Below, piece by piece: positions 1-58,824 of a stretch of 58,824 nt of DNA. Within the stretch, counting starts at the first letter, position 1, and each line of letters starts with the position of its first letter. The translations under genes and the position numbers were made by a program. The notes under the pieces are model-generated. The model had not been told where the DNA came from. It saw only the letters and a list, made by a program, of their open reading frames with translations, and made no database searches. The DNA lies in assembly GCA_019244185.1 (NCBI GenBank), contig JAFATB010000001.1, forward strand, positions 1-58,824. Reading direction: 5' to 3'. The stretch comes from Acidobacteriota bacterium. Its GTDB lineage: Bacteria > Acidobacteriota > Thermoanaerobaculia > Gp7-AA8.

Positions 1-2415
1 CACATCCTTCGGCGCGGCGATCAGCACGACTTCGTCGCCGTTCATCGTGAACTCGATCCGCTCGGGCACCGTGTCCTTGTTGCGGATCATGAACTCGGAG
101 AGCTCGTCCTCGATGTAGCGCTGGATGGCGCGGCGGAGCGGGCGGGCGCCGGAGTTCGATTCCTCGCGCGCCTTGTTGAGCAGCCACGCCACGACCGACT
201 CGTCGACGCCGATCTGCACGTTCTTGTGCACGAGCGCGTGATTGACGTCGTCGATGAGCATCTGACAGATGGCCCGCAGTTCGGTGTCGGTGAGCGGGTT
301 GAAGATGATCACCTCGTCGATCCGGTTGATGAACTCGGGCGAGAACTCGCGCTTGAGCTCCGTATGAATGAGCAGCTCGGCCGACTTCTGATCGACCGCG
401 TCGCCCTTCTCGCGGAAGCCCATGTGTCCCTTGGTCGCGAGGTGCCGCGTGCCGAGGTTCGAGGTCATGATGATCAGCGTGTTGCGGAAGTCGACCTGAT
501 TCCCGAGCGAGTCCGTGAGGATGCCGTCCTCGAGGATCTGCAGGAGGATGTTGGCGATGTCGGGATGCGCTTTCTCGATCTCGTCGAGCAGCACGACGGA
601 GTACGGATTGCGCCGGACTCGCTCCGTCAACTGGCCGCCTTCCTCGTGGCCGACGTAGCCCGGAGGCGAGCCGATGAGCTTCGACACGGCGTGCTTCTCC
701 ATGTACTCCGACATGTCGAAGCGGATGAGGTGCTTCTGCGAGCCGAAGAGGAACTCCGCGAGCCGTCTTGCGACTTCGGTCTTTCCCACGCCGGACGAGC
801 CGAGGAAGATGAACGAGCCCATGGGGCGATTCGGTGAGGCGACGCCGAGGCGCGAACGGCGGATGGCGCGCGAGATCGCGCGGATCGCCTTGTCCTGACC
901 GACGATGCGCCGCATCAGGATCTCTTCCATGTTGATCAGCTTCGCCGCTTCGTCGGCTTCGATCGACGTCACCGGGATGTCGGTCCAGGAGCTGATGATC
1001 TCTTCGACGTCGCGCTGCGTGACTTCCATCAGCTCGTCGCCGACCATTTCGCGCTCGGCCTTGAAGCGCTCGATCTCTTCTTTCAATTCGATCTCGCGCT
1101 CGCGCAGGAAGACCGCTTTCTCGAAGTCTTTGTCCGAGATCGCTTTCTTCATCTCCTTGACGATCGAGCGCGTCTCCGCCTCGAGCCGCCGCAGGTTCTG
1201 CGTGTCGGCGACGCGGCGCAGCTTCACCTTCGCGCCGGCCTCGTCGAGGATGTCGATCGCCTTGTCGGGGAAGAAGCGGTCGGTGATGTAGCGGTTCGAC
1301 TGATAGACCGCGCTGCGGATGGCGGTGTCGCTGTACTTCACTTTGTGGAAGGCCTCGTAGCGTTCCTTCACGCCTTCTAGGATCTGCAGCGTCTCGTCTT
1401 CGGTCGGCGGATTGACGCTGATGGCCTGGAAGCGGCGCAGCAGCGAGCGATCCTTTTCGATGTAGCGGCGGTATTCGCGAATCGTCGTCGCGCCGATGCA
1501 GGAGATCTCGCCGCGTGAGAGCGCGGGCTTGAGGATGTTCGCCGCGTCCAGCGAGCCCTCGGCCGAGCCGGCGCCGATGAGCGAGTGGATCTCATCGATG
1601 AAGATGATGATGTCCTGATTCTCTTTGAGCTCTTTGATGATGCCTTTGAGGCGCTCTTCGAACTGGCCGCGGTACTTCGTGCCCGCGACGATGAGCGACA
1701 GATCGAGCGAGAGGATGCGCTTGTTGGCGATGAAGAGCGGCACGTTGCCGTCGACGATGCGCTGCGCGAGTCCTTCGACGATGGCGGTCTTGCCGACGCC
1801 CGGCTCGCCGAGCAGGATCGGATTGTTCTTCGTGCGGCGCGAGAGGATCTGGATGATGCGCTCGACTTCCTTCTCGCGGCCGATCAGCGGATCGAACTGC
1901 TGCTGATGGGCCATGGCCGTGAGGTCGCGCGCGTACTCCGCGAGGAACGGCAGCTCTTTCTTCTGCTTGTCGGCCTCGCGTTCTTTGAGGATGGAGATCG
2001 TCTCCTCGCGCACGCCGTACACGTTGAGGCCTTTGGCGGTGAGGATGCGCGCGGCGGTCGAGGACTCGACGCGCAGGATGCCGATCAGCAGATGCTCGGT
2101 GCCGACGTACTGGTGGAGCATCGACTCCGCCTCGTGCGCGGCGTAGGCGAGGATCTTTTTCGATTCTTCGGAGAGCGGCAATTCCGCGGAAGACGAGATG
2201 CGGTCGACGAACAGCCGGTCGCCTTCGACTTCGCGGCGGATCTGTTCGGGTTTGACGTTGAAGCGGGAGAAGATCTCTTTGATGATCTCCTCCCCCTCGC
2301 GAAGCACGCCGAGGAGGATGTGCTCGGACTCGATGACGCGCGAGCCGAGCTTGGACGCTTCGTAGCGGGCGAAGAAGAGGGCGCGGCGGGCTTTCTCGTT
2401 GTATTTCTCGAACAT
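1..2415 (-). CDS. clpC: ATP-dependent Clp protease ATP-binding subunit ClpC/ClpA (3' end runs off the window)
   Basis: Manual translation from ATG at 2415: MFEKYNEKARRALFFARYEA (Clp N domain), Walker A GEPGVGKT and [33 protein letters not shown]. Absent from the ORF track because no stop lies in the window. Confidence 0.95.
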   Translation of the reverse strand, partial: MFEKYNEKARRALFFARYEASKLGSRVIESEHILLGVLREGEEIIKEIFSRFNVKPEQIRREVEGDRLFVDRISSSAELPLSEESKKILAYAAHEAESMLHQYVGTEHLLIGILRVESSTAARILTAKGLNVYGVREETISILKEREADKQKKELPFLAEYARDLTAMAHQQQFDPLIGREKEVERIIQILSRRTKNNPILLGEPGVGKTAIVEGLAQRIVDGNVPLFIANKRILSLDLSLIVAGTKYRGQFEERLKGIIKELKENQDIIIFIDEIHSLIGAGSAEGSLDAANILKPALSRGEISCIGATTIREYRRYIEKDRSLLRRFQAISVNPPTEDETLQILEGVKERYEAFHKVKYSDTAIRSAVYQSNRYITDRFFPDKAIDILDEAGAKVKLRRVADTQNLRRLEAETRSIVKEMKKAISDKDFEKAVFLREREIELKEEIERFKAEREMVGDELMEVTQRDVEEIISSWTDIPVTSIEADEAAKLINMEEILMRRIVGQDKAIRAISRAIRRSRLGVASPNRPMGSFIFLGSSGVGKTEVARRLAEFLFGSQKHLIRFDMSEYMEKHAVSKLIGSPPGYVGHEEGGQLTERVRRNPYSVVLLDEIEKAHPDIANILLQILEDGILTDSLGNQVDFRNTLIIMTSNLGTRHLATKGHMGFREKGDAVDQKSAELLIHTELKREFSPEFINRIDEVIIFNPLTDTELRAICQMLIDDVNHALVHKNVQIGVDESVVAWLLNKAREESNSGARPLRRAIQRYIEDELSEFMIRNKDTVPERIEFTMNGDEVVLIAAPKDV

Positions 2416-2417
2416 GG

Positions 2418-3086
2418 TCAGTTGTATCGCTGCTGCTTCATTTCGAAGACGCGGTCACAGCGTGCTGCGAGCTCCGGATTGTGCGTGACGATGACGGAGG
2501 TGAGGCCGCGGTTGTCGTGGCACTCCCGCATCAGATCGAACACGCGCTCGCTGGTCTCGAGATCGAGATTTCCGGTCGGCTCGTCGGCGAGGAAGAGCAC
2601 CGGGTCGGCCAGGAGCGCTCGGGCGATGGCCACCCGCTGCTGTTCTCCGCCGGAAAGCTGGTTGGGAAAGTGACGACCTCTCTCGGCCAGGCCTAGCTCC
2701 GCGAGCAGTTCAGCCGCACGATCCAACGCTTCATCGCGTTTCGTTCTTCCGATCCATCCCGGCATGGCCACGTTCTCGAGCGCGCTGAACTCGGGAAGGA
2801 GATGGTGGAACTGAAAAACGAAGCCGACGTTGCGGTTGCGAAAGCGGGCGAGCTGATCGCCGCTCATGCCGGTGAGCTCGTGGTCATCCACGCTCACGCG
2901 TCCGGAGTCAGGCCGATCGAGTCCGCCGAGGAGGTGAAGGAGCGTGGACTTCCCGATGCCCGACGGTCCCACGATCGCGAGCATCTCGCCCTTCTGTACT
3001 TCGAGATCGAGTCCACTGAACACGATCACCGGCACCTCGGCGTTGCGATAGGTCTTCGAGAGCTGCTGCCCTGCGAGGAACGCCAT
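2418..3086 (-). CDS. lolD: ABC transporter ATP-binding protein, LolD family
   Basis: GPSGIGKST, VGFVFQFHHLLPEFSALENV, LSGGEQQRVAIARAL, ADEPTGNLD. Start set at ATG 3086, 7 nt after TATAAT. Confidence 0.88.
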   Translation of the reverse strand: MAFLAGQQLSKTYRNAEVPVIVFSGLDLEVQKGEMLAIVGPSGIGKSTLLHLLGGLDRPDSGRVSVDDHELTGMSGDQLARFRNRNVGFVFQFHHLLPEFSALENVAMPGWIGRTKRDEALDRAAELLAELGLAERGRHFPNQLSGGEQQRVAIARALLADPVLFLADEPTGNLDLETSERVFDLMRECHDNRGLTSVIVTHNPELAARCDRVFEMKQQRYN

Positions 3087-3093
3087 CGCCACG

Positions 3094-3099
3094 ATTATA
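3094..3099 (-). promoter_or_regulatory. sigma70 -10 box (TATAAT) of probable leaderless lolD transcript
   Basis: Perfect TATAAT 7 nt upstream of the ATG, no Shine-Dalgarno. Confidence 0.6.
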
Positions 3100-3221
3100 A
3101 GCACGCGGCGTGCTCAACCTCGGCATTGACATTCAGGCACTTCCGGCGTTCCGCGCGCGCTACAATCCCCGCCGCCAACGTCCAACTCGGGGGAGTACCA
3201 AAAAAATCTGTGGAGGTCTGC

Positions 3222-6197
3222 ATGTCGATGCCACGGCGTATCGCACTCCTGGTCCTCGTCTCGCTCACCCTTGCCTCGGTTGCCCTGGCCCAAAGCACGA
3301 CCGGCTCGCTCGTCGGCACCGTCACGAGCGACGGCAACCCGTTACCCGGTGTCACAGTCACGGCGTCCTCGCCCTCGATGCAGGGCACGCGCACCGCAAC
3401 CACCGGCGACGCCGGCGGCTACTCGTTCCCCGCGCTGCCTCCCGGCCTGTACACGCTGTCGTTCGAATTGAGCGGCATGCAGCGGGTCGAGAAGCGCGTC
3501 ACCATCGCCGTCTCGCAGGCGAGCCGCGCCGACGTCGCGCTCAACGTCGCCAGCGTCTCGGAGACGCTCACCGTCACCTCCGCCGCGCCGCCCGCGGTCG
3601 AGACGACGGAAGTGGCCGCGAACTTCACCACGCAGCAGATCAACGAGCTCCCCATCGGCCGCACCATCGACGACATCACGCGCCTCGCGCCCGGCGTGAA
3701 TGAAGCGGGGCCGAACAATCAGATCGTCATCTCCGGCGCGAACTCGTACGACAACCTCTTTCTCGTCGACGGCGTGATCGTGAACGAGAACCTGCGCGGG
3801 CAACCGAATCCGCTCTACATCGAAGACGCGATTCAGGAGACGACCGTGCTCACCGGCGGCATCTCCGCGGAGTTCGGCCGCTTCACCGGCGGCGTGGTCA
3901 GCTCGATCACGAAGTCGGGCGGCAACGACTTCTCCGGCTCGATCCGCGACTCGCTCACGAATCCGAGCTGGTCGGACAAGACGGGATACGCCGCGCAGAC
4001 GGATCCCATCGATGATCTCAACAGCTCGTATGAAGGCACCTTCGGCGGCCGCATCATCCGCGACCGTCTGTGGTTCTTCACGGCGGGCCGCTACACGAAG
4101 TCCGATCTCTCGCGGCAGACCACGCTGACGAACCTGCCGTACGTCTTCGGCACGAAGGACACGCGCTTCGAGGCGAAGTTCACGTCACAGATCACCGACC
4201 GCAACTCGCTCGTCGCGACGTACATCAACAGCAAGGAACAGCGCTCCAACAACGTGAGCGGCGGCAGCGTCGTCGACCTGGCCAGCCTCGCGCCGTACAA
4301 CCGCCCGCGCACGCTGCTCTCGCTCGACTACAACGGCGTGCTCACGGACCGCTTCCTGCTCGAAGGGCAGTACAGCCGGATGAACGACAAGTTCACCAAC
4401 GGCGCGGAGACGCGCGATCTCATCAACGGCACGCTGCTCATCGACGACGACGCCGGCGTGCGCGGGTGGTCGCCGACGTTCTGCGGCTCGCCGTGTCCGG
4501 CGAAAGAGCGCAACAACAACAGCTGGCTGGCGAAGGGCTCGTACTTCCTCAGCACGAAGTCGGCGGGCAACCACGCGCTCGTCGCCGGCGTCGAGGAGTT
4601 CCACCAGCTCCGCAACGAAAACAACTTCCAGTCGGGAAGCGACTTCCGCATCCACGGCAACTTCATCTTCGTCAACGGGCAGGAGTTCTTCACCGTCGAT
4701 CCCGATTTCTCGCAGATCGAATGGGACCCCGTGCCGGCGCTGTCGCAGACCTCGGACTTCGCGGTGCGTTCCGTCTACGTGAACGATCGCTGGGATCTCA
4801 ACGCACACTGGAACTTCAACGCCGGCGTGCGCTACGACAAAGACTTCGGCCAGGACCAGGCCGGAAACAAGACCGTCGACGACTCCGCGTTCAGCCCGCG
4901 CCTCGCGGCGAACTACGACATCGCCGGCAACGGGCATCACCGCTTCAGCGCGACCTACGGCAAGTACGTCTCGAAGGTCGATCAGGGTCCCGCCGACAAC
5001 ACGTCCACCGCGGGGCGCTACGCGTCGTACTACTTCAACTACGGCGGCCCGGTGATCAACGGCCCCGACACGCCGGTCAGCCAGTACGTGCCGATCCCGG
5101 CGCTGATTCAGCAGGTCTTCGCGTGGTTCCAGGGCGCGGGCGGCACGAGCAACGCGGACCTGCTCGCCGACACGCCGAACATCCCCGGCACGACGCTGCG
5201 CTTCGATCACACGCTGCGCGCGCCGAGCATGACCGAGATCACCCTCGGCTACGCGATGCAGTTCGCGACGAACGGCTACATCCGCGTCGATGCGATTCAT
5301 CGCAACTGGAAGGACTTCTACGTCGTGCGCCGCACGCTCGAAACGGGCACCGCGCTCAGCCCGAGCGGCGACGAGTTCGATCAGGGCGTGATCGAGAACG
5401 CGAGCAGCGGGCTCTCGCGCAAGTACGAGGGACTGCAGCTGCAGGGCAGCTATCGCTTCCGCCCCGCGCTCACGTTCGGCGGCAACTACACGTACGGCAA
5501 GCTGCGCGGCAACGTGGAAGGTGAGTCGGCGAGCTTCGCCACGACGTTCACCGACTTCCACAACTATCCCGAGTACGAGGACTTCGCGCAGAACAAGCCG
5601 GTCGGCTATCTCGGCGCCGACATGCGCCACCGCGCGAACCTCTGGCTCGGCTACGACCTCAATACCGGCTTCGGCCGCTTCAATCTCTCGCTGCTCGAGC
5701 GCTATCACTCCGCGCTGTCGTATTCCGAGTCGGCGACGATCGACGTGCGCGCCGGCGCGGCGAACGGCCCCGCGAACGGCATCGTCAACCCCGGCTATCA
5801 GACGCCGCCGTCGCAGGTAACGTACTTCTTCAGCGATCGCGGCGCCTTCCGGCTCGACGACATCACCGCCACCGATCTCGGCATCAACTACTACCTGCCG
5901 GTTCTGCACGGCGCGCAGCTCTTCGTCGAAGGCGACATCCTCAATCTCTGGAACGAGCAGGGACTCGAGGATCCCGACTTCGTCAACACGACCATCCTCA
6001 CGCGCCGCAACAACTCGGCGAGCGGCCGCTGCCTGCAGACGAACACCACGAACCGCTGCCTCGCCTTCAACCCGTTCACCGACACGCCGGTGGAAGGCGT
6101 GAACTTCCAGAAGGGACCGATCTTCGGTCAGCCGACCTCGTCGAACGCGTACCAGACGCCGCGCACGTATCGCGTGTCGGTGGGCGTGAAGTTCTAG
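3222..6197 (+). CDS. Oar-like TonB-dependent outer-membrane receptor with N-terminal carboxypeptidase-regulatory-like domain
   Basis: GGAGG SD then ATG 3222; signal peptide ending ALA; GSLVGTVTSDGNPLPGVTVT; plug motif AEFGRFTGGVVSSITKSGGN; C-terminal VSVGVKF. Confidence 0.92.
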   Translation: MSMPRRIALLVLVSLTLASVALAQSTTGSLVGTVTSDGNPLPGVTVTASSPSMQGTRTATTGDAGGYSFPALPPGLYTLSFELSGMQRVEKRVTIAVSQASRADVALNVASVSETLTVTSAAPPAVETTEVAANFTTQQINELPIGRTIDDITRLAPGVNEAGPNNQIVISGANSYDNLFLVDGVIVNENLRGQPNPLYIEDAIQETTVLTGGISAEFGRFTGGVVSSITKSGGNDFSGSIRDSLTNPSWSDKTGYAAQTDPIDDLNSSYEGTFGGRIIRDRLWFFTAGRYTKSDLSRQTTLTNLPYVFGTKDTRFEAKFTSQITDRNSLVATYINSKEQRSNNVSGGSVVDLASLAPYNRPRTLLSLDYNGVLTDRFLLEGQYSRMNDKFTNGAETRDLINGTLLIDDDAGVRGWSPTFCGSPCPAKERNNNSWLAKGSYFLSTKSAGNHALVAGVEEFHQLRNENNFQSGSDFRIHGNFIFVNGQEFFTVDPDFSQIEWDPVPALSQTSDFAVRSVYVNDRWDLNAHWNFNAGVRYDKDFGQDQAGNKTVDDSAFSPRLAANYDIAGNGHHRFSATYGKYVSKVDQGPADNTSTAGRYASYYFNYGGPVINGPDTPVSQYVPIPALIQQVFAWFQGAGGTSNADLLADTPNIPGTTLRFDHTLRAPSMTEITLGYAMQFATNGYIRVDAIHRNWKDFYVVRRTLETGTALSPSGDEFDQGVIENASSGLSRKYEGLQLQGSYRFRPALTFGGNYTYGKLRGNVEGESASFATTFTDFHNYPEYEDFAQNKPVGYLGADMRHRANLWLGYDLNTGFGRFNLSLLERYHSALSYSESATIDVRAGAANGPANGIVNPGYQTPPSQVTYFFSDRGAFRLDDITATDLGINYYLPVLHGAQLFVEGDILNLWNEQGLEDPDFVNTTILTRRNNSASGRCLQTNTTNRCLAFNPFTDTPVEGVNFQKGPIFGQPTSSNAYQTPRTYRVSVGVKF

Positions 6198-6234
6198 AGA
6201 TCATCAAGTTCTAGATCGTCAACTCGTTGACTTT

Positions 6235-8280
6235 CTACGGCGCGGCGCGCGAACTCCAGCGCGCCGCGCCTTTTTTGTCGCCCCACGCGTCGAGCGTCTT
6301 CGCCGCGAGCATGTACGCGCCGCGATGCGGATTCGCGCGCGCCATGCGCTCCAGCGTGCGATCCGCGTCGGCGCGCTTTCCTTCGATGAGCTGAATCAGG
6401 GCGAGGTTCGCGTACGACTGCAAGTGATCGGGTGAGGCCGCGATCTCGCGCTCGTACGCGGCCGCCGCTTCGTCGGGACGATCGAGCCGCGCGAGGAGAT
6501 CGCCGCGCAGATAGTCGGCGCCGTAGAGATGCCGCACCTCGAGATCGTTCGCGCGGCGCGCGGCCTCGTCGACGGTCTGCAGCGCTTCCTGAAGGCGCCC
6601 CGCGCCGCGCTCGACTTCCGCCAGCAACAGGATCGATGACGGCTGCCGGTCGCCCGCATCGATCGCGGCGCGCGCGTGCTGTTCCGCCTCGCCCACGCGT
6701 CCTTGCGCGAGCGCGGCGCGCGCGAGGAGCTCGTGCGCCTCGCGCGGATTCGACGCGAGCGCGAGCTGCGCGTGCGTCGCCGCATCCGCGGGCTTCCCTG
6801 CTTCCAGCAGTGCGAAGCCGAGGCCGAGGGCAAGATCGGGCGAGAAACGTTCGGTCCGCGCGATCGCGGACTGATACGCGGCGATCGCCTCGTGGTAGCG
6901 GCCGGTCGCGACGAGGAGCTCGCCGAGCTTCGACCACGCGTCGGAGAGACGCGGGTTCTTCGCGAGGAGCGCGCGCAACGCGGCGATCGCGGCGTCGTCG
7001 CGATGCTGTTCCGCGAGCGCAAACGCCGACTTGATCTCCGCGATCGAGCCGATTTCGTCGCGCGGATTCGGCAGCGGACCGCTGCGGTTCTTCGCGGAGC
7101 CAAGGTAGCCGAGGGCGGCGAGCTTCGACGCTTCCTCCGGATCGATCGCGCCGATGTCTTCGATCTTCGACGGGAACTTCGCCAGCTCCGCGCGCAGCGA
7201 CGCGGCGACGCGGCGATCGCTCGCGACGAGATCGCGCGTTTCGGCGCGGTCGGCCACGACGTCGTAGAGCTCGGGACGCGGGCCGTCGATGTAGTGGTGC
7301 CGATCCGAGATCAACGAACGCAGCTCGTTCCAGCCGAGGTGAATGCGCGGATAGAGCGTTTCGGAGTAGATCGGCGCGGACGGCGCGTCGCGGAGCAACG
7401 AACGCTCGCTCGACTCGATGCCGAGCGTATCGAGCACCGTGGCGAAGACGGCGTCGAGCGGCACCGGACGCGCGACGCTCGCCGCCTTGCGCGCGGACCG
7501 CGGAAGCTTGATCAGCAGCGGAACCTGCAGCGCCTCGCGATAAAGAAGAATCCCGTGCTGATCCTCGCCGTGATTCCAGAGTCCCTCGCCGTGATCGGAC
7601 AGAAACACGATCAGCGCGCGGTCGTAGACGCCGTCGCGTTTCAGACGGTCAAGCAGTTGACCAACGATCGCGTCCGACTTTGCGATCTCGCCGTCGTACG
7701 ACGGCTCGTACGACGCGTGCGGCTCGTAGATGTGAAAGAACAGGAAGAACGGCTGCGACTCGTTCGCGCCTAGCCACGACTCGGCCGCGTTCAGCGTCTC
7801 GTAGCCCGAGCGCTGATGCTCGCTCAGCGCGCCCGCCGCCGCGACCGGGATGGCGTCGTCGTAGAAGTCGAAGCCGTCGTCCGCGCCGGTCTCGGAGCGC
7901 AGCACGTACGAAGACACGGCCGCGCCGGTGCGGTAGCCGCGTCCGCGCAGCACCTCGGCCAGCGTGCGAAACTTCGCGCGGTCGAAGCGATAGCCGATGT
8001 TGTTGCGCACGCCGTGCTCGGTCGGCAGCAGTCCGGTGAAGATCGACAGATGCGACGGCAGCGTCATCGGGCAGTGGCTGTACGCGCGCTCGAAGAGGAC
8101 CGCGTCGCGGCGCAGCGCGTCGAGATGCGGCGTCTCGACACCGCGGTAGCCGTACATCGGCAGGTGATCGCTGCGCAGCGTGTCGACGCTGATCAGGATG
8201 ACCGGCGCGTTCTCGAAATGCGCCTCGCGCCGCGCACACGCGGCGCAGAACAGCAGCACGAGGATCGCGAGGCGGCGCAC
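6235..8280 (-). CDS. Sulfatase-like (alkaline phosphatase superfamily) hydrolase/transferase with C-terminal TPR repeats, probable lipoprotein
   Basis: ILISVDTLRSDHL, TLPSH, FFHIYEPH, SDHGE motifs; helical TPR-like C-terminal half; lipobox-like CAAC. Confidence 0.88.
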   Translation of the reverse strand: MRRLAILVLLFCAACARREAHFENAPVILISVDTLRSDHLPMYGYRGVETPHLDALRRDAVLFERAYSHCPMTLPSHLSIFTGLLPTEHGVRNNIGYRFDRAKFRTLAEVLRGRGYRTGAAVSSYVLRSETGADDGFDFYDDAIPVAAAGALSEHQRSGYETLNAAESWLGANESQPFFLFFHIYEPHASYEPSYDGEIAKSDAIVGQLLDRLKRDGVYDRALIVFLSDHGEGLWNHGEDQHGILLYREALQVPLLIKLPRSARKAASVARPVPLDAVFATVLDTLGIESSERSLLRDAPSAPIYSETLYPRIHLGWNELRSLISDRHHYIDGPRPELYDVVADRAETRDLVASDRRVAASLRAELAKFPSKIEDIGAIDPEEASKLAALGYLGSAKNRSGPLPNPRDEIGSIAEIKSAFALAEQHRDDAAIAALRALLAKNPRLSDAWSKLGELLVATGRYHEAIAAYQSAIARTERFSPDLALGLGFALLEAGKPADAATHAQLALASNPREAHELLARAALAQGRVGEAEQHARAAIDAGDRQPSSILLLAEVERGAGRLQEALQTVDEAARRANDLEVRHLYGADYLRGDLLARLDRPDEAAAAYEREIAASPDHLQSYANLALIQLIEGKRADADRTLERMARANPHRGAYMLAAKTLDAWGDKKGAARWSSRAAP

Positions 8281-8287
8281 GCCGTAA

Positions 8288-8800
8288 TCATCGCATCTGA
8301 TTCATTCGCTTCTTCAGCGCCGCGACCGAACGCGCGTCGAGTGCGACGTGGATCGCTTCCCACGCGGGCCCTTTCTTCTCCAGCAGCCCGACCGACACCG
8401 GCAGATCGAAGCGCCGCGGCCCCGCGCTCGCGGGATTGAAGTAGCGCACGCCGTCGACGACTTCGTTGTGCGGCAGATGACTGTGGCCGTACACGACGAC
8501 GTCCGCCGGCTCGCGCGAGAGCGACTCGACGACGCGCGCCGCCGGCTTGTGCGGCCGCGGCAGGATGTGCGTCAGCAGGATGCGCAGGCCGCCGAGCGTG
8601 ATGCGCGCGATCTCTTCGCCGGTCGCGTCGTCGTTGTTGCCGTCGACGAACGTCAGCGGCGCGAGCGCGCGCAGCGCGTCGAGCACGTGCGCGCCGCCGA
8701 TGTCGCCGGCGTGCACGATGGCATCGACGTTCGCGAAGATCTCCGCGACTTCCGGCCGCACGAGACCGTGCGTATCCGCGATCACACCGATGCGCTTCAT
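8288..8800 (-). CDS. Metallophosphoesterase, YfcE/MJ0936 family
   Basis: MKRIGVIADTHG, HAGD, GNND, THI, GHSH, NPAS motifs; real start at ATG 8800 inside the longer track ORF. Confidence 0.9.
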   Translation of the reverse strand: MKRIGVIADTHGLVRPEVAEIFANVDAIVHAGDIGGAHVLDALRALAPLTFVDGNNDDATGEEIARITLGGLRILLTHILPRPHKPAARVVESLSREPADVVVYGHSHLPHNEVVDGVRYFNPASAGPRRFDLPVSVGLLEKKGPAWEAIHVALDARSVAALKKRMNQMR

Positions 8801-8845
8801 GCCGATCTCGTCTGGCGCAAAATCCGCACCGCCTCGATTCCGCTG

Positions 8846-9112
8846 ATGTCCGACGAACCGCGCACGACCTTCGAGCAGCTGAGCGCCGAATACGCGCAGG
8901 CGCAGGAAGCGCTCGCCGCCATCGAGAAGCAGGCGCCCACGCTCCTCATCCTCGGCGGCGCGGACGATCTGCGCCAGTTCATCGCGCAGTTCATGGAGAT
9001 GGCCGAGCGCGTGCGCGGCGTGGCCGCCGACAAGCACGAGCAGAATTTCGTGGAGTGGTTCGACGAGCTGATCGCGCGCGCCGAGCGGCTGCGCGACGCG
9101 GTGCCGCGCTAA
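8846..9112 (+). CDS. Small helical hypothetical protein (88 aa)
   Basis: MSDEPRTTFEQLSAEYAQAQ...; typical high-GC3 codon usage; fills the gap between the phosphoesterase and M20 genes. Confidence 0.7.
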   Translation: MSDEPRTTFEQLSAEYAQAQEALAAIEKQAPTLLILGGADDLRQFIAQFMEMAERVRGVAADKHEQNFVEWFDELIARAERLRDAVPR

Positions 9113-9123
9113 ACTGCGCGGCC

Positions 9124-10422
9124 ATGCCGCGCCTCTTCGCACTGCTCGCCCTCCTGGAGGTTTCGATGACCGCCTTCGCCGCCACGCCCGCGCTCGACGC
9201 GCGCATCGACGACGCCGCCAAACGCGTCGAATCGTCCGTGATCGCCTGCCGCCGCGACATCCACGAGCATCCCGAGCTCGGCAACCGCGAGGTGCGCACG
9301 TCGAAGCTCGTGGCCGACAAACTGCGCGCGCTCGGCATCGACGTGCAGACCGGCGTCGCGCACACCGGCGTCGTCGGCATCCTGCACGGCGGCAGACCGG
9401 GACGCGTCGTCGCGCTGCGCGCCGACATGGACGCGCTGCCCGTCGTCGAACAGGTCGACCTGCCATTCGCGTCGAAAGTGCGCACGACCTACAACGGCCA
9501 GGACGTCGGCGTGATGCACGCCTGCGGACACGACGCACACGTGGCGATTCTCCTCGGCGTCGCGGAAGTGCTCGCCGGCGTGAAGAACGAGCTCCCCGGC
9601 ACCGTGAAGTTTCTCTTCCAGCCCGCCGAGGAAGGCGCGCCGGCGGGAGAAGAAGGCGGCGCGGAGCTGATGGTGAAGGAAGGCGCGCTGCAGAATCCAA
9701 AGGTCGACGCGGTGTACGGGCTGCACGTGACGTCACGCTATCCGGTCGGCGAGATCGCGTATCGCCCCGAGGGGATGATGGCGGCGGTCGACTCGTTCAA
9801 GATCGTCGTGCACGGCAAGCAGACGCACGGCGCGTATCCGTGGCTCGGCGTCGATCCGATCGTGATCGCCTCGCAGATCGTCCTCGGATTGCAGACCATT
9901 CCCAGCCGCCAGATGGACTCCACGCTCGCGCCGTCGGTGGTCACGGTCGGCGCGATTCACGGCGGCGTGCGCAACAACATCATTCCCGATTCCGTCGAGA
10001 TGATCGGCACCATCCGCTCGCTCGACGCGAAGATGCGCGAGGAGCTGCACGCGCGCATCAAACGCACCGCGGAGTCGATCGCCGCGAGCGGCGGCGCGAC
10101 CGCCGACGTCTCGATCGAGACCGGCTACCCGATCACGTACAACGATCCCGCGCTGACCGAGAAGAGCGCGCCGACGTTGCGCCGCGTGGCCGGCAACGCG
10201 AACGTGCAGGTCGTCAACGCCACCCTCGGCGCCGAAGACTTTTCGTTCTTCCAGAAGAACGTGCCGGGACTCTTCTTCTGGCTCGGCACGCGTCCGAAAA
10301 ACCAAACGGCGGAGCAGGCCGCGTCGAATCACTCGCCGCTCTTCTATGTCGACGAGAGCGGCCTCGAGCTCGGCGTGCGCGCGCTGTCGCACCTCGCGGT
10401 CGACTACTTGAGCGCGCATTGA
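9124..10422 (+). CDS. Secreted M20D family amidohydrolase
   Basis: Signal peptide; HEHPELG, LRADMDALP, MHACGHDAH, FQPAEEG, AEDF, NHSP motifs. Confidence 0.93.
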   Translation: MPRLFALLALLEVSMTAFAATPALDARIDDAAKRVESSVIACRRDIHEHPELGNREVRTSKLVADKLRALGIDVQTGVAHTGVVGILHGGRPGRVVALRADMDALPVVEQVDLPFASKVRTTYNGQDVGVMHACGHDAHVAILLGVAEVLAGVKNELPGTVKFLFQPAEEGAPAGEEGGAELMVKEGALQNPKVDAVYGLHVTSRYPVGEIAYRPEGMMAAVDSFKIVVHGKQTHGAYPWLGVDPIVIASQIVLGLQTIPSRQMDSTLAPSVVTVGAIHGGVRNNIIPDSVEMIGTIRSLDAKMREELHARIKRTAESIAASGGATADVSIETGYPITYNDPALTEKSAPTLRRVAGNANVQVVNATLGAEDFSFFQKNVPGLFFWLGTRPKNQTAEQAASNHSPLFYVDESGLELGVRALSHLAVDYLSAH

Positions 10423-10432
10423 AGATGCGCGC

Positions 10433-11533
10433 TCAGAAGTGTTCCTGAATGCCGGCGTGCGTCTCCACCGCGTACGTCGCGGCGCCGAGCGCCGTCGTCA
10501 CGTAGTCGTGGAAACGTTTCGTGAGGAACGGATCGCCGTGCGTGAAGCGCGGCTCGATGTTCGAGTAATCGAGCTTCCGGAGCACGTCCTCTTTCGATGC
10601 GCCGGTCGCGATCAGTGACTTCGTCTGCGCGGCGATCGTGCGGAACGTGTCGATGAGCAGGTCGACGTAGGCGACGTCGTGCTGCACGGCGCCGTGGCCG
10701 GGAACGAGCGTCCTGAACTGCAGCGCCTTCAGCGTCTCCAGCACGGCGGGATAGCTGTCGGTGTAGGGACTCGGCATCAGCGGAATCGGCGCGGTGACGA
10801 TGTCGCCGGTGGCGAGCACTTTCTCCTGCGGCAGCCAGAGCACGACATCGCCCGCGGTGTGCGCGTTGCCCGGATGGATGAACTGCAGTTCGCGTCCGCC
10901 GAGGTGCAGCACGAGGCGATCGGTGAAGGTGACGTTCGGGACGACGAACGCCGTGCGGTGGTTCTCGTCGTCGAGTTGATCGAGCACGCCGCGACCGTTC
11001 GTCAGCCACGTGCGCTCCTGCGCGGTCAGCGGCCGCCCTTGCAGATCGAGCTCGTTCTTCAACGCCGCGTCGAGCGCCACGCGGATGTTCGGCACCATCG
11101 CCACGCGGCGCTTCAGCCACGCCTCCTGCGACGATGCGATGAAGTCGCGCGCGCACGGATGCGCGTAGATCGCGACGTGCGGATACGCGTCGACGATCGA
11201 CTGCAGGCCGCGCATGTGATCGCCGTGCCAGTGGCTGATGACGACGTGCGTGATCGGCTTGTCGGTGACCGATCGCACCTTCGCCACGATCGACGCGCCC
11301 ATCCGCGGCGAGCCGCCCGCGTCGAAGACGACCACGCCTTCGCTGGTGACGACGAAGACGGAGTTGCCTTCCTGCGGCAGCTCGAACGGATCCTGACGGA
11401 TGCCCGCCCAGACGTCGGGCGCGACTTGCTGCCACGAATATTCGAACGGATCGGCGGCGGCGCTACAAGCCAGCAGCAGATGGACGAGGAGGATGGCGAG
11501 CACGAAGGCGCGATGTCGATGCATCGCCTGCAC
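10433..11533 (-). CDS. Secreted MBL-fold metallo-hydrolase
   Basis: SHWHGDH, AHTAGD, TGD, VPGHG motifs; hydrophobic N-terminus. Confidence 0.9.
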   Translation of the reverse strand: MQAMHRHRAFVLAILLVHLLLACSAAADPFEYSWQQVAPDVWAGIRQDPFELPQEGNSVFVVTSEGVVVFDAGGSPRMGASIVAKVRSVTDKPITHVVISHWHGDHMRGLQSIVDAYPHVAIYAHPCARDFIASSQEAWLKRRVAMVPNIRVALDAALKNELDLQGRPLTAQERTWLTNGRGVLDQLDDENHRTAFVVPNVTFTDRLVLHLGGRELQFIHPGNAHTAGDVVLWLPQEKVLATGDIVTAPIPLMPSPYTDSYPAVLETLKALQFRTLVPGHGAVQHDVAYVDLLIDTFRTIAAQTKSLIATGASKEDVLRKLDYSNIEPRFTHGDPFLTKRFHDYVTTALGAATYAVETHAGIQEHF

Positions 11534-11592
11534 GATGGCTCCGCCACGCGTGCCGCGCTGTCACACTCTTGCTCGGTTGAACGCCGGCTCGC

Positions 11593-12438
11593 TCAGCGCG
11601 GCATCATCTGCTTGAGACGCGTGAAGTAGTCGGCGCCGGAGAGCCACTGGCCGCCGTCGATGACGAAGTTCTCGCCGGTGACGTAGCCGGCAAAGTCGGA
11701 GAGGAGATACGACGCCGCGTTGGCGATCTCCTCGAGCGTGGCGAAGCGCCGCAGCGGGATCGTCTTGCGGATGCCCTCGACGATCATCGGATCGGGGAAG
11801 AGCCGCTGCGCCGCGCCCGGCGTGTCGACGGGGCCGGGCGCGATCGCATTCACGCGGATCTTGTGGCGCGCCCATTCGACGGCGAGCGTCCGCGTCATCG
11901 CCAGCACGCCCGCTTTCGCCGCGGACGAATGAATGACGCCGGGGCCGCCGGTCCACGCGTAGTTCGCGATCACGTTCAGCATCGCGCCGCCGTTCTTCTT
12001 CTCGATCATCCGCTTGCCGACGGCGCTGGAGCAGTAGAACGTGCCGTTGAGCACGATGCCGATGACAGAGTTCCAGCCGTTCACGGACAGCTGTTCGGCC
12101 GGCACGATGAAGTTCCCGGCCGCGTTGTTGACCAGGAAGTCGATCTGACCGCGGTCGCTCTCGACTTTCGCCGCCATCGCCTCGACCGCTTCGGCATCGC
12201 GTACGTCGAGCACGTGATAGTGCGCGGCGTCGGCGCGGCCCGCGTGCGAGCGGATTTCCTCGACGGCGGTGCCGAGGTTTTCCTCTTTGCGGCTGGCGAT
12301 GACGACGGTCCCGCCGAGGCGCGCGACTTCTTTCGCGATGGAGAGACCGATGCCGGTGGCGCCGCCGGTGATGATGCCGACGCGATTGGCGAACGTGCTG
12401 TCTGGAAGCATCACCGGATCATATGTGATGTGCGGCAC
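11593..12438 (-). CDS. SDR oxidoreductase, 2,4-dienoyl-CoA reductase-like
   Basis: TGGATGIG, NNAAGNF, HSSAAKAGV, RVNAIAPGP. Confidence 0.88.
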   Translation of the reverse strand: MPHITYDPVMLPDSTFANRVGIITGGATGIGLSIAKEVARLGGTVVIASRKEENLGTAVEEIRSHAGRADAAHYHVLDVRDAEAVEAMAAKVESDRGQIDFLVNNAAGNFIVPAEQLSVNGWNSVIGIVLNGTFYCSSAVGKRMIEKKNGGAMLNVIANYAWTGGPGVIHSSAAKAGVLAMTRTLAVEWARHKIRVNAIAPGPVDTPGAAQRLFPDPMIVEGIRKTIPLRRFATLEEIANAASYLLSDFAGYVTGENFVIDGGQWLSGADYFTRLKQMMPR

Positions 12439-12455
12439 AGTAGAATCGCGGCGCG

Positions 12456-12776
12456 ATGAAACGTCTGATGCTTGCGTGCGTCCTCGCGCTTTTCGCGGCC
12501 GGCTGCGGCGGCAGCGACGACAAGGCGAAGCCGGTCAGCGAGCCGGGGGAGAAGCTGTACGAGATGCACGGGACGATCGTCTCGCGCAACCCGGCCGACA
12601 ACTCGCTGCACATCGACCACGATGCGATCCCCGGCTTCATGGAGGCGATGGCGATGGACTACACGGTGCGCGGCGCGAAGGTCGCGTCGCTGCCGCCGGA
12701 CCGCACGCGCGTCGCCGCGCGGCTGCACGTCACCGACCGCTCGTACTGGATCACGGACGTCAAGAAGAGCCAGTGA
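12456..12776 (+). CDS. CusF-like copper-binding lipoprotein
   Basis: Lipobox AAGC; H-x8-M-x2-M-x-M motif (DHDAIPGFMEAMAMDY). Confidence 0.8.
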   Translation: MKRLMLACVLALFAAGCGGSDDKAKPVSEPGEKLYEMHGTIVSRNPADNSLHIDHDAIPGFMEAMAMDYTVRGAKVASLPPDRTRVAARLHVTDRSYWITDVKKSQ

Positions 12777-13354
12777 GCGACGAGCGCCGGCAGTTTCAAC
12801 GCTTGTCGCTCGCCGAGCCGCTCGACGGCTGGTTCGGCGACTGGCCCGTGCGGCTCCTCGACGTGAGCGCGGTCGGCGCGCTCCTCGAAGCCGACGAGCC
12901 GCTGCCCGCCGGCGCCCGCGCGCTGCTGCGCTTCTTCTGGCGCGGACGCGAAGTGGAAGTGACGGCCGAGACGGTGCGCGCGAACGCGCTCGCGTTCGTC
13001 GACGACGCGCCGCTGCTCCGCGAGCTGATCGCGATTTCGGCGACCGAGCTCCTGCGCGCGCAGGAAGCGAATGCCACCGGCTCGCGCGAGGAGAACATCG
13101 TCGGCGAGCACACGCTGACGACGGCGTCGGCAGGCGTGCGCGTCTCGGGATACGTGACGTGGACGCTGGAGACCGGCGGCTGGAAAGTGCGCCCGTCGCT
13201 CCTGCGCGATCAGCCGCCGAACGGCTTCACGGTGTCCGCGAGCGAGGCGGCCGATCAGATCGCGCTGCTCTGCCGCACGTACGAGACCGGCGATGCCGAG
13301 GCGCGGAGGCTGACGAGGATGCTGGCGGAGTTGAGCGTGGCGGGGGACGAGTAG
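12773..13354 (+). CDS. PilZ-like domain protein with C-terminal extension
   Basis: GTG start overlapping upstream TGA; RxxxR (RRQFQR) and DxSxxG (DVSAVG) motifs. Confidence 0.7.
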   Translation: MSDERRQFQRLSLAEPLDGWFGDWPVRLLDVSAVGALLEADEPLPAGARALLRFFWRGREVEVTAETVRANALAFVDDAPLLRELIAISATELLRAQEANATGSREENIVGEHTLTTASAGVRVSGYVTWTLETGGWKVRPSLLRDQPPNGFTVSASEAADQIALLCRTYETGDAEARRLTRMLAELSVAGDE

Positions 13355-13372
13355 GCGCGCGCCCTACGCGAA

Positions 13373-14575
13373 CTACAGCGCCCCCACCATCACCACCCCC
13401 ACCCCCTCCCCTTTCTCGATGCGCGTCACTCTCTCTTCCACCACCGCCAAGCCATTCGCACCCACCATCGACGTGAGCGCGCCCGAGCCTTGCGTCGCGA
13501 GCGGTTCGGCGAACAGCTCTCCGTCCTGAACCGTCACGCGCACGCGGACGTAGACCCGCCGATCACCCGCGGAACGCAGCGGGGCGGCGGCGCGGGCGCG
13601 GACGGAAGGAGGGAGGAGACGCGTCTCCTGCCCCATGGCTTTCCTGAGGGCCGGAGCGACGAAGAGGTGGAAGGAGACAAAGCAGGAGACGGGATTCCCG
13701 GGCAGGCCGAAGACGACGCGATCCCGCAAACGCGAAAGCACGACCGGCTTGCCGGGCTTCATCGCCACGCGCCAGAACTTCGTCTCCGCGCCGAGCGATT
13801 CGAGCGCGTCCTTCACGAAATCGAACGCGCCGACCGAGACGCCGCCGGACGAGAGCACGAAGTCCGACTCGAGCGCGGCTTCGAGCGCGGCGATCGTCGC
13901 CTCGCGCGTGTCGCGCACGACGCCGAGGTTGCGCGGGAGTGCGCCGGCATCGCGCACGAGCGCTTCGAGGAGCGGGCCGTTGGTATTGACGATCTGCCCC
14001 GCCGCGCGCGGCGCGTCGAACTCCACGAGCTCGTCGCCGGTCGAGAAGATGGCCACGGTCGGACGGCGTCCCACGTCGACGCGCGACTTCTGCATCGCCG
14101 CGAGCATCGCCACTTCCGCCGGGCCAATGCGCGTGCCTGCGCGCAGGACGACGTCGCCCGCGCGCATGTCGCTGCCGCGACGGCGGATGTTCGCGCCGCG
14201 GGTCAGCGCGCGATCGATGCGCACCGAGTCGACGCCGCCGTCGGTGAGCTCGACCTGCACGACCGTATCCGCGCCGTCGGGAACGTACGCGCCGGTCATG
14301 ATGCGCATCGCGGTGCCGGGCTCCACGCGCGCGTCGATCGGATGCCCAGCGGCGATCGTGCCGGTCACGCGTAGCGTCGCGGGAACGTTCGCAACGTCCT
14401 CCGCGCGCAACGCGTAGCCGTCCATCGCGCTGTTGTCGCGTTCGGGCGCGTCGTACGCGGCGGCGACGTTCTCACGCAGGACGCGGCCCAGCGCGGCGCC
14501 GAGCGGCACGGCCTCAATCGGACCGGCCGCGACCTCCGCCAAAACGCGCTCCTGCGCTTCCTCCACGCGAATCAT
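13373..14575 (-). CDS. moeA: Molybdopterin molybdotransferase MoeA
   Basis: NSAMDGYA, RIMTGA, STGDEL, SSGGVSVG, MKPGKP, GLPGNP; ATG 14575 lies 7 nt after TATGAT. Confidence 0.95.
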   Translation of the reverse strand: MIRVEEAQERVLAEVAAGPIEAVPLGAALGRVLRENVAAAYDAPERDNSAMDGYALRAEDVANVPATLRVTGTIAAGHPIDARVEPGTAMRIMTGAYVPDGADTVVQVELTDGGVDSVRIDRALTRGANIRRRGSDMRAGDVVLRAGTRIGPAEVAMLAAMQKSRVDVGRRPTVAIFSTGDELVEFDAPRAAGQIVNTNGPLLEALVRDAGALPRNLGVVRDTREATIAALEAALESDFVLSSGGVSVGAFDFVKDALESLGAETKFWRVAMKPGKPVVLSRLRDRVVFGLPGNPVSCFVSFHLFVAPALRKAMGQETRLLPPSVRARAAAPLRSAGDRRVYVRVRVTVQDGELFAEPLATQGSGALTSMVGANGLAVVEERVTRIEKGEGVGVVMVGAL

Positions 14576-14616
14576 CGGCGAGATCATAGAATCGGTTTTG
14601 CAAGAGAGCTCATCCG

Positions 14617-15678
14617 ATGACTGCAAGCGAGCGCATTCCCGTCGCGATCCTCGGCGCCACCGGCTCCGTCGGCCAGCGTTTCATCCAGCTGCTCGCGGAC
14701 CATCCGTGGTTCCGCGTGGCCGAGGTCGTGGCCTCGGATCGCAGCGCGGGAAAAACGTACGGCGAGGCGGCGGGGTGGCGTCTCGAAACGCTGCTGCCTG
14801 ACGATATTGCCGCGATGACGGTGAAGAACCTCGGCGCGGACCTCACGTCGCGGCTCGTCTTCTCCGGACTCGATTCCTCCGTTGCCGGCGACGCGGAAGA
14901 CGACTACGCAAATCGCGGCTGCGCGGTGATCTCGAACGCGCGGAATCACCGCATGGACGCCGACGTCCCGCTGCTGATCCCGGAGGTCAATGCAAGTCAC
15001 GTCGACGCGATCGCCACGCAGCAACAGCGCTTCCGCAACCACGGCTACATCGTGACGAACCCCAACTGCTCGGTGATGGGACTCGCCATCGCGCTGGCGC
15101 CGCTCGAAAAAGAATTCGGCGTCGAAGCCGTGCACACCACGACGATGCAGGCCATCTCCGGCGCGGGATACGCGGGCGTCGCGTCGTACGCGATTCTCGA
15201 CAACGTGATTCCGTACATCGGCGGCGGCGAGGAAGATAAGATCGAAGCCGAGCCGCGGAAGATCCTCGGCAGCTGGACGAACGGCCGCTTCGAAGACGCG
15301 CCGCTGAAGATCTCCGCGCAGGTGAATCGCGTGCCCGTCATCGACGGACATCTGATGACCGCATCGGTGAAACTGCGTGGGCGCGCGCCGCTCGACGACG
15401 TCCGCCGCTGCCTCGAATCGTTCACCGGCGAGCCGCAGCGCCTCGGACTCCCTTCCGCGCCGCGGCATCCGATTCACTACATCGATGCGCAGGATCGTCC
15501 GCAGCCGCGGCTCGATCGCGACCGTGAGGGCGGCATGGCCGTTTCCGTCGGACGCCTGCGCGCGTGCCCGCTGCTCGACTTCCGCATGGTCGTCCTCGTG
15601 CACAACACGATTCGCGGCGCGGCGGGCGCGGCGATCCTGAATGCGGAGCTGTTGCACAGCCGAGGATTGCTGCCTTGA
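14617..15678 (+). CDS. asd: Aspartate-semialdehyde dehydrogenase
   Basis: GATGSVGQ, PLLIPEVN, NPNCS, QAISGAG, RVPVIDGH, HNTIRGAAG. Confidence 0.96.
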   Translation: MTASERIPVAILGATGSVGQRFIQLLADHPWFRVAEVVASDRSAGKTYGEAAGWRLETLLPDDIAAMTVKNLGADLTSRLVFSGLDSSVAGDAEDDYANRGCAVISNARNHRMDADVPLLIPEVNASHVDAIATQQQRFRNHGYIVTNPNCSVMGLAIALAPLEKEFGVEAVHTTTMQAISGAGYAGVASYAILDNVIPYIGGGEEDKIEAEPRKILGSWTNGRFEDAPLKISAQVNRVPVIDGHLMTASVKLRGRAPLDDVRRCLESFTGEPQRLGLPSAPRHPIHYIDAQDRPQPRLDRDREGGMAVSVGRLRACPLLDFRMVVLVHNTIRGAAGAAILNAELLHSRGLLP

Positions 15679-17045
15679 TCGTCATGAAATTCGGCGGGAC
15701 GTCGGTGGGCGATGCGGATCGCGTCGCGAACGCCATCGACATCGTCGCGGAACGGCGGCACCTGCAGCCGGTGGTCGTCGTCTCCGCGCTCGCCGGCGTC
15801 ACGAACGATCTCGTCGCTGCGGGCGAAGCGGCGCGCGCACAGGACCCGCGCCGCGTCAAAGAGATCATCGAAGGCGTGCGCCAGCGCCACGAAGACGTCG
15901 CGCTGCGGCTCGTGCAGCACAAGTCCGATTTCCTCGAGGCATTCATCAAGCAGCTCGACAAACAGATCGAGGAGATCGACACGATCCTGCGCGGCATCGC
16001 GCTCCTCGGCGAGATCACGCTCCGCGCGCGCGACAAGGTGATGTCGATCGGCGAGCGCCTCTCGTCGGTGCTCTTCGCGTACTCGATGATGATGCGCGCG
16101 CTGCCCGGCGAGTACGTCGCGGCGGAAGATGTCGTCATCACGGACGATCACTTCTGCGGCGCGTCGCCGCTGATGGACGACACGCGCGCGGCCGCGCAGC
16201 GCGCGCTCGCGCCGCTGCTCGAACGCAACCGCATCGCGGTGATGGGCGGCTTCATCGGCCGCACGCGCGAAGGCGCGACGACGACGCTCGGCCGCAACGG
16301 CTCCGACTACAGCGCGGCCATCGTCGGCGCCGCGCTCGGCGCGGACGAAGTGCAGATCTGGACCGACGTCGACGGCCTGCTGACGTGCGATCCGCGGCTC
16401 GTGCCGTCCGCGCGCGTCATCGACCGTTTGTCGTTCGACGAAGCCGCGGAGCTCGCGCAGTTCGGCGCGAAGCTCCACCCGCGCACGCTCGAGCCGGCGG
16501 TCGAGGCGAACATCTCCGTGCGCGTGCTCAACACGCACAACCCCGCATCGGCCGGTACGCTGATCACGCGCGCCGGCGCTGACGCGAGCGCAGGTCCGCG
16601 CTCGATCGCGCGCAAGAAGAACGTCGCCGTCGTGCACGTGACGTCGAACCGCATGCTCGGCGCGCACGGCTTTCTGGCGCGGCTCTTCGCCGAGTTTGAA
16701 GCGCTGGCGATCTCCGTCGATCTGATCGCGACTTCGGAAGTCTCCGTGACCGTCACCGTCGACGAAAAGCAGAACCTCGGCGCGCTGCAACAGAAGCTCG
16801 AGCAGATCGCCGAGCAGGTCGAAGTGATCGACAGCCAGTGCATTCTCGCCGTGGTCGGCCAGAACCTCATGTCCGACGCGCGCGTCGGCGCGCGCGTGCT
16901 GGAGGCGCTGCGCGGGATGCCGGTAAAGATGATCTCCCTCGGCCGCTCCGGTCTCAATCTCAGCATCGTGGTCGACGACGCGAATGCCGACGCCGCGGTG
17001 CAAACGATCCATCACGCGCTGTTCGAGGCGCCGGTGGCCGTATGA
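15675..17045 (+). CDS. lysC: Aspartate kinase
   Basis: KFGGTSV, TTTLGRNGSDYSA, WTDVDG, two ACT domains; TTG start overlaps the asd stop (alternative ATG 15684). Confidence 0.95.
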   Translation: MIVMKFGGTSVGDADRVANAIDIVAERRHLQPVVVVSALAGVTNDLVAAGEAARAQDPRRVKEIIEGVRQRHEDVALRLVQHKSDFLEAFIKQLDKQIEEIDTILRGIALLGEITLRARDKVMSIGERLSSVLFAYSMMMRALPGEYVAAEDVVITDDHFCGASPLMDDTRAAAQRALAPLLERNRIAVMGGFIGRTREGATTTLGRNGSDYSAAIVGAALGADEVQIWTDVDGLLTCDPRLVPSARVIDRLSFDEAAELAQFGAKLHPRTLEPAVEANISVRVLNTHNPASAGTLITRAGADASAGPRSIARKKNVAVVHVTSNRMLGAHGFLARLFAEFEALAISVDLIATSEVSVTVTVDEKQNLGALQQKLEQIAEQVEVIDSQCILAVVGQNLMSDARVGARVLEALRGMPVKMISLGRSGLNLSIVVDDANADAAVQTIHHALFEAPVAV

Positions 17046-17707
17046 AGCTCGCGCTGCACGGCTACGGGAAGATGGGGAAGACCATCGAGCGCGTCGCGTC
17101 CGAGGCGGGACACGAGGTGGTGTGCATCCTCGACGTCGATCGCGACGAGCCGCTCGCAGGGGCGGAAGTGCTGATCGACTTCTCGCACGCCAGCGCGCTC
17201 GATCGCGCGCTCGGCCTCGCATGCGAGCAGCACGTCGACCTCGTCATCGGCACGACCGGCTGGAACGAACGCATCGACGACGTGCGCGCGCGCGTCGCCG
17301 CCGCCGGCATCGGCTGCGTCTACGCGTCGAACTTTTCGCCCGGCGCGAACGTGATGTTCGCGCTCGCGCGCCGCGCGGGAGAGCTCTTCGGCCGCTTTCC
17401 GCAGTACGCCGCGGGCATGGAAGAGCGGCATCACGCGCAGAAGAAAGATGCGCCGAGCGGCACCGCGCTGAAGATCGCCGCGGAGGTGCGCGAAGGCAGC
17501 GGCGGCGCGCTCGAGCCGTCGATCGTTGCGTCGCGCGTCGGCGCGGAGTTCGGGCTGCACACGCTCTTCTTCGACTCGTCCGACGACGTGATCGAGCTCT
17601 CGCACCGCGCGCGCGGCCGTGAGGGATTCGCACGCGGCGCGGTCTTCGCAGCAGAGCGGGTGCGCGGGCGCAAAGGCCTCGTGCGATTCGACGAGCTATT
17701 GGAGTGA
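17042..17707 (+). CDS. dapB: 4-hydroxy-tetrahydrodipicolinate reductase
   Basis: GYGKMG, IGTTG, ASNFS, ERHHAQKKDAPSGTA. Confidence 0.95.
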   Translation: MKLALHGYGKMGKTIERVASEAGHEVVCILDVDRDEPLAGAEVLIDFSHASALDRALGLACEQHVDLVIGTTGWNERIDDVRARVAAAGIGCVYASNFSPGANVMFALARRAGELFGRFPQYAAGMEERHHAQKKDAPSGTALKIAAEVREGSGGALEPSIVASRVGAEFGLHTLFFDSSDDVIELSHRARGREGFARGAVFAAERVRGRKGLVRFDELLE

Positions 17708-17711
17708 AACG

Positions 17712-18587
17712 ATGTTTCGTGGCGTCGGAACGGCCCTCATCACCCCCTTCACCGATTCCGGCTCATTCGATGAAGCCGCGTACCAGCGCTTCGTCGACTG
17801 GCAGATTGAAGAAGGCATCAACTTCCTCGTGCCGTGCGGCACGACCGGCGAGAACCCGGCGCTCACTGCCGGCGAGCACCAGCGCGTCGTCGAAATGACG
17901 GTGAAGACCGCGAACGGCCGCGTGCCGGTGCTCGCGGGCGCAGGCAGCAACGGCACGCCGCGCGCCGTCGAGCTCGCGCAACAAGCCGCCGACCTCGGCG
18001 CGGACGGCCTCCTCACCATCACGCCGTACTACAACAAGCCGACGCCCGACGGCCTGCTCCGCCACTTCGGCGCGCAGGCGGAAGCGGTCGAGAAGCTGCG
18101 GCCCGGCTTCCCGATGATCATGTACAACGTGCCGGGACGCACGGGCCTCAACATGAGCGCGGAAACGACGCTGCGCATGGCGCGCGAGATCCCGAACATC
18201 GCCGGCGTGAAGGAAGCGTCGGGCAACATGGAGCAGATCCTCGCCATCCTGCGCGATCGTCCCGACGGCTTTCTCGTGCTGAGCGGCGACGACGCGTGGA
18301 CATTGCCGCTGCTCGCCGTCGGCGCGGACGGCGTCGTCTCCGTCGCGAGCAACGAGGTGCCGCGGCTCATGCGCGAGCTCGTCGACAACCGCGACGTCGC
18401 CATTCACAACCGCCTGCTGCCGCTCCTCACCGGCAACTTCCTCGAATCGAATCCCGGACCGGTGAAGGCGGCGCTGAAGATGATGGGCGTGCTGCAAAGT
18501 GATACGTTGCGCCCGCCGCTCGCGCCGCTCACCGCCGCGAGCAGCGAGAAACTGCGCACGATTCTGAAGGACTGCGGACTGCTGTGA
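17712..18587 (+). CDS. dapA: 4-hydroxy-tetrahydrodipicolinate synthase
   Basis: [38 protein letters not shown]. Confidence 0.96.
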
Positions 18588-19408
18588 TCACGATCGAAGA
18601 CCGCGTCAAAGCCCTCACGCCGAACACCGACCGCGTCGAAGCGGTGAAGACGATCGGCCTCTTTCTCACGGAGCTCGAGAAGGGCACCGCGCGTGCGGCG
18701 CAGCGCGACGCCGACGGTAACTGGCAGGCGCAGACGTGGGTCAAGCAGGGCATCCTGGCCGCGTTCCGCTTCGGCGTGCTCGCCGAGTTCGCGTCGGGCG
18801 CGCTCTCGTTCATCGACAAGGACACGATCCCCGCGCGGCGCTTTAAGATCGCCGACGGCGTGCGCATCGTTCCGGGCGGCACGTCCGTGCGGCGCGGCGC
18901 GTTCGTCGCGAAAGGCGTGGTGATGATGCCGCCGGCGTTCGTGAACGTCGGCGCGTACGTCGACGACGAGACCATGGTCGACTCGCACGCGCTGGTCGGC
19001 TCGTGCGCGCAGATCGGCAAGCGCGTGCATCTTTCCGCGGCCGCGCAGATCGGCGGCGTGCTCGAGCCGGTCGGCAACGTGCCGGTCGTCATCGAAGACG
19101 ACGTCGTCGTCGGCGGCAACTGCGGCATCTACGAAGGGACGATCGTCCGCGCGCGCGCGGTCATCGGCGCGGGCGTGGTGCTCACCGGCTCGACGCCGGT
19201 GTACGACGTCGTGCGCGGCCAGATCTATCGCCGCACCGCGGAGCGGCCGCTCGAGATTCCGTACGGCGCGGTCGTGATTCCCGGCGCGCGGCCGATGAAA
19301 GGCGCGTTCGCCGAACAGCACGGGCTGCACGTCGCCGCGCCGATGATCGTCAAATATCGCGACGAGAAGACCGACTCGTCGACCGCGCTCGAGGACGCGC
19401 TGCGGTAG
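18584..19408 (+). CDS. dapD: Tetrahydrodipicolinate N-succinyltransferase
   Basis: [30 protein letters not shown] hexapeptide-repeat signatures. Confidence 0.94.
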
Positions 19409-19434
19409 TCCGGAGCGAGGCGAGGAGCGCAGCG

Positions 19435-20634
19435 TTGCACATCCTGCAACTCGCCACGCGCGTGCCGTGGCCCGCGAACGACGGCGGGCGCGTGGCCATC
19501 GTGCAGATCACGCGCGGTCTCGCCGCCGGCGGCCGCGACGTCGACCTCCTCGCGCTCAATCCGCGCGAACAACGCGAGCACGTCGAGACCGCAGGCGCGG
19601 CGCTCTCGCCGGCGCGCGTCGATGCGGTCGACGTCGAGACCTCCGTCGCGCGCGGCGTCGTGCGTGCGCTGCGCGACCGCGCGCCGCTCCTCCCGTCGCG
19701 TTACGCGGCGAGCGCCTTCGCGCGCGTGCTGCGCGAGCGGCTGCGCGCGACACGCTACGACGTCGTGCACGTCGAGAGTCCGTATCTGCTCCCGTATCTG
19801 CCGCTGATCCGCGCGGAGTCGCGCGCGAAGGTCGTGATGCGCGCGCAGAACGTCGAGTTCCACGTCTGGGAAGCGCGCGCGCAGCAGGCCCGCGGCGTAC
19901 GGCGTCTCGCGTTGCAGCGCGTGGCCGCGTCGCTGCGCGCGTGGGAGATCGCGCGCATCAACGAATGCGACGCGCTGCTGCCGATCTCGCGCGCGGACGC
20001 CGAGGAGTTTCTCGCGCAGGGATGCCGCGTCCCGCTGCACGTGCTGCCGTGCGGCATCGAAGTCGGTGCGGCGCCGGCGCCGCCGGGCGATCCGTTCGCG
20101 TTCTACTTCGTCGGGGCGATGGAGCACGCGCCGAATGCCGACGCCGCGCGCTGGCTCGTGAACGAGCTCTGGCCGCGCGTCGTCGCGCGCGAGCCGCGCG
20201 TGCGCCTCACCATCGCCGGCAGCCGCTTCCCGCGCGCGCTGCAGGAATCGCTCGCCGCGCGCGGTGCCGCGATCGCCGCCGACGTTCCCGATCTCGCCGC
20301 GTTCGCCGCGCCGTTCGGCGCGATGCTCGCGCCGCTCTTCACCGCCAGCGGCATGCGCGTGAAAACGCTCGAAGCGATGGCTCTCGGCAAGCCGGTCGTC
20401 GCGAACGCGCTCGGCGTCGGCGGCATCGACGTCACTCCGAATGTGCACGCGTTCATCGCCAACGACGTCGATGCCTTCGCCGATGCGGTCGTCTCGTGCG
20501 CGCGCGAGCCCGAACGCGCGCGCAATGTCGGACTCGCGGGGCGCGCGCTCGCCGCGGAACGCTACGACGTCCATCGCGTCACCGGCGGCCTCGTCGACTT
20601 CTACGAACGATTGGTGCGAGACTCCGCGCGATGA
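19435..20634 (+). CDS. Glycosyltransferase family 4 protein
   Basis: ILQLATRVPWPANDGG, FVGAMEHAPN, SGMRVKTLEAMALGKPVV; TTG start inferred. Confidence 0.88.
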   Translation: MHILQLATRVPWPANDGGRVAIVQITRGLAAGGRDVDLLALNPREQREHVETAGAALSPARVDAVDVETSVARGVVRALRDRAPLLPSRYAASAFARVLRERLRATRYDVVHVESPYLLPYLPLIRAESRAKVVMRAQNVEFHVWEARAQQARGVRRLALQRVAASLRAWEIARINECDALLPISRADAEEFLAQGCRVPLHVLPCGIEVGAAPAPPGDPFAFYFVGAMEHAPNADAARWLVNELWPRVVAREPRVRLTIAGSRFPRALQESLAARGAAIAADVPDLAAFAAPFGAMLAPLFTASGMRVKTLEAMALGKPVVANALGVGGIDVTPNVHAFIANDVDAFADAVVSCAREPERARNVGLAGRALAAERYDVHRVTGGLVDFYERLVRDSAR

Positions 20635-21743
20635 AGGTCGCGGATCGCCTCAAGGACGTCGAGCTCTCGCTCATCCGCCAGATCAACGCGCTGGCGACGC
20701 CGCTCTCCGTGAACCTCGGCATCGGCGAGCCGAACCTCGCGCCCGACGGGCACTTTCGCGAGCTCGCCGAGCGCGCGGCGCAGGTGCCGTGGCAATACAC
20801 GCCGAACGCCGGCACGCTCTCGCTGCGCAAGCGCCTCTGCGAGGGCACGCTGTTCGATCCGAAGACGGAGGTCTGCGTCACCGCGGGCACGCAGGAGGCG
20901 CTCTTTGCCGTCTTCACCGCGTACGTCGAGCCGGGCGACGAAGTGCTCGTGCCGAATCCCGGCTTCCTGTCGTACGCGACGCTCGCGAAGATCCACGGCG
21001 CGGAGGTCGTCACCTACGATCTCGATCCGCCCGACTGGCGCATTGATATCCAGGCACTGCGCAAGCGCGTCACGCCGAAGACGAAGCTGATCATCGTCAA
21101 CTCGCCGTCGAATCCGCTCGGCAGCGTCGCCGACGCGCCGACGCTCGACGCCGTCGCCGCGCTCGGACCGCTCGTCGTCAGCGACGAGGTCTATCGCGAG
21201 ATCTGGTACGACGCGCCGCCGCCGACGATGCTCGGCCGCGGCGCGAACGTCGTCACGCTGAACGGTCTCTCGAAGAGCCACGGCATGACCGGTCTGCGTC
21301 TCGGCTGGATGCACGCGCAGGCGGACGTCATGAAGCCGATCATCACCGCGCACCAGTACATCGCCACGTGCGCGTCGGCGTTTTCGCAAGGGCTCGCGGA
21401 GCTGATCTTCGACGACGCGGAATGGAACCGCACGTGGCTCGCGGCGATGCGCGCGCAGTTCGCGGCGCAGCGCGAGGCCGCGTTGTATGCGATTCGTCAC
21501 GAGCTCGAGATCGAGCTGGAGCCGCCCGCCGGCGCGTTCTACGCGTTCGCCGCGGTTCCCGCGTGCGACAGCATCTCGTTCGCGAAGACGCTCGCCACCG
21601 ACGCCGCGGTGCTGGTGATCCCCGGACTCGCCTTCGGCACGCGCGGGCAGGGGTTCATCCGCATCTCGTACGCGGCGCCGGTCGAGCAGATCACGGCCGG
21701 CATCGAGCGCATCGGACGCTGGCTGCGCGCGGCCGGGATCTGA
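20631..21743 (+). CDS. PLP-dependent aminotransferase class I/II (candidate N-succinyl-DAP aminotransferase)
   Basis: NLGIGEP, NSPSNPLG, SDEVY, LSKSHGMTGLRLG; ends the dap operon. Confidence 0.88.
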   Translation: MKVADRLKDVELSLIRQINALATPLSVNLGIGEPNLAPDGHFRELAERAAQVPWQYTPNAGTLSLRKRLCEGTLFDPKTEVCVTAGTQEALFAVFTAYVEPGDEVLVPNPGFLSYATLAKIHGAEVVTYDLDPPDWRIDIQALRKRVTPKTKLIIVNSPSNPLGSVADAPTLDAVAALGPLVVSDEVYREIWYDAPPPTMLGRGANVVTLNGLSKSHGMTGLRLGWMHAQADVMKPIITAHQYIATCASAFSQGLAELIFDDAEWNRTWLAAMRAQFAAQREAALYAIRHELEIELEPPAGAFYAFAAVPACDSISFAKTLATDAAVLVIPGLAFGTRGQGFIRISYAAPVEQITAGIERIGRWLRAAGI

Positions 21744-21796
21744 ATCGCGCGCGCACCTCGCATCCAACTTGCACTTCCCGCGCGAGGGAGTTTCAG

Positions 21797-21802
21797 TAAA
21801 CT
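21797..21802 (+). promoter_or_regulatory. sigma70 -10 box (TAAACT) of probable leaderless serine hydrolase/M15 transcript
   Basis: TAAACT 7 nt before ATG 21810. Confidence 0.5.
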
Positions 21803-21809
21803 GCGCGCG

Positions 21810-22715
21810 ATGGCTGCACGGGCCCACCACAAATCCGAAGAGCGTCTGCCGGTTCCGCCACCGAAAGACTCGGTCGCGTCGTCCGAGGTGTCGCTGTATC
21901 GGAACGTGCTCAAGATCAAACAGGAGCACGAGCTCGAGGATCTCGGCATCTCGTTCTTCGATGCGGAGTCGACGATCCAGTGGTCTTACAACGCGGACCA
22001 CTACTTCCACGCCGCGTCGACGATGAAGCTCGCGGTGCTCCTCGGCGTCTTCCGCCAGGTCGACCGCGGCGAGCTGGCGCTGGACGCCCCGGTGCACGTG
22101 CGCAACCGCTTCACGAGCATCGTGAACCAGGAGCCGTTCATGCTCGACCTCGGCCGCGACGCCGATCCCGACGTCTACGGCCACCTCGGCAAAACGCTCA
22201 GCGTGCGCGAGCTCTCCTACTGGATGATCACGAAGTCGAGCAATCTCGCCACGAACCTGCTCGTCGAAGTGGTCGGCATTCCGACGATTCAGCTCGCGCT
22301 CGACGAGCTCGAGATCGACGGCATCCGCGTGCTGCGCGGCGTCGAAGATCAGCGCGCGTTCGAGGCGGGGCTCAACAACGAAGTGACCGCGAACGGATTG
22401 CTCAAACTGCTGCGGCTCGTCGCCGACGGCAAGGCGTATTCGCAGAAGGCGTGCGACGAGATGCTGTCGATCATGCTCGACCAGCAGTACCGCAGCGGCA
22501 TCCCCGCCGGACTGCCGAAGGAAGTGCGCGTGGCGCACAAGACCGGCAACATCTCGACCGTGCATCACGACGCCGGCATCGTCTACATCGAAGGGCGCAA
22601 GCCGTACGTGCTCGTGATCCTCACGCAGTTCGCCGCCGAGACCGGCCGCGGCACCGCGGTGGCCGACGTCTCGCGCGATATCTTCAACGCCCTCGCCGGA
22701 AGCGCGTATGAATGA
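21810..22715 (+). CDS. Class A beta-lactamase-related serine hydrolase, no signal peptide
   Basis: SxxK (ASTMK), SxN (SSN), HKTG, HDAGIV; N-terminus hydrophilic. Confidence 0.9.
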   Translation: MAARAHHKSEERLPVPPPKDSVASSEVSLYRNVLKIKQEHELEDLGISFFDAESTIQWSYNADHYFHAASTMKLAVLLGVFRQVDRGELALDAPVHVRNRFTSIVNQEPFMLDLGRDADPDVYGHLGKTLSVRELSYWMITKSSNLATNLLVEVVGIPTIQLALDELEIDGIRVLRGVEDQRAFEAGLNNEVTANGLLKLLRLVADGKAYSQKACDEMLSIMLDQQYRSGIPAGLPKEVRVAHKTGNISTVHHDAGIVYIEGRKPYVLVILTQFAAETGRGTAVADVSRDIFNALAGSAYE

Positions 22716-23412
22716 GGAGGATGTGGAAGATCAGGGCTTGAAAGTCGTCGATGCGTTCGACCTCGACGACGAACTGCGTGCCGTTCTGAAGCCGGGCGAG
22801 ATGGTGCGCGACGCGCAGGGGCGCCGCCATCGTCTGCCGCGCTATTTCTACGAGATCCCGTCGCACGAGGTCGCGCTCAAGACGCGGCTCACGCCGCATT
22901 TCGGGCTCAACGAATTCGTGCTGGCCGATCTGAAGGAAGCGTCGCGCCTGCACGACTATCCGCGTTACGTCCCGTGCGCGGTGCGGCTGCTCGCGTTCTA
23001 CCTCGAGCAGTTCCGGCATGCCGCCGGCGCGTCGGTGCACATCGCCGTCAACGGCGGCTATCGCTCGCCGTCGCACAAGCTCTCGCAGAACGCCACGCCG
23101 CACATGTGGGGCACCGCCGCGGACGTCTATCGCATCGGCTCGAACATCCTCAAGACGAAAGAAGCGATCGAAAAATACAACGAGCTCGCCGAGGATGTGA
23201 GCGACGAGATCCACGTGCTGCCGTATGGCCACGTCACCGGTCGCCATGCCGACGATCACGTCCATCTCGACCTCGGCTACATCACGCTGATCCCGCGTGA
23301 GATCAGCGAGGATCGCATGGAGCAGCCTCAGGAGAACCGGCCGCGGTTCGCCTTCGAGGAGCGGCGGCGGGTGGATCGGCGGGCGGCGACGGTGCCGGCT
23401 GGCGAGGAGTAA
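22708..23412 (+). CDS. Peptidase M15 (Hedgehog/DD-peptidase fold) Zn metallopeptidase, no signal peptide
   Basis: PHFGLNEF, GGYRSPSH, HMWGTAAD, HVHLD motifs; overlaps upstream gene by 8 nt; GGA-rich context. Confidence 0.82.
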   Translation: MNEEDVEDQGLKVVDAFDLDDELRAVLKPGEMVRDAQGRRHRLPRYFYEIPSHEVALKTRLTPHFGLNEFVLADLKEASRLHDYPRYVPCAVRLLAFYLEQFRHAAGASVHIAVNGGYRSPSHKLSQNATPHMWGTAADVYRIGSNILKTKEAIEKYNELAEDVSDEIHVLPYGHVTGRHADDHVHLDLGYITLIPREISEDRMEQPQENRPRFAFEERRRVDRRAATVPAGEE

Positions 23413-23434
23413 TCGGGGACGCGCGCGCCAACTC

Positions 23435-23450
23435 CGGCGTAGCGTTTGCT
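23435..23450 (+). promoter_or_regulatory. sigma54 (-24/-12)-like promoter upstream of PafA-like gene
   Basis: CGGCGTAGCGTTTGCT = GG-N10-GC with TTGCW, intergenic and correctly oriented. Confidence 0.55.
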
Positions 23451-23503
23451 TAGACCCCCTCTGCAGTTGCCGTTTGCCCCAGTCCTCACTTCCGGAGTCT
23501 GCG

Positions 23504-25162
23504 TTGCCATCTTCCGACAGGAAAACCGCTCTCGATAGAGAAGCCCTTCGTCTGCAGAGGGTTAAGCTCGACATGCCCGTCATCGGCATGGAGTCGGAGT
23601 TCAACGTCTGGCTCGACGAGGTCGAGATCAATCCGGAGACGTACTGGAAGCATCCGAGCGCGTTCATCGACCGTCCGCTGCTCACCCGCGAAAAAACTTC
23701 GCTGCAGCTGCCGACCGGCGGCGCCGTCTATTTCGACCGCGGCGTCATCGAGGTCGTGACGCCCGTCATCGAGCTCGCGCCGCAGTCGACCGCGCGCATG
23801 GTGCGCAACCTGTGGGAGCAGATCGGCTTCGTGCGCGATCAGCTCACGAACTGGGGCAAGAAGACCGGCCACACCGTGCGCCTCAAGGCGTACAGCAGCC
23901 ACTACAACATCACCTACGAGATTCCGAAGTCGCAGCAGACGCGCACGCGCAACGAGAAAGCGCTGGCGCTGCTGCTCGCGTACATCCTCCCCGTGCCGGT
24001 GATGCTCGTCGCCTCGAACCGGCGCTCGACCGGCGTCGGCGTGCGGCCGCGCGGCGGACGCATCGAAGTCACCGTCGACTTCACGCCCGATCCCGGCCTC
24101 ATGATCGCGGCGGCCACGCTCATCGTCGGCATCGTCCGCGAAGTCATCTCGTGGCCGTCGTACGACCTGTCGATGCTCGAGAAGCTGCCGATCCCCGTGA
24201 TCGCGGGCGTCGTGCCCGGCAAGCACACGACGCGCAAGGGCTGGCTGACGAAAGACTTTCACTACGAGCAGAGCCCGTATACCGCGGACGTCAATGCGCC
24301 GCTGTGGACGACGCAGTTCGGCGACATGAAGTCACTGCGGCAGATCGCAAAGGAAACCGCGTGGTTTTTCCGGAAGTCGATCCGGCGGTACTCCGACCCG
24401 TTCAGCTTCCGGCTCCTCTTCGCGATCCTCGACGGCCGCGCGCCGTCGCTGCTCGAGCTCATCGATCGGCCGAGCGCGTACGAGGACGTCGGACGCCTCT
24501 GCCGCTGGGGCATGGTCATTCACGAGCTGAAGAACTACGAGTCGGAGATGCGGCTCCTCGCGCCGTGGCGCGAATGGAACGGCGAGTCGATCGACGAGTA
24601 CGTCATCGAACGCCAGCACGCGCGCGAGAAACATCAGACGGAGATGGCGAACGTGAGCGCCGAGGTCCCGCGCGCGCGAACGCGCTCGCTGCGCGCGGCA
24701 TGCGCGAAGACCGACGAGGCGAAGCTCTCGAACGATCTGCAGCCGCGCGCCGTGCAGGCATCGCCGAAGCGGAAGGCGCTGCTGTCGCGCCGCCGCAGCG
24801 ATCGTCCCGGCAAGCTCGTGCCGCGCCGGCCGTCGCAGTATCTCGACCGCCGCGGCACGTCGCTCCTCGCATCGAACAACAACGGCAACGGTCAGGGCGC
24901 GGCCGAACGCCGCGCGAGCCCCGACCGCCGCCACCACGACTACACGATCGCCTTCCCCGACCGCCGCCTCACCCGTTCGGCGTACGAGAAGGTGTTCCTC
25001 AAGCTCGTCTCCGGCAGCCGCCTGCGCGTCGGCAACGACTTCTACAAGCCGATCGGGATGAAGGGCTGGTACCACGCCGTCTTCCGCCGCGAGTCCGACG
25101 GCGCGGAGAAGCTCCTGAGTATCGATCAGCTGCTGAAGAAGATGCAGGACTGGACGTCGTAA
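23504..25162 (+). CDS. PafA/Dop-like (glutamine synthetase/glutamate-cysteine ligase fold) carboxylate-amine ligase with Arg-rich C-terminal extension
   Basis: IGMESEF (GhExE), LPTGGAVYFDRGVIEVVTP (cf. PafA/Dop L.NG.R.Y.D..HPEY.T.E), SSHYNITY (cf. GCHENY), RPRGGRIEV. Start either TTG 23504 (GGAG 6 nt upstream) or ATG 23573. Confidence 0.72.
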   Translation: MPSSDRKTALDREALRLQRVKLDMPVIGMESEFNVWLDEVEINPETYWKHPSAFIDRPLLTREKTSLQLPTGGAVYFDRGVIEVVTPVIELAPQSTARMVRNLWEQIGFVRDQLTNWGKKTGHTVRLKAYSSHYNITYEIPKSQQTRTRNEKALALLLAYILPVPVMLVASNRRSTGVGVRPRGGRIEVTVDFTPDPGLMIAAATLIVGIVREVISWPSYDLSMLEKLPIPVIAGVVPGKHTTRKGWLTKDFHYEQSPYTADVNAPLWTTQFGDMKSLRQIAKETAWFFRKSIRRYSDPFSFRLLFAILDGRAPSLLELIDRPSAYEDVGRLCRWGMVIHELKNYESEMRLLAPWREWNGESIDEYVIERQHAREKHQTEMANVSAEVPRARTRSLRAACAKTDEAKLSNDLQPRAVQASPKRKALLSRRRSDRPGKLVPRRPSQYLDRRGTSLLASNNNGNGQGAAERRASPDRRHHDYTIAFPDRRLTRSAYEKVFLKLVSGSRLRVGNDFYKPIGMKGWYHAVFRRESDGAEKLLSIDQLLKKMQDWTS

Positions 25163-25171
25163 GTCCGCGCG

Positions 25172-25582
25172 TTACGCCGCCGCGACGTTGCGCGTGGCGA
25201 CGCTCGGCGCCATCTCCTCCACCTCCGACATCCGCGCGAGCGTGAACGCGCCGACCGCCATCACGAGATCGCGCACGGCGACGTCGAAGAAGTGTCCGCC
25301 GGCGATGAGCGTCAGAGCGATGAGCGTCAGCCACGCGGCGACGACGTAGCCGCCCAGGCGTGTGAGACCGGCGAGCAGCGCGATGCCGGCGATCATCTCG
25401 ATCACGCCCGCAGTGCGCATGAGCGCTCCCGCGGAAAGCGGCACGAGCTTCAGCAGCATCGGATTCGCGTACTGCTCCCAATTCGTGAGCAGGTTGAAGA
25501 ATTTGTCGAGGCCGGCCAGAAACGCGGTGAGACCGAACGCGATGCGCAGCGTCCAGACGATGGAGTGGATCTTTGCATTCAT
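25172..25582 (-). CDS. DoxX-family membrane protein
   Basis: LRIAFGL, GLDKFFNLL, DVAVRDL; four hydrophobic segments; AGGAGG SD. Confidence 0.82.
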   Translation of the reverse strand: MNAKIHSIVWTLRIAFGLTAFLAGLDKFFNLLTNWEQYANPMLLKLVPLSAGALMRTAGVIEMIAGIALLAGLTRLGGYVVAAWLTLIALTLIAGGHFFDVAVRDLVMAVGAFTLARMSEVEEMAPSVATRNVAAA

Positions 25583-25607
25583 GCTGTTGTTCCTCCTGTC
25601 TGCATGA

Positions 25608-25661
25608 GAGTCGCGAGCGAGACATTCGGTGACGCCGTCACCTTTTCGCGTCGTGAGACTC
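25608..25661. promoter_or_regulatory. Pair of divergent ECF-type promoters GTCACC-N14/15-GACTC
   Basis: + strand GTCACC(25637-42)-N14-GACTC(25657-61); - strand GTCACC(25633-28)-N15-GACTC(25612-08). Confidence 0.6.
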
Positions 25662-25671
25662 CATTGAAGTG

Positions 25672-26334
25672 ATGACCACTCTCGCCACCGCCGTCCCGCT
25701 GCCTGCCGAACCGCCGTCGGACGAAGAACTCGTCGCGCGGATCGTCGCCGGCGACGCCGCGCTCTTCGAGATCCTCATGCGCCGCTACAACCAGCGCGTC
25801 TACCGCGCCGTGCGCGCGGTCCTGCGCGGCGACGACGAGGTCGAAGACGTGATGCAGCAGGCGTATCTCAACGCCTACCAGCACCTCGGCCAGTTTCAGG
25901 GGCGCGCGCGTTTCTCGACGTGGCTCACGCGCATCGCCGTCAACGAAGCGCTCGCGCGCCTCCGCCGACGCGGCCAGCACGAAGACGCAGGAGAACCCGA
26001 CGCGATGATCCGCCTCGTCGACGAGAGCCAACCCGATCCCGAACGGCAGACGGTGACGTCCGAACTGCGCGACGTCCTCGAGCGCGAGGTCGCGGCGCTG
26101 CCCGACGCGTTCCGCCTCGTGCTCATCCTGCGCGACGTCGAAGGGCTCAGCACCGCGGAAGCGGCGGCAACGCTCGAGATCTCCGAGGACAACGTGAAGA
26201 CGCGCCTGCATCGCGCGCGCACGCTGCTGCGCGACAACCTCTACCGCCGCGCCGGCGTCACGCTCGACTCGCTCTTCGTCTTCGGCAACGCGCGCTGTGA
26301 TCGCGTGGTCGCGGCCGTCATGGCAAAGCTGTAA
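25672..26334 (+). CDS. ECF RNA polymerase sigma factor
   Basis: Region 2 (EDVMQQAYL, FSTWLTRIAVN), region 4 (LRDVEGLSTAEAA..VKTRLHRAR), C-terminal FVFGNARCDRVV. Confidence 0.94.
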   Translation: MTTLATAVPLPAEPPSDEELVARIVAGDAALFEILMRRYNQRVYRAVRAVLRGDDEVEDVMQQAYLNAYQHLGQFQGRARFSTWLTRIAVNEALARLRRRGQHEDAGEPDAMIRLVDESQPDPERQTVTSELRDVLEREVAALPDAFRLVLILRDVEGLSTAEAAATLEISEDNVKTRLHRARTLLRDNLYRRAGVTLDSLFVFGNARCDRVVAAVMAKL

Positions 26335-26373
26335 GCGCGAAACCCGCGCGTCCGCGCGCCGTACTCAGTCCAC

Positions 26374-26847
26374 ATGCGACGCGCACTGCTCGTTCCGCTG
26401 CTCCTCCTCGCCATCCACGCCTCCGCGCAGAACGCTGCGCCGCCCGACGAGAAGACGCTCACCGCCACGATCACGGCGCTCGATGCGAAGCTCTTCGACG
26501 CCTACAACCGCTGCGACATGGATACGTTCGCGTCGTTCTTTCCGGAGAAGTTCGAGTTCTACCATGACCAGGGCGGCCTCGAAACCGACCGCACCGGAAT
26601 GATCGCGTCGCTGCGCAAGTACATCTGCGGCAAGGTCACGCGCGAGCTCGTCCCCGGCACGCTCGAGGTCTACCCGATGAACGGCTTCGGCGCCGTCGAG
26701 ATCGGCGTGCACCGCTTCCACCATCCCGGCCACGACGACACCGAGCCGCTCGGCGAAGCGAAGTTCGTGCACCTCTGGCAGTACAAGGACGGCGTCTGGC
26801 AGCTGACGCGCGTGATCAGTTTCGATCACCACGCCGTGCCGCGCTGA
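26374..26847 (+). CDS. Secreted NTF2-like (DUF4440-type) protein
   Basis: Signal peptide; LFDAYNRCD, EFYHDQGG, AKFVHLW, WQLTRVISFDH. Confidence 0.82.
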   Translation: MRRALLVPLLLLAIHASAQNAAPPDEKTLTATITALDAKLFDAYNRCDMDTFASFFPEKFEFYHDQGGLETDRTGMIASLRKYICGKVTRELVPGTLEVYPMNGFGAVEIGVHRFHHPGHDDTEPLGEAKFVHLWQYKDGVWQLTRVISFDHHAVPR

Positions 26848-26854
26848 CCGCGCG

Positions 26855-27091
26855 TCACTCCTTCGAGCGACGCTCCCAGTCTTCGCGCAATGCCTGCTGC
26901 GGCGAGCGATTTTGCAGCCGCGGCTTCGACAGCACCGTCGCGAGCAGATCGGCAACGCCCCACGAGAGAAAGGTCGTCGCGGCGATGGTGAGAAATTGCG
27001 AGACGGTGTGCTGTTCGAGGAGCACGAACAGCGTGAGCGGCACGACGACGCCCATCACGATGAGCCCTACGAAAAAGCGGAGGCCGGACAC
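26855..27091 (-). CDS. Small two-TM hypothetical protein (78 aa)
   Basis: Two hydrophobic segments; TACACT 6 nt before GTG. Confidence 0.68.
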   Translation of the reverse strand: MSGLRFFVGLIVMGVVVPLTLFVLLEQHTVSQFLTIAATTFLSWGVADLLATVLSKPRLQNRSPQQALREDWERRSKE

Positions 27092-27140
27092 GCGCGCAGT
27101 GTAGCGCAGCGCGTCCCGCCTTCTCCGCTACGCAGCCGCG

Positions 27141-28067
27141 TTACCGCGCCTGCGCGCCCCCGTCGGGAACCGCGTTCGTCGCCGAAGCATCCTGCGTCGC
27201 GTTCGAGGCGCTGCCCGCATCCGCGACCCGGTTCGAGATACGGCTGTGGAAGTCCTCTTCGAAGTTCTTCACCTTCGAGACGTAGTCGCGAGTTTCGTGG
27301 AACGGCGGCACGCCGTTGAAGCGGAGCACGTTCCCCTCGCCCGCGTTGTACGCCGCGATGACCTTCGTCTCGTTGCCGTCGAAGCGGTCGTGGAGATAGC
27401 GGAGGTACTTTGCGCCGGCGCTGATGTTCTGCGCGGGGTTCGTGAGGTCGCGCGCGCCCATCCAGCGCCCGGTCTTCGGAACGAGCTGCATGAGACCGAT
27501 CGCGCCCGATCCGGATCGCGCGGCGGGACGGAACTTCGACTCCGCCTGCACGACGGCCGCGACGAGCTCGGGACGCAGATTGTTCTTCTTGGCTTCCTGG
27601 TAAATGATCGAGCCGAAGGGCACTTCCTTCTTGAAGAAGTCCTCGCGCACGCTGTCGCTCATCACCGCCAGTTTCTGCGGTGCCGCGGCGATCGCCTTTA
27701 ACGGCGAGCTCGTGGCCGCCTGCAGACCTCCGGCGACGCCGCCCGCGACCTGCGATGCGATCGACTGCGCCGCCTGCAGATCGCCGGCGAGCTCCTGATC
27801 GAGCGAGTCGGCGGGTTTCGCGTTCGCCGCGTTGGCGTTCTGCTGGATCGTGGTCGCCTTCGCCGCGTCGTTGTGCTGCATGATCATCGTCGGGACGCCG
27901 AGGCCGCCGAAGGCTAGCGAGGCGCCGAGCGCCCAGGTGGCGTATTTCTTCCGGAATCCCTGAAATCGGCGGGGACGGACTGCCTCCACTTCGCGCCGCA
28001 ACTGCGCACGATCGAAGTTGTCGAGAAACCGCTCCTGGTACGGCCGCTTCGTCTTCACCTCGGGCAT
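27141..28067 (-). CDS. Membrane-anchored soluble lytic transglycosylase (SLT domain)
   Basis: AVVQAES, GAIGLMQLVP, GAKYL, IAAYNAGEG, ETRDYV; AGGAGG SD; one N-terminal TM. Confidence 0.92.
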   Translation of the reverse strand: MPEVKTKRPYQERFLDNFDRAQLRREVEAVRPRRFQGFRKKYATWALGASLAFGGLGVPTMIMQHNDAAKATTIQQNANAANAKPADSLDQELAGDLQAAQSIASQVAGGVAGGLQAATSSPLKAIAAAPQKLAVMSDSVREDFFKKEVPFGSIIYQEAKKNNLRPELVAAVVQAESKFRPAARSGSGAIGLMQLVPKTGRWMGARDLTNPAQNISAGAKYLRYLHDRFDGNETKVIAAYNAGEGNVLRFNGVPPFHETRDYVSKVKNFEEDFHSRISNRVADAGSASNATQDASATNAVPDGGAQAR

Positions 28068-28099
28068 CGGCGTTCCTCCTGCCTTTGCCGTTACTTATT

Positions 28100-28115
28100 T
28101 GCAATGTGAAAGCCA
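28100..28115 (-). promoter_or_regulatory. sigma54-like promoter for SLT gene
   Basis: TGGCTTTCACATTGCA (GG-N10-GC). Confidence 0.65.
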
Positions 28116-28153
28116 ATCAAATGGCTGAGCCGTAACGAGTTGTATTCCCACTT

Positions 28154-28169
28154 TGGCCCGGCTGCTGCA
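28154..28169 (+). promoter_or_regulatory. sigma54-like promoter for rlpA-like gene
   Basis: TGGCCCGGCTGCTGCA (GG-N10-GC). A TAGAAT hexamer at 28177-82 is an alternative sigma70 signal. Confidence 0.5.
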
Positions 28170-28192
28170 ATCAGCATAGAATCCGGAGCCAG

Positions 28193-28798
28193 ATGTTGAA
28201 AGGAGCGTGGATCGCGCTCGCCGGCCTCCTGCTCCTCGCCCCTGCCATGCACGCGGGCGAGGCGGACGCGCCGGCTGACGACCTGACGCTCGGGCGGCCG
28301 CTGAGCGACTGCTTCACGATGGTCGCTCCGGCCCCGGCAGCCCCGCCGGAGACGCCGAAGCAGCCCGATGCGTTGATGCAACGCTTTCTGCGCTACGCGC
28401 AGCTTGCGCTGAATCACCGTGTCTCCGGACTCGCCAGCTACTACTCCGCCTTCTTCGACGGACGCCGCACCGCGAACGGCGAGATCTACCGCAACAAGCA
28501 GTACTCCGCCGCGCACCTCACGCTTCCGCTCGGCTCATGGATCGAAGTGACGTCGCGCGCGACGGGACGCAAGCTGCGCATGCGCGTCAACGATCGCGGT
28601 CCGTTCGCGCGCAAGTTCGTGCTCGATCTCTCGCAGGCCGCGGCGCATTACCTCGGCGTCGATATCGCCGCGGACCGCTACGTCGACATCCGCGTCATCG
28701 CGCTGCCCGGCGAAGATCCGCTGCCCGCCGGGGTCACCGCTCCGCCCGCGGCGGACACGCAGATCGCGTCGAGCGCGCCCGCGTCCGGCAGCAAGTGA
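28193..28798 (+). CDS. rlpA: RlpA-family (DPBB) lytic transglycosylase
   Basis: ASYY, GRRTANGE, AAHLTLPLG, VNDRGPF, LDLSQAAA; signal peptide; no SPOR domain. Confidence 0.88.
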   Translation: MLKGAWIALAGLLLLAPAMHAGEADAPADDLTLGRPLSDCFTMVAPAPAAPPETPKQPDALMQRFLRYAQLALNHRVSGLASYYSAFFDGRRTANGEIYRNKQYSAAHLTLPLGSWIEVTSRATGRKLRMRVNDRGPFARKFVLDLSQAAAHYLGVDIAADRYVDIRVIALPGEDPLPAGVTAPPAADTQIASSAPASGSK

Positions 28799-28807
28799 CG
28801 CGCTCGC

Positions 28808-29530
28808 TTACGCCGGCAGCGTGAAGCAGAACGTGCTGCCTTCGCCCGGCGTCGTTTCGACGCTGAGCTCGCCGCCGTGGCTCTCCACGATGCGCTTCAC
28901 GAGGTAGAGGCCGTAACCGGGACCGCCGCCACGCGCTTTGTCGAGCTTGCTCATCCCGCCGAGCTCGAAGACCTGATTCGCGTAGCGCGTGTCGATGCCA
29001 ATGCCGTTGTCGCGCACGCAGAAGCGCACGCCGTGCGCGTCGCCCGTGCAGTCGATCGCGATCTGCCGCTCGCCTTTCGGACGATCGGTGAAGAAGAGCG
29101 CATTCGACACGAGCGCGCCGATGGCCTCGCGAATCTTTTCGGGATCGACGTTGACGACGGGCAGATCGGTCGGCAGCGCGACGTGCACGTTGCCTTCCTC
29201 GATGAGGAAGTTGTACTTGAGGATCACTTCCTCGACGATCTCGCGCAGCGGCGTCGGCTTGCGCGCGTTCGGACGCGCGAGCAGCTTCACCATGTGCGAC
29301 ATGTCGTCGAGGATCTTCTTCATGTACTGCGCGCTGGAACGGATGCGGCGCAGAAAGTCCTGCCCTTCCTCGTCGAGGTTCGCGAGGTAGTCGGTGAGCA
29401 ACAGATCGCTGAATCCGTCGACCGCAAAAATGGGCGACTTGAGGTCGTGCGACAGCACGCTGAAGAAGCGGACCAGCTCCTCCTGAGTCACCGGACGTTC
29501 GGCCGCCGGAGTTTCCTGCGCGGTTTCGAT
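28808..29530 (-). CDS. Sensorless histidine kinase (HisKA + HATPase_c)
   Basis: SHDLKSP, NALFFT, DNGIGI, GPGYGL. Start uncertain: ATC 29530 behind GGAGGG, or a downstream GTG near 29491. Confidence 0.85.
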   Translation of the reverse strand: METAQETPAAERPVTQEELVRFFSVLSHDLKSPIFAVDGFSDLLLTDYLANLDEEGQDFLRRIRSSAQYMKKILDDMSHMVKLLARPNARKPTPLREIVEEVILKYNFLIEEGNVHVALPTDLPVVNVDPEKIREAIGALVSNALFFTDRPKGERQIAIDCTGDAHGVRFCVRDNGIGIDTRYANQVFELGGMSKLDKARGGGPGYGLYLVKRIVESHGGELSVETTPGEGSTFCFTLPA

Positions 29531-29558
29531 GGCGTATCCCTCCAGGCCGCTCGCGGGC

Positions 29559-29574
29559 TGCAACGTGCGAGCCA
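29559..29574 (-). promoter_or_regulatory. sigma54-like promoter for histidine kinase
   Basis: TGGCTCGCACGTTGCA (GG-N10-GC), close to consensus TGGCACG-N4-TTGC. Confidence 0.65.
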
Positions 29575-29591
29575 CCGCGCGAGGCGCGCGG

Positions 29592-30263
29592 CTACCGTTT
29601 CCGAAAGGCGGCGATCTGTCCGTCGCCGACGATCGTGGCATTCCCTTCGGCGTCGATGACGAGCGCCGTTTTCGCCGGGATGCCGAGGCCGAGGTCCACG
29701 TCCGATAGCGACATCAGCCGCCGCAGCGGCGCGTCGTTCGCGGCATCGAATCCCGTCTCGACCGCGGTGCGCGCGAGCCAGCCGAGAGCCGGAAGCGCGC
29801 CGGTGCCGCCGCGCATGTCGCGTGCGAACGTGCCGAAGCACGAGGCGGCCGCGCCGATGGCGGCGATCACCGCACCGTTCGCCGCCGCGTCGCGCATCGC
29901 GACATCCGCCGGCGACTCGCGCAGCGTCGCGAGGAGATTGTTCGACACGCCGCCGCCGAGGTAGACCAGGCCCGCCGCGAGGATCGCGTTGAGGCTCTTC
30001 TGCCGGCGCGCGTCGCGGCCGCGGTAGATCGGCACGTTCACGACCTCGACGGTCGGATCGAGATTGCGGACGTACGCGCCGAAGTGCACCGCGTACTCAG
30101 CGGAGCCGGATGCCGTCGGCAGAAACGCGATCGTGCGGCGGTCGCGCGGCATGCGCGCGAGCAGCAGCTCGTCGATCTCGCGAGTCTCCCCGAAGGAGAA
30201 TTCGCCGCCGCCGATGAGGACGAGCGTCGAGACCGGCGTCGCGAGCGCGACGGAAAGCTTCAT
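29592..30263 (-). CDS. Peptidase S51/cyanophycinase-like class I glutamine-amidotransferase-fold protein, apparently inactive
   Basis: LVLIGGGE, FLPTAS, VYLGGG, LGIP..TAL; nucleophile elbow reads AIGAA instead of GxSAG. Confidence 0.75.
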   Translation of the reverse strand: MKLSVALATPVSTLVLIGGGEFSFGETREIDELLLARMPRDRRTIAFLPTASGSAEYAVHFGAYVRNLDPTVEVVNVPIYRGRDARRQKSLNAILAAGLVYLGGGVSNNLLATLRESPADVAMRDAAANGAVIAAIGAAASCFGTFARDMRGGTGALPALGWLARTAVETGFDAANDAPLRRLMSLSDVDLGLGIPAKTALVIDAEGNATIVGDGQIAAFRKR

Positions 30264-30294
30264 CGCCGCGCATCGTACCCCGTAGACTAGCGGC

Positions 30295-30999
30295 ATGCGC
30301 CGCATCATCGCCGTCCTCGCGCTCGTCGCCGCTCTTCCGCTTTTCGCGCAGCAGCCGCAGGCGGCCGCGCACCCCACAACGCCGCAGCCCGCGCCTGCAA
30401 CGGCCGCGCAGCCCGCGCCGCCGCCCGTCACGCCCGATCAGCTCTGGAACGCGCTGCTGCAGAGCAACAAGCAGTTCGCCGCCGGCAAGATCGCGTATGA
30501 CGATCTCGACAAAGAGCGCGCGCAGTTCCTCAACTTTCAGGCGCCGCCGGTGACGATCCTCTCCTGCTCCGACAGCCGCGTGCCGCCGGAGCTCGTCTTC
30601 CATCAGTCCCTCGGCGTGCTGTTCGTCGTGCGCAGCGCCGGCAACGTCGCCGACGACTTCGGCATCGCCTCGATCGAGTACGCGATCCTGCACAAGTACA
30701 CGAAATTGATCGTCGTCCTCGGACACCAGAACTGCGGCGCCGTCGCCTCCGCCCTCGAGCCCGCCGATCCCGTGACGCCCAGCCTCCTCGACCTCGTGAC
30801 CCGCATCCGCAGCTCGTTCGTCAACATCCCATACGAACAAGCCAGCCTCCCGCGCGCCATCGAAGCGAACGCGCGCGCGTCAGCCGCGCAGCTGCTCGCA
30901 AAGAGCCACGTCATCCGCGACGCGGTGGTGTCGAAGCAGGTGAAGGTGGTCGCCGCGTATTACGACTTCAATACGGGGTTGGTGAGGGCGCTCGACTAG
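30295..30999 (+). CDS. Secreted beta-class carbonic anhydrase
   Basis: CSDSRV, RSAGN, GHQNCGAV; signal peptide plus P/A/Q-rich linker. Confidence 0.93.
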   Translation: MRRIIAVLALVAALPLFAQQPQAAAHPTTPQPAPATAAQPAPPPVTPDQLWNALLQSNKQFAAGKIAYDDLDKERAQFLNFQAPPVTILSCSDSRVPPELVFHQSLGVLFVVRSAGNVADDFGIASIEYAILHKYTKLIVVLGHQNCGAVASALEPADPVTPSLLDLVTRIRSSFVNIPYEQASLPRAIEANARASAAQLLAKSHVIRDAVVSKQVKVVAAYYDFNTGLVRALD

Positions 31000-31114
31000 G
31001 CCGGGCCGGCCCGGCCGGCTGCGCTGATTGCCCAAGGCTATCCGCACGTGCGGCCGCTTCGTAGGCCGATGCAGCGCAACCGCGTCGCGCAACATCGAGC
31101 TGCAGCCGCACGTG
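30999..31114. repeat. Palindrome and stem-loop in convergent intergenic region
   Basis: Perfect 18-bp palindrome GGCCGGGCCGGCCCGGCC (30999-31016); inverted repeat CACGTGCGGC (31045-54) / GCCGCACGTG (31105-14). Confidence 0.45.
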
Positions 31115-31117
31115 AGA

Positions 31118-32047
31118 CTAGGCTCGGCCCTTAGCGCCGCGGGCCGTGCCCGCCCACACCTCTTCCAACTTCGCCCCCATGTCGCTCGGCGCTTTCACCA
31201 CGTGAATGCCGGCCGCGGTGAGGGCGGCCATCTTCTCCGCGGCCGTTCCCTGGCCGCCGCTGATGATGGCGCCGGCGTGGCCCATGCGGCGTCCGGGAGG
31301 GGCGGTCTGGCCGGCGATGAAGGCGACCACCGGCTTCGTGACATTCGCCTTCACGAACGCGGCGGCGTCTTCTTCGGCGCTGCCGCCGATCTCGCCGATC
31401 ATGATGATCGCTTCGGTCGCGGGGTCCGCCTGGAACGCGGCGAGGCAATCGATGAAGTTCGTGCCCGGCAGCGGATCGCCGCCGATGCCGACCGCGGTCG
31501 ACTGGCCGATGCCGCGCGAGGAGAGCTGGCCGACCGCCTCGTACGTGAGCGTTCCCGAGCGCGACACGATGCCGATCGGGCCTTCGCGATGAATGTGGCC
31601 CGGCATGATGCCGATCTTCGCCTGGCCCGGCGTCATGATGCCGGGGCAGTTCGGTCCGATGAGGCGCGACGGCGAACGTCCTTCGGCAACGCGGCGCGCG
31701 TTGTTCTTCTTCAGAAAGTCGTGCGCCTTGACCATGTCGTTCACCGGGATGCCCTCGGTGATGCAGATGATCAGCTCGAGGCCCGCGTCGGCCGACTCCA
31801 TGATCGCGTCGGCCGCGAACGGCGGCGGCACGAAGATCAGCGAGCAGTTCGCGCCCGCTTTCTCGCGCGCCTCGCGCACCGTGTTGAAGACGTCGAAGCC
31901 TTCGTGCGTCGTGCCGCCCTTGCCCGGCGTCACGCCGCCGACGACCTGCGTGCCGTAGTCGCGGCATTGGATCGCGTGGAACGTGCCCTCGCGGCCCGTG
32001 ATGCCCTGAACGATGACTCGTGTGTTCTTGTCAGCCCAGATTGCCAT
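31118..32047 (-). CDS. sucD: Succinyl-CoA synthetase alpha subunit
   Basis: [38 protein letters not shown]. Confidence 0.97.
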
Positions 32048-32052
32048 GTCGA

Positions 32053-33216
<1,164 letters not shown>

Positions 33217-33227
33217 AAGGCGCGCAT

Positions 33228-34322
33228 TTGTACCAAATCGGGGATGAAATCACCATCGAGCCAACCGACCTCGTCGCGGGCGGTGCGGCGCTCGCGCGCG
33301 TCGACGGATACGCGGTCTTCGCGACGAACGTCTTTCCCGGCGACGTCGCGCGCGTGCGTCTGCATGAAGTGAAAAAGGGCTTCGCGCGCGCGACGCTCGT
33401 CGAGCTGGTGAAGCCGAGTCCATGGCGGCGCGCGGAGCCGTGTCCGATCGCGGAGGAATGCGGCGGCTGCGACTGGACGGCGCTGCGGCTCGACAAGCAG
33501 CTCGAGGCGAAGCGGCGGATTCTCGTCGAGTCGCTGCGTCGCATCGGCAAGCTCGATCCGGCGACGCTGCCGGAGATCGCGCTGCATCCGTCGCCGCTCA
33601 ACTACCGGCTGCGTTCGCGGCTGCATCGCGACGGCGACGCGATCGGCTTCTTCGCCATGCAGTCGCATCGCGTGGTGCCGCTGTCATCGCAATGCGAAGT
33701 GGTCGGCTTGCGCACGCGCGAGCAGCCGGCCGAAGGGGAGTCGTGGGAGCTCGACGGCCGCGTGATCACGGACGGCGAGCTAGAGATCGATGGATATCAA
33801 CTCGCCACCGGCGCGTTCTTTCAGGTCAACCGGCATCTCCTCGAGACGATGCTCAACCTCGTGCGCGGTCTCGCCGGACGCACGAGAGCGAAGCGCAGCG
33901 CGATCGATCTGTATGCGGGCGTCGGCTTCTTTACCGTGCCGCTGGCGCAGCAGTTCGAGCGCGTGACGAGCGTCGAAGGCTCGCCGCTGTCGCACGCCTA
34001 TGCAAAACGAAACGCCCCGGAGAACGTGCGCGTCGTGCGCGCGGCGATCGAGGAGTACGTGACGCGCATGCCGCGCGCGGACCTCGTTTTTCTCGATCCG
34101 CCGCGCGCGGGCGCGAAGCACAACGTGATCGACGCGGTGGCCGCGAAAACGAACGAGCGCATTTGCTTCCTCGCCTGCGATCCGGTAACGTTTGCCCGGG
34201 ACGCGAGCCGGCTGATCGCGTCGGGCTGGCGCCTCTCCACGCTGGACCTACTCGACCTCTTTCCGAATACCCATCACGTCGAAACGCTCTCCTCGTTCGA
34301 GCGTGCGCAATCCGTTTCGTAA
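33228..34322 (+). CDS. TRAM-domain RNA (uracil-5)-methyltransferase, RlmD/TrmA family
   Basis: [10 protein letters not shown] Fe-S motif, [39 protein letters not shown]. Confidence 0.9.
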
Positions 34323-36471
34323 GGAACGACGAACCGACATCCCTGCCGCACTTCCACTAATCGGTTTTCTCTCCGGCCTCGCCGCCGGACCGCTGCTCGT
34401 CAATCCACGCGCGACCCTCGTCGCGTTGCTCGTCGTCGCGCTGCTGCTGCGTGCGCGCGGCGTCGCTGCACTCTTCGCCGCGTTTGGACTCTTCATCGCG
34501 TTGCACGCGCAGCAACGGGACCTACGCGAGGCGGAAGCATTCGCGTCCTTCGACGCGGACCGCTTCGTCGCCATCGATGCCGAGCTTGCGCACGACTGGA
34601 TGCCGCGCGACGGCGTGTACCTGCTGCGCGTGGCGAGCTTCCGCGCGAACGGCATCCCGTTCGACGCGCCGCTGACGATCGCCGCGCGGTTCCCGCCGCC
34701 GCCGCTGGCGATGTTTGCGCGCGTGCACGCCGAAGGCTTTCTGCGCCGCGGCGACGACGGGCGTTACAGCATCGCCGTCAAGGCGCCGCGGCTGCTCGCG
34801 TACGACGGCGCGCTGCCGTGGTGGCATCCCGCGGCGTGGAATCGCAGGCTCGCGAATCGGCTCGCGCCGTACGCCGCGCGTCATCCCGACGAGGTCGCGC
34901 TCGCGGAAGCGCTCGCTCTCGGCCGCGGCGAGCTGCTGTCCGACGAGATCCGCGACGGCTTCCGCCGCGGCGGCACATATCACCTGCTCGTGTTTTCCGG
35001 TTTGCAGATCGCGTTCGCCGCGGCGGTGCTCGCGGCGCTCCTGCGCGGACTCGATGCGCTGCGCGTGTCCGACTGGCTCCTGCTCGCGGTCGCGCTGCTC
35101 GCGCCGGCCTTCATCGGTCCCACCGCATCCGTCGCGCGCTCGAGTCTCGGCATCGGCCTCTACGCGCTGGCGCGGCTCACGCGACGTCCGACCTCGCTCG
35201 AGAATCTCTGGTGCGTCGCCGCGCTGCTGCGGCTCGCGCTCGAGCCGCGCGATCTCTTCGATCCGGCCTTTCATCTCACCTACGCCGGCGCCGGCGCGCT
35301 GCTCTTCGCGGGCAAGCTCGGACGGCCGCGCTGGCTCGCGCACATCATCGCCGCGGAAGTCGTGCTCACGCCGCTCGTGCTCTTTCACTTTCACCAGTAC
35401 GCCCTCGGCGGCGCGCTGCTGACGATCGTGCTCGCGCCGCTCATCTTCGCCATGCTCGCCGTCTCCGCTGCCGCGTGCGCGTGGCCGTGCGACGCGCTCT
35501 TCGGCGTGCTCGCGCTGCTCCATCGCGTCTGCACGTTCGTCAACCGCTTCGGCCTCTCCGGCACGTTCGCCGCGCCACCGCCCGCCGCCCTCATCGTCGC
35601 CGCGACGCTCGCGCTCTTCGCGATCGCGTTCCTGCGCCAACGCGCGCGCGCCGTGGCCGTGCTCGCGGCGATGCTCATCCCGACCGTCGCCGCGCTCGTG
35701 AAGTCGCACGCGGAGGCACAGATCGACGCGCCGCGGGTCACGTTCTTCGACGTCGGTCAGGGCGACGCGATCGCCATCCGCACGCGCAACGCCACGCTCC
35801 TCGTCGACGGCGGACGCGGCACGCGCATCGTGCAACTCCTCGCCGACCGCGGTGTGCGGCGCCTCGATGCCGTCTACCTGACGCACGCGCATCCCGATCA
35901 TTGCGAAGGACTGCCGGCCGTGGTCGAGCAGTTCCGCGTCGCCAACGTCTACGTCTCCGCGCGCCGGTTCCGCGGCGACTGCGCCACGCGCCTCCTCGAC
36001 GCGTGCATCACCACGCACACGCCCGTGCATGTCGTGCGCGATGGCGCGACGTTCGCCTTCGATGACCTCCGCATCGAGGCGCTCGCCGCATCGCAAACGT
36101 TCCGCCGCGCGCCGGAGAACAACGCCTCGCTCGTACTGCGCGTCACCGCGGCCGGCCGCCGCTTCCTCCTCACCGGCGACATCGAGCGCGAAGCCGAGCT
36201 CGACCTCGGCGGACGCGACCTCCGCGCCGACGTTCTCAAGGTCGCGCATCACGGCAGCCGCACGTCGACCTCACCGTCGCTCCTCGCCGCCGTCGCACCG
36301 CGCATCGCCGTCATCTCCTGCGGCCGCCAGAACCTTTTCGGACATCCGCACGCGTCGGTGCTGGCCGCGCTCGCGGCGCGGCGCGTTCGCACGTGGCGCA
36401 CGGACCGCGACGGCTCCGTCGACGTCGAGGTCCGCGAAGGCCGCCTGTACGTCCGCTCGCGAAACGATTAG
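34303..36471 (+). CDS. comEC: DNA uptake channel ComEC/Rec2
   Basis: HLLVFSGLQ competence domain, many TMs, MBL domain DVGQGD, THAHPDH, TGD, AHHGS, FGHPH. Confidence 0.92.
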   Translation: MRNPFRKERRTDIPAALPLIGFLSGLAAGPLLVNPRATLVALLVVALLLRARGVAALFAAFGLFIALHAQQRDLREAEAFASFDADRFVAIDAELAHDWMPRDGVYLLRVASFRANGIPFDAPLTIAARFPPPPLAMFARVHAEGFLRRGDDGRYSIAVKAPRLLAYDGALPWWHPAAWNRRLANRLAPYAARHPDEVALAEALALGRGELLSDEIRDGFRRGGTYHLLVFSGLQIAFAAAVLAALLRGLDALRVSDWLLLAVALLAPAFIGPTASVARSSLGIGLYALARLTRRPTSLENLWCVAALLRLALEPRDLFDPAFHLTYAGAGALLFAGKLGRPRWLAHIIAAEVVLTPLVLFHFHQYALGGALLTIVLAPLIFAMLAVSAAACAWPCDALFGVLALLHRVCTFVNRFGLSGTFAAPPPAALIVAATLALFAIAFLRQRARAVAVLAAMLIPTVAALVKSHAEAQIDAPRVTFFDVGQGDAIAIRTRNATLLVDGGRGTRIVQLLADRGVRRLDAVYLTHAHPDHCEGLPAVVEQFRVANVYVSARRFRGDCATRLLDACITTHTPVHVVRDGATFAFDDLRIEALAASQTFRRAPENNASLVLRVTAAGRRFLLTGDIEREAELDLGGRDLRADVLKVAHHGSRTSTSPSLLAAVAPRIAVISCGRQNLFGHPHASVLAALAARRVRTWRTDRDGSVDVEVREGRLYVRSRND

Positions 36472-36489
36472 AGTGGAGGCACTTCGACC

Positions 36490-36816
36490 ATGTCGACCAC
36501 TCTGTTGCGGCTCGGTCTGTGGACGCTGATTCTCGTGCTCGCGCTGTACGTCGTGCACGAGGCATACGCCGAAGAAACGTGGGTCGAGATGATCCCCATG
36601 CAGGCGCTGCAGCAGGCGCTCGTCCTGTCGGTGCTCGTGATCGTGGCCGGCATCGTGGCGCGCATCTTCGACCGCGGCGCGAGCATGGTGGTGAAGAACC
36701 GCTGCCGCGTCTGCAAGACGCCCATCCCGAAAGGCGCGCTCTACTGCCGCGCGCACCTGCGCTCGATCCTCTCCCACGAAGACGAGAAAACGCACATGAC
36801 CCGCGTTCGGAAGTGA
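36490..36816 (+). CDS. Two-TM protein with C-terminal Zn-ribbon (CxxC-x10-CxxH)
   Basis: GGAGG SD; CRVCKTPIPKGALYCRAH. Confidence 0.75.
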   Translation: MSTTLLRLGLWTLILVLALYVVHEAYAEETWVEMIPMQALQQALVLSVLVIVAGIVARIFDRGASMVVKNRCRVCKTPIPKGALYCRAHLRSILSHEDEKTHMTRVRK

Positions 36817-37751
36817 CGGATTTCGAGGAGCAGCGCCACCCCCTGATCGTCATCGCCGGCCCCACCGGCTCCGGCAAATCCGAGCTCGCGCTCCGCCTCG
36901 CGCAGTCCCTCGGCGGCGAGATCGTGAACTACGACTCCGTGCAGATCTACCGCGGCTTCGACATCGGCAGCGCGAAGCCCTCACCCGCGCAACGCGCGCT
37001 CGTGCCGCATCACCTCTTCGCCCTCATCGATGCCGACGAGGAGTTCAACGCCGCCGACTACGGCCGCCGCGCGCGCGCGGTCTGTGACGAGATCGCCGCG
37101 CGCGGCAAACGCGCGATCCTCGCCGGCGGCACGTTCTTCTACCTCCGCGCGCTGCTCTCCGGCCTCCCCGAGATGCCCGGCCGCGACGAGGCGTTGCGCG
37201 CGCGCATCCGCCGCATCGCCAGCGCGCCGCGCGGCGCCGCACGCCTCCATCGCTGGCTGTCGAAAATCGATCCGCGAAGTGGTAGAAAGATCGTCGCGGC
37301 GGACCGGCATCGCGTCGAGCGCGCCCTCGAAGTGTGGCTGACCAGCGGACGTCCGATCTCGGCGTGGGAGCGCAGCAACGCGGACGAGCTGCCGTCGATC
37401 AAGCTGGCGCTCACGCTCGACCGCGGCGCGCTGCACGAGCGGCTCGACGCGCGCGTCGCGGCGATGTATCGCGACGGCCTCATCGACGAGACGCGCGCGT
37501 TGCTCGCGCGCTTCCCGGGAACGGCGCGGCCGTTCGGCACGATCGGCTACAAAGAGGCGGTCGCGGTCGTCCGCGGCACGATGACGGAAACCGCCGCGAT
37601 CGCGGAAACACGCCGCCGCACGCGCGCGTATGCAAAACGGCAAATGACATGGCTGCGGTCGGAGCGAAACGTGCAGTGGCTCGACGCAACCGGCGGAATC
37701 GAATCGATCACGGCGGCCGCGCTGCGGCGCCTGCAAGAGGGAACGAGTTGA
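36813..37751 (+). CDS. miaA: tRNA dimethylallyltransferase
   Basis: GPTGSGKS, DSVQIYRGFDIGSAKP, GGTFFY, IGYKE, YAKRQMTW. Confidence 0.96.
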   Translation: MTDFEEQRHPLIVIAGPTGSGKSELALRLAQSLGGEIVNYDSVQIYRGFDIGSAKPSPAQRALVPHHLFALIDADEEFNAADYGRRARAVCDEIAARGKRAILAGGTFFYLRALLSGLPEMPGRDEALRARIRRIASAPRGAARLHRWLSKIDPRSGRKIVAADRHRVERALEVWLTSGRPISAWERSNADELPSIKLALTLDRGALHERLDARVAAMYRDGLIDETRALLARFPGTARPFGTIGYKEAVAVVRGTMTETAAIAETRRRTRAYAKRQMTWLRSERNVQWLDATGGIESITAAALRRLQEGTS

Positions 37752-39028
37752 AGCGAACGAAGATCGAGTTGCTCCTGGCCGCGGCACTTGCCATCGCAAT
37801 GGTCGCGGCGCGCTGTACGACGGCTCCGGCCCCGCCGCCGGCCGTGAATCCCGAAGCCGCGGACCGCTACCTCATCGACCCGCGCACCGGCTCGAGCGCG
37901 CCCATCGCGCCGCCGCTCACCTCGCGCTTCGACGCGGCGTGGCAGTACGTCGAGGCCGGCCAGGATGCGGAAGCGGTCCGCCGCCTCGACGAGATCCTGC
38001 GCAAGAATCCCGACTTCATGCCGGCGAAGCTCGCGCTCGTCGCGATCGACATCCGCGCCGGCCGTTTCAACGACGCGACGCGCGCGCTGCAGGCGCTCCC
38101 CGCCTCGCTCGTCACGCGCGTGTACGAGGCGGAGATCGCCGTGCGCCAGCACGACACGCGCCGCGCGTACGACCTCTACCGCGCCATTGCCGGCGAGGCC
38201 AACGCGCCCGCCACCGCACGCGAGCGCATCGCCGAGCTCGAGACGGCGATGTTCAACGATCTCTTCGCCGCCGCGCAGAGTGCGCCGGACACCGAGTCGA
38301 TCCGCCTGCTGCGCGAGGCCCTCGCGCTCAATCCCGGCGCGACCGACGCGCGCATTCTCCTCGCGCGCAAGCTCGCCACGCAGCGCGAGTTCGACGAGTC
38401 TCGCGCAGCCCTCGAGCCGATCCTCGGCAGCGCCGCGGTCGATCGCGCGGAAGTGCAGGAAACGCTCGCGGAGATCGACGCGGGTCGCGGGCGCTATCAG
38501 GAAGCGATCGTGCGCTACGAGCGGCTCGCGCGCCGCACCAAAGAGCCGCGCTACACGGCACGCCTCGACGAGCTGAAGGAAATCTGGAGCTCCGAGAACA
38601 TGCCGCCGCAATACCGGCAGGCGTTCGAGAGCACGAGCCTCACCCGCGCGGAGCTCGCGGTGCTGCTCTACTGGAGCGTGCCGTCCGTGCGCTTCGCGCA
38701 GAACCTCGCCTCGCCGCCGATCGCCGTCGACATCGCCGACGTCCCCGGCCGCGAGGAGATCATCCGCGCGATCGCCATCGGCATGTACGACGTCGATCCG
38801 GTCACGCGCCGCGTCGGTCCGTTCCGCCAACTCAACGCCGGCGCACTGACCCGCGTCCTCGGCCGCCTGCTGCAGGTGCGCGGCGCGTCATGCGCGCACG
38901 GCACGACCGCGGATCGTACGCTCGCCGCGTGCGGCGTGAGCGATCCGCTGCTGTCGATGGCGCCGGAAACTCCGGTGACGGGGCGGGATGCGCGGCGGTT
39001 GCTGGAGGCGATCGGGAAGCTTCTCTAG
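37748..39028 (+). CDS. TPR-repeat putative lipoprotein with SLH-like C-terminal region
   Basis: TTG start overlapping miaA stop; hydrophobic N-terminus ending in Cys; TPR helices; LTRAELAVLL SLH-like motif. Confidence 0.75.
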   Translation: MKRTKIELLLAAALAIAMVAARCTTAPAPPPAVNPEAADRYLIDPRTGSSAPIAPPLTSRFDAAWQYVEAGQDAEAVRRLDEILRKNPDFMPAKLALVAIDIRAGRFNDATRALQALPASLVTRVYEAEIAVRQHDTRRAYDLYRAIAGEANAPATARERIAELETAMFNDLFAAAQSAPDTESIRLLREALALNPGATDARILLARKLATQREFDESRAALEPILGSAAVDRAEVQETLAEIDAGRGRYQEAIVRYERLARRTKEPRYTARLDELKEIWSSENMPPQYRQAFESTSLTRAELAVLLYWSVPSVRFAQNLASPPIAVDIADVPGREEIIRAIAIGMYDVDPVTRRVGPFRQLNAGALTRVLGRLLQVRGASCAHGTTADRTLAACGVSDPLLSMAPETPVTGRDARRLLEAIGKLL

Positions 39029-39036
39029 CCCACCGC

Positions 39037-39642
39037 TCAACGGAACAAAGTCAACCGCGGCAGCGCGTACTGCTCGCGCACGGCGCGGCGCAGGTGCGCT
39101 TCCTCCGTCCGCGCGCGCGTCTTCTCGTCGAGCTTCGCGCCGCCGATCGCGCGCCGCACTTCCTCGCGCAACGCGTCCGCATCGCCCGCGGCGAGCAGCG
39201 CGTCGAAGAGCTCCTGTTCGAGCGCGATCAACCGTTCTTCGATGCGCGGCACGCTCTGCTCGCGTTCGAGCTCGCGCACGCGCGCGCCGAACGCGCGCAC
39301 GATCTCGTGCTCCGAGCCTTCGAGCTCCGCTGCGAGCGCGGCGAGCAGCGGAGCGGGCGATTCCTCGGGCGCCGCATCCGTCGCGCCGGCGTGCAGTTCG
39401 CGCCGCTCGCTCCAGAGCTCCGTCACCGCGTGCTTGCAGTAACTGAGGCTGTTGATCGCGCGCTTGCGCGCCGCGGCCTCGTTCTTGTCGAACACCGAAT
39501 CGATGGCCTCGATGACCACCGGCAGCGGCACGCCCGCGTCGCTCCACGACTTCATCAGCGCCCAGTCTTTCGCATTCAGGATGAAGGGCGTGCCGCGCCG
39601 CCGCGCGAAGTGCGCCTCGATTTCCGTGAAGTAATCCGACAC
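39037..39642 (-). CDS. Hypothetical protein, possible DnaD-like N-terminal domain
   Basis: DWALMKSWSDAGVPLPVVIEAID...INSLSYCKHAVTELW; extended -10 TGCTACGTT 7 nt before GTG. Confidence 0.7.
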   Translation of the reverse strand: MSDYFTEIEAHFARRRGTPFILNAKDWALMKSWSDAGVPLPVVIEAIDSVFDKNEAAARKRAINSLSYCKHAVTELWSERRELHAGATDAAPEESPAPLLAALAAELEGSEHEIVRAFGARVRELEREQSVPRIEERLIALEQELFDALLAAGDADALREEVRRAIGGAKLDEKTRARTEEAHLRRAVREQYALPRLTLFR

Positions 39643-39735
39643 GCGCGTGAACGTAGCACGAGGTGCGCGGGAACCCGCCACGACACGCTACAATCGCCGC
39701 GCCTTTGAAGGGGCACTCGGACCCGGAGCCCACGC

Positions 39736-41370
39736 ATGCAATCGGCCCCGCCGCGCGCGGAAGTCACCGTCTACTCGCCGCTGTTCTCACCGTTCCGGCA
39801 GCCGCTCGATGGAGCTGCTGTCTCGATCGGCCGCGCGTCCGATTGCACGATCCCCATCAAAGACCGCTATCTCTCGCGCAAGCACGCCGAGATCGTCGCC
39901 GTCGACGGCGCGTGGATCCTCAAGGACCTCGGCAGCGCGAACGGCACGTACCTCAACGGCTCGCGCGTCGAACGCGATCAGACGCTCAAGACCGGCGATC
40001 GCATTCGCCTCGGCGATACGGAAATCGTCTTCGAAACGACCGATCGCAACACCGATCGCTTCATCGCCGTCGCCGACACCGGCGGCGCGAGCCCGACGAT
40101 CGCGATCCCCGTCCACGAAATCGCCGATCGCCCCGAGGAACAGGATGTCGCGCGGCTGCAAACGCTGACGCTCCTCGCGCGCGAGCTCATCGAAGACCGG
40201 CCGATGGAAGAGCTGTTCGGCTTCATCGTCGATCGCGTGATGGAGCACCTCCATCCGTCGCGCGCCGCGATCGCGCTCCTCGGCCCCGACGGCCGCTCCT
40301 TCACGAAAGTCGAAGTGCGCCGCCAGGACAAGAACGATGCATCCGAGCTCACGATCAGCCATACGCTGCTCACGGAGATCGTCGAGGAAAAGAAGGCGCT
40401 CGCGTTCGTCGACGTCAGCGTCGACGAAAAGCTCCGTTCCGCGCAGTCGATCATCATGCAGGGCATCCACTCGATCCTCTGCACGCCGCTGATGATCGGC
40501 AAAGCAGTCGTCGGCGTGCTGTATGTCGACTACCTCTTCACGCAACGCTCGATCTCCGAGGATGACGTGAGGCTCGTCGCGCAGATCGGCCGGTTCGCGG
40601 CGATCAAGCTCGAAACGACGCGGCTGCGCGAGGAAGCGATCGAGAAGCGGATCATGGACGAGGAGCTCAAGACCGCGTCCAACATCCAGCGGCGGCTGCT
40701 CCCCGTCGCGCCGACCGGCATCGACGGCTACACGTTCGTCGGCCGCAACCAGCCGTGCCGCACGGTCAGCGGCGATTATTACGATTTCGTCGTACGTCCC
40801 GACGGCAAGGTGTACTTCGTGATCGGCGACGTCAGCGGCAAGGGCGTGACCGCCGGTCTCATGATGGCCGGACTCCAGGTCGCGTTCCGCATCTTCTCGA
40901 AGAGCGATCCCGACCCGGCGTCGCTCGTCGGCCAGCTCAACGTCTCGCTCAAGGAAAACCTCCCGCAGTCGAAGTTCGTGACGCTCTTCGCGGGCAGGCT
41001 CGACACGAAGACCGGCGACATCGAGTACGTGAACGCGGGCCACACGCCGCCGCTGTGGCTGCGCGAGAACGAGATGGTCGAGCTGACGGAAACCGATCTG
41101 CTCCTCGGCGTCGTGACGCGCGCGCACTTCGAGAACCGGCACGTCCAGCTCGCGCCTGGCGACTCGCTCGTGCTATTCACGGACGGCGTCTCCGAGGCGC
41201 GCAACGCGGAGGGCGTGGAGCTCGGCGCGGAACTGCCGCTCGAGAACCTGCACGGCGTGAAAGCCGAGGCGATCGCGAGGGCGGTGAACGATGCGGTGCT
41301 CGCGCATGTCGGAGACGCGGAGAACCTCGACGACGACGTCACGCTGGTCGTCGTCAGCCGCAGCGCCTGA
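39736..41370 (+). CDS. FHA-GAF-PP2C (SpoIIE/RsbU-type) serine phosphatase
   Basis: FHA (IGR..SRKHA..DLGSANGTYLNG), GAF, PP2C (SGDYYD, GDVSGKG, FTDGVSEA, DDVT). Confidence 0.94.
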   Translation: MQSAPPRAEVTVYSPLFSPFRQPLDGAAVSIGRASDCTIPIKDRYLSRKHAEIVAVDGAWILKDLGSANGTYLNGSRVERDQTLKTGDRIRLGDTEIVFETTDRNTDRFIAVADTGGASPTIAIPVHEIADRPEEQDVARLQTLTLLARELIEDRPMEELFGFIVDRVMEHLHPSRAAIALLGPDGRSFTKVEVRRQDKNDASELTISHTLLTEIVEEKKALAFVDVSVDEKLRSAQSIIMQGIHSILCTPLMIGKAVVGVLYVDYLFTQRSISEDDVRLVAQIGRFAAIKLETTRLREEAIEKRIMDEELKTASNIQRRLLPVAPTGIDGYTFVGRNQPCRTVSGDYYDFVVRPDGKVYFVIGDVSGKGVTAGLMMAGLQVAFRIFSKSDPDPASLVGQLNVSLKENLPQSKFVTLFAGRLDTKTGDIEYVNAGHTPPLWLRENEMVELTETDLLLGVVTRAHFENRHVQLAPGDSLVLFTDGVSEARNAEGVELGAELPLENLHGVKAEAIARAVNDAVLAHVGDAENLDDDVTLVVVSRSA

Positions 41371-41400
41371 GGAACGCGCTTTGCGTTGAAGGCAGCGCCG

Positions 41401-42666
41401 ATGGCTCACCTCGTTCGCGCGCTCCGCCACCGCAACTACCGGCTCTTTTTCGGAGGGCAAGGCGTTTCGCTGGTGGGCACGTGGATCACGCGCATCGCCA
41501 CGAGCTGGCTCGTCTATCGCCTCACCGGCTCCGAGCTCCTCCTCGGCGTCGTCGGCTTCGCGGGTCAGATCCCGATGCTCATCCTCGCGCCGTTCGCGGG
41601 CGTGCTCGTCGACCGCTGGAATCGCCACAGGATTCTCGTCGTGACGCAGGTGCTCTCCGCGCTGCAGTCGCTCGCGCTGGCGGTGCTCGCGCTGCGCGGC
41701 ATCATCACCGTGGCCGAAGTAATCGCGCTGCAGGTCGCGCAAGGCATCATCAACTCGTTCGATACGCCGGCGCGGCAGGCGTTCGTCGTGGAGATGGTCG
41801 ACGATCGCGCCGATCTGCCGAATGCGATCGCGCTGAACTCGTCGATGTTCAACGGCTCGCGCATCATCGGCCCGTCGATCGGCGGCGTGATGATCGCCGC
41901 CATGGGCGAAGGATGGTGCTTCGCCGTCGATGCGATCTCGTACGTCGCGGTGATCCTCTCGCTCGTCGCGATGCGCCTTCCGGAAGTCGCGCCGCAGACG
42001 CGCAAGTCGCGTCTCGCGGAGGAGCTGCACACCGGCTTCCGCTATGTGCTCGACTTCCCGCCCGTGCGCGCGTTGCTCGTGCAGGTCGCGCTCGTCGGCA
42101 CGCTCGGCATGCCGTACGCGGTGCTGATGCCGGTCATCGCGTCGAAGGTCCTGCACGGCGGACCGCACACGCTCGGCCTGCTCATGACCGCCTCCGGCGC
42201 GGGCGCGCTGATCGGCACGGCGTATCTCGCCTCGCGGCACACGGTGGTTGGCCTCGGCAAGGTGATCGTTGTCGCGACGGCGGGGCTCAGCGTCGGCCTG
42301 ATCGCGTTCTCGCTCTCGCGCAACCTCGCCATGTCGCTCATCGTGCTGCCGCTCGTCGGCGCGGGCATGATGCTGCAGGCGGCATCGGCGAACACGATCC
42401 TGCAGACGCTCGTCGACGAAGATCTGCGCGGCCGCGTGATGGCGTTCTACACGGTTGCGGTGCTCGGCACGCAGCCGATCGGCAGTCTGGTGGCCGGCAT
42501 CGCCGCCGACCGCATCGGCGCCCCGAAAACGATCCTCGCCGGCGCCATCTGCTGCCTCGGCGCCGGCCTCTGGTTCGCGATGCAGCGCGGCGAGCTCGCA
42601 AAGCACGTGCGCCCGATCTACATCGAGCGCGGGATTCTGCCGCCGCTCGAGGAGACGACGAACTAA
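41401..42666 (+). CDS. MFS transporter
   Basis: ALRHRNYRLFF, GVLVDRWNRHR, PARQAFV, LRGRVM; ~12 TMs. Confidence 0.93.
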   Translation: MAHLVRALRHRNYRLFFGGQGVSLVGTWITRIATSWLVYRLTGSELLLGVVGFAGQIPMLILAPFAGVLVDRWNRHRILVVTQVLSALQSLALAVLALRGIITVAEVIALQVAQGIINSFDTPARQAFVVEMVDDRADLPNAIALNSSMFNGSRIIGPSIGGVMIAAMGEGWCFAVDAISYVAVILSLVAMRLPEVAPQTRKSRLAEELHTGFRYVLDFPPVRALLVQVALVGTLGMPYAVLMPVIASKVLHGGPHTLGLLMTASGAGALIGTAYLASRHTVVGLGKVIVVATAGLSVGLIAFSLSRNLAMSLIVLPLVGAGMMLQAASANTILQTLVDEDLRGRVMAFYTVAVLGTQPIGSLVAGIAADRIGAPKTILAGAICCLGAGLWFAMQRGELAKHVRPIYIERGILPPLEETTN

Positions 42667-43808
42667 CTCAATCCCTTTGCCGCGAGCCAGCCCGCGAATC
42701 GCTCCGCAGCTTCCGCCGCGAGGAGATACGCCACCGGTTCCGCGGGCAGCCCGCGCGCGAAAAACCGCCCGCCTGCACTCCAGTACAAAGCGATGCCGCC
42801 GTCCCCTTTGGCAATGATGTCGAAGACGTCTCCGTCGCCGACGCGGCCGCCCGCGTCGATCGCCGAGGCAACGACATGCTTCGCATCGAACTCGCCGATC
42901 GCGATCGCGCCGTCCTGCGTCGTTCCCGCCGCAACAAACGTGTTTCCGCTCGCGATGAGGCGAAGGTTCTCGATTGCTGCACTCGCGAGGACCGCGTGCA
43001 CGTGAGTCGGCGTGGCGTCGCCGTTGTTCGGCAGCACGAGTCCCTCGGCACCGGAAGCACTCGCCGCAACGATGCCGACCGTACCCGCGTCATCCGCCGC
43101 CATCGCGATGGCGCTGTAGGTCGTGTTCTGCGGGAACGGCAAACGCGTCGTCGCCGCCTCGCCACTGCTGAACGTGTACAGCGTGACCGCGGACGTGCCT
43201 TCGAGAAATGCGACCGCGACGCGCTCTTCGCCGAGCCGCACGGCCTGCCAGCGTGACCGCTCGATCTGCTCGGCACGCCCGCGCCGGATCGCACCCAATT
43301 CCTTGACGCCCGCGGCTGTGACGAGAAAGGCGCGCAGATCCGAGTCGTCGCCGTTCATCGCCTTGAGGAGCACGCCGCCAGGCTCGCTCCCGAACAGCGG
43401 TAGCCAGCCGCGCGTATCGCGCCGGTCCTCCTCCGCGTACAACGTCGCGTTGGGACGAGCCTCGCTGGCGAGACTGATCACGAATCGCCGGCTCTGCGTC
43501 CCGCACCGCGTGTACCACCACTGCTCGTCAGGCGGCGTGACGAGCGCTTCGCCCCAGCACGGCGACCATTCCTCCGGCACCTGCAGCAGCGTCTGCGCAT
43601 CATCCATCACGACGCGGCGCGCGCCCCATCGGATCGCATTGCCCTCGACGACGATCCGGTGCTGATGCGCCTCCGCAATCGCGAGCACGCCGTCCGCCGT
43701 CATCTCGATCGCACGGCGATCGTGCAGATGCGCGACGTCACGCGCGAGCGGGCCGGCGCACGTCGCGAACGGCGCCAGCCCGAGGAAGGCGAAGAGGATT
43801 TTAAGCAC
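42663..43808 (-). CDS. Secreted hypothetical protein (381 aa, beta-rich)
   Basis: GTG 43808 overlaps upstream peptide stop by 8 nt; signal-like MLKILFAFLGLAPFATCAG; atypical codon usage. Confidence 0.65.
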   Translation of the reverse strand: MLKILFAFLGLAPFATCAGPLARDVAHLHDRRAIEMTADGVLAIAEAHQHRIVVEGNAIRWGARRVVMDDAQTLLQVPEEWSPCWGEALVTPPDEQWWYTRCGTQSRRFVISLASEARPNATLYAEEDRRDTRGWLPLFGSEPGGVLLKAMNGDDSDLRAFLVTAAGVKELGAIRRGRAEQIERSRWQAVRLGEERVAVAFLEGTSAVTLYTFSSGEAATTRLPFPQNTTYSAIAMAADDAGTVGIVAASASGAEGLVLPNNGDATPTHVHAVLASAAIENLRLIASGNTFVAAGTTQDGAIAIGEFDAKHVVASAIDAGGRVGDGDVFDIIAKGDGGIALYWSAGGRFFARGLPAEPVAYLLAAEAAERFAGWLAAKGLS

Positions 43809-44115
43809 GCCGCAATGTGAAGCCACCGGTGGGCTTCTGACCGCTTCGCGGCTCCGCCTTGTCGGGGAGAGGTCCCGACGGCTTTCGCGGGAGCAAATCG
43901 CCGCGCTGCGACGGCGCAGAAAGCGGCTCGATGCATCCGCTGTCGTGCACGCATGGCTCGCCGAATCCGCCGTAGCAGTAGAACCCACCATTGGGAAGTC
44001 CCGACACGCAACCGCGGTGTGCGCCGCCTCCGCCCGGGCAGTCTTCACACGCAAATACAGACGGCGCGGCAACCAACATGAGGATCCCGAAGATGGGCCA
44101 GAACGTTCGTTTCAT
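43801..44115 (-). CDS. Secreted Cys-rich peptide precursor (104 aa: signal, 6-Cys core, follower)
   Basis: AAGGAG SD, ATGA overlap with upstream stop; MKRTFWPIFGILMLVAAPSVFA|CEDC...C...C...C...C. Buried in a longer spurious track ORF. Confidence 0.8.
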   Translation of the reverse strand: MKRTFWPIFGILMLVAAPSVFACEDCPGGGGAHRGCVSGLPNGGFYCYGGFGEPCVHDSGCIEPLSAPSQRGDLLPRKPSGPLPDKAEPRSGQKPTGGFTLRRA

Positions 44116-47100
44116 CGCGAATTCTCCTTCTCTCGTTTCGGCTCGGTGTCTCCACCTCGCAGCTCGATCTGCTTTCGCTCTCCGGCATGCAGCGTCACTT
44201 CGGCGATGGGCTCGAGAAGTCCCGACGTCAGCGTCACCCAATCCTGCAGGGACGCGACGCGCATCACCTTCCATGTATCGGCGGCCACTTGCGGAATCAC
44301 CAGCGCGGCCGAGCGGGCATCGCCGCGTAGATACCGCGTCGCGTTCAGCAGCCGGCCGTCGGTCGACAGCAGCCAGAAGGTCATCAGCCGATTGACGTTC
44401 GGTACGTGACTGACGATCAGTTCCGCGGAATCGGCAGGAAGCGAGAGGTCCGCGTTCTGACCGGCACGCAGACGATAGGCCTGTGCACCGCTCGACGATG
44501 CGACACTGCAGAGACTCTCTCCCGCCGAGGTTGAGGCTTCGAGCTCGAAGGTGCCGTCGTCCGCGGTCGTCGCGGAGCTCATGGACGCGATCGCACCGGG
44601 GCTCACGCACGTGACGATCGCGCCCGCTACGGGAACGCCAGTGACATCGCGGAGCGTGCCGCGGAGTGAGCGCGTGTCGGAAAGACGAAGATGCACTTCG
44701 GCAGAAGAGGCACCCACGCGCACCTCGCTGGCAGCAGCGAGTCCGTGCTCCGCGTCGGTTGCAGTGACGGTCCACATTCCTGCGGCGAGATTCGCGATGT
44801 CCGCGTCTCCGCGTTCATCGGTCGCCACCTCGACCGTGTCCTGCTTCTCCATGCCGAGGTTCGTGTCGGCGAGTTGGCTCGCGGTTACGATCGCACCTGC
44901 AGCCGGCGAATCGCCGCGTCGGACATCGACATGAATCGAACCGGCCGGCAGCACGACATTCACCGGCTGCGCGGGGTTCTCGAATGACAGCGCCCCGACC
45001 CAGAGGTACCGTGCCGGCTCGAACGTCCGCATGTCGACGAGATAGCGATCGAGCCGCGGAAGGATGACCTGGAACTCGCCATTCGCGTCGGTCGGAACAG
45101 ACGGCACCGTGTCGGTGAGCTGCACGCCGCGGATGTCGAGATTGCCTCTGATTGGCTTGCCGTTGAGCGTGACGCGGCCGGTGAAGACATACGGCTCGAG
45201 AACGACGTCGAGATGCTTTGTCTCGGCGGGGTCGAGATGGATGCTCTTCCCGACGACAGGCTGTACGTTCTTGCCGGTAGAGATCAGCGCGGTGATACGC
45301 CAGTCGCCGCTGTGGAGGCCATGAAACGTCACTGGGCCGCTCGCCGAGAAGGGCTCGCGCCGCTGGTCGTGCGAACCTGCATCACCATCGGGATCGAGCA
45401 CGAGCAGACGGATCGCGCTCTGCGGAAAGCGCTCGCGGAAACTCGCATCGAGCTCCGCACGGACCACGAGCGTCGCCGGACGGTCGATCCGGAGCGGATC
45501 GATCGTCGTTTCGGCGCCGGGCAGAACGCGTCGTTCGACCGTCGCCGATGTGCCGTCCGGCGTCGTCGCCGACATGGCGAGCATCCGGTGCGCAGGTAGA
45601 TCACCGATGTATACCCAACCATCGGGACCCGTCGCCCCGTGCGCAAGCGGGCGCTCATCCGCGTACGCGGCGGTGCTCTTGGCGCGAACGTCGACGGTCG
45701 CGTCGGCGATTGCGTGTCCTTCGTCGTCGGTCACATGAATCGCCGCCTTACCGCTCTGGAACAGCGTGAACTCGCCGAGCCATGTCGTTTGTGCAGTCGG
45801 CAACGATCGGGCGAGCGTCAACGGGCCGAATGGAGTGAAACGCGCCACGAGACCCGCGCAATTGGCCGGAGCATCGAAGCGAATCGTCCCGTCTTTGGCG
45901 ACGGACACCGGCACGTCGATCCCCGCGGAGCCCTTGCAGTCGTGAAACGCGAGAACGCCGGCTCGCGGAATCGCAACGCTGCCGTCGCTCGATCGGATCT
46001 GCATTCCTCCGCGCGCCAGGTCAACGACGACGCCTTCCATCGTATGCGCGTCCATCGGCGTGGCATCGGTCGCACTTCCGACGAGGTCGTTCGCCGTCGT
46101 GCCGACAAAGGGTCCGCGCTCCGCCGGCGCGGCGATGTGCAACAAGACGCCGCCACTCGTCTCCTCGAACGCGTGACGCACCGGCGCGCCGGACGCATCG
46201 GTGACCTTCAGACCGTCGAGCTCGTCGCCGGTGCTTCCATTGAGATAGAGCGCCGATGACGAGATCTTGTCGTTGGTCATCGAAGGTAGCGCAACGGACA
46301 CCTCGCGTTTCGCGTCCGCGGCAAGCGTCACGGTCGTGAGGAGTGATGCTGCCGTGAATGTTTTCGGGTCGACCGGCTGCGCATAGATCGAGTAGTCACC
46401 GGCAGGCAGATTCGCCCAGGTCAGCGACGGCGCGCGCGCGACGCGCGCCCAATACTGACTCTGCCAGCCTGCGGGAATCGTCGTCACGATCGGAGCTTCC
46501 GCGGCAACGAGAGTAACGACCATGTGCGGGTCGGGGCGGTCGACGTGGAGCACGAGTTGCGCTCCTCGTTTCAAGGTGAACGCAACGTTCGAAGCACTGT
46601 CGTGTTCGTGCCACGCCGTCGCGTATCCGGCCGCCTCGGCGCTCAACGCGCTTTTCTCGCCGGCAGGCAACGCCAGCGACCAGGTGCCGTCTGCGGCAGT
46701 CGTCGTCTGCCATTGATTGCCGATGAACGCTCTCGCCATTTCGCTCAGCTGGCCGAGCGGCGCGTCGACACGCGCATCGACGGCGGAGACGGTCGCATGT
46801 GGAACCGAATGTCCGTCACTATCGCGGACCGTTCCATTGAATGTGACGGCGGGCGGTAGCGTCACTGAGACATCGCGCGATTCCGCGAAGAAATACGACC
46901 TGTCCTTCAGGAAATTGCCGTCGGCGGTTGCCGCGATCACCCGATAAACGCCTGGCGAGACGCGAAAGGTCGTCTGTCCGTTACGCGCGATCGTTTCCGC
47001 AAGCGGCTGCGACCACGGCCGCCACGGCGGCAGCAGCGCGACGTAAGCCGCATCGACAGGCTTTCCGGGAGAAAGAATCGAGACATGAAGCTCGATCGGC

Positions 47101-47207
47101 GCAGGAGTCGTGGATGCGGGAGCGGCCGATCCCGGCAGCGCGTTGACCATCGCGACCGTGAAGAAGAGCCAACGCGGGCAAGCACGACGCAACCAGCGCG
47201 AGGACAT
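44112..47207 (-). CDS. Large secreted protein with multiple carboxypeptidase-regulatory-like (Ig/prealbumin-fold) repeats
   Basis: Repeats such as GTVRDSDGHSVPHATV..TAADGTW, VTDDEGHAIADATV..TGPDG, GRVTLNGKP..TDANGEF, GTLRDVTGVPVAGAIV..TADDGTF. Confidence 0.82.
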   Translation of the reverse strand: MSSRWLRRACPRWLFFTVAMVNALPGSAAPASTTPAPIELHVSILSPGKPVDAAYVALLPPWRPWSQPLAETIARNGQTTFRVSPGVYRVIAATADGNFLKDRSYFFAESRDVSVTLPPAVTFNGTVRDSDGHSVPHATVSAVDARVDAPLGQLSEMARAFIGNQWQTTTAADGTWSLALPAGEKSALSAEAAGYATAWHEHDSASNVAFTLKRGAQLVLHVDRPDPHMVVTLVAAEAPIVTTIPAGWQSQYWARVARAPSLTWANLPAGDYSIYAQPVDPKTFTAASLLTTVTLAADAKREVSVALPSMTNDKISSSALYLNGSTGDELDGLKVTDASGAPVRHAFEETSGGVLLHIAAPAERGPFVGTTANDLVGSATDATPMDAHTMEGVVVDLARGGMQIRSSDGSVAIPRAGVLAFHDCKGSAGIDVPVSVAKDGTIRFDAPANCAGLVARFTPFGPLTLARSLPTAQTTWLGEFTLFQSGKAAIHVTDDEGHAIADATVDVRAKSTAAYADERPLAHGATGPDGWVYIGDLPAHRMLAMSATTPDGTSATVERRVLPGAETTIDPLRIDRPATLVVRAELDASFRERFPQSAIRLLVLDPDGDAGSHDQRREPFSASGPVTFHGLHSGDWRITALISTGKNVQPVVGKSIHLDPAETKHLDVVLEPYVFTGRVTLNGKPIRGNLDIRGVQLTDTVPSVPTDANGEFQVILPRLDRYLVDMRTFEPARYLWVGALSFENPAQPVNVVLPAGSIHVDVRRGDSPAAGAIVTASQLADTNLGMEKQDTVEVATDERGDADIANLAAGMWTVTATDAEHGLAAASEVRVGASSAEVHLRLSDTRSLRGTLRDVTGVPVAGAIVTCVSPGAIASMSSATTADDGTFELEASTSAGESLCSVASSSGAQAYRLRAGQNADLSLPADSAELIVSHVPNVNRLMTFWLLSTDGRLLNATRYLRGDARSAALVIPQVAADTWKVMRVASLQDWVTLTSGLLEPIAEVTLHAGERKQIELRGGDTEPKREKENSR

Positions 47208-47220
47208 GTCGTGTCCGCGC

Positions 47221-47250
47221 AGCTTAGAGGAAAGATGGAAAAACGGTCAA
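47221..47250 (-). promoter_or_regulatory. sigma70 promoter of the three-gene peptide operon
   Basis: TTGACC-N18-TAAGCT in an AT-rich intergenic gap, 13 nt before ATG 47207. Confidence 0.6.
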
Positions 47251-47269
47251 ACGCGATAAAGGCGTTCCG

Positions 47270-47632
47270 TCACTCCAGCCCCTCCTCCGCCAGCCACACC
47301 TCGATCGCGCGCGTCGCCTGGTCGTTCTTGAAGTTGAAGAACGAGCGTTCGATGCGGCGGTCCTCGGAGAGCACGGCTCGAAAGGCGTTGGCGTCGGGGG
47401 CGGCGCGGGCGAGCTCGTTGCGCATGGGGGACGGCGGGAGTTTGTCGACGAAGAGGCGGCGGTCTTCTTCTTCGGACTCGGGGGTGCGGGTGGGGATGCG
47501 GCGGAAGCGCGCGGCGTCGCCGGGCGCGTCGGCGTCGAGCGGGAGGTCGATGATGTCGCCGGTCTCGAGGTCGAGCCAGTGCGCGAGCGCGACGCCGAGG
47601 TAAGCGACTTGCAGTCCGTCGAGGTCGATCAT
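47270..47632 (-). CDS. UPF0158-family protein
   Basis: IDLDGLQ..HWLDLETGDII, AFRAVL, WLAEEGL pattern; start set to avoid overlap with murQ. Confidence 0.65.
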   Translation of the reverse strand: MIDLDGLQVAYLGVALAHWLDLETGDIIDLPLDADAPGDAARFRRIPTRTPESEEEDRRLFVDKLPPSPMRNELARAAPDANAFRAVLSEDRRIERSFFNFKNDQATRAIEVWLAEEGLE

Positions 47633-47666
47633 GAGCGGTTCCGTCGCGATGATATCTTCAAGCGCC

Positions 47667-48533
47667 ATGAGCTCGGACCGGCTCGAGGCCAGCCTCGACA
47701 TCGATCAGCGGCCGGCGATCGACATCGTGCGCATCATCCAGCAGCAGGACGCGACGATCGCCGGCGCGGTCGCGGCGCAGGCCGAGCGCATCGCGCATGC
47801 TGTCGACGAAATCGTCGAGCGCATGCGTCACGGCGGGCGGATGATCTACGCCGGCGCGGGCACGAGCGGGCGCATCGCCATGCTCGACGCGTCGGAGCTG
47901 CCGCCGACGTACGGCATCGACGCGGATCGCGTGCGCGTGCTCATGGCCGGCGGCACGCGCGCGTTCTTCGAAGCGGCTGAGGGCGCGGAAGACGACGAGG
48001 ACGCGGCCATCGACGCGGTGAACGCAAACGTGACCGCCGAGGATGCGCTAGTCGGAGTCGCGGCCTCGGGGACCACGCCGTTCACCGTCGCCGCCGTGCG
48101 CCGCGCGAACATGCTCGGCGCGCTCACCGTCGCGGTCACGAATCGCGCGAACACGCCGCTCGCGCAGCACGCGGACATCCCCATCGTCGTCGAGACCGGC
48201 GCGGAAGTGATCATGGGCTCGAGCCGCATGAAAGCCGGCACCGCGCAGAAGCTCGTCCTGAACACGCTGTCGACAGCGGTCATGATCCGCCTTGGCCGCG
48301 TCCACTCGAACCTGATGATCGACATGCCGGCCACGAACGCAAAGCTGCGCGATCGCGCGGTGCGGATGGTGGAACTCGCCGCCGGCGTTCCGCGTCCCGT
48401 CGCGATGAACGCGATTCGCGAGGCTGACGGAAACGTGCGTCTCGCCAGCGTCATCGCCAAACGGCGCGTCGGCGTCGACGAGGCGCGCGCGCTGCTGGAG
48501 AACGCGAGCCTGCGGGAGGTGCTGCACTCGTGA
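47667..48533 (+). CDS. murQ: N-acetylmuramic acid 6-phosphate etherase
   Basis: GAGTSGR, LDASELPPTYG, AEGAED, ASGTTPF, RMKAGTAQKLVLN. Confidence 0.95.
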   Translation: MSSDRLEASLDIDQRPAIDIVRIIQQQDATIAGAVAAQAERIAHAVDEIVERMRHGGRMIYAGAGTSGRIAMLDASELPPTYGIDADRVRVLMAGGTRAFFEAAEGAEDDEDAAIDAVNANVTAEDALVGVAASGTTPFTVAAVRRANMLGALTVAVTNRANTPLAQHADIPIVVETGAEVIMGSSRMKAGTAQKLVLNTLSTAVMIRLGRVHSNLMIDMPATNAKLRDRAVRMVELAAGVPRPVAMNAIREADGNVRLASVIAKRRVGVDEARALLENASLREVLHS

Positions 48534-49732
48534 GCCGCCTCGAGCGCCTGATGCACGTCGCGACGAAATACTCGCGGCGCATCATCGGCCTCATGTCCGG
48601 AACCTCGCTCGACGCCATCGACGTGGCGATGGTGCGCATCCAGAAGCACGGCCTCAACGCCGTCGTGAAGCTCGAGCACTTCCGCGAATATCCGTACCCG
48701 CCGAAAATCCGCGGCGTCGTGCGCGAGCTCTTCGATCCGAAGCGCGCGCGCATCGATGACATCTGCCGTTACGACTTCATCCTCGGCGAAGTCTTCGCCG
48801 CCGCCGTGCTGCGGATGCTCGAAGAAACGAAGATCAAACCCGAGACCGTCGATCTCGTGGCGTCGGCCGGACAGACCATCTGGCACGATCCGGAGATGAG
48901 CATCGTCGAGCCGGACGTCGACTGGATCTCGCATCCGCTCGAAACGCGCTCCACGTTCGCCATCGGCCAGAGCGCCGTCATCGCCGAGCGCACCGGCATC
49001 ATCACCGTCGGCGACCTGCGCGTGCGCGACGTCGCCGCGGGCGGCCAGGGCGCGCCGCTCGTGCCGTACTTCGACTGGGTCCTGCTGCGCCACAAATCGC
49101 GCGGGCGCTGCATCCAGAACATCGGCGGCATCGGCAACGTCACCTACATCCCGCCGAAAGCCACATGGGAAGACGTCATCGCCTTCGACACCGGCCCCGG
49201 CAACATGATCATCGACGAGCTGGCGTGGACGGCGACGAACGGCCGCCAGACGTACGACATCGACGGCGCGCTCGCGGCGCTAGGCAGCGTGCGCGAGGAA
49301 CTGCTCGAGCGCTGGATGAGCGATCCGTACTTCGCGAAGTCGCCGCCGAAGACGACCGGCCGCGAGCTGTTCGGCGCGCAGTTCGCGCGGCGCATCCTCG
49401 CGGAATCGCCGGGCGTCGCGATCCACGATCTCATCGCCACCGCGACGGCGCTGACCGCGGAGAGCATCGCCCGCGCGTACCGCGACTTCATCCATCCGCG
49501 CGGCCCCGTGCACGAGGTCATGCTCGCCGGCGGCGGCGCGAAGAACCCGACCCTCGTGCGCATGCTGCAGGAGCGCATGCCGAAGCAGAAGCTCCTCATC
49601 TACAAGGCCAGCGAGGCGAAGGAAGCGATGGCCATGGCCATGATCGCGAACGACTCGGTGGTCGGACTGATCACGAACGTTGCAGGAGCCACCGGCGGAA
49701 GACCGACGGTACTCGGGAAGATCTGTCTGTGA
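48530..49732 (+). CDS. anmK: Anhydro-N-acetylmuramic acid kinase
   Basis: GLMSGTSLDAID, GGQGAPLVP, NIGGIGN, FDTGPGN, PPKTTGRE, KEA. Confidence 0.94.
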   Translation: MSRLERLMHVATKYSRRIIGLMSGTSLDAIDVAMVRIQKHGLNAVVKLEHFREYPYPPKIRGVVRELFDPKRARIDDICRYDFILGEVFAAAVLRMLEETKIKPETVDLVASAGQTIWHDPEMSIVEPDVDWISHPLETRSTFAIGQSAVIAERTGIITVGDLRVRDVAAGGQGAPLVPYFDWVLLRHKSRGRCIQNIGGIGNVTYIPPKATWEDVIAFDTGPGNMIIDELAWTATNGRQTYDIDGALAALGSVREELLERWMSDPYFAKSPPKTTGRELFGAQFARRILAESPGVAIHDLIATATALTAESIARAYRDFIHPRGPVHEVMLAGGGAKNPTLVRMLQERMPKQKLLIYKASEAKEAMAMAMIANDSVVGLITNVAGATGGRPTVLGKICL

Positions 49733-49757
49733 TGCGCCTCCGCGGCGCGAACTTCCG

Positions 49758-50897
49758 ATGAGCGATTTCACGCATCTCTACGGACGCGCCTTCATCGACG
49801 GCGCCATCGCGGACGACGTGCTCGTCACGATCGGCGCGGGCGTCGTCGTCGACGTGCTGCGCACCGCCGCGGCCCCGGCCGGCGCGGAGCGCATCGAGGG
49901 CATCCTCGTGCCCGGCTTCATCGACCTGCACGTGCACGGCGGCGACGGCGCGGACTTCATGGACGCGCACGACGACGGCATCGCGCAGATCGTCCGCTTC
50001 CACGCGCGCAACGGCACGACCGCGCTCGCGGCGACGACGCTCTCCGCCTCGCGCGCCGATCTGCAGAACGCGGTCGAGACGATCGCCCGCGCGAGCGCGG
50101 ATCCCGGCGCGGGCGCGGAGATCGTGGCCATTCACCTCGAGGGTCCGTACATCAATCCCGACCGCGCCGGTGCGCAGGATCGCGCGTCGATCCGTTCCGC
50201 GGACCTGCACGAAGTGGCAGCGCTGATCGCGCAGGCGCCGCGGATGCGATGGATGATCACCGTCGCGCCGGAAGTCGACGGCGTGCGCGCTCTCGTCGAA
50301 CACTTCCGCGATCGCGTGCTGTTCTCGATCGGCCACACGTCCGCCGATCACGCGCTCGCCGTCGCCGCGCTCGACTGGGGCGCGACGCACTTTACGCATC
50401 TCTTCAACGCGATGACAGGACTGCATCACCGCGATCCGGGCGTCGTCGGCGCGGCGCTCACGTCGCGCGATGCCACCGCGGAGCTGATCGCCGACGGCGT
50501 TCACGTGCATCCGGCCGCGCTGCGCCTCGCCGTCACGACCATGCCGCACCGCATCGCGCTCATCACCGACGCCATGCGCGCGTGCGGACTCGCGCCCGGC
50601 ACGTACAAGCTGTACGACTACGAAGTCACCGTCGCCGACGGCGCGGCGCGGCTCGCCGACGGCACGCTGGCCGGCAGCATCCTCACGACCGCGAACGCGG
50701 TGAAGAACATGATCGAGCTCGCGGCGATGCCGATCGAAAGCATCATTCCGCTCGCGACCGAAGTGCCCGCGCGCATCGCCGGCGTCGCCGATCGAAAAGG
50801 AAAAATCGAGACGCGCTACGACGCCGATCTGGTCGTGCTCACCGAGAAGTTCGAAGTCGCACGCGTTTGGACGCGCGGCGAGGAGCTGCACGCGTGA
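49758..50897 (+). CDS. nagA: N-acetylglucosamine-6-phosphate deacetylase
   Basis: PGFIDLHVHG, HLEGP, THLFNAM, ADGVHV, TLAGS. Confidence 0.95.
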   Translation: MSDFTHLYGRAFIDGAIADDVLVTIGAGVVVDVLRTAAAPAGAERIEGILVPGFIDLHVHGGDGADFMDAHDDGIAQIVRFHARNGTTALAATTLSASRADLQNAVETIARASADPGAGAEIVAIHLEGPYINPDRAGAQDRASIRSADLHEVAALIAQAPRMRWMITVAPEVDGVRALVEHFRDRVLFSIGHTSADHALAVAALDWGATHFTHLFNAMTGLHHRDPGVVGAALTSRDATAELIADGVHVHPAALRLAVTTMPHRIALITDAMRACGLAPGTYKLYDYEVTVADGAARLADGTLAGSILTTANAVKNMIELAAMPIESIIPLATEVPARIAGVADRKGKIETRYDADLVVLTEKFEVARVWTRGEELHA

Positions 50898-51598
50898 GGT
50901 GGGAGACGTTCGAATCCGCGGACGCGCTCGCGCAACGCGCCGCCACCCTGCTCCTCACCGCGATCCGCGCCGATCCGCGCCTCGTCCTCGGCCTTCCCAC
51001 CGGCCGCACGCCGATCGGCATGTACGCGCGCGTCGTCGGCGAATGCTCGCGCGAATACCACTGCTTTCGCGACGTCACGACGTTCAATCTCGACGAATAC
51101 GCCGGCGTGCCGCGCGACCATCCGGCGAGCTATTGGACGTACATGCGGACGCACCTCTTCGATCACGTCGACGTCGATCCGGGCAACACGCACATCCCCG
51201 ACGGCACCGCGCCCAATCTCGACGCCGAATGCGCGCGCTACGAACGCGAGATCGCCGCCGCCGGCGGACTCGGACTCACCTTTCTCGGGCTGGGACACAA
51301 CGGTCACATCGGCTTCAACGAGCCGGGCACGCCGTTCGACGCGCGCACGCGCGTCGTGGAGCTGACGCCTTCGACGCGCCGCGCGAACGCGGAGTTCTTT
51401 CCCGACGGAAACGTGCCGTCGAAGGCGATCACGATGGGCATCGGCACGATTCTGGAGTCGCGTGCGATCGTGCTGCTCGCCGCCGGTGCCGGGAAAGAAG
51501 ACGCGATCGCGCGACTGCGCGCGGGGACGATCGACGAGAGCTTCCCCGCGTCGGCACTCTGGAAGCATGACGACGTCATGGTGTTATGCGCCTGCTGA
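50894..51598 (+). CDS. nagB: Glucosamine-6-phosphate deaminase
   Basis: GLPTGRTP, FNLDEY, GHNGHIGFNEPG, AITMGIGTI, PASAL. Confidence 0.95.
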   Translation: MRWETFESADALAQRAATLLLTAIRADPRLVLGLPTGRTPIGMYARVVGECSREYHCFRDVTTFNLDEYAGVPRDHPASYWTYMRTHLFDHVDVDPGNTHIPDGTAPNLDAECARYEREIAAAGGLGLTFLGLGHNGHIGFNEPGTPFDARTRVVELTPSTRRANAEFFPDGNVPSKAITMGIGTILESRAIVLLAAGAGKEDAIARLRAGTIDESFPASALWKHDDVMVLCAC

Positions 51599-52419
51599 AA
51601 CGTCTCGGCGTCACGCTGCTCGTCCTGGTCGCCGTCTTCCTCGCGTACCGCGTGCTCGGCGTCTATCAGATCCGCCCCGGCAAATGCACGGCGGGACCGC
51701 CGCGCACGATCGCGCAGACGTATCCGAAGCGCCTCGTGGTGCTGACGTACAACATCGAAGGACACGCGGCGCTGCTGCGCTCCGACCACATCGCGCGGAT
51801 CGCCGACGTCATCAACGCGGTGCATCCCGACGTCGTCGGCATCAACGAGGCGCATCGCAAGACGTTCCAGGCGCGCTTCGCGGACGAAGTCGAAGAGCTG
51901 CGCCGCCGCACGCACATGAACGGCGTCTTCGGCCGCAGCTACTCGTTCATGGGCGGCGCATTCGGCAACGCGGTGCTCACGCGCGGCGAGATCGTGCATA
52001 GCGAAGTCCATCCGCTGCCCGGCACCGGCGAGCCGCGCACGCTCCTCGAGACGCTCGTGCGCATCGACGGCGGCACGGTGGCGTTCATGGTCGCGCACAC
52101 GTCGGCGTGGGGCGGCATCAACCGCGAACAGCGCGGCGAGCAGCTGGCGTGCATGAACTCGTACGTGCGCGCCAGCGCCTTTCCGACCATCCTCACCGGC
52201 GACTTCAACGCGCCGCCGGAGAGCGAAGAGATCGCCGGGTTTCTCGCGAACAACGTCCTGCAATTCGCCGGCAACCCCGCCACGCCGTCGCACAAGGTGC
52301 TCAGTCAACGTCTTGACTACATTCTCGCGGACCGCGGCTGGAAGGTGCGCGACGCGCGCGTCCTCGACCTCGGTCCCTCCGATCACAAACCCGTCCTCGC
52401 GGAGCTCGTTCACGAATGA
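51586..52419 (+). CDS. Membrane-anchored endonuclease/exonuclease/phosphatase-family protein
   Basis: TYNI, INE, GNAVL, GDFN, LDYI, SDH motifs. Confidence 0.9.
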   Translation: MRLLKRLGVTLLVLVAVFLAYRVLGVYQIRPGKCTAGPPRTIAQTYPKRLVVLTYNIEGHAALLRSDHIARIADVINAVHPDVVGINEAHRKTFQARFADEVEELRRRTHMNGVFGRSYSFMGGAFGNAVLTRGEIVHSEVHPLPGTGEPRTLLETLVRIDGGTVAFMVAHTSAWGGINREQRGEQLACMNSYVRASAFPTILTGDFNAPPESEEIAGFLANNVLQFAGNPATPSHKVLSQRLDYILADRGWKVRDARVLDLGPSDHKPVLAELVHE

Positions 52420-53768
52420 CAAAGGATCGACATCGCGGCCACCACGACCGCCAGCACGAAGACCGCTTCGGCGTCTGGCACCTGCACGGCACGACGTACG
52501 TCCGCCTGCCGCTGATCGTGTTCAGCGGCATGCTGCTGGCGATCGTCGCGCTGACGGTCCTCTACTGGTCCGTCAAGCGGAAGCCGGACGCGAAGCTGCG
52601 CGTGAAGAACCCCGGCCAGCTCTCGGCGCTCCTGCCGTCGCTCGTCGGCCTCACGCAATCGAGCCTCGATCCCGGCAACTCCGTCGAGGTGCTGCAGAAC
52701 GGCGACGAGTTCTTCCCGCGGCTCTTCCGCGACGTCGCCGCCGCGCGCGAGAGCATCCACGTCGAGACCTACATCTGGTCCGACGGCGTCATCGCGCGCG
52801 GTCTGGCGAAGATCCTTGCCGAGAAGGCGCGGCAGGGCGTCGAAGTGCGCGTGCTCGTCGACGCGTCGGGCGGACGCTCGCTCAAAGGCGACGTGCAGAA
52901 GATGCTCGAATCCGCCGGCGCGCACGTCGGCCACTTCCACCCCATCCGCGTCAGCAACCTCGGGCGCCTCAACAACCGCGACCACCGCAAGATCTGGATC
53001 GTCGACGGCCGCATTGCCTACACGGGCGGCTACGGCATCAGCGACAACTGGAGCGGTCACGCGCAGGACAAGAAGCACTGGCGCGATACCGGCCTGCGCA
53101 TCGCCGGCCCCGCGGTCAACCGCCTGCAGGGCGCGTTCACGGAGAACTGGATCGAGGAGATGGGCGAGATCCCCGCGGGCGATCGCTACTTCCCGAAGAT
53201 CCCGCCGAGCGGCCCGACCGCGACGCACATCGCCTACACCTCGCCGAACGGCAGCATCTCGTCCGTGCAGATCCTCTACTACCTCGCCATCAAAGCGGCC
53301 AAGCGCGAGATCCTCATCCAGAATCCGTATCTGCTGCCGGACGACGACGCGATGGCCGCGCTCAAGGAAGCGGTGCGCCGCGGCGTCGACGTGCGCGTGA
53401 TGGTGCCGGCGGACCACGCGTCCGACAGCGCGTTCGTGCAGCACGCCAGTCACCACCACTTCGGCAAGCTGCTGCGCAGCGGCGTGAAGATCTGGGAGTA
53501 CCAGCCGACGCTGCTGCATCAGAAAATCCTCGTGGTCGACGGCATGTGGGCGTCGGTCGGCTCGACCAATTTCGACGAGCGCTCGTTTCAGCTCAACGAC
53601 GAGATCAACATCGGTGTCGCCGATCCCGTCGTTGCGGGACAGCTGCGCGCCGCGTTCGCGAACGACATGAAGCGCGCGGTGCAGCGGCATTACGATGAAT
53701 GGGAGCACCGTCCGCTCTGGCACAAGCTCGTGGACGGAGTGGCATACTTGGGGCACTCGCAGTTGTGA
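52416..53768 (+). CDS. cls: Cardiolipin synthase-like phospholipase D
   Basis: Two HKD motifs (HRKIWIVDG, HQKILVVDG), WRDT, GSTNFD. Confidence 0.9.
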   Translation: MTKDRHRGHHDRQHEDRFGVWHLHGTTYVRLPLIVFSGMLLAIVALTVLYWSVKRKPDAKLRVKNPGQLSALLPSLVGLTQSSLDPGNSVEVLQNGDEFFPRLFRDVAAARESIHVETYIWSDGVIARGLAKILAEKARQGVEVRVLVDASGGRSLKGDVQKMLESAGAHVGHFHPIRVSNLGRLNNRDHRKIWIVDGRIAYTGGYGISDNWSGHAQDKKHWRDTGLRIAGPAVNRLQGAFTENWIEEMGEIPAGDRYFPKIPPSGPTATHIAYTSPNGSISSVQILYYLAIKAAKREILIQNPYLLPDDDAMAALKEAVRRGVDVRVMVPADHASDSAFVQHASHHHFGKLLRSGVKIWEYQPTLLHQKILVVDGMWASVGSTNFDERSFQLNDEINIGVADPVVAGQLRAAFANDMKRAVQRHYDEWEHRPLWHKLVDGVAYLGHSQL

Positions 53769-53771
53769 GTT

Positions 53772-54635
53772 ATGGCAACGCTTCCCGCCGAGGGCCGCTG
53801 GTCGCTCCGGCTGTTGTCGGATGACGACGCCAAGGGGGCGCTGGAGTTTCTGCAGCGCGACCCGCTGATCAATGTCTATCTGATCGCGCGGCTGCTGGAA
53901 GAACGCTCGCTCGCGGCGACGCAGCTCGTGGTGGTGCGCTACAACGGCGCGATCGTGGTCGTGGCGTCGCTGGCGACGAACATCGTGCTGGCCGGCGATC
54001 CGGCCATGCCGCGCGAGATCACCGACAGCGCGATCGCGCTCGTCGCGGACCGCATCCTCACGCGCATGCTGCCGGTGCGCGCGATCATCTCGCCCGCGGC
54101 GCTCGTAGAGTCGCTGTGGAATCAGCTGCGGACGCGGCTCGATCCGCCGACTGTCGTGCGTCTCAATCAGCCGATCTACGCGCTCCGTCCGCGCTTCGAT
54201 TACCCCGACCTCACCGAGGCGCGCTATGCGACGATCCGCGATCTCGACGCGCTCGTGCCCGCATGCGCGGCGATGCACAAAGAGGAAGTGGGGATCGATC
54301 CGATGGAGCGCGACGCCGTCGGCTATCGCGAGCGCATCCGCGAGCTCATCGAGAAAAAACGCTCGGTGATTCGTGTGATCGACAATCGCATCGCGTCGAA
54401 ATGCGAGTATTCGGCGGTGACGAACGACGCCGTGCAACTGATGGGGGTCTGGACGAATCCGCGCTTCCGCCGCCACGGGTTGTCCCACGCGCTGCTGCGC
54501 GAGGTGTGCGGCCATCTCTCGCTTCGCGGCAAAACCGTGACGCTCTTCGTGAACGACTTCAATCGTCCCGCCATCGCCCTCTATGAATCGCTCGGATTCA
54601 CGCCGATCGGGATGAATCGCGCGCTGATCTGGTGA
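53772..54635 (+). CDS. GNAT family acetyltransferase (FR47-like C-terminus)
   Basis: GVWTNPRFRRHG, LFVNDFNRPAIALYESLGF. Confidence 0.88.
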   Translation: MATLPAEGRWSLRLLSDDDAKGALEFLQRDPLINVYLIARLLEERSLAATQLVVVRYNGAIVVVASLATNIVLAGDPAMPREITDSAIALVADRILTRMLPVRAIISPAALVESLWNQLRTRLDPPTVVRLNQPIYALRPRFDYPDLTEARYATIRDLDALVPACAAMHKEEVGIDPMERDAVGYRERIRELIEKKRSVIRVIDNRIASKCEYSAVTNDAVQLMGVWTNPRFRRHGLSHALLREVCGHLSLRGKTVTLFVNDFNRPAIALYESLGFTPIGMNRALIW

Positions 54636-54637
54636 CC

Positions 54638-54653
54638 CGGCGCGGGCATTGCA
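54638..54653 (+). promoter_or_regulatory. sigma54-like promoter upstream of cold-shock gene
   Basis: CGGCGCGGGCATTGCA (GG-N10-GC). Confidence 0.4.
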
Positions 54654-54738
54654 GAAAATGCCAATGCCGCGATTGGTAAACGCGGTCTAGAGAAATGGCA
54701 GGACGCGCCGCGATTCACCGGCGCGGTCGGAGGTAGAA

Positions 54739-54975
54739 ATGCCTGAGATTGGTACAGTGAAGTGGTTCAATAACGACAAAGGCTACGGCTTCATCAAACG
54801 CGCCACGGGCGAAGACGTCTTCGTGCATCACACCGCCATTCAAGCGTCGGGCTACCGCACGCTCAATGAAGGTGAACGCGTGGAGTTCGACGTCAAACAG
54901 GGACCGAAAGGCCTGCAGGCCGAGAACGTGCGCCGCGCCGATGATGGCGGCGGCCGCCACGAAGAAGCCGTGTAG
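54739..54975 (+). CDS. Cold-shock protein (CspA family)
   Basis: GTVKWFN, KGYGFI, DVFVH; GGAGG SD. Confidence 0.96.
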
Positions 54976-54985
54976 TACACGACCT

Positions 54986-55010
54986 CGGAGCGGCGCTCGC
55001 CGCCGCTCCG
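54986..55010. terminator. GC-rich hairpin between convergent genes
   Basis: CGGAGCGGCG-ctcgc-CGCCGCTCCG, perfect 10-bp stem, no U-tract. Confidence 0.45.
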
Positions 55011-55011
55011 C

Positions 55012-55185
55012 TCACTCCTCGGGACGCGGCTGTAATCCGGCCGCGAAGACCGCGCCGAGCGCACCTCCGAAGGCCACGGCCGGCAAGGCCTGTCCGTAAC
55101 CCTTCAGGGCGAGGAGCGCGGCTGCGACTCCTCCGGCGACGAGAATCAGCGAACGGAGAACGAGGTCCTGGAGATCGTGTTTCAT
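55012..55185 (-). CDS. Small two-TM membrane protein (57 aa), not in the ORF track
   Basis: MKHDLQDLVLRSLILVAGGVAAALLALKGYGQALPAVAFGGALGAVFAAGLQPRPEE; extended -10 TGTTAGAAT at ~55224-55232. Confidence 0.65.
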   Translation of the reverse strand: MKHDLQDLVLRSLILVAGGVAAALLALKGYGQALPAVAFGGALGAVFAAGLQPRPEE

Positions 55186-55249
55186 TGGATTGTGGAGGCG
55201 GATTGGACGGCCGCCGGGCGCTCATTCTAACAGCAGCGCGCACGCGGTA

Positions 55250-57241
55250 TTACATCCGCTCCGGCACCGGGATTCCCAACAGCTCCAGCGCACCCACCAT
55301 CGTGCGGCGAAACACCTCCGCGCAGACCGCGCGCCGCTGCCGCTCCGCCGCGTCCTTCTCATTGCGGATCGGATACTTGTGGTAGAAGCTGTTGAACTTC
55401 TGGGCGAGCTCGAGCAGGTACTGCGTCACGATCGAGAGCTCGAGCGAATCGACCGCGCGCCGGATCGCCGCCGGCAACTCCGCCGACAGCCGCACCAGCT
55501 CCCACATGTCGTCCGTGAATCCCTGATTGAGCGTGAGGTCGTCGACGGCGCGATCGTCGATGCGCGGATCGATCCCTTCTTTGCGCATCTTCGCGAAGAT
55601 GTTCTGCACGCGCACGGTCGAATACTGCAGGTACGGCCCTGAATCGCCTTCGAAGCGCAGCGCTTCTTCCCAGTCGAACGCGATGACCTTGTTGCGGCCG
55701 AAGCGCAGCATGAAGTAGCGCAGCGCGCCGATGGCGACCTGCTTGCCGACGCGCTCGGCGATCGCGTGATCCTCGCCGTCTTTGAACTCGCCCGGCTCCG
55801 CGCGTTTCGCGAGGCTGTTCCGCACCGCCTCGCTCGCATTGAACTGCAGCCAGTTCAGCAGATCGTCGGCCTTCACGCCGAGACCTTTGCGTCCCGACAT
55901 CTCGACATAGGTGCGCGACGCGTCTTCCTCCGACAGCTCCATGCCCAGCGCCTTCGCGGTTGACGGCGTCAACGCCACCATCTCGTACGCGAAGTGGATC
56001 GACGCCTCCGCCGCGGCCTCGCCCGCCACTTGCCGCACGCCTTCTTTGACGACCTTCTGCAGATACGACTGCCGCGAGTCGATCACGTTGACGACGCGCG
56101 AGGCGCCGCCGAACTTCGGCGCGCGCGGATCGGTCGTGCCGTCGTGCGTCGTCTCCCAGACGATGTGCTCGCCGGCCCTGGCGAACTCCCTGTAATCGAA
56201 GGTGCGGTCGAGGCGTCCGAGCTTCCACAGCTGATACGCGATGTCTTTGCCGGTGTACGTCACGGTGCCGTTCGAGCGCACGAGGATCTTGTCGGGCTCG
56301 TTCATGCCCGCGAATTCCTCCGCCTCGTCGAGCTTCATGACCCAGCAGCCGGCGTGCTTCCCTTCGGCCTCGAGCACGACCGCGCCCGATTGCTTGAGCA
56401 GCTCGAACGCGCGGTCCCAGAAGTGAAGCGCGATGATGTCGCTCTCTTTCGGGAGCAGGTCGTACGTGATGTCGAGGCGCTGCATCGTCTTGAGATGCCG
56501 GTGCACGATGGCGCGCGCGATCGTCGCGGCCATGGCCGCGGTCTCGTTGCCGCCTTCCTCGATGCGATGGAGCGTCTCGCGCCGCCATTGCAGCGCGTCG
56601 GGATTCGCGGCGTAGTGCTGTGCCATCTGCGAATAGACGTTCCAGCAGACGTAGTCGAACGACTCGTCGCCGGGGTTCGCGATCAACGCCTCGACGTCGG
56701 CGAGCGTTTTCTGCTCCAGCTTTTCGAACGCGACCACGACGTCCGCGACCTGCACGCCGGTGTCGTCGATGTAGTTCTGCGTCTCGACGCGGTCGCCGAG
56801 CCACTTCGCGCAGCGCACGTAGGTGTCGCCGAGGACCGAGTTGCGGAGGTGGCCGATGTGCGCCGCCTTGTTGGGATTGATGTTCGTGTGCTCGACGATG
56901 ACGCGCGTGCCGGACGGCGCGGGCGGCTCCATCACGCTCTGCAGGTGCGCGGCGGTGAACGCGCCGCGGTCGAGGCGGAAGTTGAGATACCCCGCGCCTT
57001 CGACGGACACCGACGCCACGAGCAGCGGCAGGGTCATGCCGTCGGCGAGCTGCTGCGCGATCTCGCGCGGCTTGCGCTTGAGGGCCTTGGCCAGTTCCAG
57101 CGCGACCGGCGTGGCCAGGTCGCCCATGTTCAGCTTCGGCGGTGCCTGCAGGACGATCCGGTCAACAGCTTGACCAAACAGCGCGAGCACGCGCGACTGC
57201 AGCGTTTCGGTGAGGCGGGCGTGGATCTCTTCGAGAATCAT
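55250..57241 (-). CDS. argS: Arginine--tRNA ligase
   Basis: VEHTNINPNKAAHIGHLRN, DDTGVQ, MSGRKG, FEGDSGPYLQY, ends PERM. Confidence 0.97.
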   Translation of the reverse strand: MILEEIHARLTETLQSRVLALFGQAVDRIVLQAPPKLNMGDLATPVALELAKALKRKPREIAQQLADGMTLPLLVASVSVEGAGYLNFRLDRGAFTAAHLQSVMEPPAPSGTRVIVEHTNINPNKAAHIGHLRNSVLGDTYVRCAKWLGDRVETQNYIDDTGVQVADVVVAFEKLEQKTLADVEALIANPGDESFDYVCWNVYSQMAQHYAANPDALQWRRETLHRIEEGGNETAAMAATIARAIVHRHLKTMQRLDITYDLLPKESDIIALHFWDRAFELLKQSGAVVLEAEGKHAGCWVMKLDEAEEFAGMNEPDKILVRSNGTVTYTGKDIAYQLWKLGRLDRTFDYREFARAGEHIVWETTHDGTTDPRAPKFGGASRVVNVIDSRQSYLQKVVKEGVRQVAGEAAAEASIHFAYEMVALTPSTAKALGMELSEEDASRTYVEMSGRKGLGVKADDLLNWLQFNASEAVRNSLAKRAEPGEFKDGEDHAIAERVGKQVAIGALRYFMLRFGRNKVIAFDWEEALRFEGDSGPYLQYSTVRVQNIFAKMRKEGIDPRIDDRAVDDLTLNQGFTDDMWELVRLSAELPAAIRRAVDSLELSIVTQYLLELAQKFNSFYHKYPIRNEKDAAERQRRAVCAEVFRRTMVGALELLGIPVPERM

Positions 57242-57822
57242 GCGTGGTTCCAGACTTTCAGAATCCAGCGGTCGCCCCGCCGGATGAAGACGTTGATCGC
57301 GGCATTGTCCTGCGCGAACGAGCGCGACGCCATCACGGGCAAATCGAGCAGCGCGGTGACGGCGATGCGAATGGCGGTGCCGTGCGTGACGAAGACCGGC
57401 CGCTTCGCGTGCGCGGCCGCGGCGAACGCGCGCTCGAGTCGCGCGCGCACGACATTGTGCGACTCGCCGTTCTCGCACGCGGCATCGGGATCGGTGATCC
57501 AGCGCTCGTACGTCTCGGCGTCCGCCTGGCGGATGTCGAGGAACGAGCGCGATTCCCAGACGCCGTAGCTCATCTCGCGCAGGTCTTCGAGGACCTGCAC
57601 CTCGAGGCCGAGCAGGTCGTGAATCGCGTGCGCGGTCGTGATGGCGCGGCCGAGCGGCGAGCAGAAGAGCGCGTCCGGACGGTAACGCTGTAAACGTTCG
57701 CCGAGCGAGGCTACCTGCAGCTTGCCGCGGTCGGAGAGCTCGCTGTCTTCCCAGCCTTGCACGATTCCGGCGACGTTGTGGACGGTCTCGCCGTGGCGGA
57801 CGAGGATGATCTGCTCGCTCAC
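57238..57822 (-). CDS. Histidine phosphatase family protein
   Basis: LVRHGET, SPLGRA, LREMSYG, GES, VTHG. Confidence 0.92.
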   Translation of the reverse strand: MSEQIILVRHGETVHNVAGIVQGWEDSELSDRGKLQVASLGERLQRYRPDALFCSPLGRAITTAHAIHDLLGLEVQVLEDLREMSYGVWESRSFLDIRQADAETYERWITDPDAACENGESHNVVRARLERAFAAAAHAKRPVFVTHGTAIRIAVTALLDLPVMASRSFAQDNAAINVFIRRGDRWILKVWNHA

Positions 57823-58823
57823 GAAGTCACAACCGCGGGATCGGGCACGAGCAGCGACTCGGCCGACATCTCGGCCGGCTTGTCGATGCCGAGGATCGTG
57901 AGGATGGTCGGAGCGACATTCGAGAGTACGCCGCCGCCGCGTAGCGCGCCGTAGCGCTTGCGCCGATCAGCATTCGGATCGACGAGGATGAGCGGCACGG
58001 GATTGGTCGTGTGCGCGGTATGCGGCTGTCCCGTCGCTGGGTCGAACATCAGCTCGCAGTTTCCGTGGTCGGCGGTGATGAGTGCGACGCCGTCCACCTT
58101 CGCCACGGCATCGAGGATGCGCCCGACGGCGATTTCGGTGTCGTGCACCGCCTCGACCGCCGCGTCCATCTTGCCGGTGTGCCCAACCATGTCGGGATTG
58201 GCGATGTTCATGATCACGACGTCGTACGTTTGCGACGCGACGGCGTCGACGACTTTGTCGGTGAGCTCGACGACCGACATCGCGGGCTTCAGATCGTACG
58301 TCGCGACTTTCGGCGACGGCACGAGGAGGCGCTCCTCGCCGGGGAACTGCGTGTCGGAGCCGCCGTTGAAGAAGAACGTGACGTGCGCATACTTTTCCGT
58401 CTCGGCGATTCGCAACTGGCGCAGCCCCTCGCTCGACAGAACCGCGCCGAGGTGATGGACGACCTCCTGCGGCGCGAAGAGGATCGGGAGCGTCCATTCT
58501 TCGCGATAGCGATTCATCGTCACCACGGAACAGTCCGGCCGCGCAGCTCGTGGAAATCCGGTGAAGTCGTCACTCGTGAACGCTTCCACGATCTGACGCA
58601 TCCGATCCGCGCGAAAGTTGAAGAAGATCAGCGAGTCTCCGTCGTCGACGCGACCGCGATGGGCGCCGTCCGCGCCGAGGACCGAGATCGGCTCCATGAA
58701 TTCATCGGTGACGTCCTGTTCGTAGAAACGCGCCAGGGTGCCGAGTGGATCGCCTGTCTCTGTGCCAACCCCGAGGGTCATGAGCTCGTAGCCGCGGCGA
58801 ACGCGTTCCCAACGTTTGTCGCG
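57819..58823 (-). CDS. gpmI: 2,3-bisphosphoglycerate-independent phosphoglycerate mutase (5' end outside the window)
   Basis: RDKRWER, FNFRADR, AETEKYAHVTFFFNGG, NPDMVGHTG, TADHGN, HTAHT. Confidence 0.96.
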   Translation of the reverse strand, partial: RDKRWERVRRGYELMTLGVGTETGDPLGTLARFYEQDVTDEFMEPISVLGADGAHRGRVDDGDSLIFFNFRADRMRQIVEAFTSDDFTGFPRAARPDCSVVTMNRYREEWTLPILFAPQEVVHHLGAVLSSEGLRQLRIAETEKYAHVTFFFNGGSDTQFPGEERLLVPSPKVATYDLKPAMSVVELTDKVVDAVASQTYDVVIMNIANPDMVGHTGKMDAAVEAVHDTEIAVGRILDAVAKVDGVALITADHGNCELMFDPATGQPHTAHTTNPVPLILVDPNADRRKRYGALRGGGVLSNVAPTILTILGIDKPAEMSAESLLVPDPAVVTS

Positions 58824-58824
58824 A

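Follow-up and report, generated by a model that had tools for sequence, protein, structure and literature searches.

A conserved operon joins two putatively cytoplasmic peptidase-like proteins to a Dop/PafA-like protein of predicted glutamine-synthetase fold in Acidobacteriota

We analysed a 58,824-nucleotide stretch of DNA from an Acidobacteriota bacterium (GCA_019244185.1; the whole stretch is called the window) that carries three neighbouring genes on the plus strand. g1 (21810..22715) encodes a class-A beta-lactamase/PBP-A-like serine hydrolase of 301 aa, g2 (22708..23412) an M15/LAS-type zinc-peptidase-like protein of 234 aa, and g3 (23504..25162) a predicted Dop/PafA-like, two-domain enzyme of glutamine-synthetase (GS) fold, 552 aa long from TTG 23504. 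g1 and g2 overlap by 8 nt. Upstream and outside the module, the same strand carries lysC, dapB, dapA, dapD, a GT4 glycosyltransferase gene and a class I/II aminotransferase gene (15693..21743, assigned with Pfam). Within the window, the trio is accompanied by these DAP genes, DoxX and an ECF sigma factor. A sequence-only reading of this DNA had reported three co-oriented genes, and all three ORFs were present at these positions. Its observation on the trio is thus confirmed, while its interpretation is partly supported.

The g1 product matched Pfam Beta-lactamase2 with an E-value of 3e-51 (174 bits, cut-off 22), and its best solved relative is PBP-A Tll2115 of Thermosynechococcus (2J7V, E 8e-18). 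With that protein and with class A beta-lactamases it has in common the fold and three motifs, SxxK, SxN and KTG. The motif residues (S70-x-x-K73, S143-x-N145 and K244-T-G246) are kept in 121–122 of 122 distinct orthologues, in line with the beta-lactamase fold and intact motifs described earlier. Glu179, in the omega-loop region, is invariant (121–122/122) and is a candidate equivalent of Glu166. Unlike these relatives, g1 has no signal peptide and falls below the NCBIfam cut-off for the class, bla_class_A scoring 106.9 bits against a cut-off of 200. With that cut-off missed and no signal-like hydrophobic segment, g1 does not qualify as a class A beta-lactamase proper.

The maximum Kyte-Doolittle(10) value over the first 45 residues was 0.65 for g1 and 0.93 for g2, versus 2.85 and 3.17 for the controls, two proteins of secreted type encoded nearby. 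The open frames upstream of the g1 and g2 starts are too short to encode a signal peptide. Judged by sequence, both peptidases look cytoplasmic, and the earlier statement that neither has a signal peptide is upheld by the Kyte-Doolittle values.

The g2 protein carries GGYRSP, H132-x6-D139 and H184-x-H186, and the M15-type pattern YR..H..D..HxH that had been read from the DNA is therefore present. The evidence for g2 as an M15/LAS zinc-peptidase relative is weak but consistent. Pfam Peptidase_M15_3 reached an E-value of 0.0033 with g2 itself (18 bits, under the cut-off of 23.2) and was found in 21 of 24 orthologues at E <= 0.1, at best with 5.1e-6. An orthologue profile matched the zinc DD-carboxypeptidase of Streptomyces albus G (1LBU, M15A; E 0.014), aligning VNGGYRSP...H132MWGTAAD139. 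The structure model of g2 is poor (pLDDT 61): Foldseek found no match with it, and a wide VIA search placed 1lbu_A on top (Z 5.5, rmsd 3.4, 110 aligned), with VanX, DacB, phage L-Ala-D-Glu peptidases and Hedgehog at Z 3.6–4.2. 1LBU is thus the top match by profile and by wide fold search, all scores being weak, and g2 has VNGG[YF]RS...H-x6-D and H-x-H in common with it and with the LAS enzymes.

H123, H132, D183 and H186 of g2 are invariant across 105 orthologues, and position 184 is His in 99 of them and Gln in 6. Position 139, predicted to bind zinc, is Asp in 70/105 and Asn in 35/105. Apart from this Asp-to-Asn change, g2 differs from 1LBU and the LAS enzymes in its putative cytoplasmic location, an extra conserved N-terminal region of ~90 residues and, in this lineage, an Arg-rich tail. 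The tail bears the conserved motif PRFAFE[ED]RRRx[DE]RR (23341..23382, plus strand), which occurs in most Thermoanaerobaculia-type orthologues among those listed and is absent from L030. Its core, F.[FY]E[DE]RR, has one further copy in this genome, in an unrelated ORF.

The start of g3 at TTG 23504, as previously proposed, agrees with the orthologues, whose ATG starts (M-P...) align with it ~23 residues before PVIGMESEF, and with a GGAG 8 nt upstream. Residues of g3 are numbered here from ATG 23573 (529 aa) and not from the TTG. No Pfam (E <= 0.1) or NCBIfam family matched the protein, PF03136 and PF04107 included. g3 nevertheless carries the motifs GMESE, YFD, IEV, HYN and RPRGGRIE. Of 159 distinct relatives, at least 97% conserve each residue of G5-M-E7-S-E9, Y53-F-D55, E60, H110-Y-N112, R150, R158, R160, R163, E165 and D169. 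G5, E7, E9, D55, E60, H110 and N112 fall on predicted strands 3–14, 51–55, 58–62 and 102–114.

The passages of PMC2588565 on superfamily motifs give strand 1 the G-h-E-x-E motif, strands 2 and 3 acidic residues, strand 4 [HD]x[NH], strand 5 an Arg, the loop preceding it an Arg and strand 6 a polar-x-D. Set against those passages, g3 has G5, E7, E9, D55, E60, H110 and N112 for strands 1–4 and R150, R158, R160, R163, E165 and D169 for the Arg and strand-6 motifs. The strand-6 match is approximate: g3 has E-x3-D versus the E-x-[RK]-x2-D or [QH]-x4-D given there. On these residues, g3 appears to keep all Mg/ATP/acyl-phosphate motifs of the superfamily of carboxylate-amine ligases. Between E9 and D55, 20 of 21 measured family members have a spacing of 46 residues and one has 47; the count omits a 22nd member, P0137, which lacks the motif. 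Among acidobacterial Pup_ligase proteins, two of PafA type have spacings of 46–50 and six of Dop-loop type 75–77. g3 thus shows PafA-type spacing and no insert of the size of the Dop loop.

We modelled g3 with AF2 (mean pLDDT 81.8, pTM 0.77). The model comprises a catalytic N-domain (residues 1–361, 23573..24655), a beta-sheet cradle with the superfamily motifs and pLDDT >89 over residues 1–320; an Arg-rich, disordered linker with RRR, DRR and ERR motifs (residues 362–460, 24656..24952; pLDDT <50); and a small C-terminal domain (residues ~461–529, 24953..25162 with the stop codon; pLDDT 94–96), all on the plus strand. Foldseek ranked PafA 4bjr_B first (5.4e-8) and put PafA, Dop and YbdK on top, at E 5e-8 to 3e-5. 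In VIA comparisons the model gave Z 19.1 with Dop 5lrt (rmsd 3.5, 337 aligned), 17.6–18.0 with PafA, 17.1 with the YbdK-type 1tt4 (rmsd 3.5, 253 aligned), 12–14 with GCL and ~10 with GS. A search of 48,161 chains, independent of Foldseek, left the order of matches unchanged. On Z score alone, PafA and YbdK are tied for the g3 model. We prefer Dop/PafA because more residues align (335–337) and because, as ranges, their alignments run from residue 1 to 529, within the C-terminal domain, whereas the YbdK alignment covers 1–311. By itself this domain resembles small SH3/KOW-like barrels (Z ~5). It is conserved across all full-length family members; the linker is kept in Thermoanaerobaculia-type members and in a paralogue and is missing from distant members of ~400–430 aa.

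Dop (Pup deamidase/depupylase) and PafA (Pup ligase), both of the Pfam family Pup_ligase (PF03136), consist of a beta-sheet cradle of GS fold and, after it, a small C-terminal domain, an architecture that the g3 model appears to share, and they have the G-h-E-x-E and G-x-x-x-Y-x-D-x-x-x-x-E-x-x-T-P motifs in common with g3. These motifs were aligned by hhalign, which gave a weak match between the g3 alignment and nine acidobacterial PF03136 proteins (probability 15%, E 0.0017), its 76 columns spanning GxExE and YxD...E..TP of g3. On the other hand, g3 has no PF03136 match, shows 11–13% identity to Dop/PafA in structural alignments, carries a disordered, Arg-rich linker of 100 residues that separates its domains, and shares its operon with two genes for peptidase-like proteins, not with pup, prcAB and mpa. 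The YbdK/GCS2 proteins (PF04107; 1R8G, 1TT4) have the same catalytic domain and motifs but no counterpart of the C-terminal domain, and g3 lacks a PF04107 match. A PafA/Dop-like protein of GS/GCS fold had been proposed with an AlphaFold/Foldseek check in mind, and in that check Dop and PafA were the best structural matches. As modelled, g3 founds a family without a Pfam entry in the ATP-dependent carboxylate-amine ligase (glutamine-synthetase-fold) superfamily, predicted to lie nearest Dop/PafA.

Searches of the window and of the genome, which is 98.9% complete, turned up no Pup, Pup-ligase or 20S proteasome genes. PF03136 had 0 matches over the whole genome (a Corynebacterium control was positive), PF05639 (Pup) gave nothing above cut-off, and the sole match to the proteasome family PF00227 is HslV, adjoining HslU. 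In a phylum sample of 301 genomes, PF03136 is present in 15 and in none of the eight that bear g3 (a ninth, weak match was left out). The genome search thus bears out the claim that g3 is an orphan relative to Pup and the proteasome. Gene content shows g3 as a protein that would work without Pup, a partner of the Pup_ligase family or a 20S proteasome. Contig C14 of this genome carries a canonical GCS2 gene distinct from g3 (PF04107, 1.1e-60); two S66 peptidases of LdcA type and seven genes of the Mur-ligase family are also present.

All three genes occur in 7/7 orthologous loci from whole genomes and in 5/5 sampled genomes of the window's family, the window's own left out. Among close relatives, 66 of 73 informative loci (species-representative, with at least 2.1 kb upstream) hold the trio, 65 of them in the same order. 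A distant clade, 47–55% identical, holds it in 47/47 informative loci, with overlapping stop and start codons. The association is more than chance because it recurs in both sets of loci, and g1-g2-g3 is shown to be a conserved, translationally coupled operon, with products that look cytoplasmic. The ligase-plus-hydrolase module postulated from the window alone therefore stands up in this neighbourhood survey. In the flanks examined, neither a small ORF nor a fourth gene is conserved beside the trio, and we found no paper on it. Peptidase genes are missing beside a g3 paralogue (60% identity) and in 6/73 related loci.

Two further suggestions of the sequence-only reading did not hold. The place of the trio directly after the DAP operon had been pointed out; dapD and the aminotransferase gene lie upstream in 41/52 close loci but in 0/80 distant-clade loci. 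The adjacency is lineage history and not part of the module. The terminal Glu of both peptidases had also been put forward as a possible ligase donor. We rejected this candidate, since Glu is the last residue in only 44/70 g1 and 25/73 g2 orthologues. The ...YE-stop of g1 and the start codon of g2 share bases (TATGAATGA), and this reading-frame overlap, not function, can explain how often g1 ends in Glu.

What might the trio act on? It could make and turn over a small peptide metabolite of the cytoplasm, of gamma-glutamyl or D-amino-acid type (for example a thiol, solute or secondary metabolite), g3 being a small-molecule ligase of GCS2 type whose product the hydrolases mature, recycle or detoxify, with the cell wall uninvolved. 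Such a role would suit the near-equal Z scores of YbdK/GCS2 and PafA, the lack of a fourth gene or small ORF, and the g3 paralogue that works without peptidases; a passage of PMC2588565 argues, moreover, that GS-fold ligases without a Pup-like neighbour make peptide metabolites. We nevertheless consider it doubtful: each hydrolase has its nearest relatives among enzymes that act on acyl-D-Ala-D-Ala peptides of the wall, a canonical GCS2 is already in the genome, and g3 has an extra C-terminal domain, apparently as in Dop and PafA, that is not seen in YbdK. Protein tagging by the trio is unlikely. Here g3 would, independently of Pup, couple target lysines to a carboxylate on a protein or peptide tag, or remove the tag, and the peptidases would process it. 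The top matches to Dop and PafA, with alignments that reach the C-terminal domain, and the PafA-like spacing agree with such a scheme, in which the conserved [DE]RR-rich motifs that the g2 tail has in common with the linker of g3 could be docking elements. Yet the genome has neither a Pup-like gene nor a proteasome or Pup_ligase partner, the flanks have no conserved small ORF, the terminal Glu is not conserved, and the distant clade keeps the trio while missing both tail motif and linker. We therefore give tagging very little weight.

In vancomycin resistance, vanA codes for a ligase, vanX for a cytoplasmic M15 peptidase and vanY for a DD-carboxypeptidase-like enzyme. The proposed logic of the trio, cytoplasmic D-Ala trimming plus an amide ligase or amidase acting on stem peptides of the wall, is like that of VanA-VanX-VanY precursor remodelling and of LdcA, MpaA and Mpl, which recycle stem peptides in E. 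coli. By analogy, the peptidases could, inside the cytoplasm, destroy the usual D-Ala-D-Ala termini while g3 ligates another amine to the trimmed stem or amidates a stem carboxylate, resulting in a peptidoglycan chemistry peculiar to the lineage or in intrinsic tolerance of antibiotics. The same combination of enzymes, the invariance of all g3 ligase motifs and the presence of the trio in all sampled genomes of the family, as expected of a housekeeping trait, speak for this remodelling of wall precursors, but it strikes us as improbable because the neighbourhoods examined show no linked gene for a sensor-regulator or an alternative substrate and the g3 fold is unlike the ATP-grasp ligases of Van systems. 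More generally, the ligases and amidases of the Van and E. coli systems have ATP-grasp, Mur-ligase or M14 folds, and no regulators are shared with the trio; we do not claim that it belongs to either system.

The reading we favour, tentatively and at a probability of about 45%, is that the trio processes a small D-Ala-terminated, gamma-glutamyl peptide of peptidoglycan-stem type in the cytoplasm, with UDP-MurNAc-peptide or free stem peptide released by wall turnover as candidate substrates. g1, like a serine DD-peptidase, and g2, like an M15A zinc carboxypeptidase, would trim D-Ala residues from the C-terminus. A carboxylate, most probably the gamma-carboxyl of Glu, would be phosphorylated by g3 and then linked through an amide bond to an amine, for example DAP or Lys; or g3 may instead cleave that amide, as Dop does. 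We lean slightly towards ligase over amidase. Several observations count against the wall-peptide reading: the family assignment of g2 is weak, with Asn at the predicted zinc-binding Asp in a third of orthologues; the LdcA-type S66 and Mur-ligase-family genes leave no evident gap in wall synthesis or recycling; and, given the paralogue and the 6/73 loci, this type of enzyme can act without the peptidases. We propose a peptidoglycan-type substrate from the family resemblance of g1 and g2 alone, g1 being nearest PBP-A Tll2115 and g2 nearest the muramoyl-pentapeptide zinc carboxypeptidase 1LBU. Since the genome has no tagging system, the trio would probably work on a small cell-wall-type peptide.

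Three same-strand ORFs lie together within a window of 65-70% G+C: g1 (21810-22715, plus strand), encoding a serine hydrolase of the beta-lactamase fold; g2 (22708-23412, plus strand), encoding a zinc-peptidase-like protein of the M15/LAS type; and g3 (23504-25162, plus strand), encoding a Dop/PafA-like enzyme of the GS fold. The first two overlap by 8 nt, and TATGAATGA codes at once for the end of g1 (...Y-E-stop) and the start of g2 (M-N). The TTG at 23504, taken as the start of g3 by the sequence-only reading, proved to be the best candidate: a GGAG lies 8 nt upstream, and the TTG matches the ATG (M-P...) starts of seven orthologues, which stand ~23 residues ahead of the conserved PVIGMESEF. 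Two of these seven lack a Met where the internal ATG (23573) falls. We count g3 residues from ATG 23573 because the alignment and the model were built on this 529-aa form.

g3 matched no Pfam or NCBIfam family, and searches of solved structures with the single sequence or a profile returned no meaningful relative. An AlphaFold model was built from an alignment of 22 family members. The model had a mean pLDDT of 81.8 and a pTM of 0.77; pLDDT was >89 for residues 1-320 and 94-96 for residues 470-529, and residues 362-460 were disordered. Foldseek searches of the PDB matched the model to PafA (4bjr_B, 5.4e-8), Dop (about 1e-6), YbdK/GCS2 (2-3e-5), GCL (6.6e-3), and GS (at least 1e-3). VIA re-alignment gave Z scores of 19.1 for Dop (5lrt; rmsd 3.5, 337 residues aligned, model residues 1-529), 18.0 for PafA (4bjr_B; 336 aligned), 17.1 for YbdK/GCS2 (1tt4; 253 aligned, model residues 1-311), 12-14 for GCL, and about 10 for GS. 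A Foldseek-independent search of 48,161 chains scored Dop at 18.3, PafA at 17.6, YbdK/GCS2 at 17.1, GCL at 11.6-14.2, GS at 8-10, and unrelated folds at 6.9 or below. The GS/GCS fold proposed for g3 is thus borne out, with PafA, Dop, and YbdK/GCS2 leading the structural matches. On Z score alone PafA and YbdK tie, but Dop/PafA are favored over YbdK by ~85 extra aligned residues and by an alignment that, judging from its range, would take in the C-terminal domain. By itself this domain resembles SH3/KOW-like barrels (Z about 5).

We compared g3 with the ligase superfamily motifs set out by Iyer et al. (PMC2588565): strand 1 bears G-h-E-x-E, strands 2 and 3 bear acidic residues, strand 4 bears [HD]x[NH], strand 5 and the loop before it bear one Arg each, and strand 6 bears polar...D. 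The g3 counterparts are G5-M-E7-S-E9, D55, E60, H110-Y-N112, R150, R158/R160/R163, and E165...D169. Conservation of every one of these residues reaches 97% or more across 159 distinct relatives, and the positions fall on predicted strands. The strand-6 spacing, E-x3-D, is the sole departure from this motif list. Of the 21 family members measured, 20 show an E9-to-D55 distance of 46 residues and one a distance of 47. The 22nd, P0137 (a 422-aa representative), was left out of this count; L-V-S-F-F replaces its metal-binding G-x-E-x-E-F motif, for which inactivity of this variant and a sequencing error are both possible explanations. The equivalent spacing in acidobacterial PF03136 proteins is 46-50 in two (PafA type) and 75-77 in six, which carry an insert the size of the Dop loop. 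Because the Dop loop is described in PMC7947786 as not essential for catalysis, the PafA-like spacing of g3 is only a mild pointer to a ligase.

When 8,000 candidates from a large protein collection were scored, at least 3,897 proteins fell within the g3 family at E ≤ 0.001. All were unnamed or "hypothetical", the near ones being labeled Thermoanaerobaculia or Acidobacteriota. Among 1.84 billion proteins clustered at 50% identity, the family has 374 representatives, many of them fragments. Gemmatimonadota and Acidobacteriota were the commonest phyla in the atlas clusters closest to g3, a label drawn from few members. P0155 (648 aa) was considered as a true g2-g3 fusion and rejected: its parts are joined by unrelated stretches, and it looks like frameshifted read-through. 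Aligned with hhalign to nine acidobacterial PF03136 proteins, g3 gave a marginal match (probability 15%, 76 columns), whose columns include G-h-E-x-E and G-G-x-x-Y-x-D-x-x-x-x-E-x-x-T-P. A literature search covering the main text of papers found none on the g3 family; Additional file 1 of PMC2588565 is a list of further new carboxylate-amine-ligase families, which might include it.

We next asked how constant the company of g3 is. The trio g1-g2-g3 was present in 7/7 orthologous loci from whole genomes, among them a locus of a different order and a locus of a different class (g3 of the latter 42% identical). The close-relative sample comprised the best 80 loci from species-representative genomes, 73 of them with at least 2.1 kb upstream. 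Here the three genes stood in the same order in 65/73 loci, and six had neither peptidase gene. At one locus (L102) both peptidase genes lie downstream of g3 on the opposite strand, and at another (L120) g1 abuts a truncated g3 that starts at about residue 100, with g2 missing; a deletion or a join made in assembly may account for this last arrangement. The remaining seven of the 80 loci were too short, four showing a partial g2 at the contig edge. In a distant clade (80 metagenome loci, g3 47-55% identical and without the long linker), the ordered trio was found at all 47 loci with at least 1.9 kb upstream. Where the three genes of this clade were called separately (L138, L166, and L180), the g1-g2 overlap is a few bases long, and the start of g3 lies no more than about 20 nt from the end of g2. 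The grouping of the three genes by the sequence-only reading is therefore upheld by both samples. The flanks vary, and eight long loci showed neither a conserved small ORF nor a fourth gene beside the trio.

The tail of g2 (23341-23382; PRFAFEERRRxDRR) and the linker of g3 (24656-24952; RRRxDR...DRR...ERR...DRR), both disordered, carry conserved [DE]RR-rich motifs. The distant clade has the trio but neither the tail motif nor the linker, both of which are therefore lineage additions. Docking, nucleic-acid binding, and ligand binding are possibilities for these motifs. Beyond the conserved PRFAFE[ED]RRRx[DE]RR the tail of g2 varies and is acidic. The idea that the tail motif has a wider role was dropped, the motif being essentially confined to g2 within this genome.

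Upstream of the trio lie lysC, dapB, dapA, dapD, and a class I/II aminotransferase gene, a row that also holds a GT4-type glycosyltransferase gene (19453-20634). The DAP operon was considered as part of the module and rejected: dapD and the aminotransferase gene precede the trio at 41/52 close loci and at none of the distant-clade loci. Common in the former and absent from the latter, DAP adjacency is a lineage feature. Downstream of the trio are a DoxX gene on the minus strand and, at 25669-28798, a set of cell-envelope genes. The latter encode an ECF sigma factor, a DUF4440 protein whose N-terminus looks signal-like, a minus-strand SLT lytic transglycosylase, and an RlpA-like DPBB protein; their linkage to the trio is not kept at other loci. 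None of g1, g2, and g3 matched a PADLOC defence model.

g1 matched Pfam Beta-lactamase2 at 3e-51 and scored 106.9 bits against the NCBIfam class-A beta-lactamase model (cut-off 200); given this sub-cut-off score, it shares the fold without being a standard beta-lactamase. PBP-A Tll2115, a penicillin-binding protein, is its closest match among solved proteins (2j7v, 8e-18). Among 122 distinct orthologues, S70, K73, S143, N145, K244, and G246 are invariant, S144 and T245 are each kept in 121, and R176, E179 (121/122), D180, and N190 of the omega-loop region are conserved. E179 is a candidate counterpart of Glu166.

g2 matched Peptidase_M15_3 at E 0.0033 (18 bits, under the 23.2 cut-off), as did 21/24 of its orthologues at E ≤ 0.1 (best 5.1e-6). 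An orthologue profile had one meaningful match among solved proteins, the zinc D-Ala-D-Ala (muramoyl-pentapeptide) carboxypeptidase of Streptomyces albus (1LBU, E 0.014), whose zinc-site motif aligned with VNGGYRSP...H132-MWGTAA-D139 of g2. Foldseek found no match for the g2 AlphaFold model, which was poor (pLDDT 61). A Foldseek-independent search of 48,161 representative chains with the same model returned 1lbu_A at the top (Z 5.5, rmsd 3.4, 110 aligned), then VanX, the LD-carboxypeptidase DacB, phage L-Ala-D-Glu peptidases, endolysins, and Hedgehog (Z 3.6-4.2). Each of these model-based matches is weak, and all point in one direction. In a protein-language-model atlas g2 adjoins clusters named "Peptidase M15A family protein" (score 0.94). 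H123, H132, D183, and H186 are invariant in 105 orthologues. The predicted zinc-binding D139 of H-x6-D (23122-23124) is Asn in 35 of them, and in six Gln replaces H184, the first His of H-x-H, so standard zinc-peptidase chemistry is not certain family-wide; some members may coordinate metal in another way or have no catalytic activity.

In agreement with the sequence-only reading, neither peptidase has a signal-like N-terminus by hydropathy. Within the first 45 residues, Kyte-Doolittle(10) hydrophobicity peaks at 0.65 in g1 and 0.93 in g2, versus 2.85 for the neighboring RlpA-like protein and 3.17 for the DUF4440 protein, and the open frames upstream of g1 and g2 (22 and 30 codons) are not hydrophobic. 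The suggestion that peptidases ending in Glu serve as ligase donors did not survive: the last residue is Glu in 44/70 g1 and 25/73 g2 orthologues, and the terminal Glu of g1 is tied to the overlap with the g2 start codon.

We searched the whole genome, which is 98.9% complete, for Pup-proteasome components. PF03136 gave no hit (a Corynebacterium control was positive), PF05639 (Pup) gave only a 13.5-bit match below cut-off (E 0.68), and the only PF00227 match was HslV (281 bits), adjoining HslU. g3 is thus an orphan with respect to Pup and proteasome, as the sequence-only reading had held for the window. Across 301 sampled genomes of the phylum, nine have a g3 relative, one of them weak (E 5.4e-4): the window's own genome, 5/5 others of its family, 1/1 of the sister family, and two elsewhere. 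PF03136 occurs in 15 of the 301, beside AAA-ATPase-like genes, and the two sets of carriers do not overlap. The canonical Pup_ligase-family genes of these carriers (L036-L043) usually occur as two paralogues by an AAA-ATPase-like gene.

The same genome encodes a g3 paralogue (contig C17, 53030-54370; L002, L035) that shares 60% identity with g3 across the N-domain and retains its invariant residues. This paralogue too has an Arg-rich linker and a C-terminal domain; neither g1 nor g2 adjoins it. Its TonB-like and Xaa-Pro-peptidase-like neighbors were discarded as a clue, being kept only in the two closest genomes. The genome also holds a canonical GCS2 (contig C14), two S66 LdcA-type genes, and seven Mur-ligase-family genes. 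We also considered whether the trio might fill a gap in wall synthesis or recycling; with the LdcA-type and Mur-ligase genes present, no such gap is evident.

Taken together, three points are well supported: g3 has the fold described above, its active site is of ligase type and intact, and it is tied to two cytoplasmic enzymes, g1 and g2, whose closest relatives cut acyl-D-Ala-D-Ala. From this company alone we infer that the most likely substrate would be a peptidoglycan-stem-type peptide handled in the cytoplasm (probability about 0.45): g1 and g2 would cut back D-Ala residues, and g3, acting via an acyl-phosphate, would form or cleave a gamma-glutamyl amide. An unrelated small gamma-glutamyl or D-amino-acid metabolite is a less likely substrate. 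Van-like precursor remodeling by the trio is improbable.

To our knowledge, Dop and PafA, which arose from small-molecule gamma-glutamyl ligases, are known only from the Pup-proteasome pathway. We consider Pup-independent protein tagging by the trio very unlikely. Such tagging would make g3 a third Dop/PafA branch that puts a D-amino-acid peptide on or off protein lysines, or stem peptides onto proteins, in the cell, the peptidases editing the tag; we give this version equally slight odds. If true, bacteria would have a new system of protein modification, and the ancestor of pupylation would have a living model.

The stem-peptide reading and its alternatives concern a sizeable, unannotated family that has the Dop/PafA shape and intact catalytic residues with no Pup system, and that is almost always joined to two cell-wall-peptidase-like enzymes without export signals. 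Its substrate would expose either a new cytoplasmic wall-peptide step in abundant soil bacteria or a new amide-bond modification. With either outcome, the g3 family would provide an outgroup for the evolution of pupylation.

Follow-up and report, generated by a model that had tools for sequence, protein, structure and literature searches.

What do three overlapping genes that together encode a giant repeat protein, a small cysteine-rich exported protein and a lipoprotein-like protein do in an uncultured acidobacterium, and do they form a system that has already been described? The genes lie in a 58,824-nucleotide stretch (hereafter the window) of contig JAFATB010000001.1 of an Acidobacteriota bacterium of the Thermoanaerobaculia. 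All three open reading frames are on the minus strand: the giant gene (47207..44112, 1031 aa), the six-Cys mini-protein gene (43801..44115 including the stop codon, 104 aa) and the third gene (42663..43808, 381 aa, with a GTG start at 43808 and its stop at 42663), the first two being supported by ORF and translation and the third by its ORF. The peptide ATG overlaps the TGA of the giant gene as ATGA at 44115-44112, and an 8-nt overlap (GTGCTTAA) joins the peptide stop to the third gene, which bears out the translational coupling reported in the initial annotation of this DNA. An AAGGAG Shine-Dalgarno sequence (44124..44129, minus strand) lies 8 nt 5' of the peptide ATG, within the end of the giant gene. 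The two overlaps suit co-produced subunits. On the upstream side, a sequence scan detected a terminator-like hairpin with a T-run (47249..47267, minus strand), 3' of a 143-aa gene (p143); it separates the operon from this gene and constitutes its upstream limit. The sigma70-like promoter previously proposed could not be recovered: a consensus scan of positions 42300-47800 returned 0 such promoters, and by eye a TTGACC hexamer can be made out, 17 nt ahead of a poorly matching -10.

On the other side, an MFS_3 transporter gene (41386-42666) abuts the operon convergently. Together they form a variable segment (41371..47269, with no strand assigned), flanked by an FHA-GAF-PP2C gene and a conserved p143/MurQ pair. 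Operon and transporter gene occupy a 5.9-kb gap in the genome of the window; the corresponding gap is shorter than 1.5 kb in 15 of 27 relatives. No MFS_3 gene was found beside the related loci, and a repeat search at the locus detected no flanking direct or inverted repeats marking a mobile element. The GC3 values were 0.75, 0.71 and 0.82 for the giant, peptide and third genes, respectively, against 0.91 for the MFS gene and 0.90 for p143, so that the excess of A/T-ending codons first noticed by eye is real. Compared with a crude reference set of 2349 long ORFs (median GC3 0.87), the giant gene falls at about the 10th percentile, which is atypical though not extreme. The earlier description of the operon as foreign-looking stands as regards the variable position and the lower GC3, and only in the sense of an accessory module that moves about inside a single bacterial family, to which all the relatives found belong.

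The anatomy of the peptide is exactly the one initially described, with all elements on the minus strand. A signal peptide read from the sequence covers residues 1-22 (MKRTFWPIFGILMLVAAPSVFA, ending VFA; 44050..44115). It is followed by a 39-aa core (residues 23-61; 43933..44049), supported by an alignment of 149 family members and by AlphaFold2, with the pattern C-x2-C-x9-C-x10-C-x7-C-x5-C, and by a 43-aa Pro/basic tail (residues 62-104). Judging from the sequence, the mature peptide would start at Cys23 and comprise 82 residues; AxA followed by C is conserved among type-1 relatives (see below). Among the 149 members, C26 is almost invariant and the other five cysteines (C23, C36, C47, C55 and C61) are fully so. 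The tail divides into a Pro/Gly/basic linker (residues 62-94; 43834..43932), recognised by its low column conservation and a pLDDT of about 50-66, and a C-terminal motif P-x-x-G-F-x-L-R (residues 95-104; 43804..43833), taken from the type-1 alignment, in which P95, G98, F99 and L101 are invariant over 16 type-1 peptides. The AlphaFold2 model, built with the 149 sequences, has five short strands in the head at a pLDDT of 80-90, and a pLDDT of 62-71 for the tail; the linker, whose sequence varies among relatives, is predicted to be disordered. No known fold was recognised in this head: it gave 0 matches against the PDB with Foldseek and 0 at Z>=2 with VIA-align wide. The best hit of the family in a PDB profile search was a Notch-like chain (E 0.1, not significant), one relative matched a PSI domain below the cut-off (E 0.018), and the best scores in a protein atlas search with the peptide were at chance level (0.76-0.78).

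A profile search (E<=1e-3) recovered 175 representatives of clusters defined at 50% identity, aligned end to end and nearly all 100-125 aa long. A hit of a separate search, in genome G030, was discarded because this unrelated protein has only the signal peptide in common. The family was detected in 36 of 121 genomes, with at most 6 copies per genome, and within the genomes searched it is limited to one family of Thermoanaerobaculia; metagenome contigs queried with the family alignment (A1) and with one member (P0023) yielded no relatives. It has no match in Pfam, NCBIfam, PADLOC or PHROGs: the window peptide and 11 other members remained without a Pfam or NCBIfam match at E<=1, and a PADLOC and PHROGs scan of five proteins returned 0 families. 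The peptides fall into four tail types. A Glu after the first Cys is conserved in type 1 and a His before it in type 2, both at the mature N-terminus. The best-conserved stretch of type 2 is its tail, PLAxEYxVASVERLDEP, while the loops between cysteines vary freely; by eye we take a segment of this tail, ETRVASLE, to resemble a TonB box. Type-4 peptides are devoid of the GFxL tail. In 7 out of 7 orthologous type-2 pairs dN/dS was below 1, alike for head, tail and partner, with omega of the non-Cys head positions ranging from 0.18 to 0.75, against 0.23-0.32 for the partner. The peptide is therefore, as first suggested, a conserved, exported Cys-rich gene product. Read mapping on X4 and X5 produced nothing but identical fragments and brief chance matches, with no variants, and the sequencing runs listed comprised 5 DNA holders and no RNA holder.

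Several of these features would be expected of a diffusible toxin (bacteriocin), antagonistic or defensin-like, whose neighbours act as helper and immunity proteins: the fixed Cys frame with hypervariable loops behind a conserved signal peptide, the patchy distribution (between 0 and 6 copies in a genome, with tandem duplicates), the variable genomic spot and lower GC3, and the non-Cys head positions evolving faster than the partner. We nevertheless consider this quite unlikely. No bacteriocin family matched, the best candidate being lactococcin_972 (TIGR01653) for one relative, at E 0.16 and 12.3 bits for a cut-off of 32.1, and the PADLOC and PHROGs libraries gave nothing. No outer-membrane exporter, ABC gene or small membrane immunity protein was seen in any locus, omega stayed below 1 in all seven pairs, and the constant partner is a secreted beta-sandwich rod of 460-1030 aa, unlike typical bacteriocin immunity proteins. 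The toxin-like activity initially put forward has gained no supporting evidence. Conotoxin- and defensin-type precursors also combine a conserved signal, a fixed Cys framework, hypervariable loops and a conserved non-core segment; the peptides differ from them in their bacterial origin and in the C-terminal position of the conserved segment, and fold and sequence searches yielded no match.

The partner in the window, the giant protein, consists of an N-terminal signal-like segment followed by about 10 beta-sandwich (CarboxypepD_reg / Ig-like) domains. PF13620 (CarboxypepD_reg) matches it in 3 stretches with 99.9 bits for a cut-off of 32.3, and also matches its homologues in loci L022, L031 and L091; weak matches to Big_1, DUF4198 and SpaA were obtained as well. 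Open frames bearing PF13620 number only about 31 in the 5.3-Mb genome. No anchor or sorting signal is recognisable in the giant. Its full-length homologues share 36-46% identity, that of L091 28% over 1050 aa, and two cysteine pairs are conserved (C423/C449 and C867/C900). The C-terminal ~450 aa form a core common to the partners of other peptide subtypes, the 462-aa type-2 partner aligning colinearly with residues 626-1012. In Acidobacteria and Bacteroidetes, CarboxypepD_reg proteins are mostly N-terminal extensions of TonB-dependent receptors. The giant resembles them in its PF13620 matches above the gathering score, but it has neither plug nor barrel, the repeats are its only recognised domains, its C-terminal stretch matches no family and its gene is paired with that of a small Cys-rich protein. 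The only PDB profile match was a weak one to NOMO2 (9c7v_B, E 6e-4, residues 789-895). NOMO is a long luminal rod of the same kind of beta-sandwich domains, and we know of no small Cys-rich partner for it; the likeness concerns the domain type and not a common system, NOMO being eukaryotic and ER-resident. A scaffold or display role of the giant, as first imagined, would be compatible with the data.

The third protein is probably an all-beta, propeller-like protein with a C-terminal helix and a lipoprotein-like N-terminus. It has no Pfam match, and its model is poor (pLDDT 49.5, about 20 strands). With this model, 50 of the 50 Foldseek matches listed were of the propeller type, at TM scores of only 0.21-0.36, and an atlas search pointed to BNR_4/SBBP clusters (0.88-0.89). 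A hydrophobic stretch is followed by an invariant Cys17 (FATC, FVTC, LVSC or LASC, summarised as [FL][AV][ST]C-A), and the homologues also conserve a Cys84/Cys102 pair. The lipobox consensus is [LVI][ASTVI][GAS]-C; position -1 holds T or S in the homologues, S fitting this consensus, and the T of the window's protein is non-canonical. The suggestion that this protein confers immunity is not upheld: besides its propeller-type lipoprotein look, its gene is missing at one type-1 locus (G022), and no type-2 or type-3 module contains it.

We then considered the linkage of these genes. An immediate same-strand neighbour bearing PF13620 was present in 15 of the 19 loci with a script-found peptide ORF, and adding three hand-checked loci (G000, G029 and G033) brought this to 18 of 22, which confirms the predicted recurrent association with carboxypeptidase-regulatory-like proteins. 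Type-1 and type-4 peptides follow a giant of ~1030-1056 aa, type-2 peptides precede a protein of ~460-470 aa (or follow it, in L055), and type-3 peptides adjoin proteins of at least 649 aa, some of which end at the locus edge. Peptide and giant genes lie directly upstream in 10 of the 20 loci with a third-gene homologue, from 4 genera, and the locus L091 of a named MAG adds one further full trio; 8 of the 20 show the third gene in other contexts without peptide and giant, 2 of these 8 having too little upstream DNA. A missing rod neighbour in the tail-less type-4 peptides would have tied the tail to docking, but this expectation failed. Type-4 loci keep both the giant and the third gene in spite of the missing GFxL motif, so that the tail is not a universal docking element.

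The peptide might also be a precursor or ligand, with the tail serving for recognition or as a pro-sequence that is cut off, and the head acting as a signal, a protease substrate or a protease inhibitor; if it were a signal, the released head would be sensed by the neighbours. Conservation in type 2 is higher in the tail than in the head, as in leader and follower peptides. In G008, 15 nt separate the peptide gene from an upstream gene of the S9 prolyl-oligopeptidase family; the same upstream protein was recognised in G004, by eye only, and prolyl-oligopeptidase propellers are among the best of the weak fold matches listed for the third protein. Most loci have no such S9 neighbour, though, they share no conserved regulator, kinase or sigma/anti-sigma gene, and the window operon has no protease domain. 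We regard such a role as highly improbable.

The state of the cysteines bears on another alternative. Conserved cysteines are even in number in all three proteins, which fits an oxidising compartment. The genome holds two DsbA-like genes, and neither DsbB nor VKOR was found in it, so that the disulfides are putative and the thiols could stay reduced. The latter would agree with a periplasmic metal-binding or redox mini-protein, similar to BufA2 and without enzymatic modification, the rod being either unrelated or a carrier. A Sec signal before six conserved cysteines in a core of ~40-60 residues, and a conserved Glu (type 1) or His (type 2) at the mature N-terminus, agree with it too. BufA2 bufferins (BUF_6/12Cys) are Sec-exported RiPP metallophores in which a Sec signal precedes a core of 61 residues with six Cys (PMC11626156). 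The likeness lies in the N-terminal Sec signal, the small six-Cys core and the periplasmic destination; signal and conserved Cys by themselves are not specific. The peptides differ from bufferins in gene context and, as judged with family profiles, in sequence family. The MNIO (DUF692) and DUF2063 partners that define bufferins were absent among the 48 neighbour sequences scanned, and no such gene occurs in any related locus or in the window flanks, where the constant neighbour is instead the CarboxypepD_reg rod protein. The genome has a single MNIO gene (PF05114), on another contig (C12), with nothing clear as a precursor beside it. DUF2282 and other Pfam/NCBIfam families did not match, the 0.78 score of a DUF2282 cluster in the atlas search being at chance level, and no metal-resistance genes lie nearby. 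As a metal-binding role would also leave the constant rod partner unexplained, we judge it very unlikely.

Our tentative explanation, which we hold as a possibility rather than as a probable answer, is that the three exported proteins form one extracytoplasmic, envelope-associated complex of a rod, a cystine mini-protein and a propeller-like lipoprotein. The anatomy and conservation of the peptide, the export signals seen by eye, the recurrent tight linkage and the matching of peptide subtypes with their partners are direct observations; genes may also stay neighbours for reasons that have nothing to do with a complex. In such a complex, the 1031-aa protein would be a rod of beta-sandwich domains, and the 381-aa protein a propeller-like lipoprotein presumably tethered to a membrane. 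The 82-residue mature peptide would be a stoichiometric small subunit, made of a compact head stabilised by putative disulfides, a flexible Pro-rich linker and a short strand-like GFxLR end. Head, tail or both may dock on the conserved stretch of ~450 residues at the C-terminus of the rod, and the variable head loops may meet the outside world (a ligand, a surface or a neighbour cell). A complex prediction between peptide residues 23-104 (16-row alignment) and giant residues 560-1031 (7-row alignment) gave a score of 0.02 and no answer, and counts neither for nor against docking. By analogy, cohesin-dockerin pairs and donor-strand pili also unite a repeated beta-sandwich protein with a small protein that bears a short conserved strand-like motif on a linker, but no cohesin, dockerin, chaperone or usher families were detected in the related loci.

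As the initial annotation had anticipated, no described system was found for the trio in Pfam, NCBIfam, PADLOC, PHROGs, the PDB (by sequence and by fold) or the literature. We mean newness in this sense, that no described family or system fits, and claim no new mechanism. A wider reading, which we think unlikely, would make the trio an undescribed, lineage-specific envelope apparatus in which an Ig-like rod, often with a propeller lipoprotein, handles fast-diversifying cystine mini-proteins. The latter, with four tail types and up to 6 copies per genome, would be interchangeable heads for recognition or attack, used in adhesion, in kin discrimination or in antagonism that depends on contact. 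Bacteria would then have their own equivalent of conotoxin-like peptide diversification, tied to a scaffold devoted to it.

Thermoanaerobaculia, Acidobacteria widespread in soil and rhizosphere and for the most part uncultured, have a surface biology of which, to our knowledge, almost nothing has been described. The peptide family, with its 175 clusters, is absent from every curated library searched; now that it and its recurrent partner gene are defined, concrete proteins can be expressed and tested. Were the trio merely a structural component of the envelope, it would be a lineage marker of modest interest. Metal binding without MNIO modification, if it occurs, would make the peptides an addition to the known Sec-exported, Cys-rich metallophore-like proteins. 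Heads that prove to be displayed or released for recognition or attack would represent a new bacterial route to diversifying a small disulfide-rich binding domain.

The three genes of the operon are tightly packed open reading frames on the minus strand of the window, encoding the giant repeat protein (47207..44112, 1031 aa), the six-cysteine peptide (44115..43801, 104 aa) and a lipoprotein-like third protein starting with GTG (43808..42663, 381 aa). The translational coupling proposed in the initial annotation was borne out by the frame coordinates and the sequence: the TGA of the giant and the ATG of the peptide share an ATGA, and the peptide stop overlaps the GTG of the third gene by 8 nt. 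An AAGGAG motif is located 8 nt 5' of the peptide ATG. The anatomy described for the peptide was also reproduced exactly, with a 22-aa signal ending in VFA, a 39-aa core of the pattern C-x2-C-x9-C-x10-C-x7-C-x5-C, and a Pro/basic tail of 43 aa. The sigma70-like promoter placed before the operon was not recovered by a strict consensus scan of positions 42300-47800. A terminator-like hairpin (47267..47249) lies 3' of the gene upstream of the operon. The giant matches PF13620 (CarboxypepD_reg) with 99.9 bits over three stretches, the Big_1, DUF4198 and SpaA matches being weak. The peptide and the third protein matched nothing in Pfam or NCBIfam, and none of the three products matched PADLOC or PHROGs.

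The genome of the window (G000) contains a single copy of the peptide family. This DNA occurs in rhizosphere and rock habitats. Using the peptide alone as query against 61 relatives, three credible matches were obtained, in G022 (E 5e-9), G029 (8e-5) and G033 (0.025), each directly preceded by a giant homologue. A further match in G030 was discarded because its likeness to the peptide was confined to the signal peptide. A profile of four sequences recovered 18 proteins out of 5.8 billion, and a profile of 25 sequences run against 1.84 billion cluster representatives recovered 175 at E<=1e-3, of which 54 reached E<=1e-10; almost all are 100-125 aa long and aligned end to end. The 175 representatives attest the conservation of the peptide frame. 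Eleven further members matched no Pfam or NCBIfam family, and a full-text search of the literature on cysteine-rich secreted peptides of Thermoanaerobaculia and Acidobacteriota, or on Acidobacteria CarboxypepD_reg proteins, returned no account of this family. Judged from its sequence relatives, the peptide gene is real and is a member of an uncurated family.

For classification we retained 149 sequences, omitting 13 that were long, cut or without the pattern (P0116, P0126, P0131, P0132, P0140, P0147, P0149, P0150, P0156-P0158, P0160 and P0165) and the fragments P0008, P0020 and P0021. Over this set five cysteines (C23, C36, C47, C55 and C61) never vary and C26 hardly does. The sequences were sorted by tail motif. 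Type 1 (39 of 149), to which the peptide of the window belongs, reads CExC...SG...C[YW]GGFG..C followed by a linker and GFxL; type 2 (76) reads HCx[RK]C..., then PLAxEYxVASVERLDEP...VASLE; type 3 (13) has 9-10 cysteines and a W[RQ]LARVEV tail. The 21 others include five type-1-like sequences and seven, called type 4, that join a type-1 head to an acidic Trp/Cys-rich end. The tail is the best-conserved stretch of type 2, the loops between cysteines varying freely. For seven orthologous type-2 pairs, dN/dS calculated by the Nei-Gojobori method was 0.17-0.49 for the head, 0.18-0.75 for the head without cysteines, 0.15-0.76 for the tail and 0.23-0.32 for the partner gene. Subject to the small codon numbers, these values indicate purifying selection on head, tail and partner, relaxed in the head.

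The recurrence of the peptide beside a carboxypeptidase-regulatory-like protein, which the initial annotation had suggested searching for, was found in 18 of 22 loci. A scripted search located the peptide frame in 19 of 30 fetched loci, 15 of which have a PF13620 protein as immediate same-strand neighbour; the total of 22 includes the hand-checked G000, G029 and G033. The four exceptions correspond to miscalled short neighbour frames (L040, L042 and L050) or to a neighbour cut at a contig end (L060). For scale, the PF13620 domain is matched 48 times in the whole genome, spread over about 31 open frames. Two such frames are a 1390-aa one with at least 11 tandem CarboxypepD_reg matches (contig C15, 41117-44488) and another, at about 7,300 aa much longer than the giant, with several (contig C6, about 216575-245380). 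Gene order and partner size track the peptide subtype. Types 1 and 4 lie 3' of a giant of about 1030-1056 aa, type 2 lies 5' of a protein of about 460-470 aa (in reverse order in L055) and type 3 adjoins proteins of at least 649 aa, some cut by the locus end. The type-2 partner is colinear with residues 626-1012 of the giant (21% identity, pairwise E 1e-4), and the C-terminal 450 or so residues of the giant are therefore the shared core.

Some type-2 loci have another make-up. In G008 (L024, G008:C70, 6439-10455) a secreted S9 prolyl-oligopeptidase-family gene lies just 15 nt 5' of the peptide gene and its partner, and this locus thus looks like a different three-gene unit; the same S9 protein was seen upstream, by eye only, in L014 (G004). 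In L028 (G016:C340, 5681-9832) the peptide follows, in place of a CarboxypepD_reg protein, one of 1383 aa with DUF3857, transglutaminase-core and TPR domains.

The third-gene family was detected in 18 of 121 genomes and 20 fetched loci, counts that include genomes flagged as unpublished. A peptide-family frame and a giant homologue lie directly upstream in 10 of the 20 loci, from 4 genera, and a giant only in 2. Neither is present in the remaining 8, two of which, including that of G024 (L104), have less than 320 nt of upstream DNA. L091, from a named MAG, is a further trio with a type-4 peptide, its giant showing 28% identity across 1050 aa (E 1e-100) and the third protein aligning with an hhalign probability of 97.3%. 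The G022 locus has giant and peptide without the third gene. The initial annotation had cast the third protein as immunity or binding partner; that the peptide is a toxin, with immunity, seems to us unlikely.

The relatives carrying the peptide family are labelled Thermoanaerobaculia in their records. Scoring 11 candidates per genome, a match was found in 2 of 401 genomes of the phylum sample, G000 and one of the same family. Matches at E<=1e-4 were present in 36 of 121 genomes sampled from the taxonomic family, and 22 of 31 genomes of the genus other than G000 had one. In total 77 places were recorded, a single genome holding at most 6 and some places lying in tandem, with none outside this one taxonomic family among the genomes searched. 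Tandem or near-tandem pairs of peptide genes are located at G467:C9 24694-25478, G028:C5 1105288-1106803, G495:C642 593-2734 and G027:C78 69930-73380. P0007 and P0017 both come from 4003-bp contigs, possibly the same one.

A 143-aa gene (p143) and MurQ are divergently paired in 35 of 35 genomes of the genus. Their frames as listed overlap by 71 nt at the 5' ends (47631-47701); alignments with relatives begin no earlier than MurQ residue 16 and p143 residue 15-24 or so, and both true starts probably lie further in. Among 27 relatives' loci (29 fetched, two too short), an FHA-GAF-PP2C gene (39736-41370 in G000) lies within 1.5 kb of p143 in 15, with a gap below 500 nt in 11; the 15 of 27 count includes G024 (L083, positive) and G002 (L070, negative). 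The same gap reaches 5.9 kb in G000 (41371-47269), filled by an MFS_3 gene and the operon; in L062-L090 eight relatives have a different secreted-protein gene there and five relatives have other genes. This spot is variable in the genus. The unpublished-flagged G002, G024 and G042 are counted in the 35 of 35 pairs and in the 61-genome search, where they gave chance-level matches only, and no conclusion hangs on them alone. In G022, G029 and G033 the type-1 module occupies another place in the genome, and no flanking repeats were seen around the operon. GC3 is 0.75, 0.71 and 0.82 for giant, peptide and third gene against a median of 0.87 for 2349 long frames, the giant being at about the 10th percentile, and GC is 0.64-0.65 over 44-47 kb against 0.67-0.69 alongside. 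From the gap comparison, the module positions and GC3, the operon is an accessory module at a variable spot. The foreign look attributed to it holds only as that of a module passed around within a single bacterial family, beyond which no relatives turned up.

The AlphaFold2 model of the peptide (149-row alignment) has an overall pLDDT of 73. Confidence is highest for the Cys head (80-90), drops to about 50 along the linker and is intermediate at the tail (62-71). The head contains five short strands, and no match to the peptide was found with Foldseek in the PDB or with VIA-align among 48,161 chains. The third-protein model is poor (pLDDT 49.5), with about 20 strands and a C-terminal helix. 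All 50 Foldseek matches listed are propeller-type (prolyl oligopeptidase, TolB, WD40/kelch-type, lectins), at TM of only 0.21-0.36, and BNR_4/SBBP clusters are suggested by an Atlas lead (0.88-0.89); the fold is tentatively propeller-like. The giant profile matched one solved chain, NOMO2 (E 6e-4).

By eye, an export signal is present in all three products, and each has an even number of conserved cysteines. DsbA-like genes are present in the genome, DsbB and VKOR were looked for and not found, and disulfide bonding is therefore something that we infer. Metal binding, as in bufferins but without an MNIO enzyme, would be another use of such cysteines. The precursors of bufferins are genetically linked with an MNIO and a DUF2063 gene (PMC11626156), and neither gene is present here; the sole MNIO gene (PF05114) of the genome is on contig C12 (10603-11295), with no obvious Cys-rich precursor beside it in a quick look. 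We rate this reading slightly lower than that of a toxin. Across the loci there is no conserved enzyme, transporter or regulator. A processed signal or protease substrate appears the least probable role of the peptide. Type 4 has no tail yet keeps both neighbours, so the tail cannot be the sole contact. The build of the peptide, its constant rod neighbour, the match of subtype to partner and the translational coupling favour, as the best fit though with less than an even chance, a multi-part extracytoplasmic assembly that the three products may form.
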